Below, one piece after another: positions 1 to 64,000 of a stretch of 64,000 bases of DNA. Below the pieces are notes generated by a model. The model saw only the letters and a list, made by a program, of their open reading frames with translations, did not search any database and was not told the DNA's origin. Source of the stretch: Candidatus Staskawiczbacteria bacterium RIFCSPLOWO2_01_FULL_33_13. GTDB lineage: Bacteria; Patescibacteriota; Minisyncoccia; Minisyncoccales; Staskawiczbacteraceae. Each line of letters begins with the position of its first letter. Position 1 is the stretch's first letter. The stretch covers positions 47,039 to 111,038 of the forward strand of contig MHOW01000006.1 of assembly GCA_001820215.1 (NCBI GenBank), read 5' to 3'. A program made the position numbers and the translations under genes.

Positions 1-650
1 ACAAGCAATTGCCTTTATTAAAAAAATTAAATAGCAAACAAGAAGTAAAGCTTGAATTTACTGGCAAGCTAAAAGATAATTGGTTTGTTTCGCCTTCGGA
101 TCAAAATAATGCCCAGATAAAAAATAAGGTAGAAGTATTGGATATTTCGGAAGAATTTTTAACTAAAGTTAATTCAAAAATAGGCTTATCCCAAAAAGCA
201 TATTATTCAACACAAAATGGCATTGAAAATTCAGGACCTATTCCCCCAACTGTAGACAGTATTACAACCTACACAATGGTATGGCAAGCAACAAATTATT
301 TTAATGATGTTAAAAATATAAAAGTTAAAGCAATCTTACCAGCCAATGTTTCCTTAAGCGATAATATATTTCCCGAAGACCAAGCCTCTAATTTTTCTTT
401 TGACAGCGCGAGCAGGGAAATTGTATGGGTAGCCGGAAGCCTTGCTTCTGGGTCTTCGGCCTCACTATCTTTTCAGATTGCAATTGTGCCAAGCTCTTTT
501 CAAAAAGGAACAATTGCAGATTTAATAGGCCAAGCATCAATTTTTGCAGAAGATCAATTTACAGGAGCGGTGACCAAAAGTTCGGCTCTTGGCTTAGATA
601 CCAGCTTACCCGATGATTCAAATAATTCGGGCGGAGGAATAGTTCAATAA
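1..650 (+). CDS. C-terminal part of a beta-rich (DUF11/Ig-like) exported protein, truncated by window edge
   Basis: Open frame from window start; motif pattern GPIPP..TTYT.VW..TNYFN..V.A.LP..V; IVW..G.L. Confidence 0.55.
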   Translation, partial: KQLPLLKKLNSKQEVKLEFTGKLKDNWFVSPSDQNNAQIKNKVEVLDISEEFLTKVNSKIGLSQKAYYSTQNGIENSGPIPPTVDSITTYTMVWQATNYFNDVKNIKVKAILPANVSLSDNIFPEDQASNFSFDSASREIVWVAGSLASGSSASLSFQIAIVPSSFQKGTIADLIGQASIFAEDQFTGAVTKSSALGLDTSLPDDSNNSGGGIVQ

Positions 651-672
651 ATTTAAAAATTATAATTTACAA

Positions 673-704
673 AACCAAATCGGGTTAAAACCCGATTTTT
701 GGTT
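673..704. terminator. Hairpin, probable intrinsic terminator
   Basis: aaatcgggtt-aa-aacccgattt followed by T-run downstream of CDS. Confidence 0.55.
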
Positions 705-731
705 GAAAGTTTTCTGTTTCAAATGTATTAT

Positions 732-780
732 TAACCTTGAATTATGAAAGACCTCGAAAGCATTTCATAATTCAAGGTTA
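732..780. repeat. Family A hairpin element, minimal copy
   Basis: taaccttgaattatgaaa ... tttcataattcaaggtta; arms match those at 19434, 23301, 39821, 42741, 46597, 59612. Confidence 0.8.
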
Positions 781-829
781 TCAAAGTACAAAATGAACTC
801 AAATAAAAATGATTTAATGGAAAAAATTT

Positions 830-900
830 ACCCAGTTAAATATTTATGCTTTTTTAAAAAAGCATAAATAAAATCCTTTTGGGATTTTATTTAACGGGGT
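830..900. repeat. Family B Y-shaped palindromic element
   Basis: Outer stem acccagttaaata / tatttaacggggt enclosing two inner hairpins. Confidence 0.8.
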
Positions 901-916
901 TAATTTCCCCTTAATA

Positions 917-2221
917 ATGAAGGATAAAACAGAAATTATGTCAAATAATATGATGGATAAGATAATCAGTTTATGCAAAAGGCGGGGTTTTGTGTTTCCC
1001 GGATCAGAAATTTATGGAGGATTAGCTAATTCATGGGACTACGGGCCACTAGGAGTTGAATTAAAAAACAATATTAAACAGCTTTGGTGGAAACGATTTG
1101 TGCATCAGCGCGATGATATGGTTGGCATCGATGCGGCATTAATTATGAACCCAAAAGTGTGGGAAGCTTCAGGACATTTAAAAGAATTTTCTGATCCGTT
1201 AGTGGAGTGTAAAAAATGCCATAAAAGATTCCGCATAGATCAAGTTGAATCAAAAAAATGTCCAGAATGCAGGGGTGAATTATCAGAAGCCAAGCAATTT
1301 AACTTAATGCTTAAAACATTTTTGGGTCCTGTAGAAAATGAAGATTCTATAGTATATTTTAGACCAGAAACTGCGCAAGCCATGTTCGTGGATTTTAAGA
1401 ATGTATTGGAAACTTCACGAAAAAAATTACCGTTTGGGATTGCTCAAATCGGAAAAGCATTTAGAAACGAAATAACTCCTGGAAATTTTATTTTCCGCAC
1501 ACGAGAATTTGAACAAATGGAAATTGAATATTTTATCAAAGAAGAAAATTGGGAAGAAGTTTTTGAACACTGGAAAAAAGAAATGCAATCTTGGATGAAA
1601 AATATTCTTGGGTTGCAAGAGAAAAATATTTCTGAATTATCCGTACCAAATAAGGAACTCGCACATTATTCTAAAAAAACTATTGATTTTGAATATAATT
1701 TTCCTTTTGGCAAAAATGAGCTTTACGGTCTTGCATACAGAACAGATTTTGATTTAAAAAATCATTATAAAGAAGAGCCGTATTTAGACATAGAAAAGAA
1801 TGAAAAGCTTTACCCACATGTGATTGAACCGACTTTCGGTGTAGATAGATCTGTTTTAGCAGTGCTTTGTGATGCTTATATAGAAGAAGCCGAAAGAGTG
1901 GTATTAAAGTTAAAACCGGTATTGGCACCATATAAAGTTGCGGTATTTCCTTTGTTGAAAAATAAGCCTGAGTTAGTGGAAAAAGCAAAAGAAATTTATA
2001 ATAATTTGAAAAAAGAATTCACCGTAGCTTTTGACGACCGTGGTAATATTGGCAAACGATATTATAGTCAGGATGAGATTGGAACACCATATTGTGTAAC
2101 AGTGGATTTTAATACTTTAGAAAAAGATGAAGTAACAGTAAGAGATAGGGATACTATGAAACAAGAAAAAGTAAAAGTGAGCCAATTAATTGATTATATA
2201 AAAGAAAAAATATATGTTTAA
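917..2221 (+). CDS. glyQS: Glycine--tRNA ligase (dimeric type); start may be at a downstream ATG
   Basis: KRRGFVFPGSEIYGG, DYGPLG, RPETAQ, FRNEITP, FRTREFEQMEIE, IEPTFGVDR, anticodon-binding C-terminus. Confidence 0.97.
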   Translation: MKDKTEIMSNNMMDKIISLCKRRGFVFPGSEIYGGLANSWDYGPLGVELKNNIKQLWWKRFVHQRDDMVGIDAALIMNPKVWEASGHLKEFSDPLVECKKCHKRFRIDQVESKKCPECRGELSEAKQFNLMLKTFLGPVENEDSIVYFRPETAQAMFVDFKNVLETSRKKLPFGIAQIGKAFRNEITPGNFIFRTREFEQMEIEYFIKEENWEEVFEHWKKEMQSWMKNILGLQEKNISELSVPNKELAHYSKKTIDFEYNFPFGKNELYGLAYRTDFDLKNHYKEEPYLDIEKNEKLYPHVIEPTFGVDRSVLAVLCDAYIEEAERVVLKLKPVLAPYKVAVFPLLKNKPELVEKAKEIYNNLKKEFTVAFDDRGNIGKRYYSQDEIGTPYCVTVDFNTLEKDEVTVRDRDTMKQEKVKVSQLIDYIKEKIYV

Positions 2222-3485
2222 AAAAACTAAATTAAAAAATGGATTAAGAGTTATTTCGGTTCCAATGAAAAATGCTAATAGCGTAACAGTGCTTGTGTTG
2301 GTTGGAACGGGCTCTAAATATGAAACTAAAGACATAAATGGTATTTCCCATTTTTTGGAGCACATGTTTTTTAAAGGAACTAAAAAGCGCCCAACAACCC
2401 TGAAAATTTCAGAAACACTTGATATGATTGGAGGCCAATATAATGCGTTTACCTCAAAAGAAACTACTGGTTTTTGGGCAAAAGTTGATACAAAACATAC
2501 CGATGTAGCACTAGATTGGATTTCAGATATGTTTTTAAATGCTAAATTTGAAACAGAAGAAATTGATCGCGAAAAAGGGGTAGTAATTGAAGAGTTGAAT
2601 ATGTATTTAGATACACCCACTTCTTATGTGTCAGAGCTTTTTGAAGATTTGTTATATAAAGACCAACCTGCTGGTTGGCGCATTGTAGGAGAAAAAGAAA
2701 ACATTATGGCTTTTGACCGTGATAAGGTGGTTAATTATTATAAAACCCACTACTCAAACGAAAATACGGTTATTTGTATTGCAGGAAATATCAACACAAA
2801 ACAAATTGCAAAGAAAATAGAAAAATATTTTGGCGCTTCAAAAAATCAACAAGCCCTACCAAAGCTAGAGGTAAAAGAATTGCAAGAAAAACCTGAAATT
2901 TTACTGCACAATAAAAAAACTGACCAAACCCATTTTTGCCTAGGCGTAAGGGCCTACGATATGTTTGATAAAAGAAGGCACGCCTTAACTTTAATGTCGG
3001 TTATTTTAGGGGGGAACATGAGCTCGCGCTTATTTATTTCAGTCAGAGAGCGCAATGGATTGGGGTATTATGTGCACACTTCGGTTGATACAACTACTGA
3101 TACGGGGTATCTTGTAACCCAGTCAGGAATTAAAAATAATAGCCTAGAAAAAGCTATTGGCTTAGTATTAGATGAATACCGTGATTTAAAAAATAAAAAA
3201 ATCACCGCAAGAGAATTAAAAAAAGCCAAGGATTATATAAGAGGCAGTATGTCGCTTTCTTTAGATAGCACTGATGCCCAAGCTTCTTTTTATGCTAATC
3301 AAGAAGTAATGGGAAAAGAACTTTTAACTCCAGAAGAAAAAATGAAAATGATTGATAAGGTTTCTATACATGATATAAAGAAGGTAGCTGAAGATATATT
3401 TAAAAATGGAAAATTAAATTTGTCAGTAATAGGCCAATTTAATGAAAAAGACAAAGATCGTCTTTTGCAATTATTAAAAATATGA
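2214..3485 (+). CDS. M16 family zinc peptidase
   Basis: HFLEHMFFKGT (HxxEH), NAFTSKE, SSRLF..VRE..GL.Y. Confidence 0.93.
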   Translation: MFKKTKLKNGLRVISVPMKNANSVTVLVLVGTGSKYETKDINGISHFLEHMFFKGTKKRPTTLKISETLDMIGGQYNAFTSKETTGFWAKVDTKHTDVALDWISDMFLNAKFETEEIDREKGVVIEELNMYLDTPTSYVSELFEDLLYKDQPAGWRIVGEKENIMAFDRDKVVNYYKTHYSNENTVICIAGNINTKQIAKKIEKYFGASKNQQALPKLEVKELQEKPEILLHNKKTDQTHFCLGVRAYDMFDKRRHALTLMSVILGGNMSSRLFISVRERNGLGYYVHTSVDTTTDTGYLVTQSGIKNNSLEKAIGLVLDEYRDLKNKKITARELKKAKDYIRGSMSLSLDSTDAQASFYANQEVMGKELLTPEEKMKMIDKVSIHDIKKVAEDIFKNGKLNLSVIGQFNEKDKDRLLQLLKI

Positions 3486-4504
3486 CAGAACAAACTCTAG
3501 ATATTTCTTGGAAAACCATACTTAAAATTTTAATTGCCGGTTTTATCTTGTATATGCTTTTTTTAGTAAAAGATATTGTGATTTGGTTTTTCTTTGCATT
3601 AATAATATCGCTTTTAGTTGAGCCGGTAATCAATTTTTTAAGAAGGCTGCACTTTCCAAAAGTAATAGCAGTCGTTTTGGTGTATCTATCAATTTTTGGG
3701 TTGTTAGGCTTGATGATTTACCTTACGGCCCCTATTTTTATTTTTGAAATAAATCAATTATCGCAAAACATTCCTGATTATTTTGAAAAACTCAATCCAG
3801 TATTTAAAAATTTAGGTATTGATGTTGCTAAAAATTTTGAAGATTTTAGCGCAAATTTAATTTCTGGATTGCAAGAAAGTTCTATAAATATTATCAAAGC
3901 CATTTCTGTTTTCTTTGGTGGATTAACTTCTACAGTTTTAATTTTTGTTTTTGCTTTTTATATTTCCTTAGAAGAAAAAGGACCAGAAAGATTCTTATCT
4001 CTTTTGGTCCCCAAAAAGTATGAAGGGTATATTGTAAATATTTTTGAGCGATCTCAATTCCAAGTTTCTGGTTGGTTTGGAGCAAGAATTCTGGCTTGCA
4101 TATTTGTGGGAATTGCCTCTTTTATTGTGTTCTTTTTATTCGGTATTAAGTATGCATTTATTCTTTCTTTAATTTCTGGAGTATTAACCCTTGTACCTTT
4201 CATAGGACCGCTTGTCACTGCTTTATTGGCGCTTTTATTTGTAGGAGCATCTAATTCTTGGTTTTTGGCAGCGTATGTTGTAGTTGCTTTATATATAATC
4301 CAAGTAATAGAAAATAATATTGTTACACCTTTGTTAATGAAAAAATTCTTAGATTTACCGCCTATTTTAGTATTAATATCATTATTAATTGGAGGAACTA
4401 TTTTTGGATTTTTGGGAATGATTTTTGCAGTTCCTGTGTTTGGAATTGTGTACCAGTTTTCAAGAGAATTTTTAATAAAAAAGAGAGAAGAAAATAATTA
4501 TTAG
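3482..4504 (+). CDS. AI-2E family (PerM-like) transporter
   Basis: Multi-TM protein; VPFIGP, QVIENN..TP, GG..FG.LG...AVP motifs. Confidence 0.88.
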   Translation: MTEQTLDISWKTILKILIAGFILYMLFLVKDIVIWFFFALIISLLVEPVINFLRRLHFPKVIAVVLVYLSIFGLLGLMIYLTAPIFIFEINQLSQNIPDYFEKLNPVFKNLGIDVAKNFEDFSANLISGLQESSINIIKAISVFFGGLTSTVLIFVFAFYISLEEKGPERFLSLLVPKKYEGYIVNIFERSQFQVSGWFGARILACIFVGIASFIVFFLFGIKYAFILSLISGVLTLVPFIGPLVTALLALLFVGASNSWFLAAYVVVALYIIQVIENNIVTPLLMKKFLDLPPILVLISLLIGGTIFGFLGMIFAVPVFGIVYQFSREFLIKKREENNY

Positions 4505-4506
4505 AC

Positions 4507-5022
4507 CTATTGATAACTTATTAGCACAATACTGATAAAAATTGCTATAGCCTGGGTTAAAATTCTGAAAGGAATGGAGACCAGAGCACTAAAAAGAATA
4601 TTTTTAGTGCTCGGCCGAGCACTCAATTCATTGAGTGCTCTGGTTTTTTTATACCTTAAAAAATGCACTTTTTGGATATGTATTTTATCGTGCAACAATA
4701 AAAATTTATTACTAAATAAAGAGCTTATTATAGTTAAACCGTCCGGTATTAAGGAAACAAAAACGCAAATATATATTATTAGTTGATTTTTAGAAAAGAG
4801 CAAAATTATTATTATGGCTAGGCAAAAATCTAAAAATACTTTTAAAATATCGGGTAGAGATTTTCTCCAATTTTTTTCTCTTATATTATCAATAGAATAT
4901 TCAATGTGAGGGAAAAGATCTAAAAAATAATGGCCTAACAAAGCCAGTATAATAGCTAAAAAAACATTATGAATTACACTTCCAATGGCTGCTCCAAAGA
5001 GCATATGGGCTAATAAGATCAT
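4507..5022 (-). CDS. Membrane protein (metal-dependent hydrolase-like) with a palindrome-derived insert
   Basis: HMLFGAA, HYFLD..PH, PD motifs; hydrophobic. Confidence 0.65.
   Translation of the reverse strand: MILLAHMLFGAAIGSVIHNVFLAIILALLGHYFLDLFPHIEYSIDNIREKNWRKSLPDILKVFLDFCLAIIIILLFSKNQLIIYICVFVSLIPDGLTIISSLFSNKFLLLHDKIHIQKVHFLRYKKTRALNELSARPSTKNILFSALVSIPFRILTQAIAIFISIVLISYQ
4579..4644. repeat. Y-shaped palindromic insert, in-frame in CDS
   Basis: Two gagcact/agtgctc hairpins inside an acca/tggt outer stem; 66 nt. Confidence 0.7.
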
Positions 5023-5025
5023 TGC

Positions 5026-5053
5026 AGATTTAAGATTTATGATTTAAGATTTA
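5026..5053. repeat. Heptamer tandem repeat (WGATTTA x4)
   Basis: agattta agattta tgattta agattta in a divergent intergenic gap. Confidence 0.7.
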
Positions 5054-5063
5054 CTAATCTATT

Positions 5064-6494
5064 ATGACAAAAAAATTCTACATTACAACTACCCTACCTT
5101 ATGTAAATGCATCTCCGCATATTGGTTTTGCGATGGAAATAATCCAATCAGATGTTATAGCCCGACATAAACATCAGCAGGGTTTTGAAGTTTTTTTTAA
5201 CATGGGTTCTGACGAACATGGCGTAAAAATATTACGCAAGGCCCAGGAATCCAACATGGAGCCCAAGGCCTATTGCGATATTTATGCCGCCAAGTTTGAC
5301 AATTTAAAAGAAAAACTTAATTTAACTTACAACAACTTTATTCGTACAACTGACGATCATCACATAAAAGCCGCGCAAGAATTTTGGTTGCGGTGCCAAA
5401 AAAATGGTGATATTTATAAAAAAAATTACAAAGTAAAGTATTGCGTAGGTTGTGAATTGGAAAAAACCGATTCTGAACTTGAAAATGGCAAGTGTCCGGT
5501 ACACCCTAATCAGGAAATTGAACTAATAGAAGAAGAGAATTATTTTTTCAAATATTCAAATTATAAAAAACCGCTTTTAGATTTTTACGAAAAAAATCCG
5601 GATTTTGTAGTACCGGCATCACGTTTAAATGAGATTACAGAATTTACCAAAAAAGGATTGGAAGATTTTAGTATTTCAAGATTAAAAGCAAAAATGCCTT
5701 GGGGAGTAGATGTTCCTAATGACCCAAACCATGTAATGTATGTGTGGTTTGACGCCTTAGTTGGGTATATTTCAGCGCTCGGCTGGCCCAATAACGATAA
5801 ACAATTTAATAATTTTTGGCCGGGCATACAGGTTGCAGGAAAAGATAATTTACGCCAGCAATCCAGCATGTGGCAGTCAATGTTGATGTCTGCTGGCCTA
5901 CCTAATTCAAAACAGATTTTTATCCACGGCTTTATTACCGTTAATGGACAAAAAATGTCTAAGTCGCTAGGAAATGTCATTGATCCCTTTGAATTAGTTG
6001 AAAAATACGGGGTTGATGTGATTAGGTATTATTTATTGCGAGAAATTACCCCCACAGAAGATGGTGATTTTACTATTGAAAAACTTGAACAACGATACAA
6101 TTCTGACTTAGCTAGCGGTATAGGAAATTTATTAGCAAGAACAATTACTCTCGCAGTAAAACCAAATTTTGAAGAAAAAAAACCAAGTGCAAAAATAAAG
6201 AAAGAAGCAACTAAGACAAAAAAAATCTGTGAACAATATTTAGAAAATTTTAAATTTAATGATTCTCTAAAATCAATTTGGGAACTGATTACTTTTTGCG
6301 ATAAATACATTAACCAAGAAAAACCGTGGATCGCCAGCAAAAAATCTTCCCAAGTTATTTCTGATATTTTATTTGCATTAGAAGAAATTTCATACCTATT
6401 AAAGCCATTTTTACCAGAAACCTCAGAAAAAATAAAAAATATGCTTAAAAGTAAAACATCAGAGATTTTGTTTCCAAGGCTGTTAAAATCCTAA
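5064..6494 (+). CDS. metG: Methionine--tRNA ligase
   Basis: YITTTLPYVN..PHIG (HIGH-like), YVWFDAL, GKD, KMSKS. Confidence 0.96.
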   Translation: MTKKFYITTTLPYVNASPHIGFAMEIIQSDVIARHKHQQGFEVFFNMGSDEHGVKILRKAQESNMEPKAYCDIYAAKFDNLKEKLNLTYNNFIRTTDDHHIKAAQEFWLRCQKNGDIYKKNYKVKYCVGCELEKTDSELENGKCPVHPNQEIELIEEENYFFKYSNYKKPLLDFYEKNPDFVVPASRLNEITEFTKKGLEDFSISRLKAKMPWGVDVPNDPNHVMYVWFDALVGYISALGWPNNDKQFNNFWPGIQVAGKDNLRQQSSMWQSMLMSAGLPNSKQIFIHGFITVNGQKMSKSLGNVIDPFELVEKYGVDVIRYYLLREITPTEDGDFTIEKLEQRYNSDLASGIGNLLARTITLAVKPNFEEKKPSAKIKKEATKTKKICEQYLENFKFNDSLKSIWELITFCDKYINQEKPWIASKKSSQVISDILFALEEISYLLKPFLPETSEKIKNMLKSKTSEILFPRLLKS

Positions 6495-6496
6495 GC

Positions 6497-7363
6497 ATGA
6501 TTATTGATACTCATAGCCACCTACAATTTAACGCCTATAAGGACGATGTGAATGAAGTAACAAAAAGAACCCAATCTAAAAATATTTGGTGTATTAATGT
6601 TGGGACCAACTATCCGTCAAGCAAAGACGGGATTTTATTTGCCGAAAAACACGGGGAAAGTTTTTTTTCAGCTATTGGCTTGCATCCGATGTATGCAGGC
6701 GCTGAATTTTTAAAAATCAAAAATGATGATAATGAAAGCAAGGAATTAGTTGAAGAAAATACTTTTGACACTCAAAAATACAGGGAATTGGCTCAATCAA
6801 AAAAAGTAGTGGCGATTGGCGAAATTGGACTAGATTATTACTACAAGCCGAAAACTGCCACGAAGTTAGCGGAGTTTAAAGAGAAACAAAAACAAATTTT
6901 TTTGCAACAACTAGATTTGGCAAAAGAATTAAATCTGCCCGTTATTTTACATTGCCGAATGGCGCACGAAGACATTTTAGAAATTCTTAAATCATATATC
7001 GTAAATCATAAATCAATGAATGGAGTGATTCATTGTTTTACGGGCACAATTGAGCAGGCAAAAAAATATATTGACCTTGGATTTAGTATTGGTATTAATG
7101 GAATTATTTTTAAGTTTAATATAGATGAAGTAATTAAAAATATTTCATTAAGCAACATGCTTCTTGAAACTGATTGCCCGTATTTAACCCCCCTGCCCGC
7201 TGTAGCTTTAGCGAAAGCGGGGCCTGATAGCCACATAAGAAACGAACCGATTTTTATAAAACACACTATCCAAAAAATCGCAGATTTAAAGGGAATTACT
7301 TTTGAGGAGGTTTGCAATAAAACTACTCAAAATGCTAAAAGATTATTCACCCTGGTTAAATAA
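6497..7363 (+). CDS. tatD: TatD family DNase
   Basis: IDTHSH, GLHP, AIGEIGLDY, HCR, HCF, ETDCPYL, RNEP. Confidence 0.95.
   Translation: MIIDTHSHLQFNAYKDDVNEVTKRTQSKNIWCINVGTNYPSSKDGILFAEKHGESFFSAIGLHPMYAGAEFLKIKNDDNESKELVEENTFDTQKYRELAQSKKVVAIGEIGLDYYYKPKTATKLAEFKEKQKQIFLQQLDLAKELNLPVILHCRMAHEDILEILKSYIVNHKSMNGVIHCFTGTIEQAKKYIDLGFSIGINGIIFKFNIDEVIKNISLSNMLLETDCPYLTPLPAVALAKAGPDSHIRNEPIFIKHTIQKIADLKGITFEEVCNKTTQNAKRLFTLVK
7192..7221. repeat. Short palindromic element in-frame in tatD (LPAVALAKAG)
   Basis: cctgcccgctgtagctttagcgaaagcggg; reverse complement resembles 38283-38314. Confidence 0.7.
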
Positions 7364-7413
7364 TTTTGACCGAAAGTCAAAATTAAAATCCAAAGGATTT
7401 TATTTAACTGGGT
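7349..7413. repeat. Family B Y-shaped element supplying the tatD stop codon
   Basis: accctggttaaata / tatttaactgggt with two inner hairpins. Confidence 0.8.
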
Positions 7414-7440
7414 AAAAATTTAATCAACGAGGCTATTATA

Positions 7441-7467
7441 AAAAAGCGGTTAAAATCGCTTTTTTTT
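7441..7467. terminator. Probable intrinsic terminator
   Basis: aaaaagcggtt..aatcgcttttttt. Confidence 0.55.
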
Positions 7468-7498
7468 GTGTATAAATTATGATATGATACTTAAAAAT

Positions 7499-9922
7499 AT
7501 GGCTAAATATAACCCTCAAAAAATAGAAAAGAAGTGGCAAAAGAAATGGTATGACGGAAGCCTATTTAAGGCTCAAAACCCTTCGGCTCGCTCAGGGCAA
7601 GATAGCTCCAAGAAGGAGAAATTTTATATCTTAGATGAATTTCCCTATCCTTCAGGAGATGGCCTTCACATAGGCCATTGCAGGCCCTATATTGGCTTAG
7701 ATATTATTGCCAGAAAAAGAAGAATGCAGGGCCAAAATGTGTTATTTCCAATGGGTTGGGATGCTTTTGGTTTACCCACAGAAAACTACGCCATCAAAAA
7801 GGGCGTGCACCCAAGCATTGTAACCAAAAAAAATACCGATAACTTTAGAAAGCAAATGAAAAATTTGGGGCTTTCTTTTGATTGGAGCCGAGAAGTAAAC
7901 ACTACCGATCCAAAATATTATAAATGGACACAGTGGATTTTTATAAAACTTTTTGAAAACGGTTTGGCATATAAAGATAAACTGGCAATTAATTGGTGCC
8001 CAAGCTGTAAAATTGGTTTAGCGAATGAAGAAGTTGTCGCAGGAAATTGTGAACGATGCGGTACTAAAGTTGAAAAAAGGGAAAAAGAGCAATGGCTTAT
8101 TAAAATTACAAAATATGCAGATAGATTAATTAACGATTTAGCAACCGTTGATTATCAGCAAAGAATAAAAGACCAGCAGATTAATTGGATTGGAAGATCA
8201 GAGGGATCAGAAATTGATTTTTCAATTGTTAATTCCAACGAAAAAATAAAAGTATTTACTACGAGACCAGATACATTATTTGGTTGCACATTTTTAGTAC
8301 TTGCTCCTGATCATGAAATTTTAAAAAAAATAAAAAATAAAATTAAAAATTGGCAGGAAGTTGAAAAATATATTAATCAGGCAAAAAATAAATCTGATTT
8401 AGAGAGACAAGAGAATCAAAAAGATAAAACCGGAATTGAGCTTGAAAGCATCAAAGCAATAAATCCGGCAAATAAAGAACGCTTACCTATTTTTGTGGCT
8501 GATTATGTAATGGTAAATTACGGAACTGGAGCTATTATGGCAGTTCCAGCGCACGACCAGCGAGATCTTGAATTTGCAAAAAAATACAACCAAAAAATCA
8601 TTGAGGTAATTGATAATAAAAAAATGCTGTTAAATTCGGGGGAGTTTAACGGAATGGAAAGCGAAAAAGGAAAAATCGCAATTACTGAACTTGTTGGTGG
8701 AAAAAAATCGGTCAATTATAAATTAAGGGATTGGGTGTTTTCACGCCAGCACTATTGGGGAGAACCAATTCCTATGATTAATTGTACAGCGTGCGGGTGG
8801 CAAACTGTACCAGAAAAAGAGTTACCAGTTGAGTTGCCTAAGGTACAAAAATACCAACCTACAGATACAGGAGAGTCTCCATTATCTGCAATTGAAAAGT
8901 GGGTGAATGTAAAATGTCCAACATGCAAGGGGCCTGCAAAAAGAGAAACTGATACCATGCCAAACTGGGCGGGATCAAATTGGTACTATCTTGCTTATTT
9001 GGCTGCAGATAAGCAGGGAAATTCGAAATTCGAAATTCGAAATTCGAAATTATTGAGCTATTGGATGCCAGTTGATTGGTATAATGGTGGCATGGAGCAT
9101 ACTACTTTGCATTTACTTTATTCGCGATTTATTTTTAAATTTTTGTGGGATATTGGAGCAATTCCAAAAAAAATTGGCAACGAACCTTATAAAAAAAGGA
9201 CTTCCCATGGTATTATTTTAGCCGAAGGCGGAGTTAAAATGTCAAAAAGCAAAGGCAATGTAATAAACCCAGACGATGTAGTAAAAAACTACGGTGGTGA
9301 TGCCTTAAGGGTGTATGAAATGTTTATGGGTCCATTTGAACAAATGATTCCTTGGGATTCAAAAGGAATTGTAGGAGCAAGGCGTTTTCTTGAAAAAATA
9401 TACAACCTTGCCCTAAAATTCCAAATCCCAAATTCCAAATCACAAATAAATCCAAAATTAGAAATTCAAAATCTCTTAAACAAAACTATTAAAAAGGTTG
9501 GGGATGATATTGAGTTAATGAAATTCAATACTGCAATTTCTTCGTTAATGATTTTAGTAAATGGTTTTTATGAAAAACCACAAGATATTACTAAGGAAAA
9601 TGTAAAAAATTTATTAATTCTATTAAGCCCTTTTGCCCCGCATTTGGCCGAAGAATTGTGGGAGAAACTAGGCTCAAAAGGATTGTGTTCACAGCAAAAA
9701 TGGCTAAAGTACAATGAACGCCTAATTAACCAAGAAAAAGTAGTGTTTATGATACAGGTGAATGGAAAAGTAAGAGATAAAATAGAAGTTAATGCAGGTT
9801 TGGATCAAAGCCAAATAGAAGGAATTGCACAAAAGGGATTAAGGATTACGCCATGGATAAATGGCAAACAAATTAAAAAGATAATTTTTGTGCCAAATAA
9901 ATTAATTAATATTGTTATATAG
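7499..9922 (+). CDS. leuS: Leucine--tRNA ligase
   Basis: FPYPSG.GLHIGH, GWDAFGLP.EN, VFTTRPDT, GTGAIMAVPAHDQRD, KMSKSKGN; ATG at 7499 preferred. Confidence 0.97.
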   Translation: MAKYNPQKIEKKWQKKWYDGSLFKAQNPSARSGQDSSKKEKFYILDEFPYPSGDGLHIGHCRPYIGLDIIARKRRMQGQNVLFPMGWDAFGLPTENYAIKKGVHPSIVTKKNTDNFRKQMKNLGLSFDWSREVNTTDPKYYKWTQWIFIKLFENGLAYKDKLAINWCPSCKIGLANEEVVAGNCERCGTKVEKREKEQWLIKITKYADRLINDLATVDYQQRIKDQQINWIGRSEGSEIDFSIVNSNEKIKVFTTRPDTLFGCTFLVLAPDHEILKKIKNKIKNWQEVEKYINQAKNKSDLERQENQKDKTGIELESIKAINPANKERLPIFVADYVMVNYGTGAIMAVPAHDQRDLEFAKKYNQKIIEVIDNKKMLLNSGEFNGMESEKGKIAITELVGGKKSVNYKLRDWVFSRQHYWGEPIPMINCTACGWQTVPEKELPVELPKVQKYQPTDTGESPLSAIEKWVNVKCPTCKGPAKRETDTMPNWAGSNWYYLAYLAADKQGNSKFEIRNSKLLSYWMPVDWYNGGMEHTTLHLLYSRFIFKFLWDIGAIPKKIGNEPYKKRTSHGIILAEGGVKMSKSKGNVINPDDVVKNYGGDALRVYEMFMGPFEQMIPWDSKGIVGARRFLEKIYNLALKFQIPNSKSQINPKLEIQNLLNKTIKKVGDDIELMKFNTAISSLMILVNGFYEKPQDITKENVKNLLILLSPFAPHLAEELWEKLGSKGLCSQQKWLKYNERLINQEKVVFMIQVNGKVRDKIEVNAGLDQSQIEGIAQKGLRITPWINGKQIKKIIFVPNKLINIVI
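7578..7601 (+). repeat. CCTTCG..CTCAGG mini element in-frame in leuS (NPSARSGQ)
   Basis: acccttcggctcgctcagggcaag; related copies at 18355, 24468, 35455, 36566. Confidence 0.7.
9018..9051. repeat. Heptamer array (GAAATTC)x~5 in-frame in leuS
   Basis: Encodes NSKFEIRNSKL. Confidence 0.8.
9416..9472. repeat. Degenerate heptamer array in-frame in leuS
   Basis: aaattcc aaatccc aaattcc aaatcac aaat aaatcca aaattag aaattca; encodes KFQIPNSKSQINPKLEIQN. Confidence 0.65.
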
Positions 9923-9925
9923 ATT

Positions 9926-10540
9926 ATGGAAAAGATTTCACTGGCAATTATAATCGCAATCTGTATTTTGTTATCAATATTTATTGGATATAAATTCTTC
10001 CTTAATGGGAGTGTTGCCCATAATGAAACGCAATTTAACAACCCCATTCTCACTGAAGATCAGACACAACAAAATAATGAATACAATGAATATTTAGATA
10101 ACCTCAAGAAGGAAGTAGAAAATGAATTTAATACCTATTTAAAAAGTAAACTAGAAAATTGGTCTTTATATATCGCAGATCCAGAATCTTATGACAAGCA
10201 GTTTGGAAGTACTGATGGTTGTGGTGGTACTGTAAAAGTAAGTGATGACTTTGTTGATTATATTAAAAAGTCAGAAAAGGGACCGGTCTATAAATTACCT
10301 CTGAAATACAGATTATATCTTGTGTATACCCCTAATTATAACTATTGGTCAACAAAAAAGTTTTTATCTTTTACAAGCGACGATATGGGGATTTGTGGGG
10401 TGGGTGGACCCATGAGAATATCTGCAACTGCTGATAAAGTTTTATGGATCAATGGAATGTGTGGTGGAGCCGGAGGGCCCGATTGTGATCAAAATTATTT
10501 TCTTTTAGAATTAATAAAAGATTATTTTATCAAAAACTAA
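9926..10540 (+). CDS. Hypothetical membrane-anchored exported protein
   Basis: N-terminal TM helix, Cys-containing soluble domain, operonic spacing. Confidence 0.65.
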   Translation: MEKISLAIIIAICILLSIFIGYKFFLNGSVAHNETQFNNPILTEDQTQQNNEYNEYLDNLKKEVENEFNTYLKSKLENWSLYIADPESYDKQFGSTDGCGGTVKVSDDFVDYIKKSEKGPVYKLPLKYRLYLVYTPNYNYWSTKKFLSFTSDDMGICGVGGPMRISATADKVLWINGMCGGAGGPDCDQNYFLLELIKDYFIKN

Positions 10541-10541
10541 T

Positions 10542-11306
10542 ATGATAAAAAAAGTAGTGGTTGCGGTTGCCGGAACTGGAACCCGAATGCTAGACCTAGC
10601 AAAAGATAAACCAAAACATCTTATTACTGTTTTAAATAGGCCCTTTTTGGCATATTTGCTAGATAATCTTTTCTATGCGGGCTATAAGGATATTATTTTA
10701 GTGGTGGGGCACAAAGGCGAAATGATAGAAAATTTTAAGAATTCATATATTCCTCCGGTAACGGGCGAATTTAAAATACAAGCCATAAGCCAATACGACC
10801 TTTTAGGAACAAAAGAACAGGGAACCTATGGGACTGCTTGCCCCTTAATGTGCGTAAAAGATATTATCGATGAGCCATTTATATTTTTATATGGAGATAA
10901 TTTGTACTCGGTAAAAGATTTAAAAGCATTAAATATTGATGATAATTATAACTATATTGCCGGAATGCACCACGATGCACCAGAAAAATATGGGGTTTTG
11001 ATCTCTGATGAAGAAGGATTTTTAAAAGAGATTATAGAAAAACCGAAAGAATTTGTGGGAAACATGATTAACACGGGGCCATTCAAATTTACTCCAGAAG
11101 TTTTTGAAAAACTGCCTTTGATACAAAAATCTCCTAGGGGGGAATATGAAATTACTGATGTTATTTCTCTCTTAGCTAAAGAAAAGAAAGTAAAAATAAA
11201 AAAAATAGAAGATTATTGGATTGATTTTGGAAAACCCGAAGATGTAGAAAAACTCGCTGAATTTTTAACAAATGATCATAAAAATTTCGCCAAAAATAAT
11301 ACATAA
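10542..11306 (+). CDS. Sugar-phosphate nucleotidyltransferase (GlmU/RmlA-like)
   Basis: AGTGTRM..L....PK, YGDN, EKP, SPRGEYEITD, W.D.GKPED. Confidence 0.88.
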   Translation: MIKKVVVAVAGTGTRMLDLAKDKPKHLITVLNRPFLAYLLDNLFYAGYKDIILVVGHKGEMIENFKNSYIPPVTGEFKIQAISQYDLLGTKEQGTYGTACPLMCVKDIIDEPFIFLYGDNLYSVKDLKALNIDDNYNYIAGMHHDAPEKYGVLISDEEGFLKEIIEKPKEFVGNMINTGPFKFTPEVFEKLPLIQKSPRGEYEITDVISLLAKEKKVKIKKIEDYWIDFGKPEDVEKLAEFLTNDHKNFAKNNT

Positions 11307-11838
11307 AGTTTCTATATTTTTAAAAAAAGGAGGCCTGGTAATTTGTCCTACTGATACTGTGTATGGATTTTTAGCAGATGCTTCAAACAAAAAAGCTGTT
11401 GATAAAATTTTTAAGATCAAAAAGAGGTCGAAATCAAATCCCCTGTCACTGTTTGTGAAAAATTTTAAAATGGCGAATAGAATTGCTTTTATTAATGAGA
11501 AACAAGCTAATATTTTAAATAAATTTTGGCCTGGGAAATATACATTTAGAATAAAACGAAAACCTAAAAAAGATTTGTACGGCGTTGATAAAAACACTAT
11601 TGCGATAAGAATTCCTAAGTATAAATTCTTAAATGATTTATTAAATAAAATAAATAAACCATTAGTTCAAACATCGGTAAATATTTCTGGAAAAAATCCT
11701 CTTAATAAAATAAATGACATAATAAATACATTTGAGGGTTTAGATATTTTAATAATAAATGGAGGTAATATTAAAAAAGGCAAACCATCAAAAATACTAG
11801 ATTTAACTCAGAATACAATTAAAACCTTAAGAAAATGA
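11272..11838 (+). CDS. tsaC: Threonylcarbamoyl-AMP synthase (TsaC/Sua5/YrdC)
   Basis: PTDTVYG, K.R...PL, WPG..T, TSVNISG. Confidence 0.92.
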   Translation: MIIKISPKIIHKVSIFLKKGGLVICPTDTVYGFLADASNKKAVDKIFKIKKRSKSNPLSLFVKNFKMANRIAFINEKQANILNKFWPGKYTFRIKRKPKKDLYGVDKNTIAIRIPKYKFLNDLLNKINKPLVQTSVNISGKNPLNKINDIINTFEGLDILIINGGNIKKGKPSKILDLTQNTIKTLRK

Positions 11839-13079
11839 AATTAAAAAAAAGCGATCCGCAAATTGCAAAACTTATTAAATTAGAAACCCAACGCCAAGAA
11901 GATTCCCTACAAATGATTCCTTCTGAAAATCATTGTTCTTTTGCGGTACGCGAAGCTTTGGGCTCAATTTTGACTGATAAATATGCAGAGGGTTATCCTT
12001 CAAAAAGATATTATGGGGGGAATGAATTTATAGATAAAGTAGAAAATTTAGCTATTGAAAGGGTAAAAAAAATCTTCAAAGTTGAGCATGTAAATGTCCA
12101 ACCACATTCAGGTTCGCCTGCAAACGCAGGTGTATATATGGCAATATGCGAGCCAAAAGACACTATTATGGGCATGGCCTTGCAAATGGGAGGCCACTTA
12201 ACCCATGGGTTTAAATTAAGTTTTTCTGGTAAATTTTTTAACGCAGTACAATACGGACTTGATGAAAAAACGCATCTAATAAACTATGATGAAGTTGAAA
12301 AATTAGCAAAAGAACATAAACCTAAATTAATTTGGGTGGGGGGAAGTGCATATCCAAGGATTTTTGACTGGAAAAAAATGGGCCAAGTTGCAGATTCTGT
12401 GGGCGCATATTTAGTAGCCGATATAGCTCATATTGCGGGATTAATAGCAGGAGGCATACACCCAAGTCCTGTGCCATTTGTACATATTATAACTACTACT
12501 ACTCACAAAACACTACGAGGACCAAGGGGAGGCATTATTATGGTAACAAAAAAGGGCATTGAAAAAGACCCTGATTTACCTAAAAAAATTGATAAAGCAG
12601 TTTTTCCTGGGCTTCAAGGAGGGCCGCACGAAAACGCGATTGCGGCAATTGCAGTTTGCATAAAAGAAGCCTCAACTCCAGCTTTTAAAAAATATGCAGC
12701 CCAGGTTGTAAAAAATGCCAAAACACTGGCAGAAGAGTTAACAAAATATGGATTTAACTTAATAAGCGGTGGTACAGAGAATCATCTAATATTAATTGAT
12801 TTACGAAATAAAAATATTACAGGAGCTGATGCGCAAAATTTATTAGAAAAAATAGGAATGTCTATGAATAAAAATAGCATCCCCTATGACCCAGCCCCAC
12901 CTTTTAAGCCTTCTGGAATTAGAATGGGAACTCCTGCAATTACAACTCGGGGAATGAAAGAAAAAGAAATGAAACAAATTGCAATCTGGATAAACGAAGT
13001 AATATCAAACCCAGGGGCAGTAAAAAAAATTAGAGAAAAAATTAAGAAATTCTGTAAAAAATTTCCGTTGCCAAAATAA
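11835..13079 (+). CDS. glyA: Serine hydroxymethyltransferase
   Basis: PSEN, KYAEGYP..RYYGG, GGHLTHG, TTTTHKTLRGPRGG. Confidence 0.97.
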   Translation: MKLKKSDPQIAKLIKLETQRQEDSLQMIPSENHCSFAVREALGSILTDKYAEGYPSKRYYGGNEFIDKVENLAIERVKKIFKVEHVNVQPHSGSPANAGVYMAICEPKDTIMGMALQMGGHLTHGFKLSFSGKFFNAVQYGLDEKTHLINYDEVEKLAKEHKPKLIWVGGSAYPRIFDWKKMGQVADSVGAYLVADIAHIAGLIAGGIHPSPVPFVHIITTTTHKTLRGPRGGIIMVTKKGIEKDPDLPKKIDKAVFPGLQGGPHENAIAAIAVCIKEASTPAFKKYAAQVVKNAKTLAEELTKYGFNLISGGTENHLILIDLRNKNITGADAQNLLEKIGMSMNKNSIPYDPAPPFKPSGIRMGTPAITTRGMKEKEMKQIAIWINEVISNPGAVKKIREKIKKFCKKFPLPK

Positions 13080-13096
13080 ATAAATTATAGATCTAA

Positions 13097-13633
13097 ATGG
13101 TAATTGATTCTTATATTTTTGAATTTATTAATAGTTTTGCGGGAAAATGGCAGTTTTTAGATTTATTGGGAATATTTTTTGCAAAATACTTTGAATATTT
13201 TTTACTGTTTGCCTTAGTTATATTTTTAGTTAAAGATTTTAAAAAATATTGGAAAATGGTGACTGGGGCAGTGTTAGTCGCTTTTTTTGTAAGATTTGTA
13301 TTGGTGGAAATTTTTTATTGGTTACACTTTAGGGCAAGGCCTTTTGCAAACGGCTATATAAAGTCCCTGATTGATTATGATCCAGAAAAAACGGCTTTCC
13401 CCTCAGGCCACGCTTCATTCTATTTTGCGCTATCAACTATTATTTACGGATATAATAAAAAAGCAGGAATCTTATTTTTTATTGGAAGCTTTTTAATTGT
13501 ATTGGCTAGAGTTTTTGTGGGTCTTCATTGGCCATCAGATATTTTAGCCGGAGCAATACTAGGAATTATAATGGGAATAATTTTAAATAAACTATTTAAA
13601 AAAATACTACTTAAAAAACACCTTGATCAATAA
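13097..13633 (+). CDS. PAP2 family phosphatase (undecaprenyl-diphosphatase-like)
   Basis: R.RP, FPSGH, ARVFVGLHWPSD. Confidence 0.88.
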   Translation: MVIDSYIFEFINSFAGKWQFLDLLGIFFAKYFEYFLLFALVIFLVKDFKKYWKMVTGAVLVAFFVRFVLVEIFYWLHFRARPFANGYIKSLIDYDPEKTAFPSGHASFYFALSTIIYGYNKKAGILFFIGSFLIVLARVFVGLHWPSDILAGAILGIIMGIILNKLFKKILLKKHLDQ

Positions 13634-13636
13634 TTC

Positions 13637-13682
13637 CACATACGAAAAAAGAAGAGATTAATCTCTTCTTTTTTCGTATGTG
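13637..13682. terminator. Perfect 46-bp palindrome, bidirectional terminator
   Basis: cacatacgaaaaaagaagagatt|aatctcttcttttttcgtatgtg between convergent PAP2 gene and tRNA. Confidence 0.7.
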
Positions 13683-13764
13683 CCCGAGGTGGGAGTTGAA
13701 CCCACATGATATTGCTATCGCGGGATTTTGAGTCCCGTGCGTCTGCCAATTCCGCCACCCGGGC
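13681..13764 (-). tRNA. tRNA-Leu(CAA), CCA not encoded
   Basis: gcccgggtggcggaattggcagacgcacggga-ct-CAA-aa-tcccg, long variable arm, gtgggttcaactcccac T-arm. Confidence 0.95.
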
Positions 13765-13800
13765 AATTTATGATAAATTTATCATAAATTGATATTCACT

Positions 13801-15843
13801 TCAAGCTTCTTCTTTCTTAAAGTCACAATCTTTACTTGAGCACTTCACTTTTTTAGATTTTGTTTCAACTAATATTAAACCACATGTCGGACAAAACTCA
13901 TTGATTGGCTTATCCCATGCCGCAAAATCACATTTTGGATAATCATCACAACCATAAAATATTTTGCCTCTCCTGGTTTTTTTAGCTACCACCTGCCCCT
14001 TTTTGCATTTTGGACAAATAATATCTATTTTTATTGCCTGCGCTCCCGGATTATCTTTTATAATTGATTCGGTGTGTTTACAATCTGGAAATCCAGTACA
14101 GGCGTAAAATCTACCAAATCGCCCCATTTTATCAACCATATCTTTACCACATTTTGGACATTTTTTATCGGTTTTAATAGTTAAATCTTCTTTTGGAATT
14201 TCATCATATTTTTCTTTCAAATTTTTAGCAAATGGACCATAAAAATCTCCAACGATTTTTTCCCATACATCTTTACCTTCGGCTATTTCATCAAGCCCTT
14301 TTTCCATTTTTGCGGTAAATTCAATATCCACAATTTGCGGAAAATTTTTCACCAGCATTTCATTAACAATAGTTCCCATTTCAGTAGGCGCAAATCTTTT
14401 TTGTTCGTTTTTTGCTATGTAATTGCGGTCTTGTATCGTAGATAAAGTTGGTGCGTAGGTTGAAGGCCTGCCTATTCCATGAGATTCGAGTGCCTTAATC
14501 AGCGAAGCTTCGTTATAGCGGCTAGGAGGCTCGGTATAATGCTGGCTTGGATTTATTTTCACTAATTCCAATATTTCTTTCTCTTGTAATTTTGGCATTT
14601 CATTTTCTGAAAATTTCATCGGATAGATTTTTAAAAAGCCGTCAAATTTAAGCATTTGCCCATTAGCTCCAAAAATATATCCATTTCCCCCATTAATTTC
14701 AATAGAAGTTGAATCAAATATGGCTGGCGTCATTTGCGAGGCAATAAATCTTTGCCAAATTAAAGTATAAAGTTTAAGCTGCGCACCCTCTAATTCACTT
14801 TTCATAGATTCCGGAGTTTTATCCGCATAAGTAGGCCTTATGGCCTCGTGTGCTTCTTGAGCATTACCCTTAGCTTTAAATAGAGTGCCCTTAAAATAAT
14901 CATTGCCAAAAGATTTTTTAATAAACTCTTCAGATGCAATTAAAGAAGATTGGGAAAGATTCAAAGAGTCAGTTCTATGATAAGTAATATGCCCCTGCTC
15001 ATATAGTTTTTGAGCAACCGACATGGTCATTTTTGCAGTAAAATGGAATTTATTAGCCGCAGTTTGCTGCATGGTGCTTGTAGTAAATGGCGGCAGAGGA
15101 TTTCTTTTTGTTTCTTTTTTAGTAATTTTTTCTATTTGATACTTTGCGTTTTCTAAACCGACTAAAATTTCATCAGCATGTTTTTTATTTTTTATCTCTA
15201 GTTTATCAATAATTTTTCCGTCTTTTTTAATTAAAAAAGCAGAAAAATTTTTATTTTCCTTATTAAAGATTGCCTCAATCTCCCAATATTCCTCTGCAAT
15301 AAATTTTTTAATTTCTTCTTCTCGCTCAACTACTAATCGCACCGCCACTGATTGCACGCGCCCAGCAGAAAGCCCTTTTGATATTTTTTTCCATAAAAAA
15401 GGGGATAATTTATACCCCACAATTCTATCTAAAACCCTGCGGGCTTGTTGAGCATCTACCAAGTGCATATCTATCTTTCCAGGTGTTTTTAGAGCCTCTG
15501 CAATAGCGCTTTTAGTAATTTCGTGGAATACAATTCTTTTTGGATCTTTTAAATTCAGGGCCTCCGCCAAATGCCATGAAATAGATTCTCCTTCGCGATC
15601 TTGGTCAGTTGCTAAAATAACCTCATCAGCTAGTTTTGCCTCCTTCTTTAATTCAGCAATAACTTTTTTGGCTTTTGTAGGAATTACATATTTAGGCTCA
15701 AAGTTTTTTTCAACATTCACACCAAGTTCGCGTTTTGGTAAATCGCGCACATGACCAAAAGAAGCCACTACTTTATAGTTTTTTCCTAAAAAGCGGCTGA
15801 TTGTGCGTCCCTTGGTTGGGCTCTCCACCACAAGTAAAATCAT
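13801..15843 (-). CDS. topA: DNA topoisomerase I with C-terminal zinc ribbons
   Basis: VESP.K, GHVRDL, ATD.DREGE, SAGRVQS, ITYHRTDS, QEAHEAIRPT, GIGRPSTY. Confidence 0.97.
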   Translation of the reverse strand: MILLVVESPTKGRTISRFLGKNYKVVASFGHVRDLPKRELGVNVEKNFEPKYVIPTKAKKVIAELKKEAKLADEVILATDQDREGESISWHLAEALNLKDPKRIVFHEITKSAIAEALKTPGKIDMHLVDAQQARRVLDRIVGYKLSPFLWKKISKGLSAGRVQSVAVRLVVEREEEIKKFIAEEYWEIEAIFNKENKNFSAFLIKKDGKIIDKLEIKNKKHADEILVGLENAKYQIEKITKKETKRNPLPPFTTSTMQQTAANKFHFTAKMTMSVAQKLYEQGHITYHRTDSLNLSQSSLIASEEFIKKSFGNDYFKGTLFKAKGNAQEAHEAIRPTYADKTPESMKSELEGAQLKLYTLIWQRFIASQMTPAIFDSTSIEINGGNGYIFGANGQMLKFDGFLKIYPMKFSENEMPKLQEKEILELVKINPSQHYTEPPSRYNEASLIKALESHGIGRPSTYAPTLSTIQDRNYIAKNEQKRFAPTEMGTIVNEMLVKNFPQIVDIEFTAKMEKGLDEIAEGKDVWEKIVGDFYGPFAKNLKEKYDEIPKEDLTIKTDKKCPKCGKDMVDKMGRFGRFYACTGFPDCKHTESIIKDNPGAQAIKIDIICPKCKKGQVVAKKTRRGKIFYGCDDYPKCDFAAWDKPINEFCPTCGLILVETKSKKVKCSSKDCDFKKEEA

Positions 15844-16949
15844 TTTGAAAATTTATTAATAATATTATATTTATGTATTCCCAGTGCTGAAGCTTTGTGC
15901 TGAATTTCTTGCCATTTTCTACCGGGAAATAGGGATAATAGTTTACTTTTCGGATATGTTCTATAAAACTTTCGTATAATTTCTTCCTCTTCTTTTGTGT
16001 AACCCTTTCTGTATCTTATTTCTACCAGAGAGGCTCTTTGGGCAAGTTTAAATTTCCTTTTAATGTATAGTGTAGAATTCGTGTAAAGATAATCTATTAG
16101 AGTTTTTGCTGAATTTGACCTATACGCTATATAAAAAAGAAACTGACTATTTTCATCTTTTTTTACGCTACATATTTTTGAATAAAGATTAAATGTATTA
16201 AGAAAATGATTCTGTATAAAAGTTATAGTATTTTTCCCTCCGCAAACACTTATGGTGGGGTGATTTCTTTTATCGAAATAAATGCTACCATCACCATCTA
16301 TAACACCTCGTATGAAATCTTTTATATATTCGCGGGGAACAATTGGAACATTTTCCCTTAAACTTTTCCTATATATAATACCCAATTTCTTAAGATCATC
16401 GACAATTATCTGACTAGTTATGCCGAGGTGAAAGGCATTTAGAGAAGGAGAAATTTTGTGGTTTGAAGATAATTCTTTTTTTATTTTTTCTAAAATATCA
16501 ATATCTCTTTTCTGTACTCCAAACTTCAAAGCATCACTATAACCCTTGTATATTCCTTTGACAATACATCCATCAGCCAGAATAAAACCAAGAATATAGG
16601 CCATTTCAGAAGACCATGTTTTAAAATAATTTTCATTAACCGCTAATCGGGGGTGGTTTCTGTTTTGTTTTAATCCCAATCTTTCTCCTTGTGCCCATAT
16701 AGCAGTTTTAGACCTTCTGGGTAAAAATTTTAAAAGTTCTTGTATGTTATGGGTGGGGAAATACTTGTGCAATATTTTATTATCTTTTAATTGCCATAAC
16801 TTTGCCGAAGGAAGCCTTAAGCTTAATGCCTTTGCAACAATGGTAGGTTTAGTTCGATCGGGAAACATTGTAATTAAATCACTTACCCTTTTTACTGGAT
16901 AATATTCTTTCAGGAGAGCAATTTCTTTTTGTGACCATATTCTACTCAT
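15840..16949 (-). CDS. Free-standing two-motif LAGLIDADG endonuclease with Myb/SANT-like repeats
   Basis: YILGFILADG and FIRGVIDGDG motifs; W(S/Q)..E..L..Y(Y/F)P-type repeats at the N-terminus, one degenerate copy at the C-terminus; ATGA overlap with topA. Confidence 0.85.
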   Translation of the reverse strand: MSRIWSQKEIALLKEYYPVKRVSDLITMFPDRTKPTIVAKALSLRLPSAKLWQLKDNKILHKYFPTHNIQELLKFLPRRSKTAIWAQGERLGLKQNRNHPRLAVNENYFKTWSSEMAYILGFILADGCIVKGIYKGYSDALKFGVQKRDIDILEKIKKELSSNHKISPSLNAFHLGITSQIIVDDLKKLGIIYRKSLRENVPIVPREYIKDFIRGVIDGDGSIYFDKRNHPTISVCGGKNTITFIQNHFLNTFNLYSKICSVKKDENSQFLFYIAYRSNSAKTLIDYLYTNSTLYIKRKFKLAQRASLVEIRYRKGYTKEEEEIIRKFYRTYPKSKLLSLFPGRKWQEIQHKASALGIHKYNIINKFSK

Positions 16950-16961
16950 GCCCTCATTATA

Positions 16962-16997
16962 CTATAATTTTGGGCTTTCTACTATCACTAAATCCAT
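16962..16997 (-). pseudogene. Truncated relic of topA 5' end (MDLVIVESPKL*)
   Basis: ATG GAT TTA GTG ATA GTA GAA AGC CCA AAA TTA TAG, 29 nt after the dprA stop; matches TOPRIM LVIVESP. Confidence 0.8.
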
Positions 16998-17026
16998 ATT
17001 TTTTTAATTTGATATTTAAAAATTAT

Positions 17027-17890
17027 TTATACAATAGTATATACATTGCCGCCTAGGTTTCGTATCTTACCCGAAATTTCCATTAAGGCAAGTGAAGTTA
17101 CTACTAAAGAAGCATTTAGTTTTGTTTTCTCAATTATTTTGTCAATATATAACGCTTCTTCTTTTAGTGCGGCGAAAATAAGCTGTTCTTGCATATTTTC
17201 GGACGCAAAAATTTTTTGGGAAACTTTCTCTGCCTCAACTCCCAATACATCTAAAATATCTTTTGAACTTTCAACCAGTGTTGCCCCCTCTTTTATTAAT
17301 TTATTCGGGCCCTGTGAATTCAACGAAAAAATTTGGCCGGGTACCGCAAATAATTTCTTTTTTTGTTTTATTGCATAATTTGCGGTAATTAATGATCCTG
17401 ATTTCTGCTTTGCCTCAACGACCAAAACTCCCAAAGACAATGCTGATATTATTCTGTTTCTTTTGGGAAAAGAAAAAACAGATCCGTGTGTGCCAGGTGG
17501 TAGCTCCGAAATTAAACAACCATGATTTTCAATTATTTTTCTTGATAATTCTAAGTTTTGCTGGGGGTATATGCTTTTTTCATCTAATCCTGTGCCTAAC
17601 ACCGCAATGGTTATTTTCTTTTTTTCAATGCAAATTTTATGAGCAAAAGTATCTATGCCGGGCGCCATTCCTGAAACAATAACTAATCCTGCATCCACTA
17701 ATTCTCCTGTAATCTGTAAGGTTGCTTGCTGACCATACAAAGAAGGACGCCTTGTCCCAACAATCCCAAAACAATTTTCATTTTTTGGTAAACTTCCTCT
17801 ATGATACAAAACTTTAGGCGCATCAGGAATTTTTTTTAATAATTCCGGATAACTTTTATCATTTATTGAAATTTCCTGTATGTCTTCCAT
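17027..17890 (-). CDS. dprA: DNA-protecting protein DprA
   Basis: IVGTR, VSG.A.GID..AH, FP.RNRII, VEA...SGSLITA, C-terminal wHTH. Confidence 0.95.
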   Translation of the reverse strand: MEDIQEISINDKSYPELLKKIPDAPKVLYHRGSLPKNENCFGIVGTRRPSLYGQQATLQITGELVDAGLVIVSGMAPGIDTFAHKICIEKKKITIAVLGTGLDEKSIYPQQNLELSRKIIENHGCLISELPPGTHGSVFSFPKRNRIISALSLGVLVVEAKQKSGSLITANYAIKQKKKLFAVPGQIFSLNSQGPNKLIKEGATLVESSKDILDVLGVEAEKVSQKIFASENMQEQLIFAALKEEALYIDKIIEKTKLNASLVVTSLALMEISGKIRNLGGNVYTIV

Positions 17891-17923
17891 TAATGAATTA
17901 TAACAGATAAACCTAAGTAAACA

Positions 17924-17946
17924 AAAAATGGCAAAAAGCCATTTTT
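17924..17946 (-). terminator. Small hairpin, probable terminator
   Basis: aaaaatggc-aaaaa-gccattttt. Confidence 0.45.
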
Positions 17947-17966
17947 ATATATAATCAGCAAAATTA

Positions 17967-18935
17967 TTAAACCCTTGAAAATCTAGTAAAACCAGAACAA
18001 GCCACAATTTCAATTCCCTGTTTTTCTAATTCATCCATCAGTAAATTCATTCCCAAAGAATCCGAAGACATGTGTCCAGCAATTACAATATTAATATGGG
18101 CCATTTCCGCTTCTTTTTTATGCTCTTCTGAAATATGCATTCCAATTACAGTTCCAATGCCGGCTTGAGCTATTTTTTCGTAAAGCTTTGGAGAGCCTTC
18201 AGTGCCTCCAGTAATTTCAGACAATGCAATTTTGCCGCACCTATTTTCCAGAGAACCCGCAAAAACTTTAGGGCCAACACCTATTTTCATGGCTTCCTTA
18301 TATTCTGGAATTTCTTTTAATGCGTTTATAATATCAGAAACTCTTTCTAATTTTCTTGGCCTGAGTGGTTCTGAAGGGTTACCTTCAATAAAATTCCTTA
18401 AAAATTTAGCTGCTAAATTATCAGACGGGGTATGTGAATTCATTAAATTCACATTTAAAAGTCTTGCGGTATCAACAGTTCTTTGATGATTAGAAGAATT
18501 TACCCCTCTTGCAACCTCTGAAATTCTTTCCCTCATTAAGCCTTCAGCAACATTAATTGGCACTCCATAAAAATTATATACATCACACTGAAGTTCCATT
18601 ACATCTGCTAATTGAGCCAAACCCTTACCTACTGGATGATGGCCAATTACCAAGTCTATGTTTCCAAGTTCACGAGCCAATAAAATTTCTTCAGGTCCAA
18701 TATCAATACCCACTAATACTTTTTTTATTTCTTTATTATCAAAGATATTATAAACCCCAGAATCTAAATAAGGATTTTCTAAAGATTCTTTATCAAATTC
18801 TTCTTGTTCTTTTAAAGAAAGTCTTTGGAATTTTAATTTTTTGTAATCTAATATTTTTTGGACTCCGTCTTTTCCGCGAAAATCCGACTCCATTCCCATG
18901 GTAATAAATAAATTTTGGATATCTTGTATTTTCAT
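17967..18935 (-). CDS. NIF3/NGG1-interacting factor 3-like protein
   Basis: VGID, HHP.G, HTPSDN, TGGTEG, MH, AGHMSSDSLG. Confidence 0.8.
   Translation of the reverse strand: MKIQDIQNLFITMGMESDFRGKDGVQKILDYKKLKFQRLSLKEQEEFDKESLENPYLDSGVYNIFDNKEIKKVLVGIDIGPEEILLARELGNIDLVIGHHPVGKGLAQLADVMELQCDVYNFYGVPINVAEGLMRERISEVARGVNSSNHQRTVDTARLLNVNLMNSHTPSDNLAAKFLRNFIEGNPSEPLRPRKLERVSDIINALKEIPEYKEAMKIGVGPKVFAGSLENRCGKIALSEITGGTEGSPKLYEKIAQAGIGTVIGMHISEEHKKEAEMAHINIVIAGHMSSDSLGMNLLMDELEKQGIEIVACSGFTRFSRV
18355..18380 (-). repeat. CCTTC..CTCAGG mini element in-frame (NPSEPLRPR)
   Basis: aacccttcagaaccactcaggccaag on the coding strand. Confidence 0.6.
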
Positions 18936-18940
18936 TCTAC

Positions 18941-19033
18941 TTATTTACTTGCGAGTTCTTTTAATTTCTTGCCTCTGCTTTTTCTCCATCTTTTATTGAT
19001 TCTTCCATTATGTTTTGTTTGCCTAGTTTTCAT
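18941..19033 (-). CDS. 30-aa basic microprotein (MKTRQTKHNGRINKRWRKSRGKKLKELASK)
   Basis: Fills the gap between flanking genes with 4-nt and 5-nt spacers; absent from the ORF track. Confidence 0.55.
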   Translation of the reverse strand: MKTRQTKHNGRINKRWRKSRGKKLKELASK

Positions 19034-19037
19034 AAAA

Positions 19038-19286
19038 TTATTTATTCTTAGCTGATTTTTTTATTGTTTTTTTAGGCTTCTTATCTTTTTCTTCTAGTTT
19101 TTCATTTTTCAACTCGGGTGCATCGCTAGGAGATTTTGTCTCTTTTTTATTTAATTTACTATACATTTGGGCTATCATTTCTTCCTGTTTTTTAAAATCT
19201 AAAAACTGAGTCCGTATTCGGGCTTTTTCTGATCTTATAAATCTTCTTGTTGAATTAGACAATTTTTTTGTATAGTTTTTTTCCAT
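19038..19286 (-). CDS. Small basic hypothetical protein
   Basis: KKLSNSTRRFIRSEKARIR; ATG at 19286 preferred. Confidence 0.65.
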   Translation of the reverse strand: MEKNYTKKLSNSTRRFIRSEKARIRTQFLDFKKQEEMIAQMYSKLNKKETKSPSDAPELKNEKLEEKDKKPKKTIKKSAKNK

Positions 19287-19433
19287 ATATAAAAGTTTAT
19301 TAAAACAAAAAATGGTTCTTCTAAAACCATTCCTGTTTTGCATTGTATACTAAAACAAAGTTTATATCAAGTATTCGCCGCAAAACAAAACTCTCTTTTT
19401 GTGATCCATTTTCTATATGCTTTTTATTGTCGA

Positions 19434-19621
19434 CTTTGAATTACGAAATGCTTTCTAGGCCTGCCTGCCGGCAAGCAGGCATTTTTTTCAAATTTGGAGG
19501 TGAAAATTTGATAGAATTATTTTACCTAGTAAACTAGGTAAAATAATTATTGCGAATTTTTAACCCAAATTTGGATAAAAGACCTGAAATATGCTTTTAT
19601 TGTGCATTTCGTAATTCAAAG
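19434..19621. repeat. Family A element with nested 20-bp insertion
   Basis: ctttgaattacgaaatgc ... gcatttcgtaattcaaag; interior near-identical to the 46597 copy. Confidence 0.85.
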
Positions 19622-19637
19622 CTATCGACAATATATT

Positions 19638-20666
19638 CTATCGACCCCTAAGCTTACTTTGAGTATTCACAATACTTATTTCAAGCGTCCTGATTTGAGT
19701 CGTCATATTTTGTAATTCAAGAGTAATACCAAATGACCTTCTATTAAGAGTAGCAGTTAATTCATCTATTTGTGATCTAATTGATTTTATTTTTTCTTCT
19801 TCCCTCAATCTATATTGTTTTTGTTTTGCGCTTTCTGAATCCTTCCCTTTTCCACTAGCATAATCCTCTTTGGCTCGTGAAACCGCGTTAGCACTCAATA
19901 AAGATTCAAGCTCTTTTAATTTGTTTTGCAATGACCTTTTTGTAAGACTATCGGCTAAGTCACCTATTTGTAATTTAGTTGATTCTATTTCTCTTTCTAT
20001 ATTTAATCTATCTTGTTTTTCTTTTCCTGATTCTTCGCTTCTTGTGGGAAGTCCACGAGCAGAATCCCCTATGGCTAATGCAACTGTGGTAGCACTCCAT
20101 AAAGATCTAAGCCTTCCTAATTCTTTTTGCATCGCGTTAATCTCTTTGCGCCCATTAAATATCGCTTCATTAAGATTAATATACAATCTCGTCCTCTCTG
20201 ATATTTGCTGGGCCAACCCCGACCTTAACTCTTGTTTTGTTTTTGGTCCTTCTTGTTTTTGTCCTTGTTGATTTTTATTTCCTTGCGCCTCAGTATTTCC
20301 AACAACACCAGCTAAAAAAGCTGTGGCAAGAATAGATCCTCCAATCTTTTTAAACAACCCCCCACCTTTTTTGGCCAATTTGGGTTTTGATCTTTGTTCT
20401 CCTTGTAATATTTCTACCGCCCCCATATTTTTTTTAAAACTAGAACCTTCACCCTCTTGCCCCATTATTTCTTTTAATTCTGTAGCTAATCTTTCTGCAT
20501 CTGCCATAATTTGATCAGGATTTAAATCTTCGCCTTCAGCTCTAATGTCACCCGCTTCCACCCCACCCCTCAAACTAAAATCGTCTTCATGCAAATCTGA
20601 ATTTGGTAAATCTTTGTTATGCTTTGGCAATTCTTCTTCTGATTCTATTCTCCTTTCGTTAAACAT
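19638..20666 (-). CDS. Hypothetical coiled-coil protein with internal signal-like segment
   Basis: 342-aa ORF; acidic N-terminus, then KK..SILATAFLAGVV..TEAQ; overlaps the murE stop. Confidence 0.7.
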   Translation of the reverse strand: MFNERRIESEEELPKHNKDLPNSDLHEDDFSLRGGVEAGDIRAEGEDLNPDQIMADAERLATELKEIMGQEGEGSSFKKNMGAVEILQGEQRSKPKLAKKGGGLFKKIGGSILATAFLAGVVGNTEAQGNKNQQGQKQEGPKTKQELRSGLAQQISERTRLYINLNEAIFNGRKEINAMQKELGRLRSLWSATTVALAIGDSARGLPTRSEESGKEKQDRLNIEREIESTKLQIGDLADSLTKRSLQNKLKELESLLSANAVSRAKEDYASGKGKDSESAKQKQYRLREEEKIKSIRSQIDELTATLNRRSFGITLELQNMTTQIRTLEISIVNTQSKLRGR

Positions 20667-21939
20667 ATTTTTTATTTTTTAATAATATTTCCTCTTTTAT
20701 TATTTCTTTATCGCTCCAAGGAATCTTTCTTCCCCCATCAACACACATCCATACTTCCGATCCCTTACCTGTGATTATAACTGTATTTTCATCTTTTGAC
20801 AAGCCTAATGCCTTTTTTATAGCTTCTTTCCTGTCTAACACTATATGATAGTCGCGGTTATTAATACCACTGGCAATTTGTTCCATAATTTCTAATGGAT
20901 CTTCATCGTAAGGGTCTTCATTAGTAATAATTATTTCCTTACAATATTGTTCTGCTATTTTACCCAAAACGGGCCTTTTCCATTTATCTCTTCCGCCCCC
21001 ACAAGAACCAAAAACACAAACCAAATTCTTACCAGGTAAAGACTTATAAACTTGCTCAAGTTGTTCTGGCGTATGAGCGTAGTCTACGATTATTAAAGGA
21101 TTTTTTGACACTATCTCCATTCTACCAAAAATACCCCTAACTTTTTCTAATGCTTTCTTGCAAATTTCTAGAGAAATTCCCTGCGATAGACCAACCGAAA
21201 TTGCAGCCAGAGTGTTGTATATATTAAACTCACCCATTAAAGAAATATTGAATCTGGTATCTTGAATCTTGAATAGTAAACCATCTTTAATAATTTCAAC
21301 ATTATCTGCTTCTATTATTTTTGAATCTTGGGTTGTGTTTTTGAGTTTTGAGTTTTGAGTTTTGAGTTTAAAACCTATTTTTTCTTTTGCCGAAATATCC
21401 CAAAAATATTGTGCGTTATCATCTGCAATATTTATAATATGAATATTTTTTGTCGCTTTAAATAATTTAAATTTCTCATTTCTATAATTTTCAAATCCTC
21501 CATGCGACTCTATGTGTTCGGGGCTTAAATTAGTAAAAACAACTGTATTAAAATTTATAAACTTATGGCGGTATTGTTTGATACCCTCTGAAGTAACTTC
21601 TAAAACAGCATATTGGCATTTTTCATTTACTGCTTCCCTTAAAAATTTGTGAATCATAAATCTTCCAGGCATTGTCATTTTCAGCTCATTTTTCCATTCT
21701 TTGGCCTTAATTTTAAACCTAATAGAAGAAAGAGAGGCAACACTATTGCCATTTTCTTCCAATATTTTTGTTATAAAGTCAACCGTGGTTGATTTACCAC
21801 TAGTTCCTGTAACTCCGATAACAATTAATTTATTTCCCGGAAACCAAAAAACAACAGTGCCTATTAATGCCAGCCCATAGTGGTAAAAATTCAATAAAAA
21901 AGCAGGGGCTAAATTTTTAATTGATTTTTTAATATTCAC
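20659..21939 (-). CDS. murE: UDP-N-acetylmuramoyl-tripeptide ligase (MurE)
   Basis: GVTGTSGKSTT, LEVTSEG, TNLSPEH, GRME, VDYAHTP, GGGRD..KR, NEDPY.EDP. Confidence 0.9.
   Translation of the reverse strand: MNIKKSIKNLAPAFLLNFYHYGLALIGTVVFWFPGNKLIVIGVTGTSGKSTTVDFITKILEENGNSVASLSSIRFKIKAKEWKNELKMTMPGRFMIHKFLREAVNEKCQYAVLEVTSEGIKQYRHKFINFNTVVFTNLSPEHIESHGGFENYRNEKFKLFKATKNIHIINIADDNAQYFWDISAKEKIGFKLKTQNSKLKNTTQDSKIIEADNVEIIKDGLLFKIQDTRFNISLMGEFNIYNTLAAISVGLSQGISLEICKKALEKVRGIFGRMEIVSKNPLIIVDYAHTPEQLEQVYKSLPGKNLVCVFGSCGGGRDKWKRPVLGKIAEQYCKEIIITNEDPYDEDPLEIMEQIASGINNRDYHIVLDRKEAIKKALGLSKDENTVIITGKGSEVWMCVDGGRKIPWSDKEIIKEEILLKNKKYV
21338..21369. repeat. Heptamer array (TTTTGAG)x4 in-frame in murE
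   Basis: Encodes KLKTQNSKLK. Confidence 0.8.
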
Positions 21940-21972
21940 TTTTCTAATAAAACTTTTGATAATAAATAAGAC

Positions 21973-22371
21973 CTACACCACACCAATGTGTAATAATTTA
22001 AATTTTTGACACAAAGGACAAATTTCATTCTTGTGTTCATTGGGCCACCCAATTACATCTAAACCCTCTCTTATACAAAAAGCTTTACACCCCTCACATC
22101 CCACCATAAATCTTCTAGCGCCCCTTTCTTTTTTGCCCCATTCTTCTTCGACTTTATTAAAAATTTTTGAATAATTTTCTATACGCCTAGTCTCTAATTC
22201 TTGAGCCTCGTTTATGCGTGTCTTTTTCTCGCGTATAAAGTATGACTTTGGGAGAACATTATCTTTATTTGGAATTCCTTCAACTCTGCGTGTCTGTTTT
22301 TCACGAATAAAATACGGCTTTTTTGGAACATCGCCTTCGCTTGGATTTAAAAACTCTGGACTATTTGACAT
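21973..22371 (-). CDS. Hypothetical protein with internal repeat and Cys motifs
   Basis: YFIREK(Q/K)TR twice; CEGC..C and CPLC. Confidence 0.6.
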   Translation of the reverse strand: MSNSPEFLNPSEGDVPKKPYFIREKQTRRVEGIPNKDNVLPKSYFIREKKTRINEAQELETRRIENYSKIFNKVEEEWGKKERGARRFMVGCEGCKAFCIREGLDVIGWPNEHKNEICPLCQKFKLLHIGVV

Positions 22372-22389
22372 TTTTTGAAATTTTTAAAT

Positions 22390-22551
22390 TAGACCTAGTG
22401 CATAAAGGTCTTCTTAGTGAAATGGTTAGATTTCGAGCTGCACATTTGATAGAATTTTTAGTTTTACCCTATGGGTAAGACTAAAAATTATAGCGAATTT
22501 GTGGCCGAAATATAGCCGTTGCAGTAGAAAGACCTTTATGCGCTGGGTCTA
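22390..22551. repeat. Family C hairpin element
   Basis: tagacctagtgcataaaggtctt ... aagacctttatgcgctgggtcta. Confidence 0.8.
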
Positions 22552-22718
22552 TTTAATAAAAATAATTATCTATGGGCTTACGCCCATAGTATTAAGCAGT
22601 AATTTTATATATCCTGATATAGTATAACTTCTGCGGCTGCAGAAATTACACTATAACAGGATGCTTTTCATCCCTTGTGCTTACGCGCGGGGAATTTCGG
22701 AGGAAAATTAAACCCTAA

Positions 22719-23288
22719 TCAAACTTTTCCTAAACTTTTTAAAGCAATTTTTATCCTTTCTTCCACATTTTTTATATTAGGGGGAACGCTTCTTAAAGCT
22801 TCTTGTGCCTGCTGGCTTGAAAAACCAAGTTGAGTTAAGGCACTTTCTGCATCATCTTTTGGTTTTTTAGATTTCAAACTACTAAGCATTTTAATTTTCC
22901 CTGTGAGTTCTAAAATAATCGTCATCGCTTTTTTTGCGCCAATTCCAGGAATACCTTCAAATATTTTTTCATCTTGGGACAAAATCCTGTCTTTTATTTT
23001 TTCTAATGAACCAAGCGCCGCAATATCTAAAGCGGATTTAGGCCCAACGCCCCTAATATCCATTAATAATTCAAAAAAATCAAGCTCATCATAAGTTAAA
23101 AAGCCATACAGATCTGATGCCTCTTCTTTGACATTGTGAAAACAAAATAGTTTGATATTGTCTGTTTTTTCTGCTACTTTTAATAAAGTTTGGCTGGATA
23201 AAAAAACCTTATAGCCGATTCCGCCCACTTGAACAATAACAAACTTATCTTTTTTTAAAATAATATTGCCTTCTAAATAGCTTATCAT
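22719..23288 (-). CDS. ruvA: Holliday junction DNA-binding protein RuvA
   Basis: MISYLEG, GIGYKV, LYGF, GVGPK.A, IPGIG.K.A, AL..LGF. Confidence 0.95.
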   Translation of the reverse strand: MISYLEGNIILKKDKFVIVQVGGIGYKVFLSSQTLLKVAEKTDNIKLFCFHNVKEEASDLYGFLTYDELDFFELLMDIRGVGPKSALDIAALGSLEKIKDRILSQDEKIFEGIPGIGAKKAMTIILELTGKIKMLSSLKSKKPKDDAESALTQLGFSSQQAQEALRSVPPNIKNVEERIKIALKSLGKV

Positions 23289-23300
23289 TACTACATAATA

Positions 23301-23471
23301 ACCTTAAATTACAAAATGCTCAAATAAAAACGAGTTTCTGGTCTTTTATTCAAATTTTAGTCGAAAACTCGCAATAATTATTTTATGTAGTAAACTACAT
23401 AAAATAATTCTATCAAATTTTCAATATAAAATTTGAAAAAAATACCTAGAAAGCATTTTGTAATTCAAGGT
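23301..23471. repeat. Family A element (inverse orientation to 19434)
   Basis: accttaaattacaaaatgct ... agcattttgtaattcaaggt; fills the divergent ruvA/uvrB gap. Confidence 0.85.
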
Positions 23472-23477
23472 AATAGC

Positions 23478-25445
23478 ATGAAATTCCAACTAATATCCAA
23501 ATTTACGCCTAAAGGCGACCAGCCGCAGGCAATTAAAAAACTGACCGAAAACTTAAAATCTGGCAAAAATCACCAGGTTCTTTTAGGTGTTACGGGTTCT
23601 GGTAAAACATTTACTATGGCTTCTGTAATTGAAAAATGCCAAAAACCAACGCTAATCATTTCGCCAAATAAAACACTTGCGGCCCAACTTTACCAAGAAT
23701 TTAAAGAATTTTTTCCCAATAATGCGGTTCATTATTTTGTTTCTTACTATGATTATTACCAGCCCGAAGCCTATATTCCCCAAACAAACACTTATATAGA
23801 AAAAGATGCAAAAATAAACCAAGAAATAGACCGACTAAGGCATTCTGCGGTGCAAGATATTGTTTCGCGCAAAGATGTAATTGTGATAGCTTCAGTATCT
23901 TGCATTTATAACATTGGATCTCCTGTAAATTACCAATCAGTTTCGCTAATCATAAAAGCAAAACAGAAAATAAAACGCAAAGATTTTATTTTGCATCTTA
24001 TTGCATTGCAATACAAAAGAAATGATATTGAGGCAAAACCAGGATCATTCCGTGTGCGTGGGGATACTATTGAAATATATCTTGTAACAGGAGAAAAAAT
24101 ATTAAAAGTAGAATTTTCTAACAATGGCATAGAAAAAATCCTTGAATCTCCTGCCGGCGTAAATACCAAATACCAAATACTTAATACTAAATACACAATC
24201 TTCCCCGCCACATTCTGGGTAGCTCCAGAGAGTAAGATAAATATTGCGCTTGAAAATATCAAATTAGAATTACAGGAAAGATTAAAAGTGTTAAAAAAAC
24301 AAAATAAATTAGTTGAATATCAAAGATTAGAAGAAAAAACAAACTACGACTTAGAAATGTTGAAAGAAAATAATTGGTGCCAAGGCATAGAAAATTATTC
24401 AAGCCAGTTAGAATTTAGAAAACCAGGCTCGGCTCCCTTTTCACTTGTTGATTATTTTAACCATTTTAACCCTTCGGCAAGCTCAGGGCAGGTTCCCTCT
24501 GATTTTTTAATATTCATTGATGAATCACACATTTCTATTCCCCAAATAAGAGCAATGGCAATTGGAGACAAAATAAGAAAAGAAACGCTGATTAATTACG
24601 GATTTAGGCTTCCGTCTGCTCTAGATAATCGCCCATTAAAATTTCAAGAGTTTCAAGAACGCCAAAAACAAACAGTATATGTTTCGGCAACTCCGGCTGA
24701 CTACGAAAAAGAAAAATCGAGTAGTGACATTGTAGAACAATTAGTAAGGCCTACGGGATTGTTAGAACCATCAATAAAAATTAAAAAAACTGAAAACCAA
24801 ATAAAAGATTTAATAGAAGAGATAAAAAAAGAAGTTGCAAAAAACCATAGAGTTTTGGTAGTAACCTTAACAAAAAGATTGGCAGAAGAAATTTCAGACT
24901 ACTTAGCCGATAAAGAAATTAAAGCTCAATATATGCATTCCGAAATAAAAACAATGGAGCGACCAGAAATTTTAAAAAATTTCAGAGAAGGAAAGTTTGA
25001 TGTGTTAGTAGGAATTAACCTTTTAAGAGAGGGTTTAGACTTGCCCGAAGTAGCCCTAGTTGCTATTTTAGATGCTGATAAAGAGGGTTTTTTAAGAAAT
25101 AAAACAACTTTAATACAAGCTATGGGTAGAGCCGCCCGGCACATACAGGGGCGCATTATTTTATACGCCGATAAAACCACTTTCTCAATGCAAGAAGCCA
25201 TAGATGAAATTAATAGAAGAAGAAAAATACAAGAAAATTACAATAAAAAACACGGCATTACCCCCACGGCAATTATAAAAAATATTAAAAACTGGAGCCT
25301 GTCAAAAAAAGAAGATACTCTTTCTGAATTTTGGATGATCAATGATAAAAAATTACTAGAAAAAGAAATGAAACTTGCCGCCAAAAATATGGATTTTGAA
25401 AGAGCCGCAGAACTTCGTGATTTAATTGAAAAATTAAAAAAATAA
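23478..25445 (+). CDS. uvrB: Excinuclease ABC subunit B
   Basis: GDQPQAI, GVTGSGKT, YFVSYYDYYQPEAY, DESH, GINLLREGLD; ATG at 23478. Confidence 0.97.
   Translation: MKFQLISKFTPKGDQPQAIKKLTENLKSGKNHQVLLGVTGSGKTFTMASVIEKCQKPTLIISPNKTLAAQLYQEFKEFFPNNAVHYFVSYYDYYQPEAYIPQTNTYIEKDAKINQEIDRLRHSAVQDIVSRKDVIVIASVSCIYNIGSPVNYQSVSLIIKAKQKIKRKDFILHLIALQYKRNDIEAKPGSFRVRGDTIEIYLVTGEKILKVEFSNNGIEKILESPAGVNTKYQILNTKYTIFPATFWVAPESKINIALENIKLELQERLKVLKKQNKLVEYQRLEEKTNYDLEMLKENNWCQGIENYSSQLEFRKPGSAPFSLVDYFNHFNPSASSGQVPSDFLIFIDESHISIPQIRAMAIGDKIRKETLINYGFRLPSALDNRPLKFQEFQERQKQTVYVSATPADYEKEKSSSDIVEQLVRPTGLLEPSIKIKKTENQIKDLIEEIKKEVAKNHRVLVVTLTKRLAEEISDYLADKEIKAQYMHSEIKTMERPEILKNFREGKFDVLVGINLLREGLDLPEVALVAILDADKEGFLRNKTTLIQAMGRAARHIQGRIILYADKTTFSMQEAIDEINRRRKIQENYNKKHGITPTAIIKNIKNWSLSKKEDTLSEFWMINDKKLLEKEMKLAAKNMDFERAAELRDLIEKLKK
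24161..24194. repeat. Heptamer array (AAATACC-like x5) in-frame in uvrB
   Basis: Encodes NTKYQILNTKY. Confidence 0.7.
24468..24492 (+). repeat. CCTTCG..CTCAGG mini element in-frame in uvrB (NPSASSGQ)
   Basis: aacccttcggcaagctcagggcagg. Confidence 0.75.
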
Positions 25446-25457
25446 ATTTAATTTATA

Positions 25458-25496
25458 TACACCAAAAAAACAGCCCGCGGGCTGTTTTTTGATGTA
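25458..25496. terminator. Bidirectional terminator
   Basis: aaaaaacagcccg|cgggctgtttttt between convergent genes. Confidence 0.75.
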
Positions 25497-25500
25497 TAAC

Positions 25501-25725
25501 TTATCTATGTTTTTCAATGTTTGCTATATTGTGCTTAACTTTTATTATTTCATCACTGATTTTTTCAAATTCTTCTTGTTGCTCTTTACTGCGATGCATA
25601 AGAAATAAAAGTTTTTTATATCTTTCTTCTTTTTCTTTCAATTTTTTTATTTCATCCTTTAATACTTCTTCTAAATTTAAAACTGGCATTTCTTGGGTTT
25701 TTTCTGAATCAAAATTTTCTTCCAT
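25501..25725 (-). CDS. Small hypothetical coiled-coil protein
   Basis: 74-aa ORF co-oriented with neighbours, E/K-rich. Confidence 0.55.
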   Translation of the reverse strand: MEENFDSEKTQEMPVLNLEEVLKDEIKKLKEKEERYKKLLFLMHRSKEQQEEFEKISDEIIKVKHNIANIEKHR

Positions 25726-25750
25726 ATTTTTATGTATTGTGTATAAATTT

Positions 25751-28123
25751 CTATTTTGGTATTTTTACTCTGCGTTTTTTAACTGGTTTTTCTGCTGCCC
25801 TTAATTCATCTCCCCCCAACCAAATTAAGGGGTTTTTATTTTTGGAAGCATGCTCTTTAGAACTCTTCCAAGCACCCGACCAAAATCCTTTAGTAGCTAC
25901 TTTTTTTATCTCTTGGCGCGCTTTTTCATTTTCATATTCTATATTCAATGCAACTTTTTTAACTGTATACCAACTCCCTTTTGCGAAACCCGAAATCTTA
26001 CCCCAAACTCCTTTTGGCGGATTATCTTTTTGTTCTTTTTTATATTCTTCAATTCTCTCAAGTTCAGATTCTATCCCATACAACACCTCATTTTCTTGAT
26101 GTGTATCTACTATTATCTTTTGCTTCTCAATTTTGGCTTTTTGTTTTCTTTTAGCGTATCTGTCTTCATCAATTTTAATTTGCCTTTTTATGAAAGCTCC
26201 CTTTTCTTTGTCCGACATTTTGTTATATTCTTCCTCGGTTATCCCCATAAAAATTTGCATTAACATTTCATCTGTAATTTCAACACCAATCTCATCTTCG
26301 TCCTCTTCATTTTTTAATTTTTTAGGCGCCGTCTTTTTTGCATGTTTATCTTTTACTTTTTCTAATTTTTCTAATAGAAAATCATGCATTTCTTTTTTCA
26401 ATTCTTCAGGCAATCCCCATGCTTTATATGTCGACTCAAATGAATCCTCAAAAGCATTTTTAATTTCCATCCATTCTATGCCCTGATTTAAAGCATCTTT
26501 TGTATCATCTCTTGCAAACTCTATAGCTTGATTGATTGTTTTTGCTATCTCTTCGGATTTGGCTTTAGAAAGGTTATTTGATTTTAAATGCCAACCTGTA
26601 TTCTCATCTCTTTCTAACCATACTTTTGCTGGTTTTAATTCTTTTTTTTCTAAATCGTCTTTTTTTCTTGATGGTGATACCGATTCTGGTTCTACTAAAT
26701 CAGTTTTTGTATCACCCTCACCACTTTCTTTAATTTCCCTTATTTTTGATCTCACTCCCGTTGTCATTGCTGTCACTTTTTTAAATCTTTCTTGATCTTT
26801 TTCTTCACGACGCCGTATCATCATAAGCCTCATAGATTCTCCATCTAAATTTTTCAATATAATTTGCAATTCTTCTACAGTATCTGCATTTTCTATATCT
26901 TCTTTGGTAATTAGTTTTGTTCTTAAGACCTCAATTAACTCTGATTTTGTAGAGTCTATTTTATCTTGTGATACTGACTCATCCATTACTTGTGGCACTA
27001 CTAATTCTGTTTCTGAGGCATCTTTAGAATCGGGCTTTTTCTTGTCTACTTTGTCACCCGAAGGCTCTGTTAATTCTAATAATGGCCTCTCTTTAGTTTT
27101 TCTGGCGTAACCAACTACCCCATCATCATCTACATATTCAACTATCTTACTCCTTAATAATGTTGAAACTGGTTTATTATCAATTTTACCTTTAAAATAA
27201 AAATGGCTATCTATTTTATCAGAATCTCTTGAAACCTTACACTCAATAAATTCCCCATTTTCTCTAAACATAGCAAGACTTTCACCACGCAAAGAATCAC
27301 CATTACCAACTTCTTCATCTGGTTCAACTTCCTCATAATTTCGATATTTTATTGTCTCAATTCTTTGTGGTATTACTTTTTGTTTTCCATCTTTATTATA
27401 AACAAAGGATCCGTCTAAATTAAAGACTGCAAAATTCAATAATTGCTCTCCCATATTATCAGCCCCTATCTTTATTTTTTTATCTTTTTCAACAACAAGC
27501 TGTAAATATTGCTGTTTCCCAGCTTTAGAAAAATAGTAAACTTTCCTGCCCTGCAATTGCTCAAGAAGTTTTTTAGTTCTTTCTTGCCAATCTTTTTTAG
27601 TTTCCTCTTCTCCATTCTCCCGTACTTGTCTTTTTAAAGCATCTAAAAGACTCTTCTTCCCAGGTTTTGGTGATTTTTCTCCTGATTCTATTTCGGGTTT
27701 GGAATCTAAAACTGTTTCAGTGGGCATCTCGGGATGGGTTGTTGATTCTAACTTTTCTCTTCTCTTTAAATCTTCTAAACCCTGTCTCGCTGCATCAATA
27801 GTAGCTTCAGTTCGTTGTTTTTCTTTATCTGCTTCAATTAATCTTTTTAAAATTTTAACTTTTTCCTTTTTTGATTGTCCTGACATCTCAAGTAGTATTG
27901 CACCGACTTCATCAAATCTCTTTATTTCATTGGCGCTAAAATCAACCCTGTTGTGTGTATCTAAATACTCTTGGTTAATTCCCTTTAGGGCAACTATCAT
28001 TTCTTCTATTGTTAATTCTTTGGGTTTTCCAAAGTATCTCAAAATACCTAAAATACTTGTAATATTTTCTGGCTCCTGGTCTAGATATATCTCTGTTATT
28101 TTTGGTTCTTCTCCCCCTCTCAT
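25751..28123 (-). CDS. Large charged hypothetical protein
   Basis: 790-aa ORF, E/K-rich; shares a domain with 28295..28780. Confidence 0.75.
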   Translation of the reverse strand: MRGGEEPKITEIYLDQEPENITSILGILRYFGKPKELTIEEMIVALKGINQEYLDTHNRVDFSANEIKRFDEVGAILLEMSGQSKKEKVKILKRLIEADKEKQRTEATIDAARQGLEDLKRREKLESTTHPEMPTETVLDSKPEIESGEKSPKPGKKSLLDALKRQVRENGEEETKKDWQERTKKLLEQLQGRKVYYFSKAGKQQYLQLVVEKDKKIKIGADNMGEQLLNFAVFNLDGSFVYNKDGKQKVIPQRIETIKYRNYEEVEPDEEVGNGDSLRGESLAMFRENGEFIECKVSRDSDKIDSHFYFKGKIDNKPVSTLLRSKIVEYVDDDGVVGYARKTKERPLLELTEPSGDKVDKKKPDSKDASETELVVPQVMDESVSQDKIDSTKSELIEVLRTKLITKEDIENADTVEELQIILKNLDGESMRLMMIRRREEKDQERFKKVTAMTTGVRSKIREIKESGEGDTKTDLVEPESVSPSRKKDDLEKKELKPAKVWLERDENTGWHLKSNNLSKAKSEEIAKTINQAIEFARDDTKDALNQGIEWMEIKNAFEDSFESTYKAWGLPEELKKEMHDFLLEKLEKVKDKHAKKTAPKKLKNEEDEDEIGVEITDEMLMQIFMGITEEEYNKMSDKEKGAFIKRQIKIDEDRYAKRKQKAKIEKQKIIVDTHQENEVLYGIESELERIEEYKKEQKDNPPKGVWGKISGFAKGSWYTVKKVALNIEYENEKARQEIKKVATKGFWSGAWKSSKEHASKNKNPLIWLGGDELRAAEKPVKKRRVKIPK

Positions 28124-28189
28124 ATTAGTTTAAAATTTAATGATAATTTTCTATTTATCCTAACCAAACCTATTATTTATTTTTTATAA

Positions 28190-28292
28190 TAGACCCCCTG
28201 CGTAAAGATTTTTCTAGCTCAAAACATTCCTTGATCAGCAGAGCATCCCGAAGGCTGATTTTCGTAACGAAAACCTTTACGCGGTAGGTCTA
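28190..28292. repeat. Family C element, internally deleted relative to 32665
   Basis: tagaccccctgcgtaaag ... ctttacgcggtaggtcta; 3' part near-identical to 32773-32853. Confidence 0.85.
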
Positions 28293-28294
28293 AC

Positions 28295-28780
28295 CTAGTT
28301 TTTTTCCGTTTCTTTTCTTTTAATTTCATCTATCTTTCCAAAAGCCATCTTTTCTATTTTTACAGATTCGTTAAGCCTTTTTTCTTGAGTCTCACTGGCT
28401 ATACCATTGCCAATAGTTTGATAAATTGCCTCAACCTCCCTCCTTAATAAATCAATCATTTTTTCAAGCTCTTCTATTGTAGTGGCGTTTTTTATATCAT
28501 TTTCTGTAATTTGATTATGTTCCTTCAATTCCAAATTTATTTTATCACTTATTTTTTTTGCTATTTTCTGCCCGATAATTATCATTTCTCCAATTTCCTT
28601 AAGCCTATCTTCTTTTTGCTGGCTTTCGCCAAGATTCTTAATGAGTGCATTCATTTCTAATTGTAGTATTTCAAACATTCTATCAATTTCTTTTATAGTT
28701 TTAGCTTTACCCAAATCTTCTATGGTAATTAGTTTTTCTGACCCTGGCCAAGACTCTGATTCTCTTATTATGTCTATCAT
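28295..28780 (-). CDS. Hypothetical protein with two helical repeats
   Basis: IT..D...A.TI.E repeated twice. Confidence 0.65.
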   Translation of the reverse strand: MIDIIRESESWPGSEKLITIEDLGKAKTIKEIDRMFEILQLEMNALIKNLGESQQKEDRLKEIGEMIIIGQKIAKKISDKINLELKEHNQITENDIKNATTIEELEKMIDLLRREVEAIYQTIGNGIASETQEKRLNESVKIEKMAFGKIDEIKRKETEKN

Positions 28781-28883
28781 ATAATTTAAAAATTACTTTA
28801 AACTACAAAATACTTTTAATGTTCGTTAGTAATTTAGAACGAGTGAATAAAATTAAGAAATACACCAACTTAACTATTTCTTA

Positions 28884-28911
28884 ATTATAACATATATAAA
28901 TATAATGTCAA
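28884..28911 (-). promoter_or_regulatory. Sigma70-type promoter for the ORFan cluster
   Basis: TTGACA-16 nt-TATAAT on the minus strand. Confidence 0.55.
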
Positions 28912-28915
28912 GTCC

Positions 28916-28944
28916 TTGCAAAACCAACAATCATTTGCTATATT
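28916..28944 (+). promoter_or_regulatory. Probable rpsT promoter
   Basis: TTGCAA-17 nt-TATATT with TG extension. Confidence 0.45.
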
Positions 28945-29024
28945 TTATCATATTATTGTAAACTGTTAAACAAGTATTAGTCGTTATATTCTCTGTCTAG
29001 CCCCTAAACATTGTACCCAATAAA

Positions 29025-29285
29025 ATGGCAATCATAAAATCAGCTAAAAAAGCTATCAGACAAAATAAAAAAAATAGGATTCACAATCTTATTTATATCA
29101 ACAAAATAAAAAGCCTTGTAAAAGAAACTAAGTCTTTAGTTTTACAAAAGAAAAATAAAGAGGCAAAAGAGCTGTTGCCTAAAGTATATGAGGCTTTAGA
29201 TAAAGCAGCAAAGATTGGAGTTATTAAAAAAAATAATGCTTCAAGAAGGAAGTCTCGAATGGCTAAAGCCATAGGGCGACTCTAA
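29025..29285 (+). CDS. rpsT: 30S ribosomal protein S20
   Basis: KSAKKAIRQ, LDKAAK.GVIKKN.ASR.KSR. Confidence 0.95.
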   Translation: MAIIKSAKKAIRQNKKNRIHNLIYINKIKSLVKETKSLVLQKKNKEAKELLPKVYEALDKAAKIGVIKKNNASRRKSRMAKAIGRL

Positions 29286-29743
29286 TTTATAAATCACACA
29301 CTAATATACTAATTAAAAGAGTTATTAATCTAAATTAATAACTCTTTTTGGTTTTAAATAGGTGCTACGAAAATTGACTATTAAACCAAGATGTAATTTC
29401 GAAAATTTTAAATATCTTATCATTTGAAAATAATCTTCTTTTGTAATAAATTTTTTAGACTTTATATCAAGTAAAATCTTATCGTCAATACAAAAATCTA
29501 CTTTATTGCTTGCATCTTTTTTGTTAATAATTTCAATTGGTAATATTTTTTCTCTTTCAAAAAAAATATTAGCCTTTTTCAATTCTATTTCTAAAAGATC
29601 TCCGTATTGGATTTCTCTACAAAACCTACCTAACTTATTATGAACCTTAAATAAAACTCCAGAAATCTTATAAGATAGTTCCGGATGGATTAGTTCGATT
29701 TTATTAGTAAATTCGTGTGTCATTAGTAAATTGGTGTCGCCTA
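29272..29743 (-). mobile_element. IR-flanked GxxExxY gene unit
   Basis: Imperfect inverted repeats at 29272-29312 and 29703-29743; gene-less copy at 63442-63523. Confidence 0.6.
29325..29723 (-). CDS. GxxExxY family (PD-(D/E)XK-like) protein
   Basis: VHNKLG.FC.EIQY, VDFCID.KILLDIK, Q..RYL, LGLIVNF. Confidence 0.85.
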   Translation of the reverse strand: MTHEFTNKIELIHPELSYKISGVLFKVHNKLGRFCREIQYGDLLEIELKKANIFFEREKILPIEIINKKDASNKVDFCIDDKILLDIKSKKFITKEDYFQMIRYLKFSKLHLGLIVNFRSTYLKPKRVINLD

Positions 29744-30742
29744 GATTTCTGATACCAGTAAATCCAGCGCTGTTTCCATTTCTATTTTTCCTGTTTTAAT
29801 ATCTAAGTCAGTTTGGTATATTTTTTTATATATTTTTTTTAATTCTTCGAATGAAAATTGATTGCATGTAAAATAATTCTTTTTGACTACAAAAGGGTGC
29901 AAACCACTTTTTTTTACAATAGAGGCATACATTAACCCCTGTTCTGATAACTCTTTTATTACAAGTAAATTTTTAAATTGATAAGCTATCATTGAAAAAA
30001 GATACAATGGATTATCTCCTCCATCAATGTGCTTATGCAATAAAGAAAGTGCCTGCGGTTTATTTTTTTGAGCTAAAGAATCAATGGTTTTAAAAATATC
30101 GGTTTCAATTTTTGGCTTTGTCAACAAAACCACATCTTCTTTTTTTACCACAAGCCCATTTTTAAAATTTGATAATTTTTTGATTTCACCTGAAAGCCTC
30201 CAAAGATCGTTGCCAACATATGACAAAAGCAAATCTAAGGCATCAACATTTACCCGATTAAATTGTCTCGCATCGCGAGACACCGTTTCGCTTTGCGAAA
30301 CGGATTTAACCGGGTGAATTTTTGTCTTATATTTTTCAAATTCTTTTACTGCCCACAACTTTACATTTTTATTATCTAATAATCCAAACTCTTGGCTTTT
30401 ACATTCTTTTATTAACACCTTAAATATTTTTAATCTTTGATCAACCGTTTCTGATTCGTACACCACAATAATATCCTTTAATGCCTGTAATTTTTTTATT
30501 TCACCCAAAAAGTTTTCTTGAAATTTTTTATTTGAAAAAACATTTTTTAAAATAATAAGCTTTGTTTCTCCAAACATTGAAGAAATAGTAAAATTGCCAT
30601 GAAATTCTAAAAAGTCGGCTTGGTTGGCATCCATATAAACCAAATTCAATCCGCTTTTGCGGATTTTTTTATAATGGTCAACTATTTCATCTAATTTCTC
30701 TTTTGACCTATATGAATCTTCACCATATAAAAATATAATCAT
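29741..30742 (-). CDS. holA: DNA polymerase III delta subunit
   Basis: MIIFLYGED, SMFG..KLI, G.DL..L..EI.KL, IF..ID, HPFVV.K, D..IKTG; adjacent to rpsT. Confidence 0.9.
   Translation of the reverse strand: MIIFLYGEDSYRSKEKLDEIVDHYKKIRKSGLNLVYMDANQADFLEFHGNFTISSMFGETKLIILKNVFSNKKFQENFLGEIKKLQALKDIIVVYESETVDQRLKIFKVLIKECKSQEFGLLDNKNVKLWAVKEFEKYKTKIHPVKSVSQSETVSRDARQFNRVNVDALDLLLSYVGNDLWRLSGEIKKLSNFKNGLVVKKEDVVLLTKPKIETDIFKTIDSLAQKNKPQALSLLHKHIDGGDNPLYLFSMIAYQFKNLLVIKELSEQGLMYASIVKKSGLHPFVVKKNYFTCNQFSFEELKKIYKKIYQTDLDIKTGKIEMETALDLLVSEI
30251..30316. repeat. Family B Y-shaped element in-frame in holA (HPVKSVSQSETVSRDARQFNRV)
   Basis: tacccgattaaat / atttaaccgggtg with two GC-rich inner hairpins; 66 nt. 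Confidence 0.85.
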
Positions 30743-30807
30743 AATGTAATTCGTTTTCATTAATTTCCAATTCATTAATTTCCAACTGAAAAACCAACAA
30801 CAAGATC

Positions 30808-30826
30808 CGACGACGCCCGACGTCGT
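30808..30826. repeat. REP-like motif downstream of RAYT
   Basis: cgacgacgcccgacgtcgt; identical copy at 31393-31411, inverted copy at 31623-31639. Confidence 0.75.
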
Positions 30827-30849
30827 TCTTAATAAGCACATTGTCTATT

Positions 30850-31614
30850 TTATTCAAGCAAAACATCGCCATATAAAGATGGATCTTTTTTGTACGAAAC
30901 CCATTCTGTCATATTATTTATTATGCCTTTTTCTTTACCCATAAATTCTGTTACGAAAATCCTCTCTGTTACAGAGGGGAAATTTTTAATACCTACATAA
31001 TCCGGAAAACTTGACCACCGATGACCTGTTTTCAAAAAATTAACAACTTCTTCAATCGAATGTTTTTTAATTCCCTGCTCTTTAAAATTTGGCTCGATTA
31101 AGGAAATGGGATTAGCGTGAATATAATTAATCACCATCATTAATTGATTATCGTCTTTAATAATTACAGAGCGAAACCTGTTTTGAAAAACATACCCCTT
31201 GCGCTGATGCTTTTGATTAAAATATCTTCCATATCCACTTCCTAATTTTACCATAAAATCATGTAATCCATTTTCGGTAATTTGCTTTAATAATAAATGG
31301 ATATGGTTAGGCATAAAACAAAATGCTAAAATATCAACCAATTTTTCCCTTATATCTATTTCGAGTTTTTCTATCTCTTCCAACAAATCAACCGACGACG
31401 CCCGACGTCGTCTTATTTGTAATGATATTTTTTCTTTTTGACGCTGTTCTCTGCGCTTCATTATACTTACTGGATTAGAATTATTAAATTCATATATAGA
31501 AAAAATTCCACGGTAAAAATCATCCTTATTTTTAAATATAATATTATTATCTATACCTCTTAAAATAATGTGATAAATATCACCATTAATAAATTCTTCT
31601 TTTCTGTATGGCAT
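30850..31614 (-). CDS. REP-associated tyrosine transposase (RAYT; IS200-like HUH Y1)
   Basis: YHIILRG, FCFMPNHIHLLL (HUH), Y.RYFN....RKG.VFQNRF, YIHANP, WSS. Confidence 0.9.
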   Translation of the reverse strand: MPYRKEEFINGDIYHIILRGIDNNIIFKNKDDFYRGIFSIYEFNNSNPVSIMKRREQRQKEKISLQIRRRRASSVDLLEEIEKLEIDIREKLVDILAFCFMPNHIHLLLKQITENGLHDFMVKLGSGYGRYFNQKHQRKGYVFQNRFRSVIIKDDNQLMMVINYIHANPISLIEPNFKEQGIKKHSIEEVVNFLKTGHRWSSFPDYVGIKNFPSVTERIFVTEFMGKEKGIINNMTEWVSYKKDPSLYGDVLLE

Positions 31615-31620
31615 AATTAA

Positions 31621-31660
31621 GTCGACGTCGGGCGTCGTCTTCGTCGTCTTCCGTCGTCTT
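31621..31660. repeat. REP-like motif plus cgtcgtctt repeats upstream of RAYT
   Basis: gtcgacgtcggg cgtcgtctt cgtcgtctt c cgtcgtctt. Confidence 0.7.
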
Positions 31661-31666
31661 CTTTGT

Positions 31667-32638
31667 CTATTTTAATTGTTTTTTTGGTTTAAAATACAAT
31701 GGATCACTTAATATAGTTTTATATTTTACTGGCAAAACTATTCTTGGAATTTTCACATCACTACCTCCTTTGCGACCCATTGTAACAGGAGGCATATCTT
31801 TACCTTTTCGTAAATTATTAATAAAATCTAATTTTCGTGAATAAAGTTTTTCTGGATTCGTTAATGCGACCACCGCGCTTTCGCAAAGATCTTCTCGTGG
31901 ATCAACTTCTCGGGCATACTTAGAAACACATATTTCTGGCATAGTGGTTTCGTATAATGTAGAATCGCCACCGTCAAGGTTTCTAGACACATCTGTAAAT
32001 CTCCAGCCAAATTTTTTTGACCAATTAGCTATAACCAAATCCACTGCACCTTCAACTTTATGAAAAAATTCATGAATAAGGGTTCCCAAAAAATTTGATA
32101 CTCCCTGAAAATTTGGATTTTTTTCTTCTGACCTATAATCATTGTTTAAATCTGTTCCTTTTGGATAAATTCTAACCACATCATCATTGTACTGAACATG
32201 CCCCCTCATTTCTTCGCCAGTATTTTTATTTATTGGTTTTTTATCATCAATAAGTATATATTTTACCCTTCTTAGCGGCTCACCCTCTACTGTAGACAAA
32301 AGTTCTACTGCTCTTTTTAATTCTTCTAAATGTTGCCGCTGTAATTGTTCATTAAAGTTATACAAAGAAATTTCATGCTCTCCAATCTTTATATCAATTT
32401 GTTCTTTTGGCAAACCCTTTTCCTGCCAATATTTTTGTAACCACCAATTTTGTTGAATTAATTTTTCTCTAACAAACTTTTCTATATCAATCTGCAATGT
32501 TTTTGACGAAAAAATTACTGCCTCAAAAGCATCGCCATATCCAGGTTCTCCCTTAAAAACTTCTGTAAGACCTATGTCCTTGGCAGATTGATATTCTGGA
32601 TTTATTCCTTGATTTGGATCTTTTTCAAAACCTTCCAT
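31667..32638 (-). CDS. Hypothetical protein, putative zinc metallopeptidase
   Basis: HEFFH (HExxH) followed by S.YA....EDLCES. Confidence 0.65.
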   Translation of the reverse strand: MEGFEKDPNQGINPEYQSAKDIGLTEVFKGEPGYGDAFEAVIFSSKTLQIDIEKFVREKLIQQNWWLQKYWQEKGLPKEQIDIKIGEHEISLYNFNEQLQRQHLEELKRAVELLSTVEGEPLRRVKYILIDDKKPINKNTGEEMRGHVQYNDDVVRIYPKGTDLNNDYRSEEKNPNFQGVSNFLGTLIHEFFHKVEGAVDLVIANWSKKFGWRFTDVSRNLDGGDSTLYETTMPEICVSKYAREVDPREDLCESAVVALTNPEKLYSRKLDFINNLRKGKDMPPVTMGRKGGSDVKIPRIVLPVKYKTILSDPLYFKPKKQLK

Positions 32639-32664
32639 AGTAATTTAAAATTTAATCTACACAA

Positions 32665-32853
32665 TAGACCTACTGCGTAAAGATTTTTCTGGTGCAAATT
32701 GAATCTTTTGGCTATAAATTACCAAAATCTTCGTGGCTTATCCAGAGGATAAGCCTTGTCAATTTTTGAAATTTCTAGATCAAAACATTCCTTGATCAGC
32801 AGAGCATCCCGAAGGCTGATTTTCGTAACGAAAACCTTTACGCAGTAGGTCTA
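32665..32853. repeat. Family C element, long copy
   Basis: Perfect 18-bp arms tagacctactgcgtaaag / ctttacgcagtaggtcta. Confidence 0.85.
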
Positions 32854-32861
32854 ATATATTT

Positions 32862-33737
32862 TTATATCTTTTGGCAATTTGGGCAAAAAAATGCGCTTCT
32901 GCCACCAAATTTTAAACGGACAATAATTGTTTTACAACGAGAACATTTTTCCTTTTCCCTTTTATAAACTTGTCTTTCATTATCAAAATGCCCCTTTTTG
33001 CCATCAACATTCCTATAATCAGAAAAACTTTCGCCACCCAATTTAATTCCAGCTAATAATACTTTTTTTATTGCATTATAAAGCGATTGTAATTCTTTTT
33101 TGCTCAGTTTTGAAATATCTTTTTTTGGGTGTATGCGAGACCACCATAATGCTTCACTAGAATAAATATTGCCTATTCCGGCAATTATTTCGGGTTTCAT
33201 TATAATCTGTTTAACAGTGCCCTTTTTACCCTTAAATAATGCTTCAAATTTTTTAAAGGTAAAACTTTTTTGAAGCGGCTCGGGCCCCCAACTTTTAAAC
33301 TCTTTTGAATTTAATAAATCTTTTGTCTTCCATAATTCCGCTTTAGCAAATTTTCTTACATCAGACAATGCAATCATTTTTTTATTATCCAAAAAGAATA
33401 TTAAATGCAAAAAAGTATTTATTTTTTCTTCAAGAGGCCCTGATTTTAATGGCTTCCACATATTGTTTTCCATTTTCCATTCTGCAACCATTAAGTGGCC
33501 TGTCATTTTTTGGTGAATTAATAAAGAATATCCTCCAGATAAATCGAAAATAACATTCTTTGCTCTGCGATAAATCTTTTCTATTTTTTTACCTTGTAGT
33601 TCTTTTTTAAAAACTTCAAAGTCTTTTGGTTTTTTAACTATTTTTTTCCAATCCGACCACACATCAATAAAGGTCCTTTGTAGGACCTTTGAATTTAAAC
33701 CGTCTACGGTTGTTTGAACTTCTGGTAATTCTGGCAT
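32862..33737 (-). CDS. mutM: Formamidopyrimidine-DNA glycosylase
   Basis: MPELPEVQT, RRAK, H.KMTG, D.RKF, GIGNIY..E, C-terminal zinc finger. Confidence 0.96.
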   Translation of the reverse strand: MPELPEVQTTVDGLNSKVLQRTFIDVWSDWKKIVKKPKDFEVFKKELQGKKIEKIYRRAKNVIFDLSGGYSLLIHQKMTGHLMVAEWKMENNMWKPLKSGPLEEKINTFLHLIFFLDNKKMIALSDVRKFAKAELWKTKDLLNSKEFKSWGPEPLQKSFTFKKFEALFKGKKGTVKQIIMKPEIIAGIGNIYSSEALWWSRIHPKKDISKLSKKELQSLYNAIKKVLLAGIKLGGESFSDYRNVDGKKGHFDNERQVYKREKEKCSRCKTIIVRLKFGGRSAFFCPNCQKI

Positions 33738-33766
33738 TACTATACCTTGAATTATATTACCCTAAC

Positions 33767-34396
33767 TTACTTTTCCCAGTCACTTTTTGACCACACTGGT
33801 GGCTCTTTTTCAGTAAGCTTAGAAACTTTTTTATTTTTCCCCTTGTTTAATTCTTCTTTTAATTTATTTACCTGGTTTTTTAATTCTGTAGATTCCATCT
33901 CTCTCAATTTGGTTTGTTTTTGTAATTTTTCTAATTCTGTAGATGTTTTTTGAATTTCAAATGTCCTGTTTCTTATCTTTTGCTCTAAGGCATCTATCGT
34001 TTCTTCTAGTGGCTGGGTTCTTGCTTGAACTTTTATGTCAACTGATTTTTCCATCATCTCGGTTTCAGAACGGCTTTCTTGAAGGTTATCAGCTATTTTA
34101 TTAAAAACCCTAGCCAATTCTCCCAACTCATCTTTACTTTCTAAATAAAATCTGCTTTTTAAATCACCCTTACTTAAACTATCGGCTGATTTTAGTAATT
34201 TTCTTACGGGTGAAGAAAAATTTTGGCCGGTGGCAAAACCAAATAAAAATATATAAACAATAAGAAGGAAAAAAATAATATAAAAATCCCTGGTTAAAGT
34301 TCCGTAATTAAATGCCACAAAGGCAACGATTACAAAAAGTCCGGCGATAATTATAGGATAGGCTATTTTTAAAGAAAGTTTTGGCATCGTCAACAT
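33767..34396 (-). CDS. Membrane protein with HAMP domain and coiled coil
   Basis: Two TM helices; P.RKL...AD..SKGDL....SKDELGELARVFN. Confidence 0.8.
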   Translation of the reverse strand: MLTMPKLSLKIAYPIIIAGLFVIVAFVAFNYGTLTRDFYIIFFLLIVYIFLFGFATGQNFSSPVRKLLKSADSLSKGDLKSRFYLESKDELGELARVFNKIADNLQESRSETEMMEKSVDIKVQARTQPLEETIDALEQKIRNRTFEIQKTSTELEKLQKQTKLREMESTELKNQVNKLKEELNKGKNKKVSKLTEKEPPVWSKSDWEK

Positions 34397-34449
34397 GAAA
34401 ATTAATTTAATAGTTACTTTGAATTTAATTTTACACTAAACAATTATTT

Positions 34450-34523
34450 TAATCCAGTTAAATAAAATCCTTTGGATTTTAATCTCGCCATTTTATAAAT
34501 GGCGAGATTATTTAACCGGATTA
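34450..34523. repeat. Family B Y-shaped element
   Basis: taatccagttaaata / tatttaaccggatta with two inner hairpins; overlaps the stop of 34521..35408. Confidence 0.8.
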
Positions 34524-35408
34524 ATCAAAAACTAAGCTAGGCAGCCTATCTATAAGGCTTGCAAACCCCATGTTATTAAAAATGGTTTTTACTTTTTCTT
34601 GATCAAATGTGGTAAATTTGCAATTTTCTAAATTAAAATCTAATTCTAAATCTTTTACGGTTTCTACTAATTGCAGGGATAAAAAAGCGCTTTCCTTATT
34701 TTGTTTTAATGCCTCTTTTATTTTTGGTTTTACCACGGCGGTATCTGTTGAAAGCTCGTCATAAAGATTTTTTACACTACCAAATCTTTGTATTAAGTCT
34801 GCTGCTGTTGTTTTGCCAATACCCGGCACACCGGGTATATTATCTGAACTATCTCCCGTTAATGCCTTAAAGTCGTTCATTTGCAAAGGGCTAACCCCAA
34901 ACCTTTCAACCACCTTGTTTTCATCATATAGTACTGCATCTTTTATGCCTTTGCCTAAGGTGTATACTTTTATTTTTTCATCAACAAGTTGTAAATTGTC
35001 TAAATCTCCACTTAAAATATAAATTTGGGCATAAGCCTCATTTTTTTTAGCAATAGTAGCTATTAAGTCATCTGCTTCAAAACCTTCCTTTTCAAAAATG
35101 GGTATATTAAAACTTTTTAACACTTCTTTGATAATGGGTATTTGAGAGATAATATCATCTGGGGTTTTTGGCCGATGAGCCTTGTAATCATCAAATTTTT
35201 CGTGGCGGAATGTTGGCTTTGGTGTATCAAAACAGGCAACAATATAATTAGCCCTTAAATCTTTTATAGCTTTAAATAAAATCAGCAAAAAGCCATATGC
35301 CGCTCCGGTTGCTTGGCCATTTTTATTAGTTAACGGAGGCAACGCATGAAACGCGCGATACAAAAGCGCACTGGAATCAATAATAATTAACTTTTTTTCG
35401 TTTGCCAT
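34521..35408 (-). CDS. Stand-alone 5'-3' exonuclease (PolA N-terminal domain)
   Basis: IDSSALLYRAFHA, FD, YKA.R, EADD, SGD.D..QL, GD.SDNIPGVPGIG.TTA. Confidence 0.9.
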   Translation of the reverse strand: MANEKKLIIIDSSALLYRAFHALPPLTNKNGQATGAAYGFLLILFKAIKDLRANYIVACFDTPKPTFRHEKFDDYKAHRPKTPDDIISQIPIIKEVLKSFNIPIFEKEGFEADDLIATIAKKNEAYAQIYILSGDLDNLQLVDEKIKVYTLGKGIKDAVLYDENKVVERFGVSPLQMNDFKALTGDSSDNIPGVPGIGKTTAADLIQRFGSVKNLYDELSTDTAVVKPKIKEALKQNKESAFLSLQLVETVKDLELDFNLENCKFTTFDQEKVKTIFNNMGFASLIDRLPSLVFD

Positions 35409-35424
35409 ATTTTATTTTATCATT

Positions 35425-35916
35425 TTATTTATCCATTGTCAGTTCTCTTTTATTTTCGCCCTGAGTGGAGTCAAAAGATTCTTTTGAGCGTTTGAATTTA
35501 ATTACTATTGCATTTTTAAGCATTATTTTTTTTATTTTCTCTGGCCATTCAATGGCAACTATATTTTCTGGATTTAAAATAATTTCCCTAAAACCTAAAT
35601 CTAAAATCTCTTCAGGCTTGTTTAATCTATAACAATCAATGTGGTAGAAAAAATTGAAGCTTGAAGCTTGAAGTTTCAAGCTTGAAGTTGGAATCTTAAA
35701 TTTTTTCATAATAACAAAGGTTGGACTATTTACTTTTTCTTTAATACCTAAACCTTTTGCAAATCCTTGCAAAAAGGTTGTTTTTCCGGCGCCAAGCTCT
35801 CCCTGTAAACCTAAAACTGTCGCAATGTTACCTAAATTTTGCTTTAAAATTTGTTTTGCCAAATTTTCCCCTATTTTTTGTGTCTGTTGAAAATTATAAG
35901 TGGTATTTTTTTTCAT
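35425..35916 (-). CDS. tsaE: t6A biosynthesis ATPase TsaE
   Basis: L.GELGAGKTT, V.SPTF, HID.YRL, IEW. Confidence 0.93.
   Translation of the reverse strand: MKKNTTYNFQQTQKIGENLAKQILKQNLGNIATVLGLQGELGAGKTTFLQGFAKGLGIKEKVNSPTFVIMKKFKIPTSSLKLQASSFNFFYHIDCYRLNKPEEILDLGFREIILNPENIVAIEWPEKIKKIMLKNAIVIKFKRSKESFDSTQGENKRELTMDK
35455..35478 (-). repeat. Degenerate CCTTCG..CTCAGG mini element in-frame in tsaE (SFDSTQGE)
   Basis: tcttttgactccactcagggcgaa on the coding strand. Confidence 0.6.
35654..35690. repeat. Heptamer array (TTGAAGC) in-frame in tsaE
   Basis: Encodes TSSLKLQASSF. Confidence 0.7.
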
Positions 35917-35921
35917 TTTGT

Positions 35922-36043
35922 AGTTGACTCTTCACCCAAAATGACGCTGATATTATTTACTCTCTAAGCTTTTTGTTAAATTTAAATTAAATAAAATGGG
36001 TTACACCTATACTTCAAATGTCATTTTGAGTGAAGAGTTGACT
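35922..36043. repeat. IR-bounded element between divergent genes
   Basis: agttgactcttcacccaaaatgac ... gtcattttgagtgaagagttgact (21/24 match). Confidence 0.65.
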
Positions 36044-36087
36044 TTTGCATATAAATGAATTAGCTTGAAATAAAGTAAATAAACCCC

Positions 36088-37212
36088 ATGGAATCATTAC
36101 AAGAAGCAAAAAAATGTATAGCTGAAGCTAATAATATTTGCATAATTCCATCACAAACTAATGAGCCAGAAAGCTTAACTAGCGCCTTGGCTCTTTTTTA
36201 TACATTAAAAGAATTACATAAAAATGTAAACCCAATAATGGAGGATTTGCCTGAAAAATTAAGTTTTTTAACTCCTTCTTTAGACTTTATATCTTCTCCA
36301 AAAAATTTTGTGATTTCAATACCAAGAGCTCAAGCCGATGTGTCGCAGATTTATTATGAAAAAAATGAAGATAATTTGAAAATATATTTAACTTTAGACA
36401 AAGGAACTCTAAAAAAAGACCAGATATATTTTTATTTTTCAGAAGCAAAACCAGACCTTGTAATAACTTTAGGAATACAAGACTTTCAAAAAGAATTAGA
36501 GGGCAAATTAGACTCATTTGGATTTTTACTTGGTTGTCCTATTATTAATATTGATAATAATGAACAACCCTTCGGCGAAACTCAGGGTAAAAATAAAAAA
36601 TTTGGAACTGTTAATATTATAGAAAACACATCTCTCTCGGAAATAGTATTGGGGTTGATAACATCAATTGATGAAAATGTAATCAAAAAAAATATTGCTA
36701 ATTGCCTTCTTTCGGGTTTAATTATGTATTATAAAAATTTTACAAGTATAAAAACTAATGACCAAGTTTTTAAAATTTCCTCAGATTTAATAAAGAAAGG
36801 GGCAAATCACCAAGAAATAATTGATAATATATACAAAACAAATCCAATAGAACTCCATTTTTTACAAAAAATATTTCAAAACCTAAAATCAACAGATAGT
36901 AATAACACCTCTTTTTCAATATTAGATTCCGATGATTTTCAATATTTTTCAGAAAAAGAAGCTGAATCAACCGTAGAAAAAATAAAAACTATGGGAATGC
37001 AGGGCGACTTATTAGTGTTATGGAAAAGTCATACTTCGCCCAAGATGGTAAAGGGATTCTTCTGCTCAAAAAAGCCACACTTATTAAATAAAATTGCCGA
37101 TAACCAGGCAGGTACCACTAAAGACGGCTGGGTATTTTTAGAAATAAACGAAACAGATATTGATTTGGCAAAAAATAAAATACTGCATTTAATTAATATG
37201 GCTAGTAATTAG
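36088..37212 (+). CDS. Degenerate DHH-family phosphoesterase-like protein
   Basis: SALAL, L.FL, DLVITLG, INIDNN (DHH position), FG.VN, S.SE, IA.CLL.G, F.S. Confidence 0.65.
   Translation: MESLQEAKKCIAEANNICIIPSQTNEPESLTSALALFYTLKELHKNVNPIMEDLPEKLSFLTPSLDFISSPKNFVISIPRAQADVSQIYYEKNEDNLKIYLTLDKGTLKKDQIYFYFSEAKPDLVITLGIQDFQKELEGKLDSFGFLLGCPIINIDNNEQPFGETQGKNKKFGTVNIIENTSLSEIVLGLITSIDENVIKKNIANCLLSGLIMYYKNFTSIKTNDQVFKISSDLIKKGANHQEIIDNIYKTNPIELHFLQKIFQNLKSTDSNNTSFSILDSDDFQYFSEKEAESTVEKIKTMGMQGDLLVLWKSHTSPKMVKGFFCSKKPHLLNKIADNQAGTTKDGWVFLEINETDIDLAKNKILHLINMASN
36566..36590 (+). repeat. CCTTCG..CTCAGG mini element in-frame (PFGETQG)
   Basis: aacccttcggcgaaactcagggtaa. Confidence 0.7.
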
Positions 37213-37238
37213 AATATTTATTATTGATAAAAAATTAC

Positions 37239-38573
37239 ATGGAAGAAAATGCTAAAAAAATATTAGGCTCGGTAGCAATTCCGCCTGAAATAATTGAAGA
37301 AATTAAAAAATCTGTTGCCAATATTGCCGACTTTGGAAAAAAAATTGAAGATCACATAAGCCAAAATACCACCAATCTTTTGGATGTGGTTTTATTTGGA
37401 GCCATAAGCCTTGGCGCTTCTGATATTCATATTGAACCTCAAGAGAATCAAATAAGATTACGAATAAGGCTTGATGGAGTTTTGCAAGATGCTGTTTTTT
37501 TTAACCAAAACATATACCATAACCTTCTTTCAAGAATAAAACTCTTATCAAAAATTAAATTAAATATTACCAATACTCCCCAAGATGGAAGATTTACTAT
37601 TAGCATAGAAGATTTATTAATTGAAATAAGAACATCCAGCTTGCCGGCTGAATATGGCGAATCAATCGTGATGAGAATTTTAAACCCTAAAAATTTAGTT
37701 GGTTTAGAATCGCTAGAATTAAGAGAAGATTTATACAAAATTTTTCAAAAAGAAATAAAAAAACCCAACGGAATGATTATTATTACCGGCCCCACAGGTT
37801 CTGGAAAAACTACCACTCTATATGCATTCTTAATGAAAATACAAAATCCGGAAATAAAAATAATCACCATTGAAGACCCGATTGAGTATCATATAAAGGG
37901 GGTTTCGCAAACCCAGGTGGCGCCAGAAAAAGGATATGATTTTCCAGAAGGACTAAGGTCTATTGTAAGGCAAGATCCTGATGTAATATTGGTTGGTGAA
38001 ATTAGAGATGCAGAAACTGCTTCAATTACGCTACAAGCTTCGTTAACTGGCCACTTAGTATTATCAACAATCCATACCAATGACGCCGCTGGCACTATCC
38101 CAAGGCTAGTTGACTTAGGAATGGAAACTTCGTCTATAGCTTCTTCTTTGAAAATGGTTATTGGGCAAAGATTGGTAAGAAAGGTGTGCAGTAAATGCTC
38201 AACGCTAGCATCTCCTTTGAAAGAAGAATTATTAGAAATAGAAAAGGGACTACAAAATCTTCCAAAAGAATTATTAAAAACTCTACCCGCCGTCGCTGAA
38301 GCTATGGCGGGCAAAGTAAAAATTCCAAAAATATCCGCCAAAGGATGCAAGGACTGTAATTTTACAGGATATAAAGATAGGAGAGGATTGTTTGAAGTAT
38401 TTTTAGTTGAAGAAGATATGGAAAGATTTATTTTAACCAACCCCCCCGTTTCCGAAATTAAAAAAAGAGCCATAGAAAATGGCATGATTACTATTTACCA
38501 ATCTGGATTAATTGAGGTTGTACTAGGTCGCACCACTTTAGAAGAAGTTAAGAAGGTAGTTGAAGAAGACTGA
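37239..38573 (+). CDS. GspE/PilB family pilus/secretion ATPase
   Basis: ASDIHIEP, PQDGRF, GPTGSGKTTTLY, TIEDPIEY, RQDPD.ILVGEIRD, TGHLVLST.HTN. Confidence 0.92.
   Translation: MEENAKKILGSVAIPPEIIEEIKKSVANIADFGKKIEDHISQNTTNLLDVVLFGAISLGASDIHIEPQENQIRLRIRLDGVLQDAVFFNQNIYHNLLSRIKLLSKIKLNITNTPQDGRFTISIEDLLIEIRTSSLPAEYGESIVMRILNPKNLVGLESLELREDLYKIFQKEIKKPNGMIIITGPTGSGKTTTLYAFLMKIQNPEIKIITIEDPIEYHIKGVSQTQVAPEKGYDFPEGLRSIVRQDPDVILVGEIRDAETASITLQASLTGHLVLSTIHTNDAAGTIPRLVDLGMETSSIASSLKMVIGQRLVRKVCSKCSTLASPLKEELLEIEKGLQNLPKELLKTLPAVAEAMAGKVKIPKISAKGCKDCNFTGYKDRRGLFEVFLVEEDMERFILTNPPVSEIKKRAIENGMITIYQSGLIEVVLGRTTLEEVKKVVEED
38283..38314. repeat. Short palindromic element in-frame in PilB (LPAVAEAMAG)
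   Basis: ctacccgccgtcgctgaagctatggcgggcaa; related to the tatD insert in opposite orientation. Confidence 0.7.
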
Positions 38574-38616
38574 AAAAGCGCTTTTCAAAAAGCGCCTAGC
38601 GATTACAAAGAGAAAT

Positions 38617-38756
38617 AAAAAAATAGCTCTGGAGTTGGAGGTGTCATTATATCTGGGATATAAGTAAGAGTTTGTCCGAGGAGTAGTTGAGCCGGAGCAA
38701 AACTATCCAAACTAAGACAAATTCATATAAAACCTCCAACTCAAGAGCTATTTTTT
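38617..38756. other. Long rod-like hairpin, candidate structured RNA or element
   Basis: aaaaaatagctctggagttggaggt / acctccaactcaagagctatttttt enclosing further stems. Confidence 0.5.
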
Positions 38757-38809
38757 GTATAAATAGTAAAAATTAATCGATACATCAATTATATCACCTA
38801 ACAATATAT

Positions 38810-39823
38810 ATGTCAAGTACTATTATAGAAAACCCAGGTACGGGCAATGATATTTTAGATTCTGCCTTAAGGCCCAAAAAATGGCAAGATTATGTGGGCC
38901 AAGAAAAAATTAAGGACAATTTAAAAATTATTTTAACCGCAGCAAAACAAAGAGATCAATCTCCTGATCATTTATTGTTTTATGGCAATTCTGGGCTTGG
39001 CAAAACCACGCTCGCCCACTTGGTAGCCCTAGAAATGGGAAAACAAATTAGAATTACCACAGGGCCTGCTATTGAAAGAGCTGGGGATTTGGCGGCAATT
39101 TTAACTAATCTTCAAGAAGGCGATGTACTGTTTTTAGACGAGATACACAGAATGCACAAAAGCGTAGAAGAATATATTTACCCTGCAATGGAAGACTATA
39201 AGCTAAACCTGATTTTAGGCAAAGGCCCAATGGCACGCACCATGGAGTTAAAATTGCCCCGATTTACTTTAATAGGAGCTACCACACGGCCCGGCCTTTT
39301 ATCAACTCCTCTAAGAAACCGTTTTGGCGCCACTTTTCAGCTTAATTTTTACAAACCTGAGGATATTGAAAAAATAGTTGAAAAATCCGCCCAGATTTTA
39401 CAGATACAAATTGATGCTGAGGCAATTAAAATAATTGCCAAAAGATCTCGTTTTACTCCAAGAGTAGCAAACAGATTATTAAAAAGAGCACGCGACTTTG
39501 CTCAAGTAAAAAACCAAGGTATTATCACAAAAGAAATTGCAGAACAATCTTTACATTCACTGGAAGTTGATAGGATGGGTTTAGAACCAGGGGATATAAA
39601 AATTTTAATGGCTTTAATAGAAAAATTTGATGGGGGGCCCGTAGGATTGCAATCTTTAGCCGCCGCAGCAATGGAAGAAGAGGATACTATTTTAGACATC
39701 TACGAGCCGTATTTAATGCAATGCGGACTTATAGAAAGAACTCCCAAAGGCAGAATTGCCTCCCGACTTGCCTATGAACACCTGGGATTAAAATATAAAA
39801 AAGCACAGAATAATTTACTGTGA
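38810..39823 (+). CDS. ruvB: Holliday junction helicase RuvB
   Basis: [55 protein letters not shown]. Confidence 0.97.
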
Positions 39824-39850
39824 ATTACGAAAGCATTTCGTAATTCAAGG
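39821..39850. repeat. Family A minimal copy overlapping the ruvB stop
   Basis: tgaattacgaaa-gca-tttcgtaattcaagg. Confidence 0.7.
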
Positions 39851-39858
39851 CAAATAAC

Positions 39859-41034
39859 ATGAAGTGTAGTAGTTTATTAATATTTTTTGTCATTTTAATT
39901 TTGCCCCTTAGCGCTTTTTCAGTTGAAACTCCTAGTGTTGTAATTAACGAAATTGCCTGGATGGGAAGCGTTACTTCGGCAAATGATGAATGGATAGAAT
40001 TAAAAAACAATACTAATGAAGATATAAACCTAGAGGGATGGTTTTTAAAAACAACTGATGAAAAAATAAAAATATATTTAACAGGAAAAATACCCGCTAA
40101 TGGATTTTACCTACTAGAAAGAACCGATGAAAATTCTGTAATGAATATTAAGGCAGATATTATTTATACTGGGGCGCTTAGTAATAGCGGACAATCCTTA
40201 GAATTATATCAAAACTCAAGCATATTAATTGATCACTTAGGATTTAGCTCAAAATGGCCATCAGGAGATAACACTACAAAACAAACCATGGAAAGAATTG
40301 ATAATAGTAATTGGCAAACTAGCAAAAATCCCGGGGGCACTCCTGGAGGCGAAAATAGTATTATCCAATTAATAGAAATTTTAGAAATAAAACCAGTAGT
40401 GCCAGAAGAAATAAAAAACTTAAAAGAGCCAACCACATACCCTGATGGAATTTTTATTAACGAAATAATGCCGGCTCCCGAAGGCCCCGATGACACAAAC
40501 GAATGGATTGAATTATATAATAACAATAACTTTGCTGTTGATATATCTTACTGGAAACTACAAGATACAAAGGGCGCAATAACAAATTACACGCTCCCAA
40601 AAAATACTATATTACAAAGTAATGGGTACTTGGTTTTAAAAAGAAGCCAAACAAAAATAACACTAAACAATGATGAAGATGTTATAAATTTAATTTTACC
40701 AAATGGGAGAATAGCCGATTCAACTTCTTATAAAGAAGCTTCTAAAAACCAATCTTATAGCAAAACACTGTCTGGCTTTACATGGACCGAAAATACAACT
40801 CCGGGATCAATAAATAATATATCAGCAAGCTCTTTTGAAAAAATAGTATTGTTAAATAAAGAAAAACCTGATAATAGTAAAACAAATACTAACTTTAACA
40901 CCGCAAGCATTACCGATGGAGTTACATCTTTAACCAAAACAAACCCTTGGTTTTTATTTTTGACTGCCCTCGCAGTTGCTATCGTTTCTGGAATAATAAT
41001 TCTTGTAGTAAAGTTGAAAATATTTAAAAAATAG
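39859..41034 (+). CDS. Exported protein with two lamin-tail domains and C-terminal TM anchor
   Basis: Signal peptide; INEI....EWIEL.N twice; TPG..N. Confidence 0.85.
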   Translation: MKCSSLLIFFVILILPLSAFSVETPSVVINEIAWMGSVTSANDEWIELKNNTNEDINLEGWFLKTTDEKIKIYLTGKIPANGFYLLERTDENSVMNIKADIIYTGALSNSGQSLELYQNSSILIDHLGFSSKWPSGDNTTKQTMERIDNSNWQTSKNPGGTPGGENSIIQLIEILEIKPVVPEEIKNLKEPTTYPDGIFINEIMPAPEGPDDTNEWIELYNNNNFAVDISYWKLQDTKGAITNYTLPKNTILQSNGYLVLKRSQTKITLNNDEDVINLILPNGRIADSTSYKEASKNQSYSKTLSGFTWTENTTPGSINNISASSFEKIVLLNKEKPDNSKTNTNFNTASITDGVTSLTKTNPWFLFLTALAVAIVSGIIILVVKLKIFKK

Positions 41035-41094
41035 TATAACCAAGCACAAAAATAGTAAACTATTTTGTGCTCGGTGAAAATTATTCTAATTTTC

Positions 41095-41814
41095 ATGTCA
41101 GGACATAGTCATTTTAAAACTGTTGCAGCCACCAAAAACGCTAATGACGCCAAAAAAGGAAAAATATTTTCTAAAATGGCACGGGTTATTACTATTGCTG
41201 TAAAAGATAAGGGCCCTGATGTAGCGAACAACATCCAACTAAAAGCGGCTATTGAAAAAGCTAAAGAATTTAATATGCCCAAAGAAAATATTGAAAGGGC
41301 TATTAAAAAGGGTACTGGGGAATTGGCTGGAGAAAACTTAGAAGAAGTTTCTTTTGAAGCATTTGGACCAGGCGGCATTGCAATTATAATAGAGGGTATT
41401 ACCGATAATAAAAATAGAACCCTTGGCGAAATAAAGGGTATTTTAGGCCAATACGAAGGGAAAATGGCCGGCGAAGGATCGGTGAGGTGGATGTTTGATA
41501 AAAAGGGTTCTATATCAATACACTGCCAAGATACACCAAAAGAAGAATTAGAAATGTTAGCAATAGAAGTTGGAGCAACAGATTTTAACCACCATGACAA
41601 TATGCTTGATATTTATACAAAGCCTGAAGATTTAGAAAAAACAAAAAAAATACTAGAAGAAAAAAATATAAAAATTGAAAGCTCTTCTTTAGATTTAGCC
41701 GCAAAAGAGGAAGTTGTGGTATCGGATAAAGAAAAGGAAAGAATACAGAAACTTTTTGAGGCATTAGATGAAAATGATGCCATACAAAATATTTATTCTA
41801 ATCTAAAAACATGA
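41095..41814 (+). CDS. yebC: YebC/PmpR family protein
   Basis: MSGHSH, K.FSK, MPKENIERAIK, E..GPGG, TDNKNRT. Confidence 0.93.
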   Translation: MSGHSHFKTVAATKNANDAKKGKIFSKMARVITIAVKDKGPDVANNIQLKAAIEKAKEFNMPKENIERAIKKGTGELAGENLEEVSFEAFGPGGIAIIIEGITDNKNRTLGEIKGILGQYEGKMAGEGSVRWMFDKKGSISIHCQDTPKEELEMLAIEVGATDFNHHDNMLDIYTKPEDLEKTKKILEEKNIKIESSSLDLAAKEEVVVSDKEKERIQKLFEALDENDAIQNIYSNLKT

Positions 41815-42329
41815 TTATTTTAGGCATAGATCCAGGAACTGCAACTACCGGATATGGTGTTATTTCAACAAAAATCCCAAAACATTTACAACAAAATAGA
41901 AATGAAAAACCAATAGTTATTGATTTTGGATGTATTTCCACCACAAAATTTGATTCTGCGGGAGAGAGATTAAAAATAATCCACAATGAAATTAATGTAT
42001 TAATTGATAAGCACAAGCCAGATTTAATTTCAGTTGAAAGTCTTTATTTTTTTAAAAATCTTAAAACCGCTATGCCAGTGAGCCAGGCTAAGGGGGTTAT
42101 TTTATTTACTGCGGCCAATAGAAATATACCTATTTGTGAATTCACTCCCTTGCAAATTAAAATGACCGTAGTTGGTTATGGAAGGGCAGAAAAAAAACAA
42201 GTACAAAGCATGACTAGGCAATTACTTGATTTAAGTAATTTCAATTTAAAAGAAAAAAGTAGAAAAAAAGACGATGCTTCAGATGCGTTAGGGGTAGCCC
42301 TTTGTGCAGTTTTGAAAGGTTTTAATTAA
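41811..42329 (+). CDS. ruvC: Holliday junction resolvase RuvC
   Basis: ILGIDPG..TGYG, E.LYF.KN, QAKGV, G.GRA.K.QV, DD.SDAL. Confidence 0.95.
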   Translation: MIILGIDPGTATTGYGVISTKIPKHLQQNRNEKPIVIDFGCISTTKFDSAGERLKIIHNEINVLIDKHKPDLISVESLYFFKNLKTAMPVSQAKGVILFTAANRNIPICEFTPLQIKMTVVGYGRAEKKQVQSMTRQLLDLSNFNLKEKSRKKDDASDALGVALCAVLKGFN

Positions 42330-42345
42330 TAAATCTACATAGCCC

Positions 42346-42373
42346 TTGACAATAGTTTGTGAAAAAATATAAT
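42346..42373 (+). promoter_or_regulatory. Sigma70-type promoter
   Basis: TTGACA-16 nt-TATAAT. Confidence 0.6.
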
Positions 42374-42391
42374 AGGAACAAGATAATAAAA

Positions 42392-42519
42392 TAATTATCA
42401 ATTATCAAATTATCAATTATCAATCAAACTTTAATTAACTAATTATCAATGACAAAATTATCGTTGATAATTAACAAATTGAAAATTCATTGAAAATTGG
42501 TCATTGAAAATTGAAAATT
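42392..42519. repeat. Opposed heptamer arrays (AATTATC)n ... (TTGAAAA)n with no gene between
   Basis: Same architecture as the arms flanking the four-helix-bundle gene at 53861-54329. Confidence 0.6.
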
Positions 42520-42530
42520 CATTAAAAACT

Positions 42531-42686
42531 ATGGAGGAGGATTTTTTAAATAATCTTATAAGCCAATCTGATGATACTGACGATGATAGTGTTGTATCAG
42601 ATATAGATGACGAAGAAGGTGAAGACGAGAAAGACCCAGATGCAGAAGACGATGACGACCAAACACCTGTTGAAGAGGAAGAATAA
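42531..42686 (+). CDS. Very acidic 51-aa protein
   Basis: D/E-rich ORF with its own promoter and terminator. Confidence 0.6.
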   Translation: MEEDFLNNLISQSDDTDDDSVVSDIDDEEGEDEKDPDAEDDDDQTPVEEEE

Positions 42687-42697
42687 TATTGATTATT

Positions 42698-42732
42698 ATA
42701 AAAAAACAGCCCATCGGGGGCTGTTTTTTTAT
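42698..42732. terminator. Intrinsic terminator
   Basis: ataaaaaaacagccc...gggctgtttttttat. Confidence 0.75.
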
Positions 42733-42740
42733 TACGAATT

Positions 42741-42914
42741 ACCTTAAATTACGAAATGATTTTTAGTTATTTATTAGGGAATTTTGTTTCTGGTGAAGGA
42801 AAAATATAAAAAGGTAACTACGCTTACCTTTTTACATTTTTACAAAGCCAGAGACAAAATTAACAATAAATAGCAAAAACTTGCATTTTCTATGGTCATT
42901 TCGTAATTTAAGGT
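42741..42914. repeat. Family A element with a different interior
   Basis: Perfect 19-bp arms accttaaattacgaaatga / tcatttcgtaatttaaggt. Confidence 0.8.
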
Positions 42915-42954
42915 ATTATGCATAATAAGTACTTTAAAGTATAATAAGTAAAAT

Positions 42955-45177
42955 ATGCAAAAAAATAAATTTAAGGGACTGCTAAAAAAATATCTTGTTT
43001 TTGTGAAAAAAACAAAAAAGTATTTTCACAAAATAATAACCCTAAAAAACAAAAGGGGCAAATTATTTGTTGTTATTATTGCTAAATACATGCTATTTTT
43101 GTTTTTAGCTTTTTGTATTTTCATATTATTTTTATTTTTTTATTATACCTATAATCTGCCTCGTCCCGAAAAATTCACCGAAACTCCTTTTATACAATCA
43201 ACTAAAATTTACGATAGAACAGGAGACACTCTTTTATATGATATTTATGGAGAAGAAAAAAGAGCAATCGTTGCCTTTGATAAAATTTCAGATAATTTAA
43301 AGCATGCAGTATTGTCTTCGGAAGATGCAAGATTTTACCAGCACAAAGGAGTAGACTTAAGATCAATTATTCGATCAGTGTTGGTTAATTTAAAACTACA
43401 GTCAGTAAGTCAAGGGGGGTCAACTATAACCCAACAACTTGTGCGTTCGGTGTATTTAACAAAACAAAAAACACTATCAAGAAAAATAAGGGAATTAGTG
43501 TTAAGCATAGAATTAGAAAGAAGATATTCTAAAGATCAAATTTTTGACTGGTATTTAAATAAAATCCCTTTTGGAGTAAACACCTATGGCGCCGAGTCAG
43601 CCAGCCAAACTTATTTTAATAAGTCCGCACTTGAACTTTCTTTAGCAGAAGCCGCTGCCTTAACAGCGCTAATACCAGCTCCAAGCTACTATTCGCCATA
43701 CGGGAGACACAAAGATCTGCTTTTACAAAAGAAAGATTATATTTTAGAAAGAATGGAGCAATTGGGATATATTAATAACGAACAATTATTAGCGGCAAAA
43801 CAGGAAGAATTAAAATTTTCTGAAAATCTTGTTTCAATAAAAGCTCCCCACTTTGTAATGTATGTGAAAAAATATCTGGAGGAAAAATATGGAGAAGATT
43901 TTTTAAAAGAAAAGGGATTGAAAGTGTACACAACCCTAGATTGGGAATTGCAAGATTATGCTGAAAAAACAATAAAAGAAGCAGATAAAACAAATGTGCA
44001 ATTTAATGCAAACAACACTGCGCTCGTAGTGATAAATCCAAAAACAGGAGAAATACTATCTTTAGTTGGATCAAAGGATTATTTTGAAAAATCTTATCCT
44101 GAAGGATGTGATCAAAAAACAGGTAAAACTTGTTTATTTGAAGCAAAATTTGATGTTGCAACTATGGGTTTTAGACAACCAGGATCTTCTTTTAAGCCTT
44201 TTGTGTACGCAACCGCATTTAAAAAGGGATATACGCCAGATACAGCACTATGGGATGTGAAAACAGAATTTAATCCAAATTGCAGTAAAGATGCCAGCCA
44301 ACAAAAAGACAGGTATGGTTTAGCTTGTTATCATCCCCAAAATTATGATGGATTGGAAAGAGGTATGGTTTCTTTAAGATCTTCTTTGGCACAATCTCTC
44401 AATATACCTTCAGTAGAGCTTCTTTATTTAACCGGATTAAAAGACAGCCTCAAAACAGCTCAAGATTTTGGCATTACAACCCTAAACGAACCTGAAAGGT
44501 ATGGCTTATCTTTGGTGCTAGGGGGAGGCGAAGTAAACTTATTGGAATTAACCTCTGCGTATGGAATTTTTGCCACAGAAGGGCTTAAAACACCTCCTGT
44601 AAGCATTTTAAAAATAGAAAATAGCAATGGTGACATTATTGAAAAAAATACCAAAGAATCAACTAAAGTGTTAGACACTCAAATAGCTAGGCAAATTAAT
44701 AGTATTTTATCAGATAACAACGCAAGAGCCCCTATTTTTGGAGTAAATAATGCTTTGCATTTTGCTAATTATCAAGTTGCTGCTAAAACAGGAACTACCC
44801 AATATTTTAACGATGCCTGGACAATGGGATATAGCCCCTCTTTTGCAATTGGTGTTTGGGTGGGTAATAATAACAATGCCTCTATAAATAAAAAAACGGG
44901 TATTGGATTGGCGGCTCCAGTTTGGAGAAAAGTCATGGAAAAAGCGATTACCTCTTTACCGAAAGAAAATTTTACAAAACCCGCAGCCGTAAAAGATATA
45001 AACCCTGTGTTATTAGGCCAATTTCCAAAAACAGATGAACCTCACAGTATTTTACACTACATTAATAGAAAGGACCCACTAGGTCCACCACCACAAGATC
45101 CTAATAATGATCCTTTGTATCCTTTCTTTGAAGAGGGCATTAAAAATTGGTTATCATTATCAAAAACTACACCTTAA
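42955..45177 (+). CDS. Class A penicillin-binding protein (PBP1A-like)
   Basis: EDARFY.H.GVD, GGSTITQQL, RK..E, YLN; RQPGSSFKP, SLN, KTGT. Confidence 0.94.
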   Translation: MQKNKFKGLLKKYLVFVKKTKKYFHKIITLKNKRGKLFVVIIAKYMLFLFLAFCIFILFLFFYYTYNLPRPEKFTETPFIQSTKIYDRTGDTLLYDIYGEEKRAIVAFDKISDNLKHAVLSSEDARFYQHKGVDLRSIIRSVLVNLKLQSVSQGGSTITQQLVRSVYLTKQKTLSRKIRELVLSIELERRYSKDQIFDWYLNKIPFGVNTYGAESASQTYFNKSALELSLAEAAALTALIPAPSYYSPYGRHKDLLLQKKDYILERMEQLGYINNEQLLAAKQEELKFSENLVSIKAPHFVMYVKKYLEEKYGEDFLKEKGLKVYTTLDWELQDYAEKTIKEADKTNVQFNANNTALVVINPKTGEILSLVGSKDYFEKSYPEGCDQKTGKTCLFEAKFDVATMGFRQPGSSFKPFVYATAFKKGYTPDTALWDVKTEFNPNCSKDASQQKDRYGLACYHPQNYDGLERGMVSLRSSLAQSLNIPSVELLYLTGLKDSLKTAQDFGITTLNEPERYGLSLVLGGGEVNLLELTSAYGIFATEGLKTPPVSILKIENSNGDIIEKNTKESTKVLDTQIARQINSILSDNNARAPIFGVNNALHFANYQVAAKTGTTQYFNDAWTMGYSPSFAIGVWVGNNNNASINKKTGIGLAAPVWRKVMEKAITSLPKENFTKPAAVKDINPVLLGQFPKTDEPHSILHYINRKDPLGPPPQDPNNDPLYPFFEEGIKNWLSLSKTTP

Positions 45178-45226
45178 AAAACAAATTAAAAACCCTGTTA
45201 TTTTTACAGGGTTTTTAATTTGTTTT
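45178..45226. terminator. Bidirectional terminator
   Basis: 21-bp arms aaaacaaattaaaaaccctgt / acagggtttttaatttgtttt between convergent genes. Confidence 0.7.
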
Positions 45227-45255
45227 AAATATAAATTTCTAACTGCTTTTGATTT

Positions 45256-46380
45256 TTATATAGACTTAATGGGCATCGCTACATATACATAACTAGAATC
45301 TCCAACTGGCTTTAAAATACATGGCCCCTCTTCTTTGCTTATATTAAATGCAACTTCTGAACTTTTAATATTTGAAAGCCCTTCTATTAAGTAGCGATAA
45401 TTAAACGAAACCTCTATTGCGTCTCCTTCAATTTTTGCTTGCACACTTGACCTATTTTCTCCAATATCGGTGTTTTTGGCAAAAATTTCTACCTCTTTTT
45501 TCTCTGGTTTAACTGAAAGCCTAACTTCATTAGTTTTATTTGAAAATAACGAAGCCGTTTTTATTTGATTTAAAAATTCATCTTTTTTTAATACGATATT
45601 TGTTTTAAATTTATTAGGAATAATTTCTTGATAATTAGGATATTCCCCCTCAATTAAACGAGAAATAATTTGCACCTGAGGATGTTTTATCTCTTCCATA
45701 GGAAATTCAAACAATGCTTGATTGCCAGAAAAGTATATTTTTAACACGCCTTCTTTATCTTCTAAAATACTCATAATTTCTCTTGAGGGCCTTTGGGGTA
45801 AAATAAATGAATACTCTTTTTTTACAGGACTTTCTAATACTATATTTTTTTCTGCTAACCTAAAACTATCTGTTGCAACGATTTTAATATTATTTTTATT
45901 AAAATTAAAATAAATACCAGATATTTCGGGTCTTGATTGTGATGGCATTGCAATATCAATTACCTGTGAAAGACCTTGGCAAAATTTCTTATTATCAACT
46001 TCTAAATATTCTAAATTTGAAAACTCAGGTATTATAGGAAATTCTTCAGGATTATATCCTTGTATTTGGGTTTTAAAATTACTGCATTCAATATAGAGAT
46101 TTTGACTTTTTTCTTCAATAGTAATTTTTTCGTTTGGCAAAGAAGAAACATAATTAGAAAGGAATTTTGCAGGAATTACCACTTTACCTTTTTTAATAAT
46201 TTTAGTTAAAATCCATAACTTAATAGTAGTTTCTAAATTAGTAGAAATTAAATTTAAAAAACTATCTTCGGTAGTTATTAAAATATTATCTAAAATAGGC
46301 AAAGATATATTTTTACCAATAATTCTTTCGGTAATATTAAGCCCCTTTTTTAAATTTTCCTTTAAGATTTCTATTTTCAT
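45256..46380 (-). CDS. dnaN: DNA polymerase III beta clamp
   Basis: LPILDN, TNLE, EEFP, RPEISG, ATDSFRLA, SRLIEGEYPNY, MPI. Confidence 0.96.
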   Translation of the reverse strand: MKIEILKENLKKGLNITERIIGKNISLPILDNILITTEDSFLNLISTNLETTIKLWILTKIIKKGKVVIPAKFLSNYVSSLPNEKITIEEKSQNLYIECSNFKTQIQGYNPEEFPIIPEFSNLEYLEVDNKKFCQGLSQVIDIAMPSQSRPEISGIYFNFNKNNIKIVATDSFRLAEKNIVLESPVKKEYSFILPQRPSREIMSILEDKEGVLKIYFSGNQALFEFPMEEIKHPQVQIISRLIEGEYPNYQEIIPNKFKTNIVLKKDEFLNQIKTASLFSNKTNEVRLSVKPEKKEVEIFAKNTDIGENRSSVQAKIEGDAIEVSFNYRYLIEGLSNIKSSEVAFNISKEEGPCILKPVGDSSYVYVAMPIKSI

Positions 46381-46596
46381 AATAATATATAATATATTAA
46401 ATATCTTATTGTTATTAGGGTAGTGATTTTTGTTAATTTTTAAATTTTTATTATATTGTCGTATGTGTAAATTTTTAAAAAATAAACTGTGAATAAAATA
46501 GTCTAAAAATATATTAATAAAATATGTGAATTATTTTTATAATTTTTTATAGATAGTTTGTTATGTGTTTTATCCACCATATATTCTATTTTTTTA
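46381..46596. promoter_or_regulatory. Probable oriC segment (dnaA-dnaN), very AT-rich with DnaA boxes
   Basis: TGTGAATAA 46488-46496, near-matches TGTGAATTA 46525 and TTATCCACC 46570; canonical position. Confidence 0.6.
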
Positions 46597-46773
46597 ATTA
46601 CTTTGAATTACGAAATGCTTTCTAGGTATTTTTTTCAAATTTTAGAATGAAAATTTGATAGAATTATTTTACCTAGTAAGCTAGGTAAAATAATTATAGC
46701 GGGTTTTCAACTAAAATTTGGAGAAAAGACCAGAAATTTGCTTTCCAAAGGGCATTTCGTAATTCAAAGTAAT
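46597..46773. repeat. Family A element, full length
   Basis: Perfect 22-bp arms attactttgaattacgaaatgc / gcatttcgtaattcaaagtaat. Confidence 0.88.
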
Positions 46774-46776
46774 ATT

Positions 46777-48132
46777 TTATCCACTATACACTTTTTGTTT
46801 TATAAGGTTTAATTCTTCTGTTAATTTATTATTTTCTTCACTTTCTTGTAGTATTTTTTTGTATGCGTATATGACTGTAGTATGATCCTTGCCCCCAAAT
46901 TTTCTTGCAATTGCAGGAAATGAATATTTTAATTCTTTTCTTAATAAAAACATTGCTATTTGTCTTGGTCTTACAATTTCTTTGCGTCTTGTTTGGTCAA
47001 AAAGATTTTTTTCATCTAAATTATAAAATTTAGCAACCGTTTCAATTATTTTTTTATAGTTTGCAACATCAAAGGGAGAAAATACAAAACCTCGTAATAG
47101 CTTTTTTGCAACTTCTAAATTCAACACATTGTTGTTGATTTTATGGTAAATTAATAAGCTATTTAAGGCTCCCTCTAAATCTCTGATATTCTTTTTAACA
47201 TTTGAGGCGATGTATTCTAAAATATCTTCTGGTAATTCCATATTTTTCTCTTGAAGTTTGGTTTTAAGTATTACAAGCCTTGTTTCATAATCAGGTAGGC
47301 TTACATCAATAGTCATCCCGCCTCCAAATCTTGATTTAAGCCTTTCTTCTAACTCTGATATGGCATTGGGGGGCCTGTCAGACGAAAGGATGATTTGTTT
47401 ATTTTTTTCATATAAAGAATTAAACACATGAAAAAATTCTTCTTGGCTTTTGTTTTTTCCCGATATAAATTGTATATCATCAATAATGAGCACATCTATA
47501 GGGGTAAAACTAGCCTTAAAGCTTTCCATGCTATTGCTCCTAATAGCTGAAACAATATTAGAAACAAGTTTTTCAGAAGGAATATATTTTACTTTATTTT
47601 TTTTATTATTACTGGCTATTTTATTCCCAATTGACTGCATTAAATGGGTTTTGCCTAATCCAACTCCTCCATATATAAATAAGGGGTTGTAGGTGTGTCC
47701 TGGGTTTTCAGATACTGCTAAAGCTGCCGCGTGAGCCAATTCATTAAATCCACCTACTACAAAATTTTCAAAGGTATAACGAGGGTTAAGATTTGTTTCT
47801 TTGTTAATTTTAAACTCATCAAATTTTAACTGTTCTATATTTATATCACTTTCTAGTTTTTCTTTTGTTTCAAAGTTTTTTGATGGTTGTGGGTTAATTT
47901 TAAATTCTAATTCTTTGATAGTGTTGTCTATGTCATGCATTGTTTTAAGTATTAACTTGTAATACTTATTATTCAGCCACTCTTTAGAAAAGGCATTTGG
48001 AACCGAAATTACTATTTTTCCATTTTCTTTAGATGTTATTTCAGTGTTTTGAAACCAGGTTGCAAAATTTGCCTTAGAAATAAAAAGTTGCATTTGCGCC
48101 AAAACTGATTGCCAAAGCTCACTATTGTCCAT
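46777..48132 (-). CDS. dnaA: Chromosomal replication initiator DnaA
   Basis: YTFENFV, NPLFIYGGVGLGKTHL, IDDIQF, QEEFFH.FN, RQIAM, GKDHTTV. Confidence 0.98.
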   Translation of the reverse strand: MDNSELWQSVLAQMQLFISKANFATWFQNTEITSKENGKIVISVPNAFSKEWLNNKYYKLILKTMHDIDNTIKELEFKINPQPSKNFETKEKLESDINIEQLKFDEFKINKETNLNPRYTFENFVVGGFNELAHAAALAVSENPGHTYNPLFIYGGVGLGKTHLMQSIGNKIASNNKKNKVKYIPSEKLVSNIVSAIRSNSMESFKASFTPIDVLIIDDIQFISGKNKSQEEFFHVFNSLYEKNKQIILSSDRPPNAISELEERLKSRFGGGMTIDVSLPDYETRLVILKTKLQEKNMELPEDILEYIASNVKKNIRDLEGALNSLLIYHKINNNVLNLEVAKKLLRGFVFSPFDVANYKKIIETVAKFYNLDEKNLFDQTRRKEIVRPRQIAMFLLRKELKYSFPAIARKFGGKDHTTVIYAYKKILQESEENNKLTEELNLIKQKVYSG

Positions 48133-48222
48133 AATTTTTTGATTAAATATTTAATAGTCTATTTTTTCTTTTTGTTGTTTATTTGTCAAATATAAACAAA
48201 ATATACACATATGTTATTAAGT

Positions 48223-48231
48223 TGTGGATAA
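48223..48231 (-). promoter_or_regulatory. Perfect DnaA box upstream of dnaA
   Basis: TGTGGATAA = TTATCCACA. Confidence 0.7.
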
Positions 48232-48440
48232 ATTGTGTGATATTTTAAATACAGACGCACAATATATTTAATTAGAAATTTTAAATTTGTAATTAAAACG
48301 CTATTTGACCAAATGTGTTTTTTTTGGTAAGTTAACAATATTATCCTTGAGTTATAAAATACTTTCACAGTCTTTTTATAGAGTATTTGGTGATTTAAGG
48401 ATTTATACTACACTATACAATATTATTAATATAAAAAACA

Positions 48441-48575
48441 ATGAGTTTCACTTATAACCCAAAAAAGAAAAAGAGAAAAAGAACACACGGTTTCTTAAAG
48501 AGAAGCCAAACAAAAAAGGGTCAACAGGTTATTCAAAGGAGAAGGGCTAAGGGAAGGAAGAAATTAAGCGTGTAA
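48441..48575 (+). CDS. rpmH: 50S ribosomal protein L34
   Basis: [44 protein letters not shown]; absent from the ORF track (44 aa). Confidence 0.95.
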
Positions 48576-48632
48576 TGAGCTGGTTACAAAACTCCATATT
48601 TATCCTCAAAAGCGAGTTTTGTAACCATCTCA
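48576..48632. repeat. Hairpin element between rpmH and rnpA
   Basis: tgagctggttacaaaactc / gagttttgtaaccatctca (18/19). Confidence 0.65.
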
Positions 48633-48638
48633 ACTTAA

Positions 48639-48980
48639 GTGTTGCCAAAAATAAACAGGTTAACCAAAAAAAAAGATTTTGACTCGGTTTTTAAGAAAGG
48701 AAAAAGCATAAAAGTTGATTTTTTAATATTTAAAATATTAAAAAATGATCTAAAAGAAAGCCGTTTCGGTTTTGTGGTTAGTAAAACTATTTCTAAAAAA
48801 GCTGTTATAAGAAATAAAGTTAAAAGAAGGCTGCGAGAGGCAGTTTTTAAAGGATTAAAAAATCAGGTTACTAATACGGCTAAACCATCAGATATTGTTA
48901 TTATAACTTTGCCAGGAATTGAGAAAAGAGAATTTTTGCAACTACAAGAAGTTGTCGATAAATTTTTAAATAAAATATAA
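48639..48980 (+). CDS. rnpA: RNase P protein component
   Basis: RL.KK.DF, RFGFVVSK, KAV.RNKVKRRLRE. Confidence 0.95.
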   Translation: MLPKINRLTKKKDFDSVFKKGKSIKVDFLIFKILKNDLKESRFGFVVSKTISKKAVIRNKVKRRLREAVFKGLKNQVTNTAKPSDIVIITLPGIEKREFLQLQEVVDKFLNKI

Positions 48981-48994
48981 TAATTTTTTACACT

Positions 48995-49723
48995 ATGTTT
49001 GGTTTTTTAGTAGATGTCTTTAATATTCTTTTATACCAGCCTCTTTTTAATGCATTGGTGTTAATTTATAATTATCTGCCTGGGCATGATTTTGGTATTG
49101 CAATTATCCTTCTTACAATCATTATAAGAGTTATTATTTATCCCCTTTCGGTAAAATCCCTTAACTCACAAAAAAATCTTCAAAAACTGCAACCACAATT
49201 ACAGGAAATACAAAAAAAATATAAAAATGATAAAGAAAAACAAGCTAGGGAAACCCTAGAACTTTATCGTAAAGAAAAAATAAATCCATTTAGCGGATTG
49301 TTTTTAGCATTGATTCAGCTCCCTATTTTAATTGCATTATATAGTGTGTTTAATAATGGATTAAAATCTATAGAGCTTAATAATTTGTATAGTTTTGTAT
49401 CAAATCCAGTTAATATTAACCCAATATTCTTGGGTGCTATAAATTTATCTTTGCCAAATTTATTTTTTGCCTTCCTTGCGGGTATTGTTCAATTTTTTCA
49501 AACAAAAATGATTATGCCTAAATTGGATAAAAATCAGGCAAAAGAAAATCAAATGACCGCCATGATGCAAAAACAAATGGTTTATTTTTTTCCTTTTATA
49601 ACAGTAATAATCCTTTTAAAATTACCCTCAGCTTTAGGCCTTTACTGGATTGCAAGCGGATTGTTTTCTATAGCACAACAGTATTTTATTCTTAAAGATA
49701 AACCAAATAAGCCTTCTTTGTAA
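48995..49723 (+). CDS. yidC: Membrane protein insertase YidC (short form)
   Basis: GIAII.LT..IR, LQP, INP..G, LIQLPIL, PSALGLYW. Confidence 0.92.
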   Translation: MFGFLVDVFNILLYQPLFNALVLIYNYLPGHDFGIAIILLTIIIRVIIYPLSVKSLNSQKNLQKLQPQLQEIQKKYKNDKEKQARETLELYRKEKINPFSGLFLALIQLPILIALYSVFNNGLKSIELNNLYSFVSNPVNINPIFLGAINLSLPNLFFAFLAGIVQFFQTKMIMPKLDKNQAKENQMTAMMQKQMVYFFPFITVIILLKLPSALGLYWIASGLFSIAQQYFILKDKPNKPSL

Positions 49724-49737
49724 GTCTATTAATAAAA

Positions 49738-50271
49738 ATGGAAGAACAAGATTTAGTAATAATTAAAAAAACTATTGAAGAGTTGTTTGAAAAAATGACT
49801 GTTGTGGTTAGTAGTTTGGAATTAAAGCAAAGCTCTCAAGAAAAAAAAACCGAAAATTTTGATTCGCTTAATAGTATCAATGAAACTGTTTTACCTTTAC
49901 AAAGCGAACCTAGAGAAATAATTCACATAAATATAAATTTAGAAGAACCTCAATTTTTAATAGGCCAGAATGGCCAGACTTTATTTGAACTAGAGCGTAT
50001 TGTAAAGATAATATTAAATAAAAAAATCCAAAAGTTTTTTTATTTGAATTTAGATATTAATAATTATAAAGACAAAAAAGTTGAATATTTAAAAAACTTA
50101 GCAAGGGATTCAGCCAACGAAGTTGCGTTAACTAAACAAGAAAAAGCGTTAAGTCCTATGTTAGCTTATGAAAGAAGAATTATTCATACCGAATTAGCTC
50201 AAAGACAAGATGTTATTACAAGGAGCCAGGGCAATGGAGAAAATAGATGCGTGGTAATATGCCCTCGCTAA
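49738..50271 (+). CDS. jag: Jag/KhpB-like KH + R3H RNA-binding protein
   Basis: LIG.NG.TL, PM.AYERRIIH, S.G.G..R.V. Confidence 0.88.
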   Translation: MEEQDLVIIKKTIEELFEKMTVVVSSLELKQSSQEKKTENFDSLNSINETVLPLQSEPREIIHININLEEPQFLIGQNGQTLFELERIVKIILNKKIQKFFYLNLDINNYKDKKVEYLKNLARDSANEVALTKQEKALSPMLAYERRIIHTELAQRQDVITRSQGNGENRCVVICPR

Positions 50272-50283
50272 AAGGCGTAACAG

Positions 50284-50323
50284 TAAACTAAAAAACGGAT
50301 TTTTAAATCCGTTTTTTAGTTTA
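50284..50323. terminator. Bidirectional terminator
   Basis: taaactaaaaaacggattt / aaatccgttttttagttta. Confidence 0.7.
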
Positions 50324-50332
50324 GGAAGATTT

Positions 50333-51952
50333 TTAATAAGTAGGAATAATATTTATCATGTATATGTACCTTTCTTTTTCTGGATCAAGGATATTATCAA
50401 ATATCAAGCTTATTTTCTTTTTACCGTAATAAATTTTACATTTTTTGTCATCAAGATTACGCCTAAATCTAGAATAAAGAACAATCATATAACTCCTTTT
50501 ATTTTCTACAAGCCCTATACTTCTTGCGCATGTTTTGTCGTTACTAGTACAGTGATTAAACTCTGGTGCATCAGAAGTAAATTGTGTTGAGGGTGGGTCC
50601 GTGCCTATTGGCGATGCTGTATGATCAACGCTCCATAGCCAATAATCAAGTATTCCCAATCTACTTCCATCGGGTGGACTATTCTCGCCATTTCTATGTG
50701 CCCAAAGTTCTCGATCTATAGTACTACTCGATAAAAAATATTTAAAATTTTTGCTTAAAAAGATAATTGCAGGGCTACTAGAAGGCGTTTGGTTTCTGTA
50801 GTGGAAAATGGTTCCATATTTAGGATTAAAATATCTATCATCAAAAGATGTAGATGTGCTTGGGGCTACGGACAAACATATGGTACCCTCGTCCCGTTTA
50901 ATTAGCGAAGGATTTGATGTTGCTAAATTCACTCCCCCTTGTAATTCCGAACACATACCACTTCCGTTTTGTAAAATAACTCCATAGCGGTCTTTTGGAT
51001 CGGCACCACTAATAATTTTTACTGATCGAGTTATGTTGGCAGTGGGAGTTTCATCGGAATCATAGGGTGGTATTAGGCCACTTTCTTTTTGTACATAAGA
51101 GCTTATTCCGGTGCAGTCCTCTGTTAAATAATAATAAATACCAGATTCTTTGATTTTTGATATATAAGAATATATTGTAGAAGAAGAATCATTTGGGCTG
51201 AATGGATCAAAAAGAAGCATTATGCTTGCTGGTTGAATATTATTTAAATCGGGGCTTGTACATGGTAATTCCCAAACTCTTAAATTGCCCAATCCAGATG
51301 CATTTCTTGTTCGGTCTATTTGAAAATATGGTTGATCATATACCCAAAGTAAAAGGGGTTTACCACCTCGACTTGAATCGCAAATATAAACAAGAGCATC
51401 AGTTCCAGGAGGCGCACCATCAAAAATATGACCCGGATCCAAATCAGCACCAGTATCCCAAATATCATCTTCTCGTTCGTTTGCTGCTTGATAATCAATT
51501 ATGGTAGTAACTATGGGTCCAGGCGTGCTAGTGCGAGTTCTATACCAAAGCTGTCCACCTTGACTTCCATAACTTGCCACGCTTGGGTTTATAAAATCTG
51601 GGCTTATTGTCTGAAATACTATCACGGAAATCATTAATAAAACTATTCCTAAAATACAGTCAAAAATCTTTTTTCTTGCATTTCCAATCGCAACCGGGCT
51701 TCCCATAGAAGCCATTATTAAAATGCTATTTATTACTATAGTTATGACACCAATTACACCAGCTGATACTACTAAAAACCAAAAGATATAACCAATATAT
51801 GTTTCTAAAGAAATTCCTACTCCATCTCCTATAGTTGGCCCACCCGGAATATTAGGGTAAGTTAATTCAAGGGCAAAAGCGTATTGGATTGCTAAAAAGC
51901 ACAGTATTATTATTGCAATGATGATAATTGGGTATTTGTATTTTTTGTTCAT
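50333..51952 (-). CDS. VirB2/pilin-like N-terminus fused to a large Cys-containing extracellular domain
   Basis: Signal peptide, YP.IPG, two TMs, AR.KI....LG..LL...VI..TI.P. Confidence 0.65.
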   Translation of the reverse strand: MNKKYKYPIIIIAIIILCFLAIQYAFALELTYPNIPGGPTIGDGVGISLETYIGYIFWFLVVSAGVIGVITIVINSILIMASMGSPVAIGNARKKIFDCILGIVLLMISVIVFQTISPDFINPSVASYGSQGGQLWYRTRTSTPGPIVTTIIDYQAANEREDDIWDTGADLDPGHIFDGAPPGTDALVYICDSSRGGKPLLLWVYDQPYFQIDRTRNASGLGNLRVWELPCTSPDLNNIQPASIMLLFDPFSPNDSSSTIYSYISKIKESGIYYYLTEDCTGISSYVQKESGLIPPYDSDETPTANITRSVKIISGADPKDRYGVILQNGSGMCSELQGGVNLATSNPSLIKRDEGTICLSVAPSTSTSFDDRYFNPKYGTIFHYRNQTPSSSPAIIFLSKNFKYFLSSSTIDRELWAHRNGENSPPDGSRLGILDYWLWSVDHTASPIGTDPPSTQFTSDAPEFNHCTSNDKTCARSIGLVENKRSYMIVLYSRFRRNLDDKKCKIYYGKKKISLIFDNILDPEKERYIYMINIIPTY

Positions 51953-52030
51953 TTTTACTAAATTACTAGCTTAAAAATTATTACCTTTATTCTTTAATAC
52001 TACTATATTTTAATCGCCAGTAAAACTATA

Positions 52031-53824
52031 TTATTTTAATTTTCTTCTTGCTTCTTTTATTTTTTCAACTTCTTGGGGGCTGGTAGTTATTATTTGATCT
52101 TCTGTATAGCTGGCTTTTATATTAATATATACATGTTTTTTACCCGCAAAAAACAACCCTTCTCCAACAGGAGCACTTAATAATAATTCTTCTTCTTGCT
52201 TGGTTAAATCAAATATTTTTTCTAATACATCAATAGCCGCAGTGGATTGTTTTAACAGCATTTGCAAAGATGAATTGGTGATAATAGCCTTTCCATAACC
52301 TGAACCCATAAAATCTTCCACATCTTGGGTAATAGTGGTTACTCCCATCCAGTATTTTCTGCATCTTTTTATTAAGCTGAATAAAAATGAAGCTCCGTCT
52401 TCTGATTGCATCAGCCACCAAGCCTCATCAACCACTAAAATTCTCTTTTTTATTTTTGTTCTTACAATATTCCATATGTATCGCATTACAATAAACAAAG
52501 CAATGGGTTTTAAAGATTCTTCCATGTCTCTTATTCCAAATACAATGAATTTTTTATCAATAGTAATATTAGATTTTTGGTTAAAAAATCCAGCAAAAGT
52601 CCCTTCGGTAAATTTTTTAAGGCGTCTTGCTAAAGATTCTGCTCCTTCCATATTTTCTAAAATTTCTCCAAAATCAGACATTAGTGGTATTTTTTCCTCC
52701 CAGGTAGCAGGGTCACTTTGAGGTGTAATATCTCTTATTGCGTAAGTTTCTGTGAGGGCTTGGTCTAAAATACTATCTTCTTCAGCAGTTAATCCTCCAA
52801 GCATTATTCTTAAAAGTCCCACCAAATTTATAATATTTGACCTTAGTATGTCTTCTGGATTATCATCTGGGCCTGGGGTAGGAAGGTCAAAAGGATTTAC
52901 ATGGTTTCCAGAAGACAAAGATATTTTAAAGAAATTACCCCCTATGCCATCGGCTAAAAATTCATATTCATTTTCGGGGTCAATTACAATTACATCAATA
53001 TCCATCATCAAGTATCTTAAAATTTCTAATTTAACCGCGTATGATTTACCCGATCCGGATTTTGCAAAAACAACCATATTGGCGTTTTCTAAGGTGAACC
53101 TATCAAACAATACAAGTGAATTATTGTGCCGGTTAATGCCATATAAAATTCCTTCATTAGAGCTTAAGTCAAAAGAAACAAATGGAAACGCAGTTGAAAG
53201 CGGCTCTGTGTTCATTGGAACATTAATGCCAATTAAGTCCATTCCATAAGGGCTGGCTGAAATAAAGCCTTCTTTTTGCTTAAATAAAGCTGGTTTTATA
53301 TAAATTAAACGAGGTTCAAAAATTGACCTTAGGGTAGTTTCAACTTCACGCATTTCTTCTTCTGAATTTTGATATACGGTAATATAAAGCCCAAATCTAA
53401 ACATTTTTTCTTGGGCGGTTATTATTTTATCTCTAAGGTTTTCAATATCTTGGTAGCCGGTTTCAAGAGCTGGATCGCGAATGAGTCCCTTTTCTTGTCT
53501 TTCCATTAATTCTGAAGATACTTGGGTAACTTTTGACCGTAATTTTTTTAAAATTAATTCACTGCTTACCGGATGTATAAAAAAAGATATATCCATTGGT
53601 ACATTTAGGTTTATTGCGGGAGAAAGCCAGCCGGTATTTAAATATCTTGGATAAGAAAATATAAAAAAAGATTTGGCGATTTTTTCTCCAAGCTTTATAT
53701 AGTTTTGATTTATGCCAACATAAGAAGGCGCTATAACATCCTTTATATTAAGAATTTCTTCTTGAAATATTTTATCATCAATATCAATATTTCTTTTATT
53801 TTTATTTAAAAAATTAAAATTCAC
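52031..53824 (-). CDS. VirB4-like (TraC/DUF87) ATPase
   Basis: AKSGSGKS (Walker A), VIDPENEY, NPFD, LVVDEAW (Walker B), TQDV.DF. Confidence 0.9.
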   Translation of the reverse strand: MNFNFLNKNKRNIDIDDKIFQEEILNIKDVIAPSYVGINQNYIKLGEKIAKSFFIFSYPRYLNTGWLSPAINLNVPMDISFFIHPVSSELILKKLRSKVTQVSSELMERQEKGLIRDPALETGYQDIENLRDKIITAQEKMFRFGLYITVYQNSEEEMREVETTLRSIFEPRLIYIKPALFKQKEGFISASPYGMDLIGINVPMNTEPLSTAFPFVSFDLSSNEGILYGINRHNNSLVLFDRFTLENANMVVFAKSGSGKSYAVKLEILRYLMMDIDVIVIDPENEYEFLADGIGGNFFKISLSSGNHVNPFDLPTPGPDDNPEDILRSNIINLVGLLRIMLGGLTAEEDSILDQALTETYAIRDITPQSDPATWEEKIPLMSDFGEILENMEGAESLARRLKKFTEGTFAGFFNQKSNITIDKKFIVFGIRDMEESLKPIALFIVMRYIWNIVRTKIKKRILVVDEAWWLMQSEDGASFLFSLIKRCRKYWMGVTTITQDVEDFMGSGYGKAIITNSSLQMLLKQSTAAIDVLEKIFDLTKQEEELLLSAPVGEGLFFAGKKHVYINIKASYTEDQIITTSPQEVEKIKEARRKLK

Positions 53825-53860
53825 TTTAGTATTTTTTTAATATTATTAAAAAATTAATTT

Positions 53861-54329
53861 CAAAATTCAAAAACCTAAATTCTAAACAAATTCAAAATCC
53901 AAATTTTCTAAATCCAAAACTATTTAATATTTTATTTACTATTCTCTAAAATAGATCCAAATATTTTCATTAGTTCAATGCATTCTTTAATGAGCGATTC
54001 TTTGTCTTGTTGATTTTCTTTTAATGGTTCAGATAAATTTAACCACAACCTGCTTTCTTTAGATTCTTTTCTGCAAATCTTTATTCTCATTAGAAAGTCT
54101 TTTTTGCCTAGAGATTCATTTGCTTCAATATAATTGGCTGCCTGTGAACCGGAGGATCTAACGAGTTGTTTTCCGTATTCTATATTTGAAATTGTTCTGA
54201 GAAGAGCCTTAACATACTCTCTTGTTTTTTGAGCAAATAGATAAGTTCTATCTTCTAAATCATATTGCGGTTTTGAATTTTGGATTTCATTCATTTGAAT
54301 TTGTTTAGGATTTAGGTTTTTGAATTTTG
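53861..54329 (-). mobile_element. IR-flanked four-helix-bundle gene unit
   Basis: 36-bp inverted repeats (35/36) at 53861-53896 and 54294-54329 built from heptamers. Confidence 0.65.
53932..54294 (-). CDS. Four-helix bundle protein (23S rRNA IVS protein/bAvd-like family)
   Basis: YDLE.RT..F, QLVRSSGS.AANYIEANE, KKDF...I.I.RKE..E...WL. Confidence 0.88.
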   Translation of the reverse strand: MNEIQNSKPQYDLEDRTYLFAQKTREYVKALLRTISNIEYGKQLVRSSGSQAANYIEANESLGKKDFLMRIKICRKESKESRLWLNLSEPLKENQQDKESLIKECIELMKIFGSILENSK

Positions 54330-54361
54330 GATTTTTGTTGAAATAAATTTCAAATTAGGAT

Positions 54362-55024
54362 TTATTTCAATAATTCCGGTGATATTTTTGGCGAATAACC
54401 TATTTCAGCTTCGTTAGGGTGGTGTATAGTCCAAAATAGTTCAATTAATTCGGGGGTGGTTAAGGGTATTACATCTAAACCACATCTTTTTAATCCCATT
54501 GCTAAAAATTCCATTCTTTGCCAAAGTTGATTTTTTGATTTTTCAAAGTCATCATCTTTAAATTGTTGAATTTTAGCTTTATCTTTACTAAATAAATTCA
54601 AAAAATTAAATTGTTTTGTAACGCCCCCTACACCGAATATTTCCACTAAACTGTAAGGGACTACCACATAAAAATTCTTTGTCATAATTGAGTCCCCTTG
54701 CACCAATTCTTTTATGAATTCCCGATAAGAACCCGTTTGGGCTTTTAGTAATTCATTATCCTGTTTTTCTTCTAAATTTTTAATGCTATCCAAATATGGG
54801 GTGATATTTATCTTTCTTGATTGAATGATAATTTGGCATGAAAAATCTAATGAATTTAAAAAGCTTTGAAAAGAATAAATAATGGCGTTTTGTTCGTCGT
54901 CTGATTTTAATGCAAAATTCATAGAGGAAACCATTAGTACTCCCCTTATATTATTATTTTTTAAAATCAAAACACCTTCTTTAATGTCTTGAATTTCTAA
55001 AAATTCTTGTGTCGTAATGTTCAT
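54362..55024 (-). CDS. Conjugation-cluster protein (TraC/VirB4 N-terminal-like)
   Basis: TQ.F..I.DI.EG, NF.LKS..EQ.A, FLNSL.F..QI, KNFYVVVPY; context. Confidence 0.7.
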   Translation of the reverse strand: MNITTQEFLEIQDIKEGVLILKNNNIRGVLMVSSMNFALKSDDEQNAIIYSFQSFLNSLDFSCQIIIQSRKINITPYLDSIKNLEEKQDNELLKAQTGSYREFIKELVQGDSIMTKNFYVVVPYSLVEIFGVGGVTKQFNFLNLFSKDKAKIQQFKDDDFEKSKNQLWQRMEFLAMGLKRCGLDVIPLTTPELIELFWTIHHPNEAEIGYSPKISPELLK

Positions 55025-55040
55025 AATTGTAAATATAAAA

Positions 55041-55487
55041 TCACTTCTTTGTTTCTATTTTTCTTTTAACTTCCTTCAATTTACTAGCTTGTAATATTGA
55101 AAAATGGGATGGTTTTGTAGTATTTATTTCTTGATTGTCATGCCTTGTAATCAATTTTTCTTTACTTTGTAAATTTGGGTTTAAGCTTTTATATGGATAT
55201 GGGGATTTTTTCTTCTCCCAAATATAGGTTTTATTTTCAAATAAAAATCCAAAAAAGTGTAAAAATACTGTTACTAAAGAAGCATTATCTATTTTTATAA
55301 AAGCTATTACTGAAACTATTCCCATTATTACTATTGAACAAATTACAAAAAAATAAAACGGCAAAAGATAATAAAATACTATAGCAGTACTTAGTCCTCC
55401 CACAAGCAAAAAAAACTGCTTGAAAGTTAAAAAGTAAATTATCTTTCCTTCTTGTTCAATAAATTGTGGAGTTGGATATTGGGCCAT
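55041..55487 (-). CDS. PrgI family protein
   Basis: PQFI..E.KI...LTFKQF plus two TMs. Confidence 0.8.
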   Translation of the reverse strand: MAQYPTPQFIEQEGKIIYFLTFKQFFLLVGGLSTAIVFYYLLPFYFFVICSIVIMGIVSVIAFIKIDNASLVTVFLHFFGFLFENKTYIWEKKKSPYPYKSLNPNLQSKEKLITRHDNQEINTTKPSHFSILQASKLKEVKRKIETKK

Positions 55488-55509
55488 TTGTAATGCTCTT
55501 AATTATTAT

Positions 55510-56061
55510 TTATTCAATCGGTTCTCTATAAGTATCTGGCTTGCTTTCTAGCTTTGGTTGTGGTTTCGGCTCTTCTTTGGTCACTCTTTGTTGGGCATGT
55601 TGAATGTTTTCTGCATTTTCTTCTACATCCAAAATGTCTACTTTTTTAATATAAGAATCAGGTGGCATCTCTTTTGGCACAGGAATATTGCTATTCCCCC
55701 TTATTTTGTTTAACAATTCTTGCCTGTATCTTTCTTTTTGATCCACTTCTTTTTTAACTTCTATTTCTTCTTCTGGTTGGGCTAAGGAAACAACATTATT
55801 TTTTATATCGTGAGCCAATTTATCTGCTTTTTCTTGAGCGATATATAAATCTTTTTTCAGTATTTCTATTATATCTTTCATAGTAACTCCTTTTTCCATT
55901 GCTACAATTTTCTTAGCCACTTTAAATATAACAACTTCTGGATTTTCTTTTTCAAAATCCCAAAAATCTTCTTGGCTAAGAGTTAAATTATGTTTTTTAA
56001 CTAATTCTGAAATTGCTTGATCTATTTGGTCAGAAAAGTTTAACACATATTCTGTTTTCAT
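55510..56061 (-). CDS. Hypothetical protein in the T4SS-like operon
   Basis: C-terminal D.YREPIE; operonic. Confidence 0.65.
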   Translation of the reverse strand: MKTEYVLNFSDQIDQAISELVKKHNLTLSQEDFWDFEKENPEVVIFKVAKKIVAMEKGVTMKDIIEILKKDLYIAQEKADKLAHDIKNNVVSLAQPEEEIEVKKEVDQKERYRQELLNKIRGNSNIPVPKEMPPDSYIKKVDILDVEENAENIQHAQQRVTKEEPKPQPKLESKPDTYREPIE

Positions 56062-56090
56062 ATAACTTGCATAGAAATAATTTTATAAAA

Positions 56091-59000
56091 TTACCCTTTT
56101 TCTTTTAATTTTTCTTGCATAATTTCTCCCTTCATTTCATCGGCTATAACTTCATAAGCATCTTCAAGGCTCATATATTCTCTTCCTGTTTCTTTAATTC
56201 TTTTATTTAACTCTATCATTCTTTCTGCTATTTTTGCTTTTTCCATATCAGTGAATTCTTCCTTCCCTTCTATTCTAGCTTTTATTCTTTTTAAATATTC
56301 TATTGGATTTGTTTTAAAACCATATTTCCCTCCCCATTGTGCGATATCTTGAGCCTTGTCCTTATCTGTTGCTTTACTTGCTGCTCTTCTTTTTGCTGTA
56401 AGTTTTTCTCTTAGAATTTTTCTCTTTTCTTCTTCAAATCTTCCAGAATAATACTTGGGATCTTTATTAAAACTATTTGAATCTTCAAATACTGCCTTTA
56501 GTTCTCCAAAAGAAGGAAATGTTGGAGGAACTCCAGAAGCATCATATTGTTTTGCAGTTGATTTATTTGATTTTTTTAAATCAACGATTTTTTCTATTAA
56601 ACCATCCCTCTCATTTGTTGTAAGTTTTATGCCCTCTTGTTTCATCTTTTTTGCTTCAACATGATTATAAGCCTCTTTGTGGCTTATAAATGGTGTCTGT
56701 TCATCAATGCCGTATTCTTTTAATTCATCTAGGATTTTTATAGATTCATCTCTTTCTCCTGGAGATAGTTGACCTTCATCTACCCTCTTTTTTCTTAGTA
56801 TTTCTTTTCGGCGAACTTTTGCTCTTAATCCTGCCACTTCCCCTGCTAATTGCTTTTGTTCCTCTTCACTTAGATAGCCCCCACCTATTTTAGAAACTAC
56901 TCCCAAGGCTTCAGTAGTTTCATCTTTTTCTATTTTCGCTTCATCTACTGGGCTCATTCTTATTTCTCCAAAATTCCCCTTAACACCAACTATCTTAGAC
57001 CCTTCTCCTGGTCGCATTTGTGGATCATATGGCTTTGTGTCATCTGGTTTTGCTTCTTCTATGTTTTGTTCGGGTAATTTGTTTGCGCCAGTTACAAATG
57101 CTCTTAAATTTTCTGCTTCCTCAGAACTTGTGCCGACTCCTTGCACATATTTTTCTAGATCCTTAAATCCCTCCGGAGAATTACCGGCTCGATGTATTGC
57201 TTTGGTTGTATAAAATCTCTTTCTAATTTCTTCTTTAACTTCTTTAGTAGCCCCACTTATGGCATCTTCCATCATTGCGCTAGGAATTTGGGCTAAATTC
57301 TTAATGTATTCTGGATCGTCAACATCGGCAACCAAAGATGCATATACCGCTTTTTTTAATTTTGGACCTGCCTTGTCGTCAACAGCTCTCATTTGTTGTG
57401 GGCTATTTGCAATTTGCCTAGCGATTACTGCACCGTATTTTCCACCCAAAACCGAAGAGTCAAGGCGTTCTATATCATACGCGTTTAATGTTTCAGCTTT
57501 TCTTCTAACTACTTCTTCTTTAGCTGCACTGTCTTCGCCAAAAATATGAATACCATCAGAATCTGTTTCGCTCTGTATTCTTTTTACAGCTTCCTTGTCA
57601 AATGCATTCATTCTTATATCTTGTTTCTGATAGTTTCTCCTAGTACTTAAGCCATAATAATCATTTTCTTTCAATAGTTGGTCAATTTTATTTGGATCAG
57701 TTTCCTTGGTATGAAGAAGTTCTCTTCTTGTTAATTCATCTGTAGCCGCTGCTCCTCTCCAGCCACCCTCATCAACCATGGTACGCAAGTCTATATCTGA
57801 AGCCTCTGTTGCAAACTTTCTATCAGCAGTAGAAGCCGCTTGTCTAGTTACTATTTGTTCAGCTTGTTTTTTCATCATAGTGCCCAAAAGACTGTTTGGA
57901 TTAACTATATCGTCTTCGGTGTATTGAAGATCTCGGCCAGTTTTATTGTTGGCAAGATTAACACTACCAACAGCAGTTGTGCCAATAAGTTTTCTTTGCG
58001 CCTCTGCCATTGCCCCCTTATTTAATGTTGCATAATCAGGATCAAAACTTGCAATATCTCTAGCTGAAACCCCTTGGCTTACAGCTTGTTTTACTATTCT
58101 GTCACGCTGTGATTTATCTTTAATAGCATCAAGGGTGCCGTTTCTAGCTAACATTTCGGTGGCCACTGCGCTTTCGGCGGCGGTTCCATTTTCTGCTATG
58201 CTTGCAAGTTTTTTAACATCTTTTATGTTTTTAAATTGTTCTCTAACTGGATCCAATTCTTTTGCTTCTCTATCTTTTTTCACTGTTTCACTTTTGCCCT
58301 TGCCATAAATTTTATCTCTTCCCCAGCTAACTAAACGACTATCAGCTACTTTGTTTTTAACATCTTTTAGGCCATCGGTAATCCCGGTTCTTTTCATTCC
58401 AGCCATGGCGGTAGATGTACCACCCGTTATAATTGCCGATGCTATTTTTGTTGCAACGCTCATAACAGCGCTTGCTATGGGGCCGGATGATTTGTATGTA
58501 AGATGCATTCCTATTGCCAAAAATCCCACTACGATAATAAATTGAAATGTTAAATTTACTAATGCTGTTACGGTGTCTCCTGTAAAAACCCAATTATATG
58601 CCCGTAGCACATTTACCGATAAATTTAAGAAAAAAGCCGCTCCTAATCCAATAAAGCAATATTTTAAAAATTGACCCCACCAGTCTCCAAATAGTTTTTG
58701 GGCTTTTTCATAAGGGAATACATTTAAAGCAAAAGCTAGTGGGGACAATACAAACAAAATAGCTAAAAGCACATACCTTTGTATTAATAACAATGCAAAG
58801 CAAAATAAAATAAATGCCACAAAAAAATAAAGAGCATCAAAAAGCAAGTTAATGCCAAAATAGGCAAAAGCTTTATAAATATTTGTTTCGGCGATTGGTT
58901 CTAATTCCCAAATGGTTTCATTCCACACATCATCTATAATTAATACAATATTGGCTTCTTGATCGCCTCCCACCGTTAAACTTCTCATAATAATATTTGA

Positions 59001-59600
59001 TGAGTCAATAAACAATCCTACTAGCACCACGGAAAAATTAATTAAAATGGCGGTTATTATTATTTTAGGCAGTAAGGCTTTTGCCTTATCAACCATAAAT
59101 CCTAAAATCATCATGGTGCTGGCGGCTATAAATCCTAATACTATTAGCATATTGGCCCAGCTTTTTACCACATTCCATGCGGTGAGAAATTCGGCTCTCC
59201 TAGTTATTGAAAGGTCGGGGTTGTTTATCATTTGGTCTAATACAAACCTGAATAAAACCGCAGATCCATACGCTATATAGAAAAAGATAATAGAGATAAG
59301 ATTAGATATCAATACGACAATAGTAGCAGGCCAGTTAGTGCTTCCCGACATTGCTTCTGAAAATATTTCCCACCCTGTTGCAACAAGGTTTGCCATAAAT
59401 GCAATTCCTTGTGCGGTAAGAACTACGGCATTACCGCTACCAATAACAATATTGCCAAGTGTGGTGCTAAAATCAGTAAACCAGTTAGCTGAAGCTATAT
59501 TTGGCAGAGAAATTCCTATTAAAAAAGCAAACAAAAAAACAGAAAATAGTATTTTCTTTTGTTTAAATATTTTTAATATAGACCTAAAAAAATCAGGCAT
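56091..59600 (-). CDS. VirB6/TrbL-like polytopic membrane protein with long soluble C-terminal tail
   Basis: LP.III.A.LINFS, R...L.IL.VLSPLA, WW..F; about 770-aa charged tail. Confidence 0.75.
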   Translation of the reverse strand: MPDFFRSILKIFKQKKILFSVFLFAFLIGISLPNIASANWFTDFSTTLGNIVIGSGNAVVLTAQGIAFMANLVATGWEIFSEAMSGSTNWPATIVVLISNLISIIFFYIAYGSAVLFRFVLDQMINNPDLSITRRAEFLTAWNVVKSWANMLIVLGFIAASTMMILGFMVDKAKALLPKIIITAILINFSVVLVGLFIDSSNIIMRSLTVGGDQEANIVLIIDDVWNETIWELEPIAETNIYKAFAYFGINLLFDALYFFVAFILFCFALLLIQRYVLLAILFVLSPLAFALNVFPYEKAQKLFGDWWGQFLKYCFIGLGAAFFLNLSVNVLRAYNWVFTGDTVTALVNLTFQFIIVVGFLAIGMHLTYKSSGPIASAVMSVATKIASAIITGGTSTAMAGMKRTGITDGLKDVKNKVADSRLVSWGRDKIYGKGKSETVKKDREAKELDPVREQFKNIKDVKKLASIAENGTAAESAVATEMLARNGTLDAIKDKSQRDRIVKQAVSQGVSARDIASFDPDYATLNKGAMAEAQRKLIGTTAVGSVNLANNKTGRDLQYTEDDIVNPNSLLGTMMKKQAEQIVTRQAASTADRKFATEASDIDLRTMVDEGGWRGAAATDELTRRELLHTKETDPNKIDQLLKENDYYGLSTRRNYQKQDIRMNAFDKEAVKRIQSETDSDGIHIFGEDSAAKEEVVRRKAETLNAYDIERLDSSVLGGKYGAVIARQIANSPQQMRAVDDKAGPKLKKAVYASLVADVDDPEYIKNLAQIPSAMMEDAISGATKEVKEEIRKRFYTTKAIHRAGNSPEGFKDLEKYVQGVGTSSEEAENLRAFVTGANKLPEQNIEEAKPDDTKPYDPQMRPGEGSKIVGVKGNFGEIRMSPVDEAKIEKDETTEALGVVSKIGGGYLSEEEQKQLAGEVAGLRAKVRRKEILRKKRVDEGQLSPGERDESIKILDELKEYGIDEQTPFISHKEAYNHVEAKKMKQEGIKLTTNERDGLIEKIVDLKKSNKSTAKQYDASGVPPTFPSFGELKAVFEDSNSFNKDPKYYSGRFEEEKRKILREKLTAKRRAASKATDKDKAQDIAQWGGKYGFKTNPIEYLKRIKARIEGKEEFTDMEKAKIAERMIELNKRIKETGREYMSLEDAYEVIADEMKGEIMQEKLKEKG

Positions 59601-59611
59601 AATTTCTTACT

Positions 59612-59720
59612 ACTTTGAGTTACGAAATGCTCAAATAAAAAATGGGTTTCTGGTCTTTTATCCAAATTTTCAACCTAAAATTTGAAAAAAATACCTCGAA
59701 AGCATTTCGTAACTCAAAGT
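59612..59720. repeat. Family A element, internally deleted
   Basis: Perfect 20-bp arms actttgagttacgaaatgct / agcatttcgtaactcaaagt; interior matches the ends of the 23301 copy. Confidence 0.85.
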
Positions 59721-59768
59721 TATTCGAAAACTAGCGCAAATTAAGGAATTATATCACATGTTATTTAT

Positions 59769-60593
59769 TTATGGATGTTGATAACTATTTGCTAGATTTT
59801 TCCAATCTTCAATAGAAAGAGTTTCTGCTCTTTGTTTTGGATTGGTAGTATTTTTTAATAGCCACAAATTTACTTTTTCCCTGTTTATTTTTAATGATTT
59901 AGAAAAGTTATTTGCTAATTGTTTGCGTGGCTGACTGAAGCCAGATTTTACAATTTTAAAGAATTTTTCATGAGAAATTTCTTCAGATTTTTTAAAAGGA
60001 ATGATTTTTATAATCGCTGAATCAACCTTTGGAGAGGGCCAAAAGCATTTTTTTGAAATATAGGAAATGATTTTTGGTTTGGCATAAAATTGTACAGATA
60101 CTGAAAGTAAGCTCATATTGGGCGGACTAGAACAAATTCTTTGGCCCACTTCTTTTTGAACCATCAATACCATGCTCTCTGGGGGATTTGCAGATTCTAA
60201 AAATTTTCTAATGATTGGTGAGGTTATATAGTATGGGATATTGGCAACTACCTTATAGTGAGTTGGTAGTGAATAGTTGGTATCAAGGAGAGCGTTTCCA
60301 TGGATAATTTCTACATTTTTGTAATCTTTTAGAGTTTCTTTTAATATTTGCACCATTGCGTTATCTTTTTCTATTGCAATGATTTTTTTTGTTTTTTGCG
60401 CCAATTCTTTTGTAAGACCTCCCAAGCCTGGCCCTATTTCTAAAATGGTGTCTTTTGGGTTTAATTCTGCTGCTTCAATAATTTTATTTAAAGTAAAATC
60501 ATCTATTAAAAAATTCTGACCCATTGTTTTTGAGGGGCTTGAGTCATACTTATCTAAAAGATTTTTTATTTCATTTACAGAAAGTAAATTCAT
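59769..60593 (-). CDS. rsmA: 16S rRNA m6,2A dimethyltransferase
   Basis: GQNFL, LEIGPGLG.LT, IEKD, ANIPYYITSP, MVQKEV, F.PSPKVDSA, RAE.L. Confidence 0.95.
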   Translation of the reverse strand: MNLLSVNEIKNLLDKYDSSPSKTMGQNFLIDDFTLNKIIEAAELNPKDTILEIGPGLGGLTKELAQKTKKIIAIEKDNAMVQILKETLKDYKNVEIIHGNALLDTNYSLPTHYKVVANIPYYITSPIIRKFLESANPPESMVLMVQKEVGQRICSSPPNMSLLSVSVQFYAKPKIISYISKKCFWPSPKVDSAIIKIIPFKKSEEISHEKFFKIVKSGFSQPRKQLANNFSKSLKINREKVNLWLLKNTTNPKQRAETLSIEDWKNLANSYQHP

Positions 60594-60690
60594 TAGTTTT
60601 TGAATTATTTTTTCATTATATCATAATGAATAGGTTGTAAGTGAATCTATTGACCAAGGCTTTTGAGGATGATAAGATTAATGTATTACC

Positions 60691-61833
60691 TTGTTTACAT
60701 TTTTCTACAAAAAATTCATCTATTTGAAGAGCTTTGTTAAAGGTGAATCTAAAACCAAAAAAACCTCATCTGGATTTGCGCGGCACCTAGAATTTAAAAA
60801 GGGATTTTTGAAGAACCCGTTTTTTTATTTCGGGTTTTTTTCTTTGTTTTTATTTGGATTATTGTTTTTTAGTTCGGATGGTTTAGTGGGAATTAGCCAT
60901 TCTAAAAACAATGCAGCTGGATTTTACAAAAATATAGATAATTCAGAAAATAATGATTTATTTTTCAATCAAAATAAATTACTTGCTGTTGAAACCCCGG
61001 ATTTAAAAATAATCCAAGATAATTTTGTGTATGGTATTTCTACGCCTCATATTGTAACAACACAAGTTTTAGGTTCTATGTTTGGTGAATCTTCCTTGGT
61101 TGATAGAAAGGAAATCATTGAATATTCTGTTGAATCGGGAGATACTATTAAGGGCGTTGCAGGGAAGTTTGGCGTTTCGGAAGATACGATAGCTTGGGCT
61201 AATAATATTTCTAAAAATTCAGCCCTTAAGGTTGGCCAGACTCTTGTTATTTTACCGGTTTCTGGTGTTTTACATATTGTGAAAGCAGGAGATACTATAG
61301 GTGCAATAAGCAAAACCTATAAGGCAAAAATGGAAGATATTATTTCTACTAATAGCCTTTCGGGAGAATTAGATATTTTTATTGGGGATATTTTAATTAT
61401 TAAAGGCGGATCAATGCCCCCAAAACCAATATCTTCTATTGTGAGCGCACCTTTAAATGAAAGTTTGTTTATCTATCCAGCAGAGGGGCAAATTACCCAG
61501 GGACTCCATTTTTATAACGCGGTAGATCTTGCTAATAAATGCGGAGCTCCTGTATATGCTGCGGCTTCTGGTGTAGTACAGCGAGTAAGATATGGTTGGA
61601 ATTTTGGGGGTGGAAATCAGGTTACCATTTTACATGCAGGTGGAATTGTAACTTATTATGGCCACCTTATGACTATTTTTGTAAAACCCGGCGATAGTAT
61701 TGATGTGGGTCAAAGGTTGGGGCTTATGGGGAGCACGGGGCTTTCTACGGGATGCCATGTGCATTTTGGTGTTACTGGTGCCAAAAATCCCTTGGCTAAA
61801 TTTTTCATTGGAAGTGTGATTAAATATAAATAA
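60691..61833 (+). CDS. LysM + M23 peptidase
   Basis: Two LysM (Y.V.SGDT, H.VK.GDT); H..AVD, YGHL, STGCHVHF. Confidence 0.9.
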   Translation: MFTFFYKKFIYLKSFVKGESKTKKTSSGFARHLEFKKGFLKNPFFYFGFFSLFLFGLLFFSSDGLVGISHSKNNAAGFYKNIDNSENNDLFFNQNKLLAVETPDLKIIQDNFVYGISTPHIVTTQVLGSMFGESSLVDRKEIIEYSVESGDTIKGVAGKFGVSEDTIAWANNISKNSALKVGQTLVILPVSGVLHIVKAGDTIGAISKTYKAKMEDIISTNSLSGELDIFIGDILIIKGGSMPPKPISSIVSAPLNESLFIYPAEGQITQGLHFYNAVDLANKCGAPVYAAASGVVQRVRYGWNFGGGNQVTILHAGGIVTYYGHLMTIFVKPGDSIDVGQRLGLMGSTGLSTGCHVHFGVTGAKNPLAKFFIGSVIKYK

Positions 61834-61851
61834 ATATATGTCTTGGTAAAC

Positions 61852-61881
61852 ATAAAAAACAGCGCATGCGCTGTTTTTTAT
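61852..61881. terminator. Perfect 30-bp palindrome, bidirectional terminator
   Basis: ataaaaaacagcgca|tgcgctgttttttat. Confidence 0.75.
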
Positions 61882-61911
61882 TGTATTTAAATATTACTTT
61901 TAATTTTTTAA

Positions 61912-63435
61912 TTAGTCTTTTAGTCTATACATTAATGCTTCTGCGATGTGGTCGTGTTGAATATTTTCTGTTCCCGCTAAGTCAGCGATAGTACGAGCTA
62001 CTTTTAAAATTCTATGGTAACCTCGCGCAGAAAGTTTTCCCGAATCAACAAATTGTTTTAACAATATTTGAGACTTTGCATCATGAGTACAATACTTTTT
62101 AATTTCGGGGATTTGCATTTCAGAATTTACTAAAATTTTATCGTTTTTGAAACGCTCTTTTTGAATCTCTCGCACCCTTTCTATTTTTGCCTTTATAATA
62201 CTGCTTTGGTTATCAGTTGAGTCGTGATCTGCCAGTTTTTCATATTTTACAGCAGGAACTTCAATAAAAATATCAATTCTGTCCATTAGGGGCCCCGAAA
62301 GCTTCCTTTTATACATTGAAACTTGTGAAGGCGAACAGATGCAGGCTTTTTCTGGGCTATTTAAAAAACCACACGGACAAGGATTGCTGGCACCCACGAG
62401 CATAAATCGACTTGGAAATGTGAGAGTATTTTTAGCGCGTGAAATAGTAATCTTGCCTTCTTCTATTGGTTGCCTGAGTGATTCTAATACATCTCGATGA
62501 AACTCTGGAAACTCATCTAAAAATAAAACCCCTCTATGAGCTAGTGTAATTTCTCCAGGTCGCAATGGCGTTCCGCCACCTAACAATGAAGCTTCTGAGG
62601 CAATGTGATGAGGGGCACGAAAAGGCCTCTGGTTTACCATTGTTTCATTCTCTTTCAGTAAGCCTGCTACACTATAAATTTTAGTAACCTCTAAGGCCTC
62701 GGTAAAGTTAAGTGCTGGCAAAATAGAGGGAAGTGCTTTTGCTAATAAACTTTTTCCGCCCCCAGGAGGTCCAGAGAAAAACAGATTATGTGCGCCTGCG
62801 GCCGTAATTTCTAAGGCGCGCTTGGCATATTCTTGACCCTTCACCCAACTAATATCAACCATATTTCCTACCTGCGAGGGCGAGTCTTGGTTTTTGACTG
62901 TATGTGGCTCAATCTTTAATCTTTTCTCCAAGTAAGCAAGGGCTTCTGATAAAGAGTCAACGCCGATAATTTTTACTTCTTTAATTAAAGCAGCTTCATT
63001 AGCATTTTGCTTAGGTAAAATTAACTCTTCAAATCCCTTTTTTGCAGCCAATAACGCAAAAGACAAAGCTCCTTTTATGGGTCTTAGTTTTCCATCTAAA
63101 GAAAGTTCTCCTAAAAATATTTTGTCTTCCGGGTTAAAATTAGTTTGTTTTGAAGCAATTAAAAAAGCCAATGCAATTGGCAAATCGTACAAAGAACCCT
63201 CTTTTTTTAAGTCAGCCGGCGCTAAGTTTACTAAAATTCTAAGAGTTCTACTATGAGGTGATAATAATTTAGAGCTTTTAATTGCAGATTCTATTCTCTC
63301 TTGAGATTCTACAATGCTTTTGTCGGGCAGTCCAACAATAGTAAAAGATCGCAATCCGTGTGACACATCAATTTCTACTTCAACTAACTGTGCATCTAAT
63401 CCTACAATGGCAGCTGAAAAAACTTTTGAAGGCAT
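61912..63435 (-). CDS. comM: YifB/ComM Mg-chelatase-like AAA ATPase
   Basis: VGLPD, NLAPADL.KEG..YDLP, GPPG.GKS, RPFRAPHH, FLDE.PEF, NPCPCG, LSARG. Confidence 0.93.
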   Translation of the reverse strand: MPSKVFSAAIVGLDAQLVEVEIDVSHGLRSFTIVGLPDKSIVESQERIESAIKSSKLLSPHSRTLRILVNLAPADLKKEGSLYDLPIALAFLIASKQTNFNPEDKIFLGELSLDGKLRPIKGALSFALLAAKKGFEELILPKQNANEAALIKEVKIIGVDSLSEALAYLEKRLKIEPHTVKNQDSPSQVGNMVDISWVKGQEYAKRALEITAAGAHNLFFSGPPGGGKSLLAKALPSILPALNFTEALEVTKIYSVAGLLKENETMVNQRPFRAPHHIASEASLLGGGTPLRPGEITLAHRGVLFLDEFPEFHRDVLESLRQPIEEGKITISRAKNTLTFPSRFMLVGASNPCPCGFLNSPEKACICSPSQVSMYKRKLSGPLMDRIDIFIEVPAVKYEKLADHDSTDNQSSIIKAKIERVREIQKERFKNDKILVNSEMQIPEIKKYCTHDAKSQILLKQFVDSGKLSARGYHRILKVARTIADLAGTENIQHDHIAEALMYRLKD

Positions 63436-63441
63436 TTTTCA

Positions 63442-63523
63442 AGCGACACTAATTACTAATCCCACGCTAATTTACCAATATGATATTCGTAAATTCGAGT
63501 GTTATTTGTATATTGGAGTCGCT
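63442..63523. repeat. Gene-less copy of the GxxExxY-flanking inverted repeats
   Basis: 63485-63522 matches 29703-29740 at 32/38; arms joined by a 5-nt loop. Confidence 0.75.
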
Positions 63524-63527
63524 ATTT

Positions 63528-63890
63528 TTATTTATCTTCATTGCACTTCATACATAGCCTTGCTTCTGGGCATACTAGGAGTCTTTTTTCTTCTATATCT
63601 TTATTACATTTTTCACATTTTCCATATTCTTCTTTTGCAATTTTTTCCATGGCTAAATTCACATCTTTAAGCCTTAATTCAAGATTATGCTCTAGGCTGA
63701 TAAGATTGTCATATTCTTGTGATTCATCTGCTTCTTCCTCCATATTCCCTTTTTCTCGTTCAGAGTGGCGCACATCCCAATTATTTTTTATATTCTTATC
63801 CTCCTTAGCAAACATTTCCAATTCTTTTTCTAAGGCAGATTTTTCCTCTTTTAGCTGTTTTTTTAATTTTTCAATTAGTTCTTTTTTCAT
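63528..63890 (-). CDS. DksA/TraR C4 zinc-finger protein
   Basis: Coiled coil; YG.CEKC...I...RL...PEA.LC..C. Confidence 0.88.
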   Translation of the reverse strand: MKKELIEKLKKQLKEEKSALEKELEMFAKEDKNIKNNWDVRHSEREKGNMEEEADESQEYDNLISLEHNLELRLKDVNLAMEKIAKEEYGKCEKCNKDIEEKRLLVCPEARLCMKCNEDK

Positions 63891-64000
63891 TTTTACAAGT
63901 ATCTGTAACGATAATAATTACCAATTGTGCTTCGATCCATAAAAACCATTAAAAGTTTCTCGCAAAATAGATAAATTAGAATCGCTATTATTATTCGCTC

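Follow-up and report, generated by a model that had tools for sequence, protein, structure and literature searches.

A LAGLIDADG endonuclease gene was found within the first 10–11 codons of topA, with a dead stub of the original gene start on one side and an intact second start on the other, and we judge with a probability of about 0.8 that it is an insertion of this kind, likely brought there by homing. This second start, placed immediately after the insert, keeps topA whole. The inserted cassette is made up of the endonuclease ORF, preceded by a short junction that includes a -10-like box and followed by a duplicate of topA codons 1–11.

Results

Organization of the topA locus

The window, that is, the whole stretch of 64,000 nucleotides that was analysed, belongs to the genome of an ultra-small groundwater bacterium (hereafter designated G000), a draft assembled from a metagenome in 27 contigs. 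Read on the minus strand, the locus runs from dprA through a 29-nt spacer, an 11-codon stub of a topA start, a TATAAT hexamer, and the gene for a 369-aa LAGLIDADG protein to the working topA, which is entered by an ATGA overlap (Table 1). This layout had been described in the initial annotation, and its coordinates (stub at 16997..16962, followed by TATAAT, the LAGLIDADG ORF, and ATGA) were all exact on the minus strand, as were the codon differences that it quoted between the two starts. The mini-ORF of the stub reads ATG GAT TTA GTG ATA GTA GAA AGC CCA AAA TTA TAG, the working topA opens with MILLVVESPTKGRTIS, and the stub and the replacement start are identical at 20 of 28 nt (hand count in G000). 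A topA orthologue was present in all 41 of the 41 genomes searched.

The working start had also been regarded as GC-rich. This holds for G000, where 29 of its 60 nt are G+C (0.483) and the first 60 nt of topA rank in the top 5.4% of the 60-nt windows of the gene and in the top 2.5% of those of the window, but it is not general, the corresponding values being 0.37 in G010, the second genome of the genus that carries the endonuclease gene, and 0.52 in G007, which lacks it.

Table 1 Features of the topA locus in the window.
Feature	Position	Strand	Evidence or remark
dprA, native upstream neighbour of topA	17027..17890	-	Pfam DNA_processg_A (E 3.9e-74) and DprA_WH
dprA stop codon TAA	17029-17027	-	
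Stub (relic) of the original topA start, mini-ORF MDLVIVESPKL*	16962..16997	-	29 nt past the dprA stop
topA-derived portion of the stub, ATG to about CCA A	16970-16997	-	
TATAAT hexamer	16956..16961	-	Ends 6 nt ahead of the endonuclease ATG
Free-standing double-motif LAGLIDADG homing endonuclease gene, 369 aa	15840..16949	-	ORF, Pfam, and model
Two N-terminal three-helix modules, residues 7-43 and 54-90	16680..16931	-	Helices in model
LAGLIDADG motif 1, LGFILADG, residues 120-127, acidic D126	16569..16592	-	
LAGLIDADG motif 2, FIRGVIDGDG, residues 212-221, acidic D220	16287..16316	-	
Third three-helix module, C-terminal, Myb-like, residues 319-355	15885..15995	-	Model
ATGA overlap, endonuclease TGA stop and topA ATG	15840..15843	-	
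Replacement start, working topA codons 1-11 (MILLVVESPTK), duplicating the stub	15811..15843	-	
topA zone co-varying with the endonuclease, about the first 120 codons after Glu	15465..15810	-	Limits are a family average
topA (DNA topoisomerase I), intact, 680 aa	13801..15843	-	Pfam Toprim, Topoisom_bac (E 4.7e-127), and Zn_ribbon_Top1

Relation of the stub to alleles without the insert

In seven relatives of the genus, dprA abuts topA with a gap of 6–70 nt, and the stub is placed where topA begins in relatives without the insert. The stub matches 19–23 of 27 nt of the topA starts in the dprA-adjacent empty alleles; six of these seven relatives are nearer to the stub, none is nearer to the working start, and one is a tie, which agrees with the expectation of the initial annotation that empty alleles should match the relic. 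It had further asked whether homologues lie between a truncated and an intact gene start, and a topA-start stub, often decayed, was indeed detected just upstream of the endonuclease in 33 of 48 non-redundant loci. Because of the 19–23-nt match and the recurrence of the same layout in these 33 loci, the stub in G000 is beyond chance.

Since the detection of stubs was anchored on a motif of codons 3–7, and the 33 stubs were chosen by eye among the motif matches, the conservation of those codons is partly built in. Outside them, the ATG is kept in 15, Ser8 in 20, Pro9 in 27, and Lys11 in 5 of the 33 stubs, and none of the 47 working starts has lost Ser, Pro, or Lys; by its sequence, the stub is decaying like a pseudogene. 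The spellings of stub and working start are not exclusive to either, GAG occurring in nine alleles of the genus and order that lack the endonuclease gene, and 5 of 47 working starts reading LVIVE as stubs do. Starts of the MILL type are found also in G001 and G004, which lack the endonuclease gene and in which no remnant of it was seen.

The break, which had been placed right after VESP, is moved by the family comparison to a junction after codon 10–11 (ESPT/K), the stub in G000 having lost the Thr codon. With the stub as evidence, the insertion point lies inside the topA reading frame, and the insert is therefore not of the phage type located between intact genes.

The endonuclease and its additional modules

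The LAGLIDADG fold of the 369-aa protein was confirmed by structural modelling. In the AlphaFold2 model (pLDDT 87.9), the core (residues 114–308) consists of two alpha-beta-beta-alpha-beta-beta-alpha domains packed via the motif helices. A Foldseek search returned 141 PDB matches at E <= 0.001, and the 46 of these 141 that were listed are all LAGLIDADG homing endonucleases or maturases, including intein-borne ones. The predicted core matches I-OnuI and other monomeric LAGLIDADG enzymes (PDB 3qqy and 6bda), as well as I-Tsp061I (2dch) and PI-PfuI (1dq3), with E values of 1.8e-8 to 1e-6 and target-normalised TM-scores of 0.33–0.61 among the best matches. Sequence identity to these enzymes is 10–22%, and a profile search against PDB sequences gave no match. 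With Pfam, the G000 protein scored 22.0 bits for LAGLIDADG_3 (cut-off 22.5) and 18.4 bits for LAGLIDADG_1 (cut-off 23.1), and 28 of 29 family members matched LAGLIDADG_3 at E <= 0.01 (best, 9.6e-9). D126 and G127 in motif 1 and D218, G219, and D220 in motif 2 are invariant among 29 aligned homologues.

The core is flanked by three-helix modules that are found in none of these matched enzymes. The two N-terminal ones, which share the motif W..E...L...Y/FP......L...FP.R.K..I..KA..L.L and show a weak, sub-threshold Pfam match (MTH865, E 2.6e-4), are likely to serve as extra DNA-binding domains. The C-terminal module matches Pfam Myb_DNA-binding under the cut-off (E 0.0082) and is absent from the truncated homologues of G010, L044, and L046.

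Distribution of the family

Among 76 close homologues in other Patescibacteria genomes and metagenome contigs, 61 are followed directly by codon 1 of topA. By type of contig, residue 1–3 of topA comes directly after the homologue in 5 of 5 genome contigs and in 56 of 71 metagenome contigs, the other 15 of the 76 stopping within 108 nt, too early to judge. None of nine distant homologues adjoins topA. In 37 of 39 non-redundant loci, the endonuclease stop is positioned close to the topA ATG, at most 9 nt ahead of it or 38 nt into the gene.

Within the genus, close homologues were found in 2 of 26 genomes, and a 401-genome phylum sample that includes G000 yielded none among its other 400 genomes. 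The strong homologue in G010 (69% identity) has the same stub and the same topA junction, and the two loci are alignable exactly from the stub ATG onward. Upstream of the stub lies dprA in G000 and a different gene in G010, the latter gene abutting topA in G007, which lacks the insert. The topA data reject two well-supported endonuclease clades (p-AU 8.9e-5 and 0.009). For the genus clade (G000, G010, L057, and L060), the endonuclease and topA trees show no conflict (p-AU 0.16), and the cassette may have been inherited simply vertically there. Moreover, two genomes lacking the endonuclease gene keep scraps of its 3' end, one of 27 nt (93%) directly before topA in G003 and one of 22 nt (100%) next to a MILL-type topA start in G020.

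Covariation of the topA start with the endonuclease

A family regression gave, for the six codons that precede Glu, an endonuclease term of 0.033–0.051 (p <= 0.003) and a host term of about zero. The endonuclease term was also significant for topA codons E+0..120 (p <= 0.03) and nil beyond. In both regressions, the pairs are non-independent, and endonuclease identity may partly act as a less noisy proxy of host relatedness. The working start is contiguous with the endonuclease and co-varies with it across the family, in support of the proposal of the initial annotation that the insert supplies a replacement start that keeps topA whole. The zone of about 120 codons is likely to be a co-conversion tract, with limits that apply family-wide and with no visible breakpoint in G000 itself.

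A similarity breakpoint giving the extent of the replaced segment, as the initial annotation had envisaged, was not found in the topA of G000. From VESP onward, this gene is nearest along its whole length to that of G003, the overall nearest relative, and its 5' part shows no special closeness to G010; for these reasons, no imported tract is demonstrable in G000. Likewise, no foreign donor was found for the inserted start of G000, the signal being present at the family level, and no allele lacking the endonuclease gene was seen in four other runs holding DNA of the G000 locus.

The promoter-like box

In 20 of 47 non-redundant loci, exactly 6 nt separate the endonuclease ATG from a hexamer with at least 5 of 6 matches to TATAAT. 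When hexamers of this quality ending 4–10 nt before the ATG are taken together (25 loci), TGn is present in 19. The box of G000 has neither TGn nor a good -35 element, and a single-sequence promoter scan of G000 did not rise above shuffles. The TATAAT is predicted to be the -10 box of a cassette-borne promoter, which would yield a leaderless mRNA.

Discussion

Proposed mechanism

From these sequence comparisons, we infer that the cassette likely spreads by homing, cutting unoccupied copies of topA. The enzyme would cut near codons 8–13, in the conserved coding sequence of the Toprim VESPTK, and an occupied allele would serve as the repair template, from which the endonuclease gene would be copied together with the replacement start and a length of donor topA 5' sequence that varies and may reach about 120 codons. 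The first topA codons of the recipient would be left stranded upstream, and translation of topA would begin at the new start, in coupling with the endonuclease stop. For many members of the family, the extended -10 box of the cassette is the predicted promoter, with the transcript beginning at the endonuclease ATG. The occupied allele would presumably be spared re-cutting, as we propose, because the insert splits the site and the new copy is spelled differently. Later, the endonuclease would decay or be deleted, the imported topA start remaining. Beyond the insertion itself, we lean, if only slightly, toward the wider proposal that a start-replacement cassette, composed of an extended -10 promoter, a leaderless endonuclease, and a coupled spare start, colonises an essential bacterial gene without splicing and has repeatedly overwritten up to about 120 topA codons across Patescibacteria, the imported N-termini outlasting the endonuclease.

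Alternative explanations

An assembly or binning artefact joining unrelated pieces deserves next to no weight; the genome is indeed a metagenome-derived draft, but independent contigs from other public runs span both junctions (X7 record 14 covers 16047-17800 with 1 difference, and record 9 spans 15020-15996), and the same layout recurs in dozens of unrelated contigs. It is also very improbable that the stub is exon 1 of a self-splicing intron (group I or other), or the leading part of an intein host, joined to topA at the level of RNA or protein. The stub through VESP, when joined to TKGRT..., would make a perfect TopA N-terminus, and CPR bacteria are, in the part of the source available, described as rich in LAGLIDADG-bearing rRNA-gene introns (PMC11270868). 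However, Rfam models of group I and II introns gave no match, whether at E <= 1 in the window region or at the gathering score in 16 related loci, the 12 nt between the stub and the endonuclease ORF leave no room for a ribozyme, and the ORF ends inside topA. The stubs, of which 18 of 33 lack the ATG and some have the invariant Ser or Pro altered, are too decayed to act as a first exon, and all 47 working starts are intact. A group I intron carrying the endonuclease ORF was accordingly rejected for lack of a ribozyme match and of the stub ATG, and an intein was rejected because a stop follows the stub and the ORF opens with a separate ATG and finishes in a different frame from topA. The insertion is thus judged to be intron-less, as originally annotated, with stub and intact start bracketing an ORF that lies inside a protein-coding gene without a splicing element.

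Two further readings carry somewhat more weight and are nevertheless improbable. The slightly better of them, which we consider unlikely, holds that the endonuclease is an ordinary free-standing intergenic one, that the working start is native, and that the stub is an unrelated duplication or a piece of topA dragged along from a previous host. It would account for the closeness of the topA of G000 to that of G003 right up to the VESP codons, for the agreement of the trees in the genus clade, and for the MILL starts in G001 and G004; yet the stub is found where topA natively begins with either of two upstream neighbours (dprA in G000 and a different gene in G010), the dprA-adjacent empty alleles are more like the stub than like the working start, the opening six codons of the latter follow the endonuclease rather than the topA body, and the MILL start of G020 is fused to an endonuclease 3' scrap. 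A little less probable still is a domesticated LAGLIDADG protein that no longer homes and has been retained to assist or regulate the expression of topA, with the stub as an old scar. Intact ORFs with both catalytic-position residues are kept across hosts whose TopA is just 50–60% identical, the tight overlap with topA is nearly universal (37/39), and inheritance in the genus looks vertical, all as domestication would have it. This reading is opposed by the sporadic spread (0 of 400 other genomes of the phylum sample, 2 of 26 in the genus), the existence of truncated forms and deleted remnants, the rejection of two endonuclease clades by topA, and the fading of the endonuclease-linked topA tract with distance, as repeated homing predicts.

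Comparison with known systems

T-even and other phages carry free-standing homing endonucleases, such as the seg and mob genes, which undergo "intronless homing" and some of which split genes. Like the topA cassette, these are stand-alone ORFs beside the target gene that use double-strand-break repair with co-conversion of flanking markers; unlike it, they lie between genes or split one gene into two working polypeptides, and we know of no description of a phage element in which the invaded gene is rebuilt with a duplicated start. Such phage endonucleases are mentioned in general terms in the part of a review that was available (PMC8393795).

The closest known system, as far as the accessible part of its description goes, is the mORF of fungal mitochondria, with gene hybrids in atp6 of Allomyces macrogynus, atp6, atp9, cox2, and nad3 of Glomus sp., atp9 of Rhizopus, and cox2 of Mortierella (PMC3630166). 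In common with the topA cassette, mORFs are intron-less LAGLIDADG or GIY-YIG ORFs inside a protein-coding gene, carry a differently spelled, in-frame copy of the displaced gene end, and leave a relic of the native end on the far side of the ORF; phylogenetically, the end that mORFs supply is foreign, and break repair after endonuclease cleavage is the mechanism proposed there (PMC3630166). mORFs, however, replace the 3' end (C-terminus) of organellar genes, whereas the topA cassette replaces the 5' end of an essential bacterial chromosomal gene, and its enzyme, unlike theirs in that account, has three extra Myb-like three-helix modules (PMC3630166). Because of its 5' location, the cassette must bring a start codon and translation signals, and many copies also bring a predicted promoter.

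The enzymes of CPR rRNA group I introns (I-ShaI and relatives) share with the topA cassette the phylum, the enzyme family, and homing into highly conserved sequence, but reside in self-splicing introns, whereas no ribozyme was found here; the part of that paper available makes no mention of topoisomerase or free-standing copies (PMC11270868). In mitochondria of Tremella fuciformis, mobile endonuclease-associated inserts with a host-gene duplicate and partial foreign replacement resemble the topA case, but these, in the portion of the report available, are described as introns of mitochondrial genes or as elements downstream of them, the RNA evidence being mixed, and involve no bacterial gene start (PMC7315562).

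Implications

The family preserves a natural record of invasion, decay, and loss in its intact copies, truncated copies, and scraps of 22–27 nt. To our knowledge, homing endonucleases have been thought to persist in essential genes solely by means of self-splicing introns or inteins. The present family would represent a third solution in bacteria, in which the insert rebuilds the gene with a spare start and often a predicted promoter, and start replacement may be a general third way, besides introns and inteins, for homing endonucleases to reside inside genes. For annotators, a short ORF and an "intergenic" endonuclease would be parts of one event. The family would also offer new compact meganuclease scaffolds with Myb-like modules, whose target may be read from the stub and the downstream gene. 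Finally, the proposed process would account for the mosaic topA 5' ends in ultra-small bacteria, and the start-replacement cassette, if true, would constitute an unrecognised route for the transfer of gene segments into core genes.

Organization of the dprA–topA locus

Reading of the sequence confirmed the order that the initial annotation had given for this locus, that is, dprA, a short relic of a topA start (hereafter designated the stub), a TATAAT hexamer, a LAGLIDADG ORF, and a complete topA gene (working start), in which the TGA of the endonuclease ORF and the ATG of topA overlap as ATGA. The N-terminus encoded by the working topA is MILLVVESPTKGRTIS. The reading proposed for this layout, in which a homing endonuclease gene (HEG) was inserted in the topA start and supplied a replacement start, is supported in its core, with two details corrected. 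The source genome (G000) is a draft assembly, with 27 contigs totalling about 0.7 Mb; contigs from other public sequencing runs span both junctions, and the layout is thus not an assembly artefact. In contigs of the runs X7, X8, X9, and X13 over 15000–17800, no joint skipping the endonuclease, i.e., no HEG-less allele, was seen, and the few joints listed have short sides (21–48 nt) and are located elsewhere. The stretch occurs in 14 sequencing runs, none of which is listed as an RNA run.

Features of the dprA–topA locus in window coordinates
Feature	Position	Strand	Basis
dprA	17890..17027	minus	Pfam: DprA
Gap from dprA to stub	29 nt	minus	sequence read
Stub mini-ORF, 12 codons, ATG GAT TTA GTG ATA GTA GAA AGC CCA AAA TTA TAG (MDLVIVESPKL, stop)	16997..16962	minus	sequence read
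TATAAT	16961..16956, then six bases	minus	sequence read
LAGLIDADG ORF, 369 aa	16949..15840	minus	sequence read
topA, complete: Toprim, Topoisom_bac, zinc ribbons	15843..13801	minus	Pfam
tRNA	13681..13764	minus	

The stub as a relic of the resident topA start

The gene topA was present in 41/41 genomes searched. In seven members of the genus, dprA adjoins topA with a gap of 6–70 nt, a position matched by the stub in G000. The initial annotation had predicted that empty topA alleles would match the relic; indeed, over codons 1–9, 6/7 of these dprA-adjacent alleles are nearer the stub (19–23/27 nt) than the working start (15–18/27), none is nearer the working start, and one is a tie. Among all 22 genus alleles, 14 are nearer the stub, 6 (including that of G020) are nearer the working start, and 2 are ties. 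A second carrier in the genus, G010, encodes an endonuclease 69% identical to that of G000, directly before topA, and preceded by a stub of its own (ATG AAT TTA GTT ATT GTA GAA AGC CCC ACT TAA). In the DNA alignment of the two carriers, similarity begins exactly at the stub ATG, upstream of which lie dprA in G000 and an unrelated gene in G010; in the HEG-less genome G007, the end of the latter gene and the topA start are a few bases apart. Thus, the stub occupies the position of the resident topA start in two gene neighbourhoods.

Duplicated gene starts, likewise anticipated for the homologues, were sought in the 48 non-redundant loci that had 70 nt or more of upstream sequence, using a motif over codons 3–7 followed by selection by eye, and a recognisable stub lies 28–66 nt before the endonuclease ATG in 33 of them. 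The other 15 have no recognisable stub, some showing deletions that reach dprA or the endonuclease (L110, L119). In L081, which is outside the 33, the stub ATG (ATG AAC CTT GTT..., around 827) apparently shares the reading frame of the endonuclease ORF, which would amount to a stub–endonuclease fusion. The conservation of stub codons 3–7 is partly built in by the detection, and the columns outside the motif are unbiased: ATG is found at aligned codon 1 in 15/33 stubs versus 41/47 working starts (the other 6 having extra N-terminal codons), Ser8 in 20/33 versus 47/47, Pro9 in 27/33 versus 47/47, and Lys11 in 5/33 versus 47/47. Judged from these sequences, the stubs are decaying gene fragments and no first exon. 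Codon 10 of the stubs is ACN in 24/33, codon 11 is at most one base from AAA or AAG in 24/31, and from codon 12 onward the stub-side sequence is that of the cassette. The junction, which had been placed immediately after VESP, therefore lies one or two codons further, after codon 10–11 (ESPT/K); the Thr codon has been lost from the stub of G000.

Search for a splicing element

The insertion had been described as intron-less, and the Rfam searches agree: at E values up to 1, only a tRNA downstream of topA and no intron was found over 13500–17500, and at the gathering score the 16 related loci gave tRNAs only. Moreover, the interval from the stub stop to the ATG of the endonuclease is 12 bases and its ORF runs into topA, so that there is no room for a ribozyme outside the coding sequence. 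An intein is excluded by the stops and the change of frame.

The endonuclease

LGFILADG (acidic residue D126) and IDGDG (D220) are the two LAGLIDADG motifs of the ORF, and both acidic residues are invariant across all 29 aligned homologues. The Pfam scores of the G000 protein itself are slightly below the curated cut-offs, and LAGLIDADG_3 is matched by 28/29 aligned homologues. A profile search of PDB sequences with the endonuclease gave no match. In an AlphaFold2 model built from the 29-sequence alignment (mean pLDDT, 87.9), the core (residues 114–308) resembles solved LAGLIDADG enzymes, including I-OnuI, I-Tsp061I, PI-PfuI, and intein-borne endonucleases, with 141 structural matches of E ≤ 0.001. 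Flanking this core are three modules predicted to form three helices each (residues 7–43, 54–90, and 319–355), which have one sequence motif in common, the last with a weak, sub-threshold Myb-like Pfam match; these modules may bind DNA.

Association of the working start with the endonuclease

The mean identity between the stub and the working start of the same locus is 0.58 (n = 25). Codon 5 is Ile in 31/33 stubs and in 17/21 HEG-less genus alleles, and is Leu in 24/47 working starts beside an endonuclease. The pairwise similarity of small topA segments was regressed on endonuclease and host similarities with 300 label permutations, in which pairs are non-independent and endonuclease identity may partly proxy host relatedness. 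For the six codons before Glu, with topA residues 21–160 as the host reference (36 loci), the endonuclease term was 0.051 (0/300 permutations as high) and the host term −0.004 (p 0.6). With a cleaner reference, topA codons 200–600 (24 loci), the corresponding terms were 0.033 (p 0.003) and 0.006 (not significant); with both references, these codons thus track the endonuclease and not the host. Along topA, the endonuclease term in the 24-locus regression remained significant (p ≤ 0.03) as far as about codon 120 and was nil further on, where only the host term was left. Co-conversion tracts that differ in length are expected to give such a pattern. With a host reference of 65 residues, which is short, a confound by host relatedness appeared, and that regression was not relied on.

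A similarity breakpoint, by which the initial annotation had hoped to delimit the replaced segment, was not found in the topA of G000 by sliding-window comparison with the 22 genus alleles. The GC-richness it had noted for the working start holds in G000 (29 G+C in the first 60 nt, a value among the highest 5.4% of windows across the gene) but is not general, the G+C content being 0.37 in the carrier G010 and 0.52 in the HEG-less G007; it was thus rejected as a mark of recoding. The use of GAA or GAG for the catalytic Glu was likewise rejected as a mark of resistance, GAG occurring also in nine HEG-less alleles. The anatomy of the locus and the comparison of alleles would suggest a putative cleavage site, resistance to cleavage, and mobility at the present day.

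Candidate expression signals

In 20/47 non-redundant loci, a hexamer that agrees with TATAAT at five or six positions is separated from the endonuclease ATG by exactly 6 nt, and one lies 4–10 nt before the ATG in 25 loci, 19 of them with a TGn extension. With a −10 box at six nt, the first transcribed base would be the A of the ATG, and the mRNA would be leaderless. In 10/21 loci with the −10 at this distance, the Val-Glu codons of the stub form TTGAAA or TAGAAA 17–18 nt before the −10, a predicted −35 box. Stubs of a 51-nt type (L045, L085, L087, L096, L104, L043, and L108) carry GTTGAAA 17 nt before TGnTATAAT, with the near-consensus −35 TTGAAA, and a −35 role may explain why the Val-Glu codons are conserved in these otherwise decayed stubs. 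In G000, TATAAT lies at the right distance, but there is no TGn and no good −35 (2/6 matches, with a spacer 3 nt shorter), and read-through from dprA would be equally likely in this genome. A single-sequence promoter scan gave 15 sites versus 18.8 expected, not above chance.

Occurrence of homologues

A genome_contigs scan yielded five close homologues (55–60% identity), all from Patescibacteria-type MAGs, and a metagenome_contigs scan with alignment yielded 99 relatives; 71 close and 9 distant ones, 80 in total, were retained. A location directly before a topA start was found in 61/76 close loci: in 60, topA query residue 1–3 begins −1 to +56 nt from the end of the endonuclease match, and in L090 the start was seen on translation. 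The remaining 15 contigs end within 108 nt and are too short to tell. In 37/39 non-redundant loci, the stop codon of the endonuclease falls somewhere from 9 nt ahead of the topA ATG to 38 nt into the gene. None of the nine distant homologues adjoins topA. The distribution is sporadic, with 2/26 carriers in the genus and, in a phylum sample of 401 genomes including G000, no carrier among the other 400.

No duplicated neighbour-gene start was found in distant LAGLIDADG relatives (33–45% identity; L033–L041, L047–L056, and L128–L136). The only repeats exceeding shuffles there were tRNA sequences (L033, L050, and L054), ARAGORN showing the ORF in these loci to be flanked on each side by whole tRNA genes; a repeat in L130 was an overlap artefact. 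At L050, L054, L033, and L053 (34–45% identity), the ORF is free-standing within a tRNA cluster, occupying the gap between whole tRNA genes in the order tRNA-Met, tRNA-Met, ORF, and tRNA-Asp. Downstream of topA in G017 (L040/L014), a LAGLIDADG-like ORF (28–32% identity) begins right at the tRNA-Leu; the counterpart tRNA in the window has no LAGLIDADG-like neighbour.

Several topA genes showed irregularities of their own. In the metagenome contig L074, topA residues 1–107 lie at 3596–3964 and residues 79–264 only at 5522–6079, and the interrupting stretch of about 1.5 kb is possibly a second mobile insert. The topA match of G020 (L025) is split around residue 96–99 by about 50 extra bases; a stop was counted once in the longer of the two pieces, although the frame reads open. 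L113 has a similar split near residue 102–133. In L090, from about 1230 to the end, the frame continues after 31 good TopA residues as unrelated Ala/Glu-rich sequence, which may reflect a chimeric contig or a rearranged topA.

Comparison with known systems

A literature search, with subscription-only papers outside its scope, found no description of the topA element. In CPR bacteria, LAGLIDADG genes are known in rRNA introns, and the available text of that report mentions neither topoisomerase nor free-standing copies (PMC11270868). Among described systems, the most similar is the fungal mitochondrial mobile endonuclease ORF (mORF). There, an ORF of the LAGLIDADG or GIY-YIG type inserts into the 3′ part of atp6, atp9, cox2, or nad3 and brings a foreign copy of the C-terminus of the gene, the native C-terminus being stranded downstream (PMC3630166, which also cites the Allomyces atp6 case); related duplications are reported for Tremella (PMC7315562). 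The topA element is a mirror image of the mORF: it sits at the 5′ end, the invaded gene is essential and chromosomal, and the host is a bacterium. It must additionally carry a start codon and expression signals.

Movement, decay, and loss of the cassette

For 25 loci with a long topA, the topA alignment rejected two endonuclease clades that are well supported (p-AU 8.9e-5 and 0.009); a further two clades are shared by topA, and the group of G000 was not rejected (p 0.16). Pairwise endonuclease and topA identities included pairs discordant in both directions. The rejected clades, set beside those shared or not rejected, indicate that inheritance of the cassette is partly horizontal across the family, and within the genus of G000 it may be vertical.

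Many genus members (L004, L008, L009, L015, L021, and L025, also L003 and L006) have, between dprA and topA, a conserved ORF (about 175 aa; MK.xLTDKFLWD...VKIFLIEEI) that may be PaaX- or Cas2-like; its position in G003 and G020 is immediately upstream of the endonuclease remnant. In L046 (2971–6078), an N-terminally truncated endonuclease remnant and topA are joined in a single open frame of 1,035 codons, uninterrupted by a stop.

Truncated endonuclease forms occur in G010, L044, and L046. In the HEG-less G003, an endonuclease 3′ end of 27 nt (93% to L058) stands directly before topA, which shares with L058 an unusual extended start; in the HEG-less G020, 22/22 nt of the last codons of the G000 endonuclease stand directly before topA, which then begins MILLLVESP. 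As read from these sequences, the full, truncated, and scrap forms represent stages of the usual endonuclease life cycle, and the 3′ scraps together with the truncated forms indicate that the imported start outlives the endonuclease.
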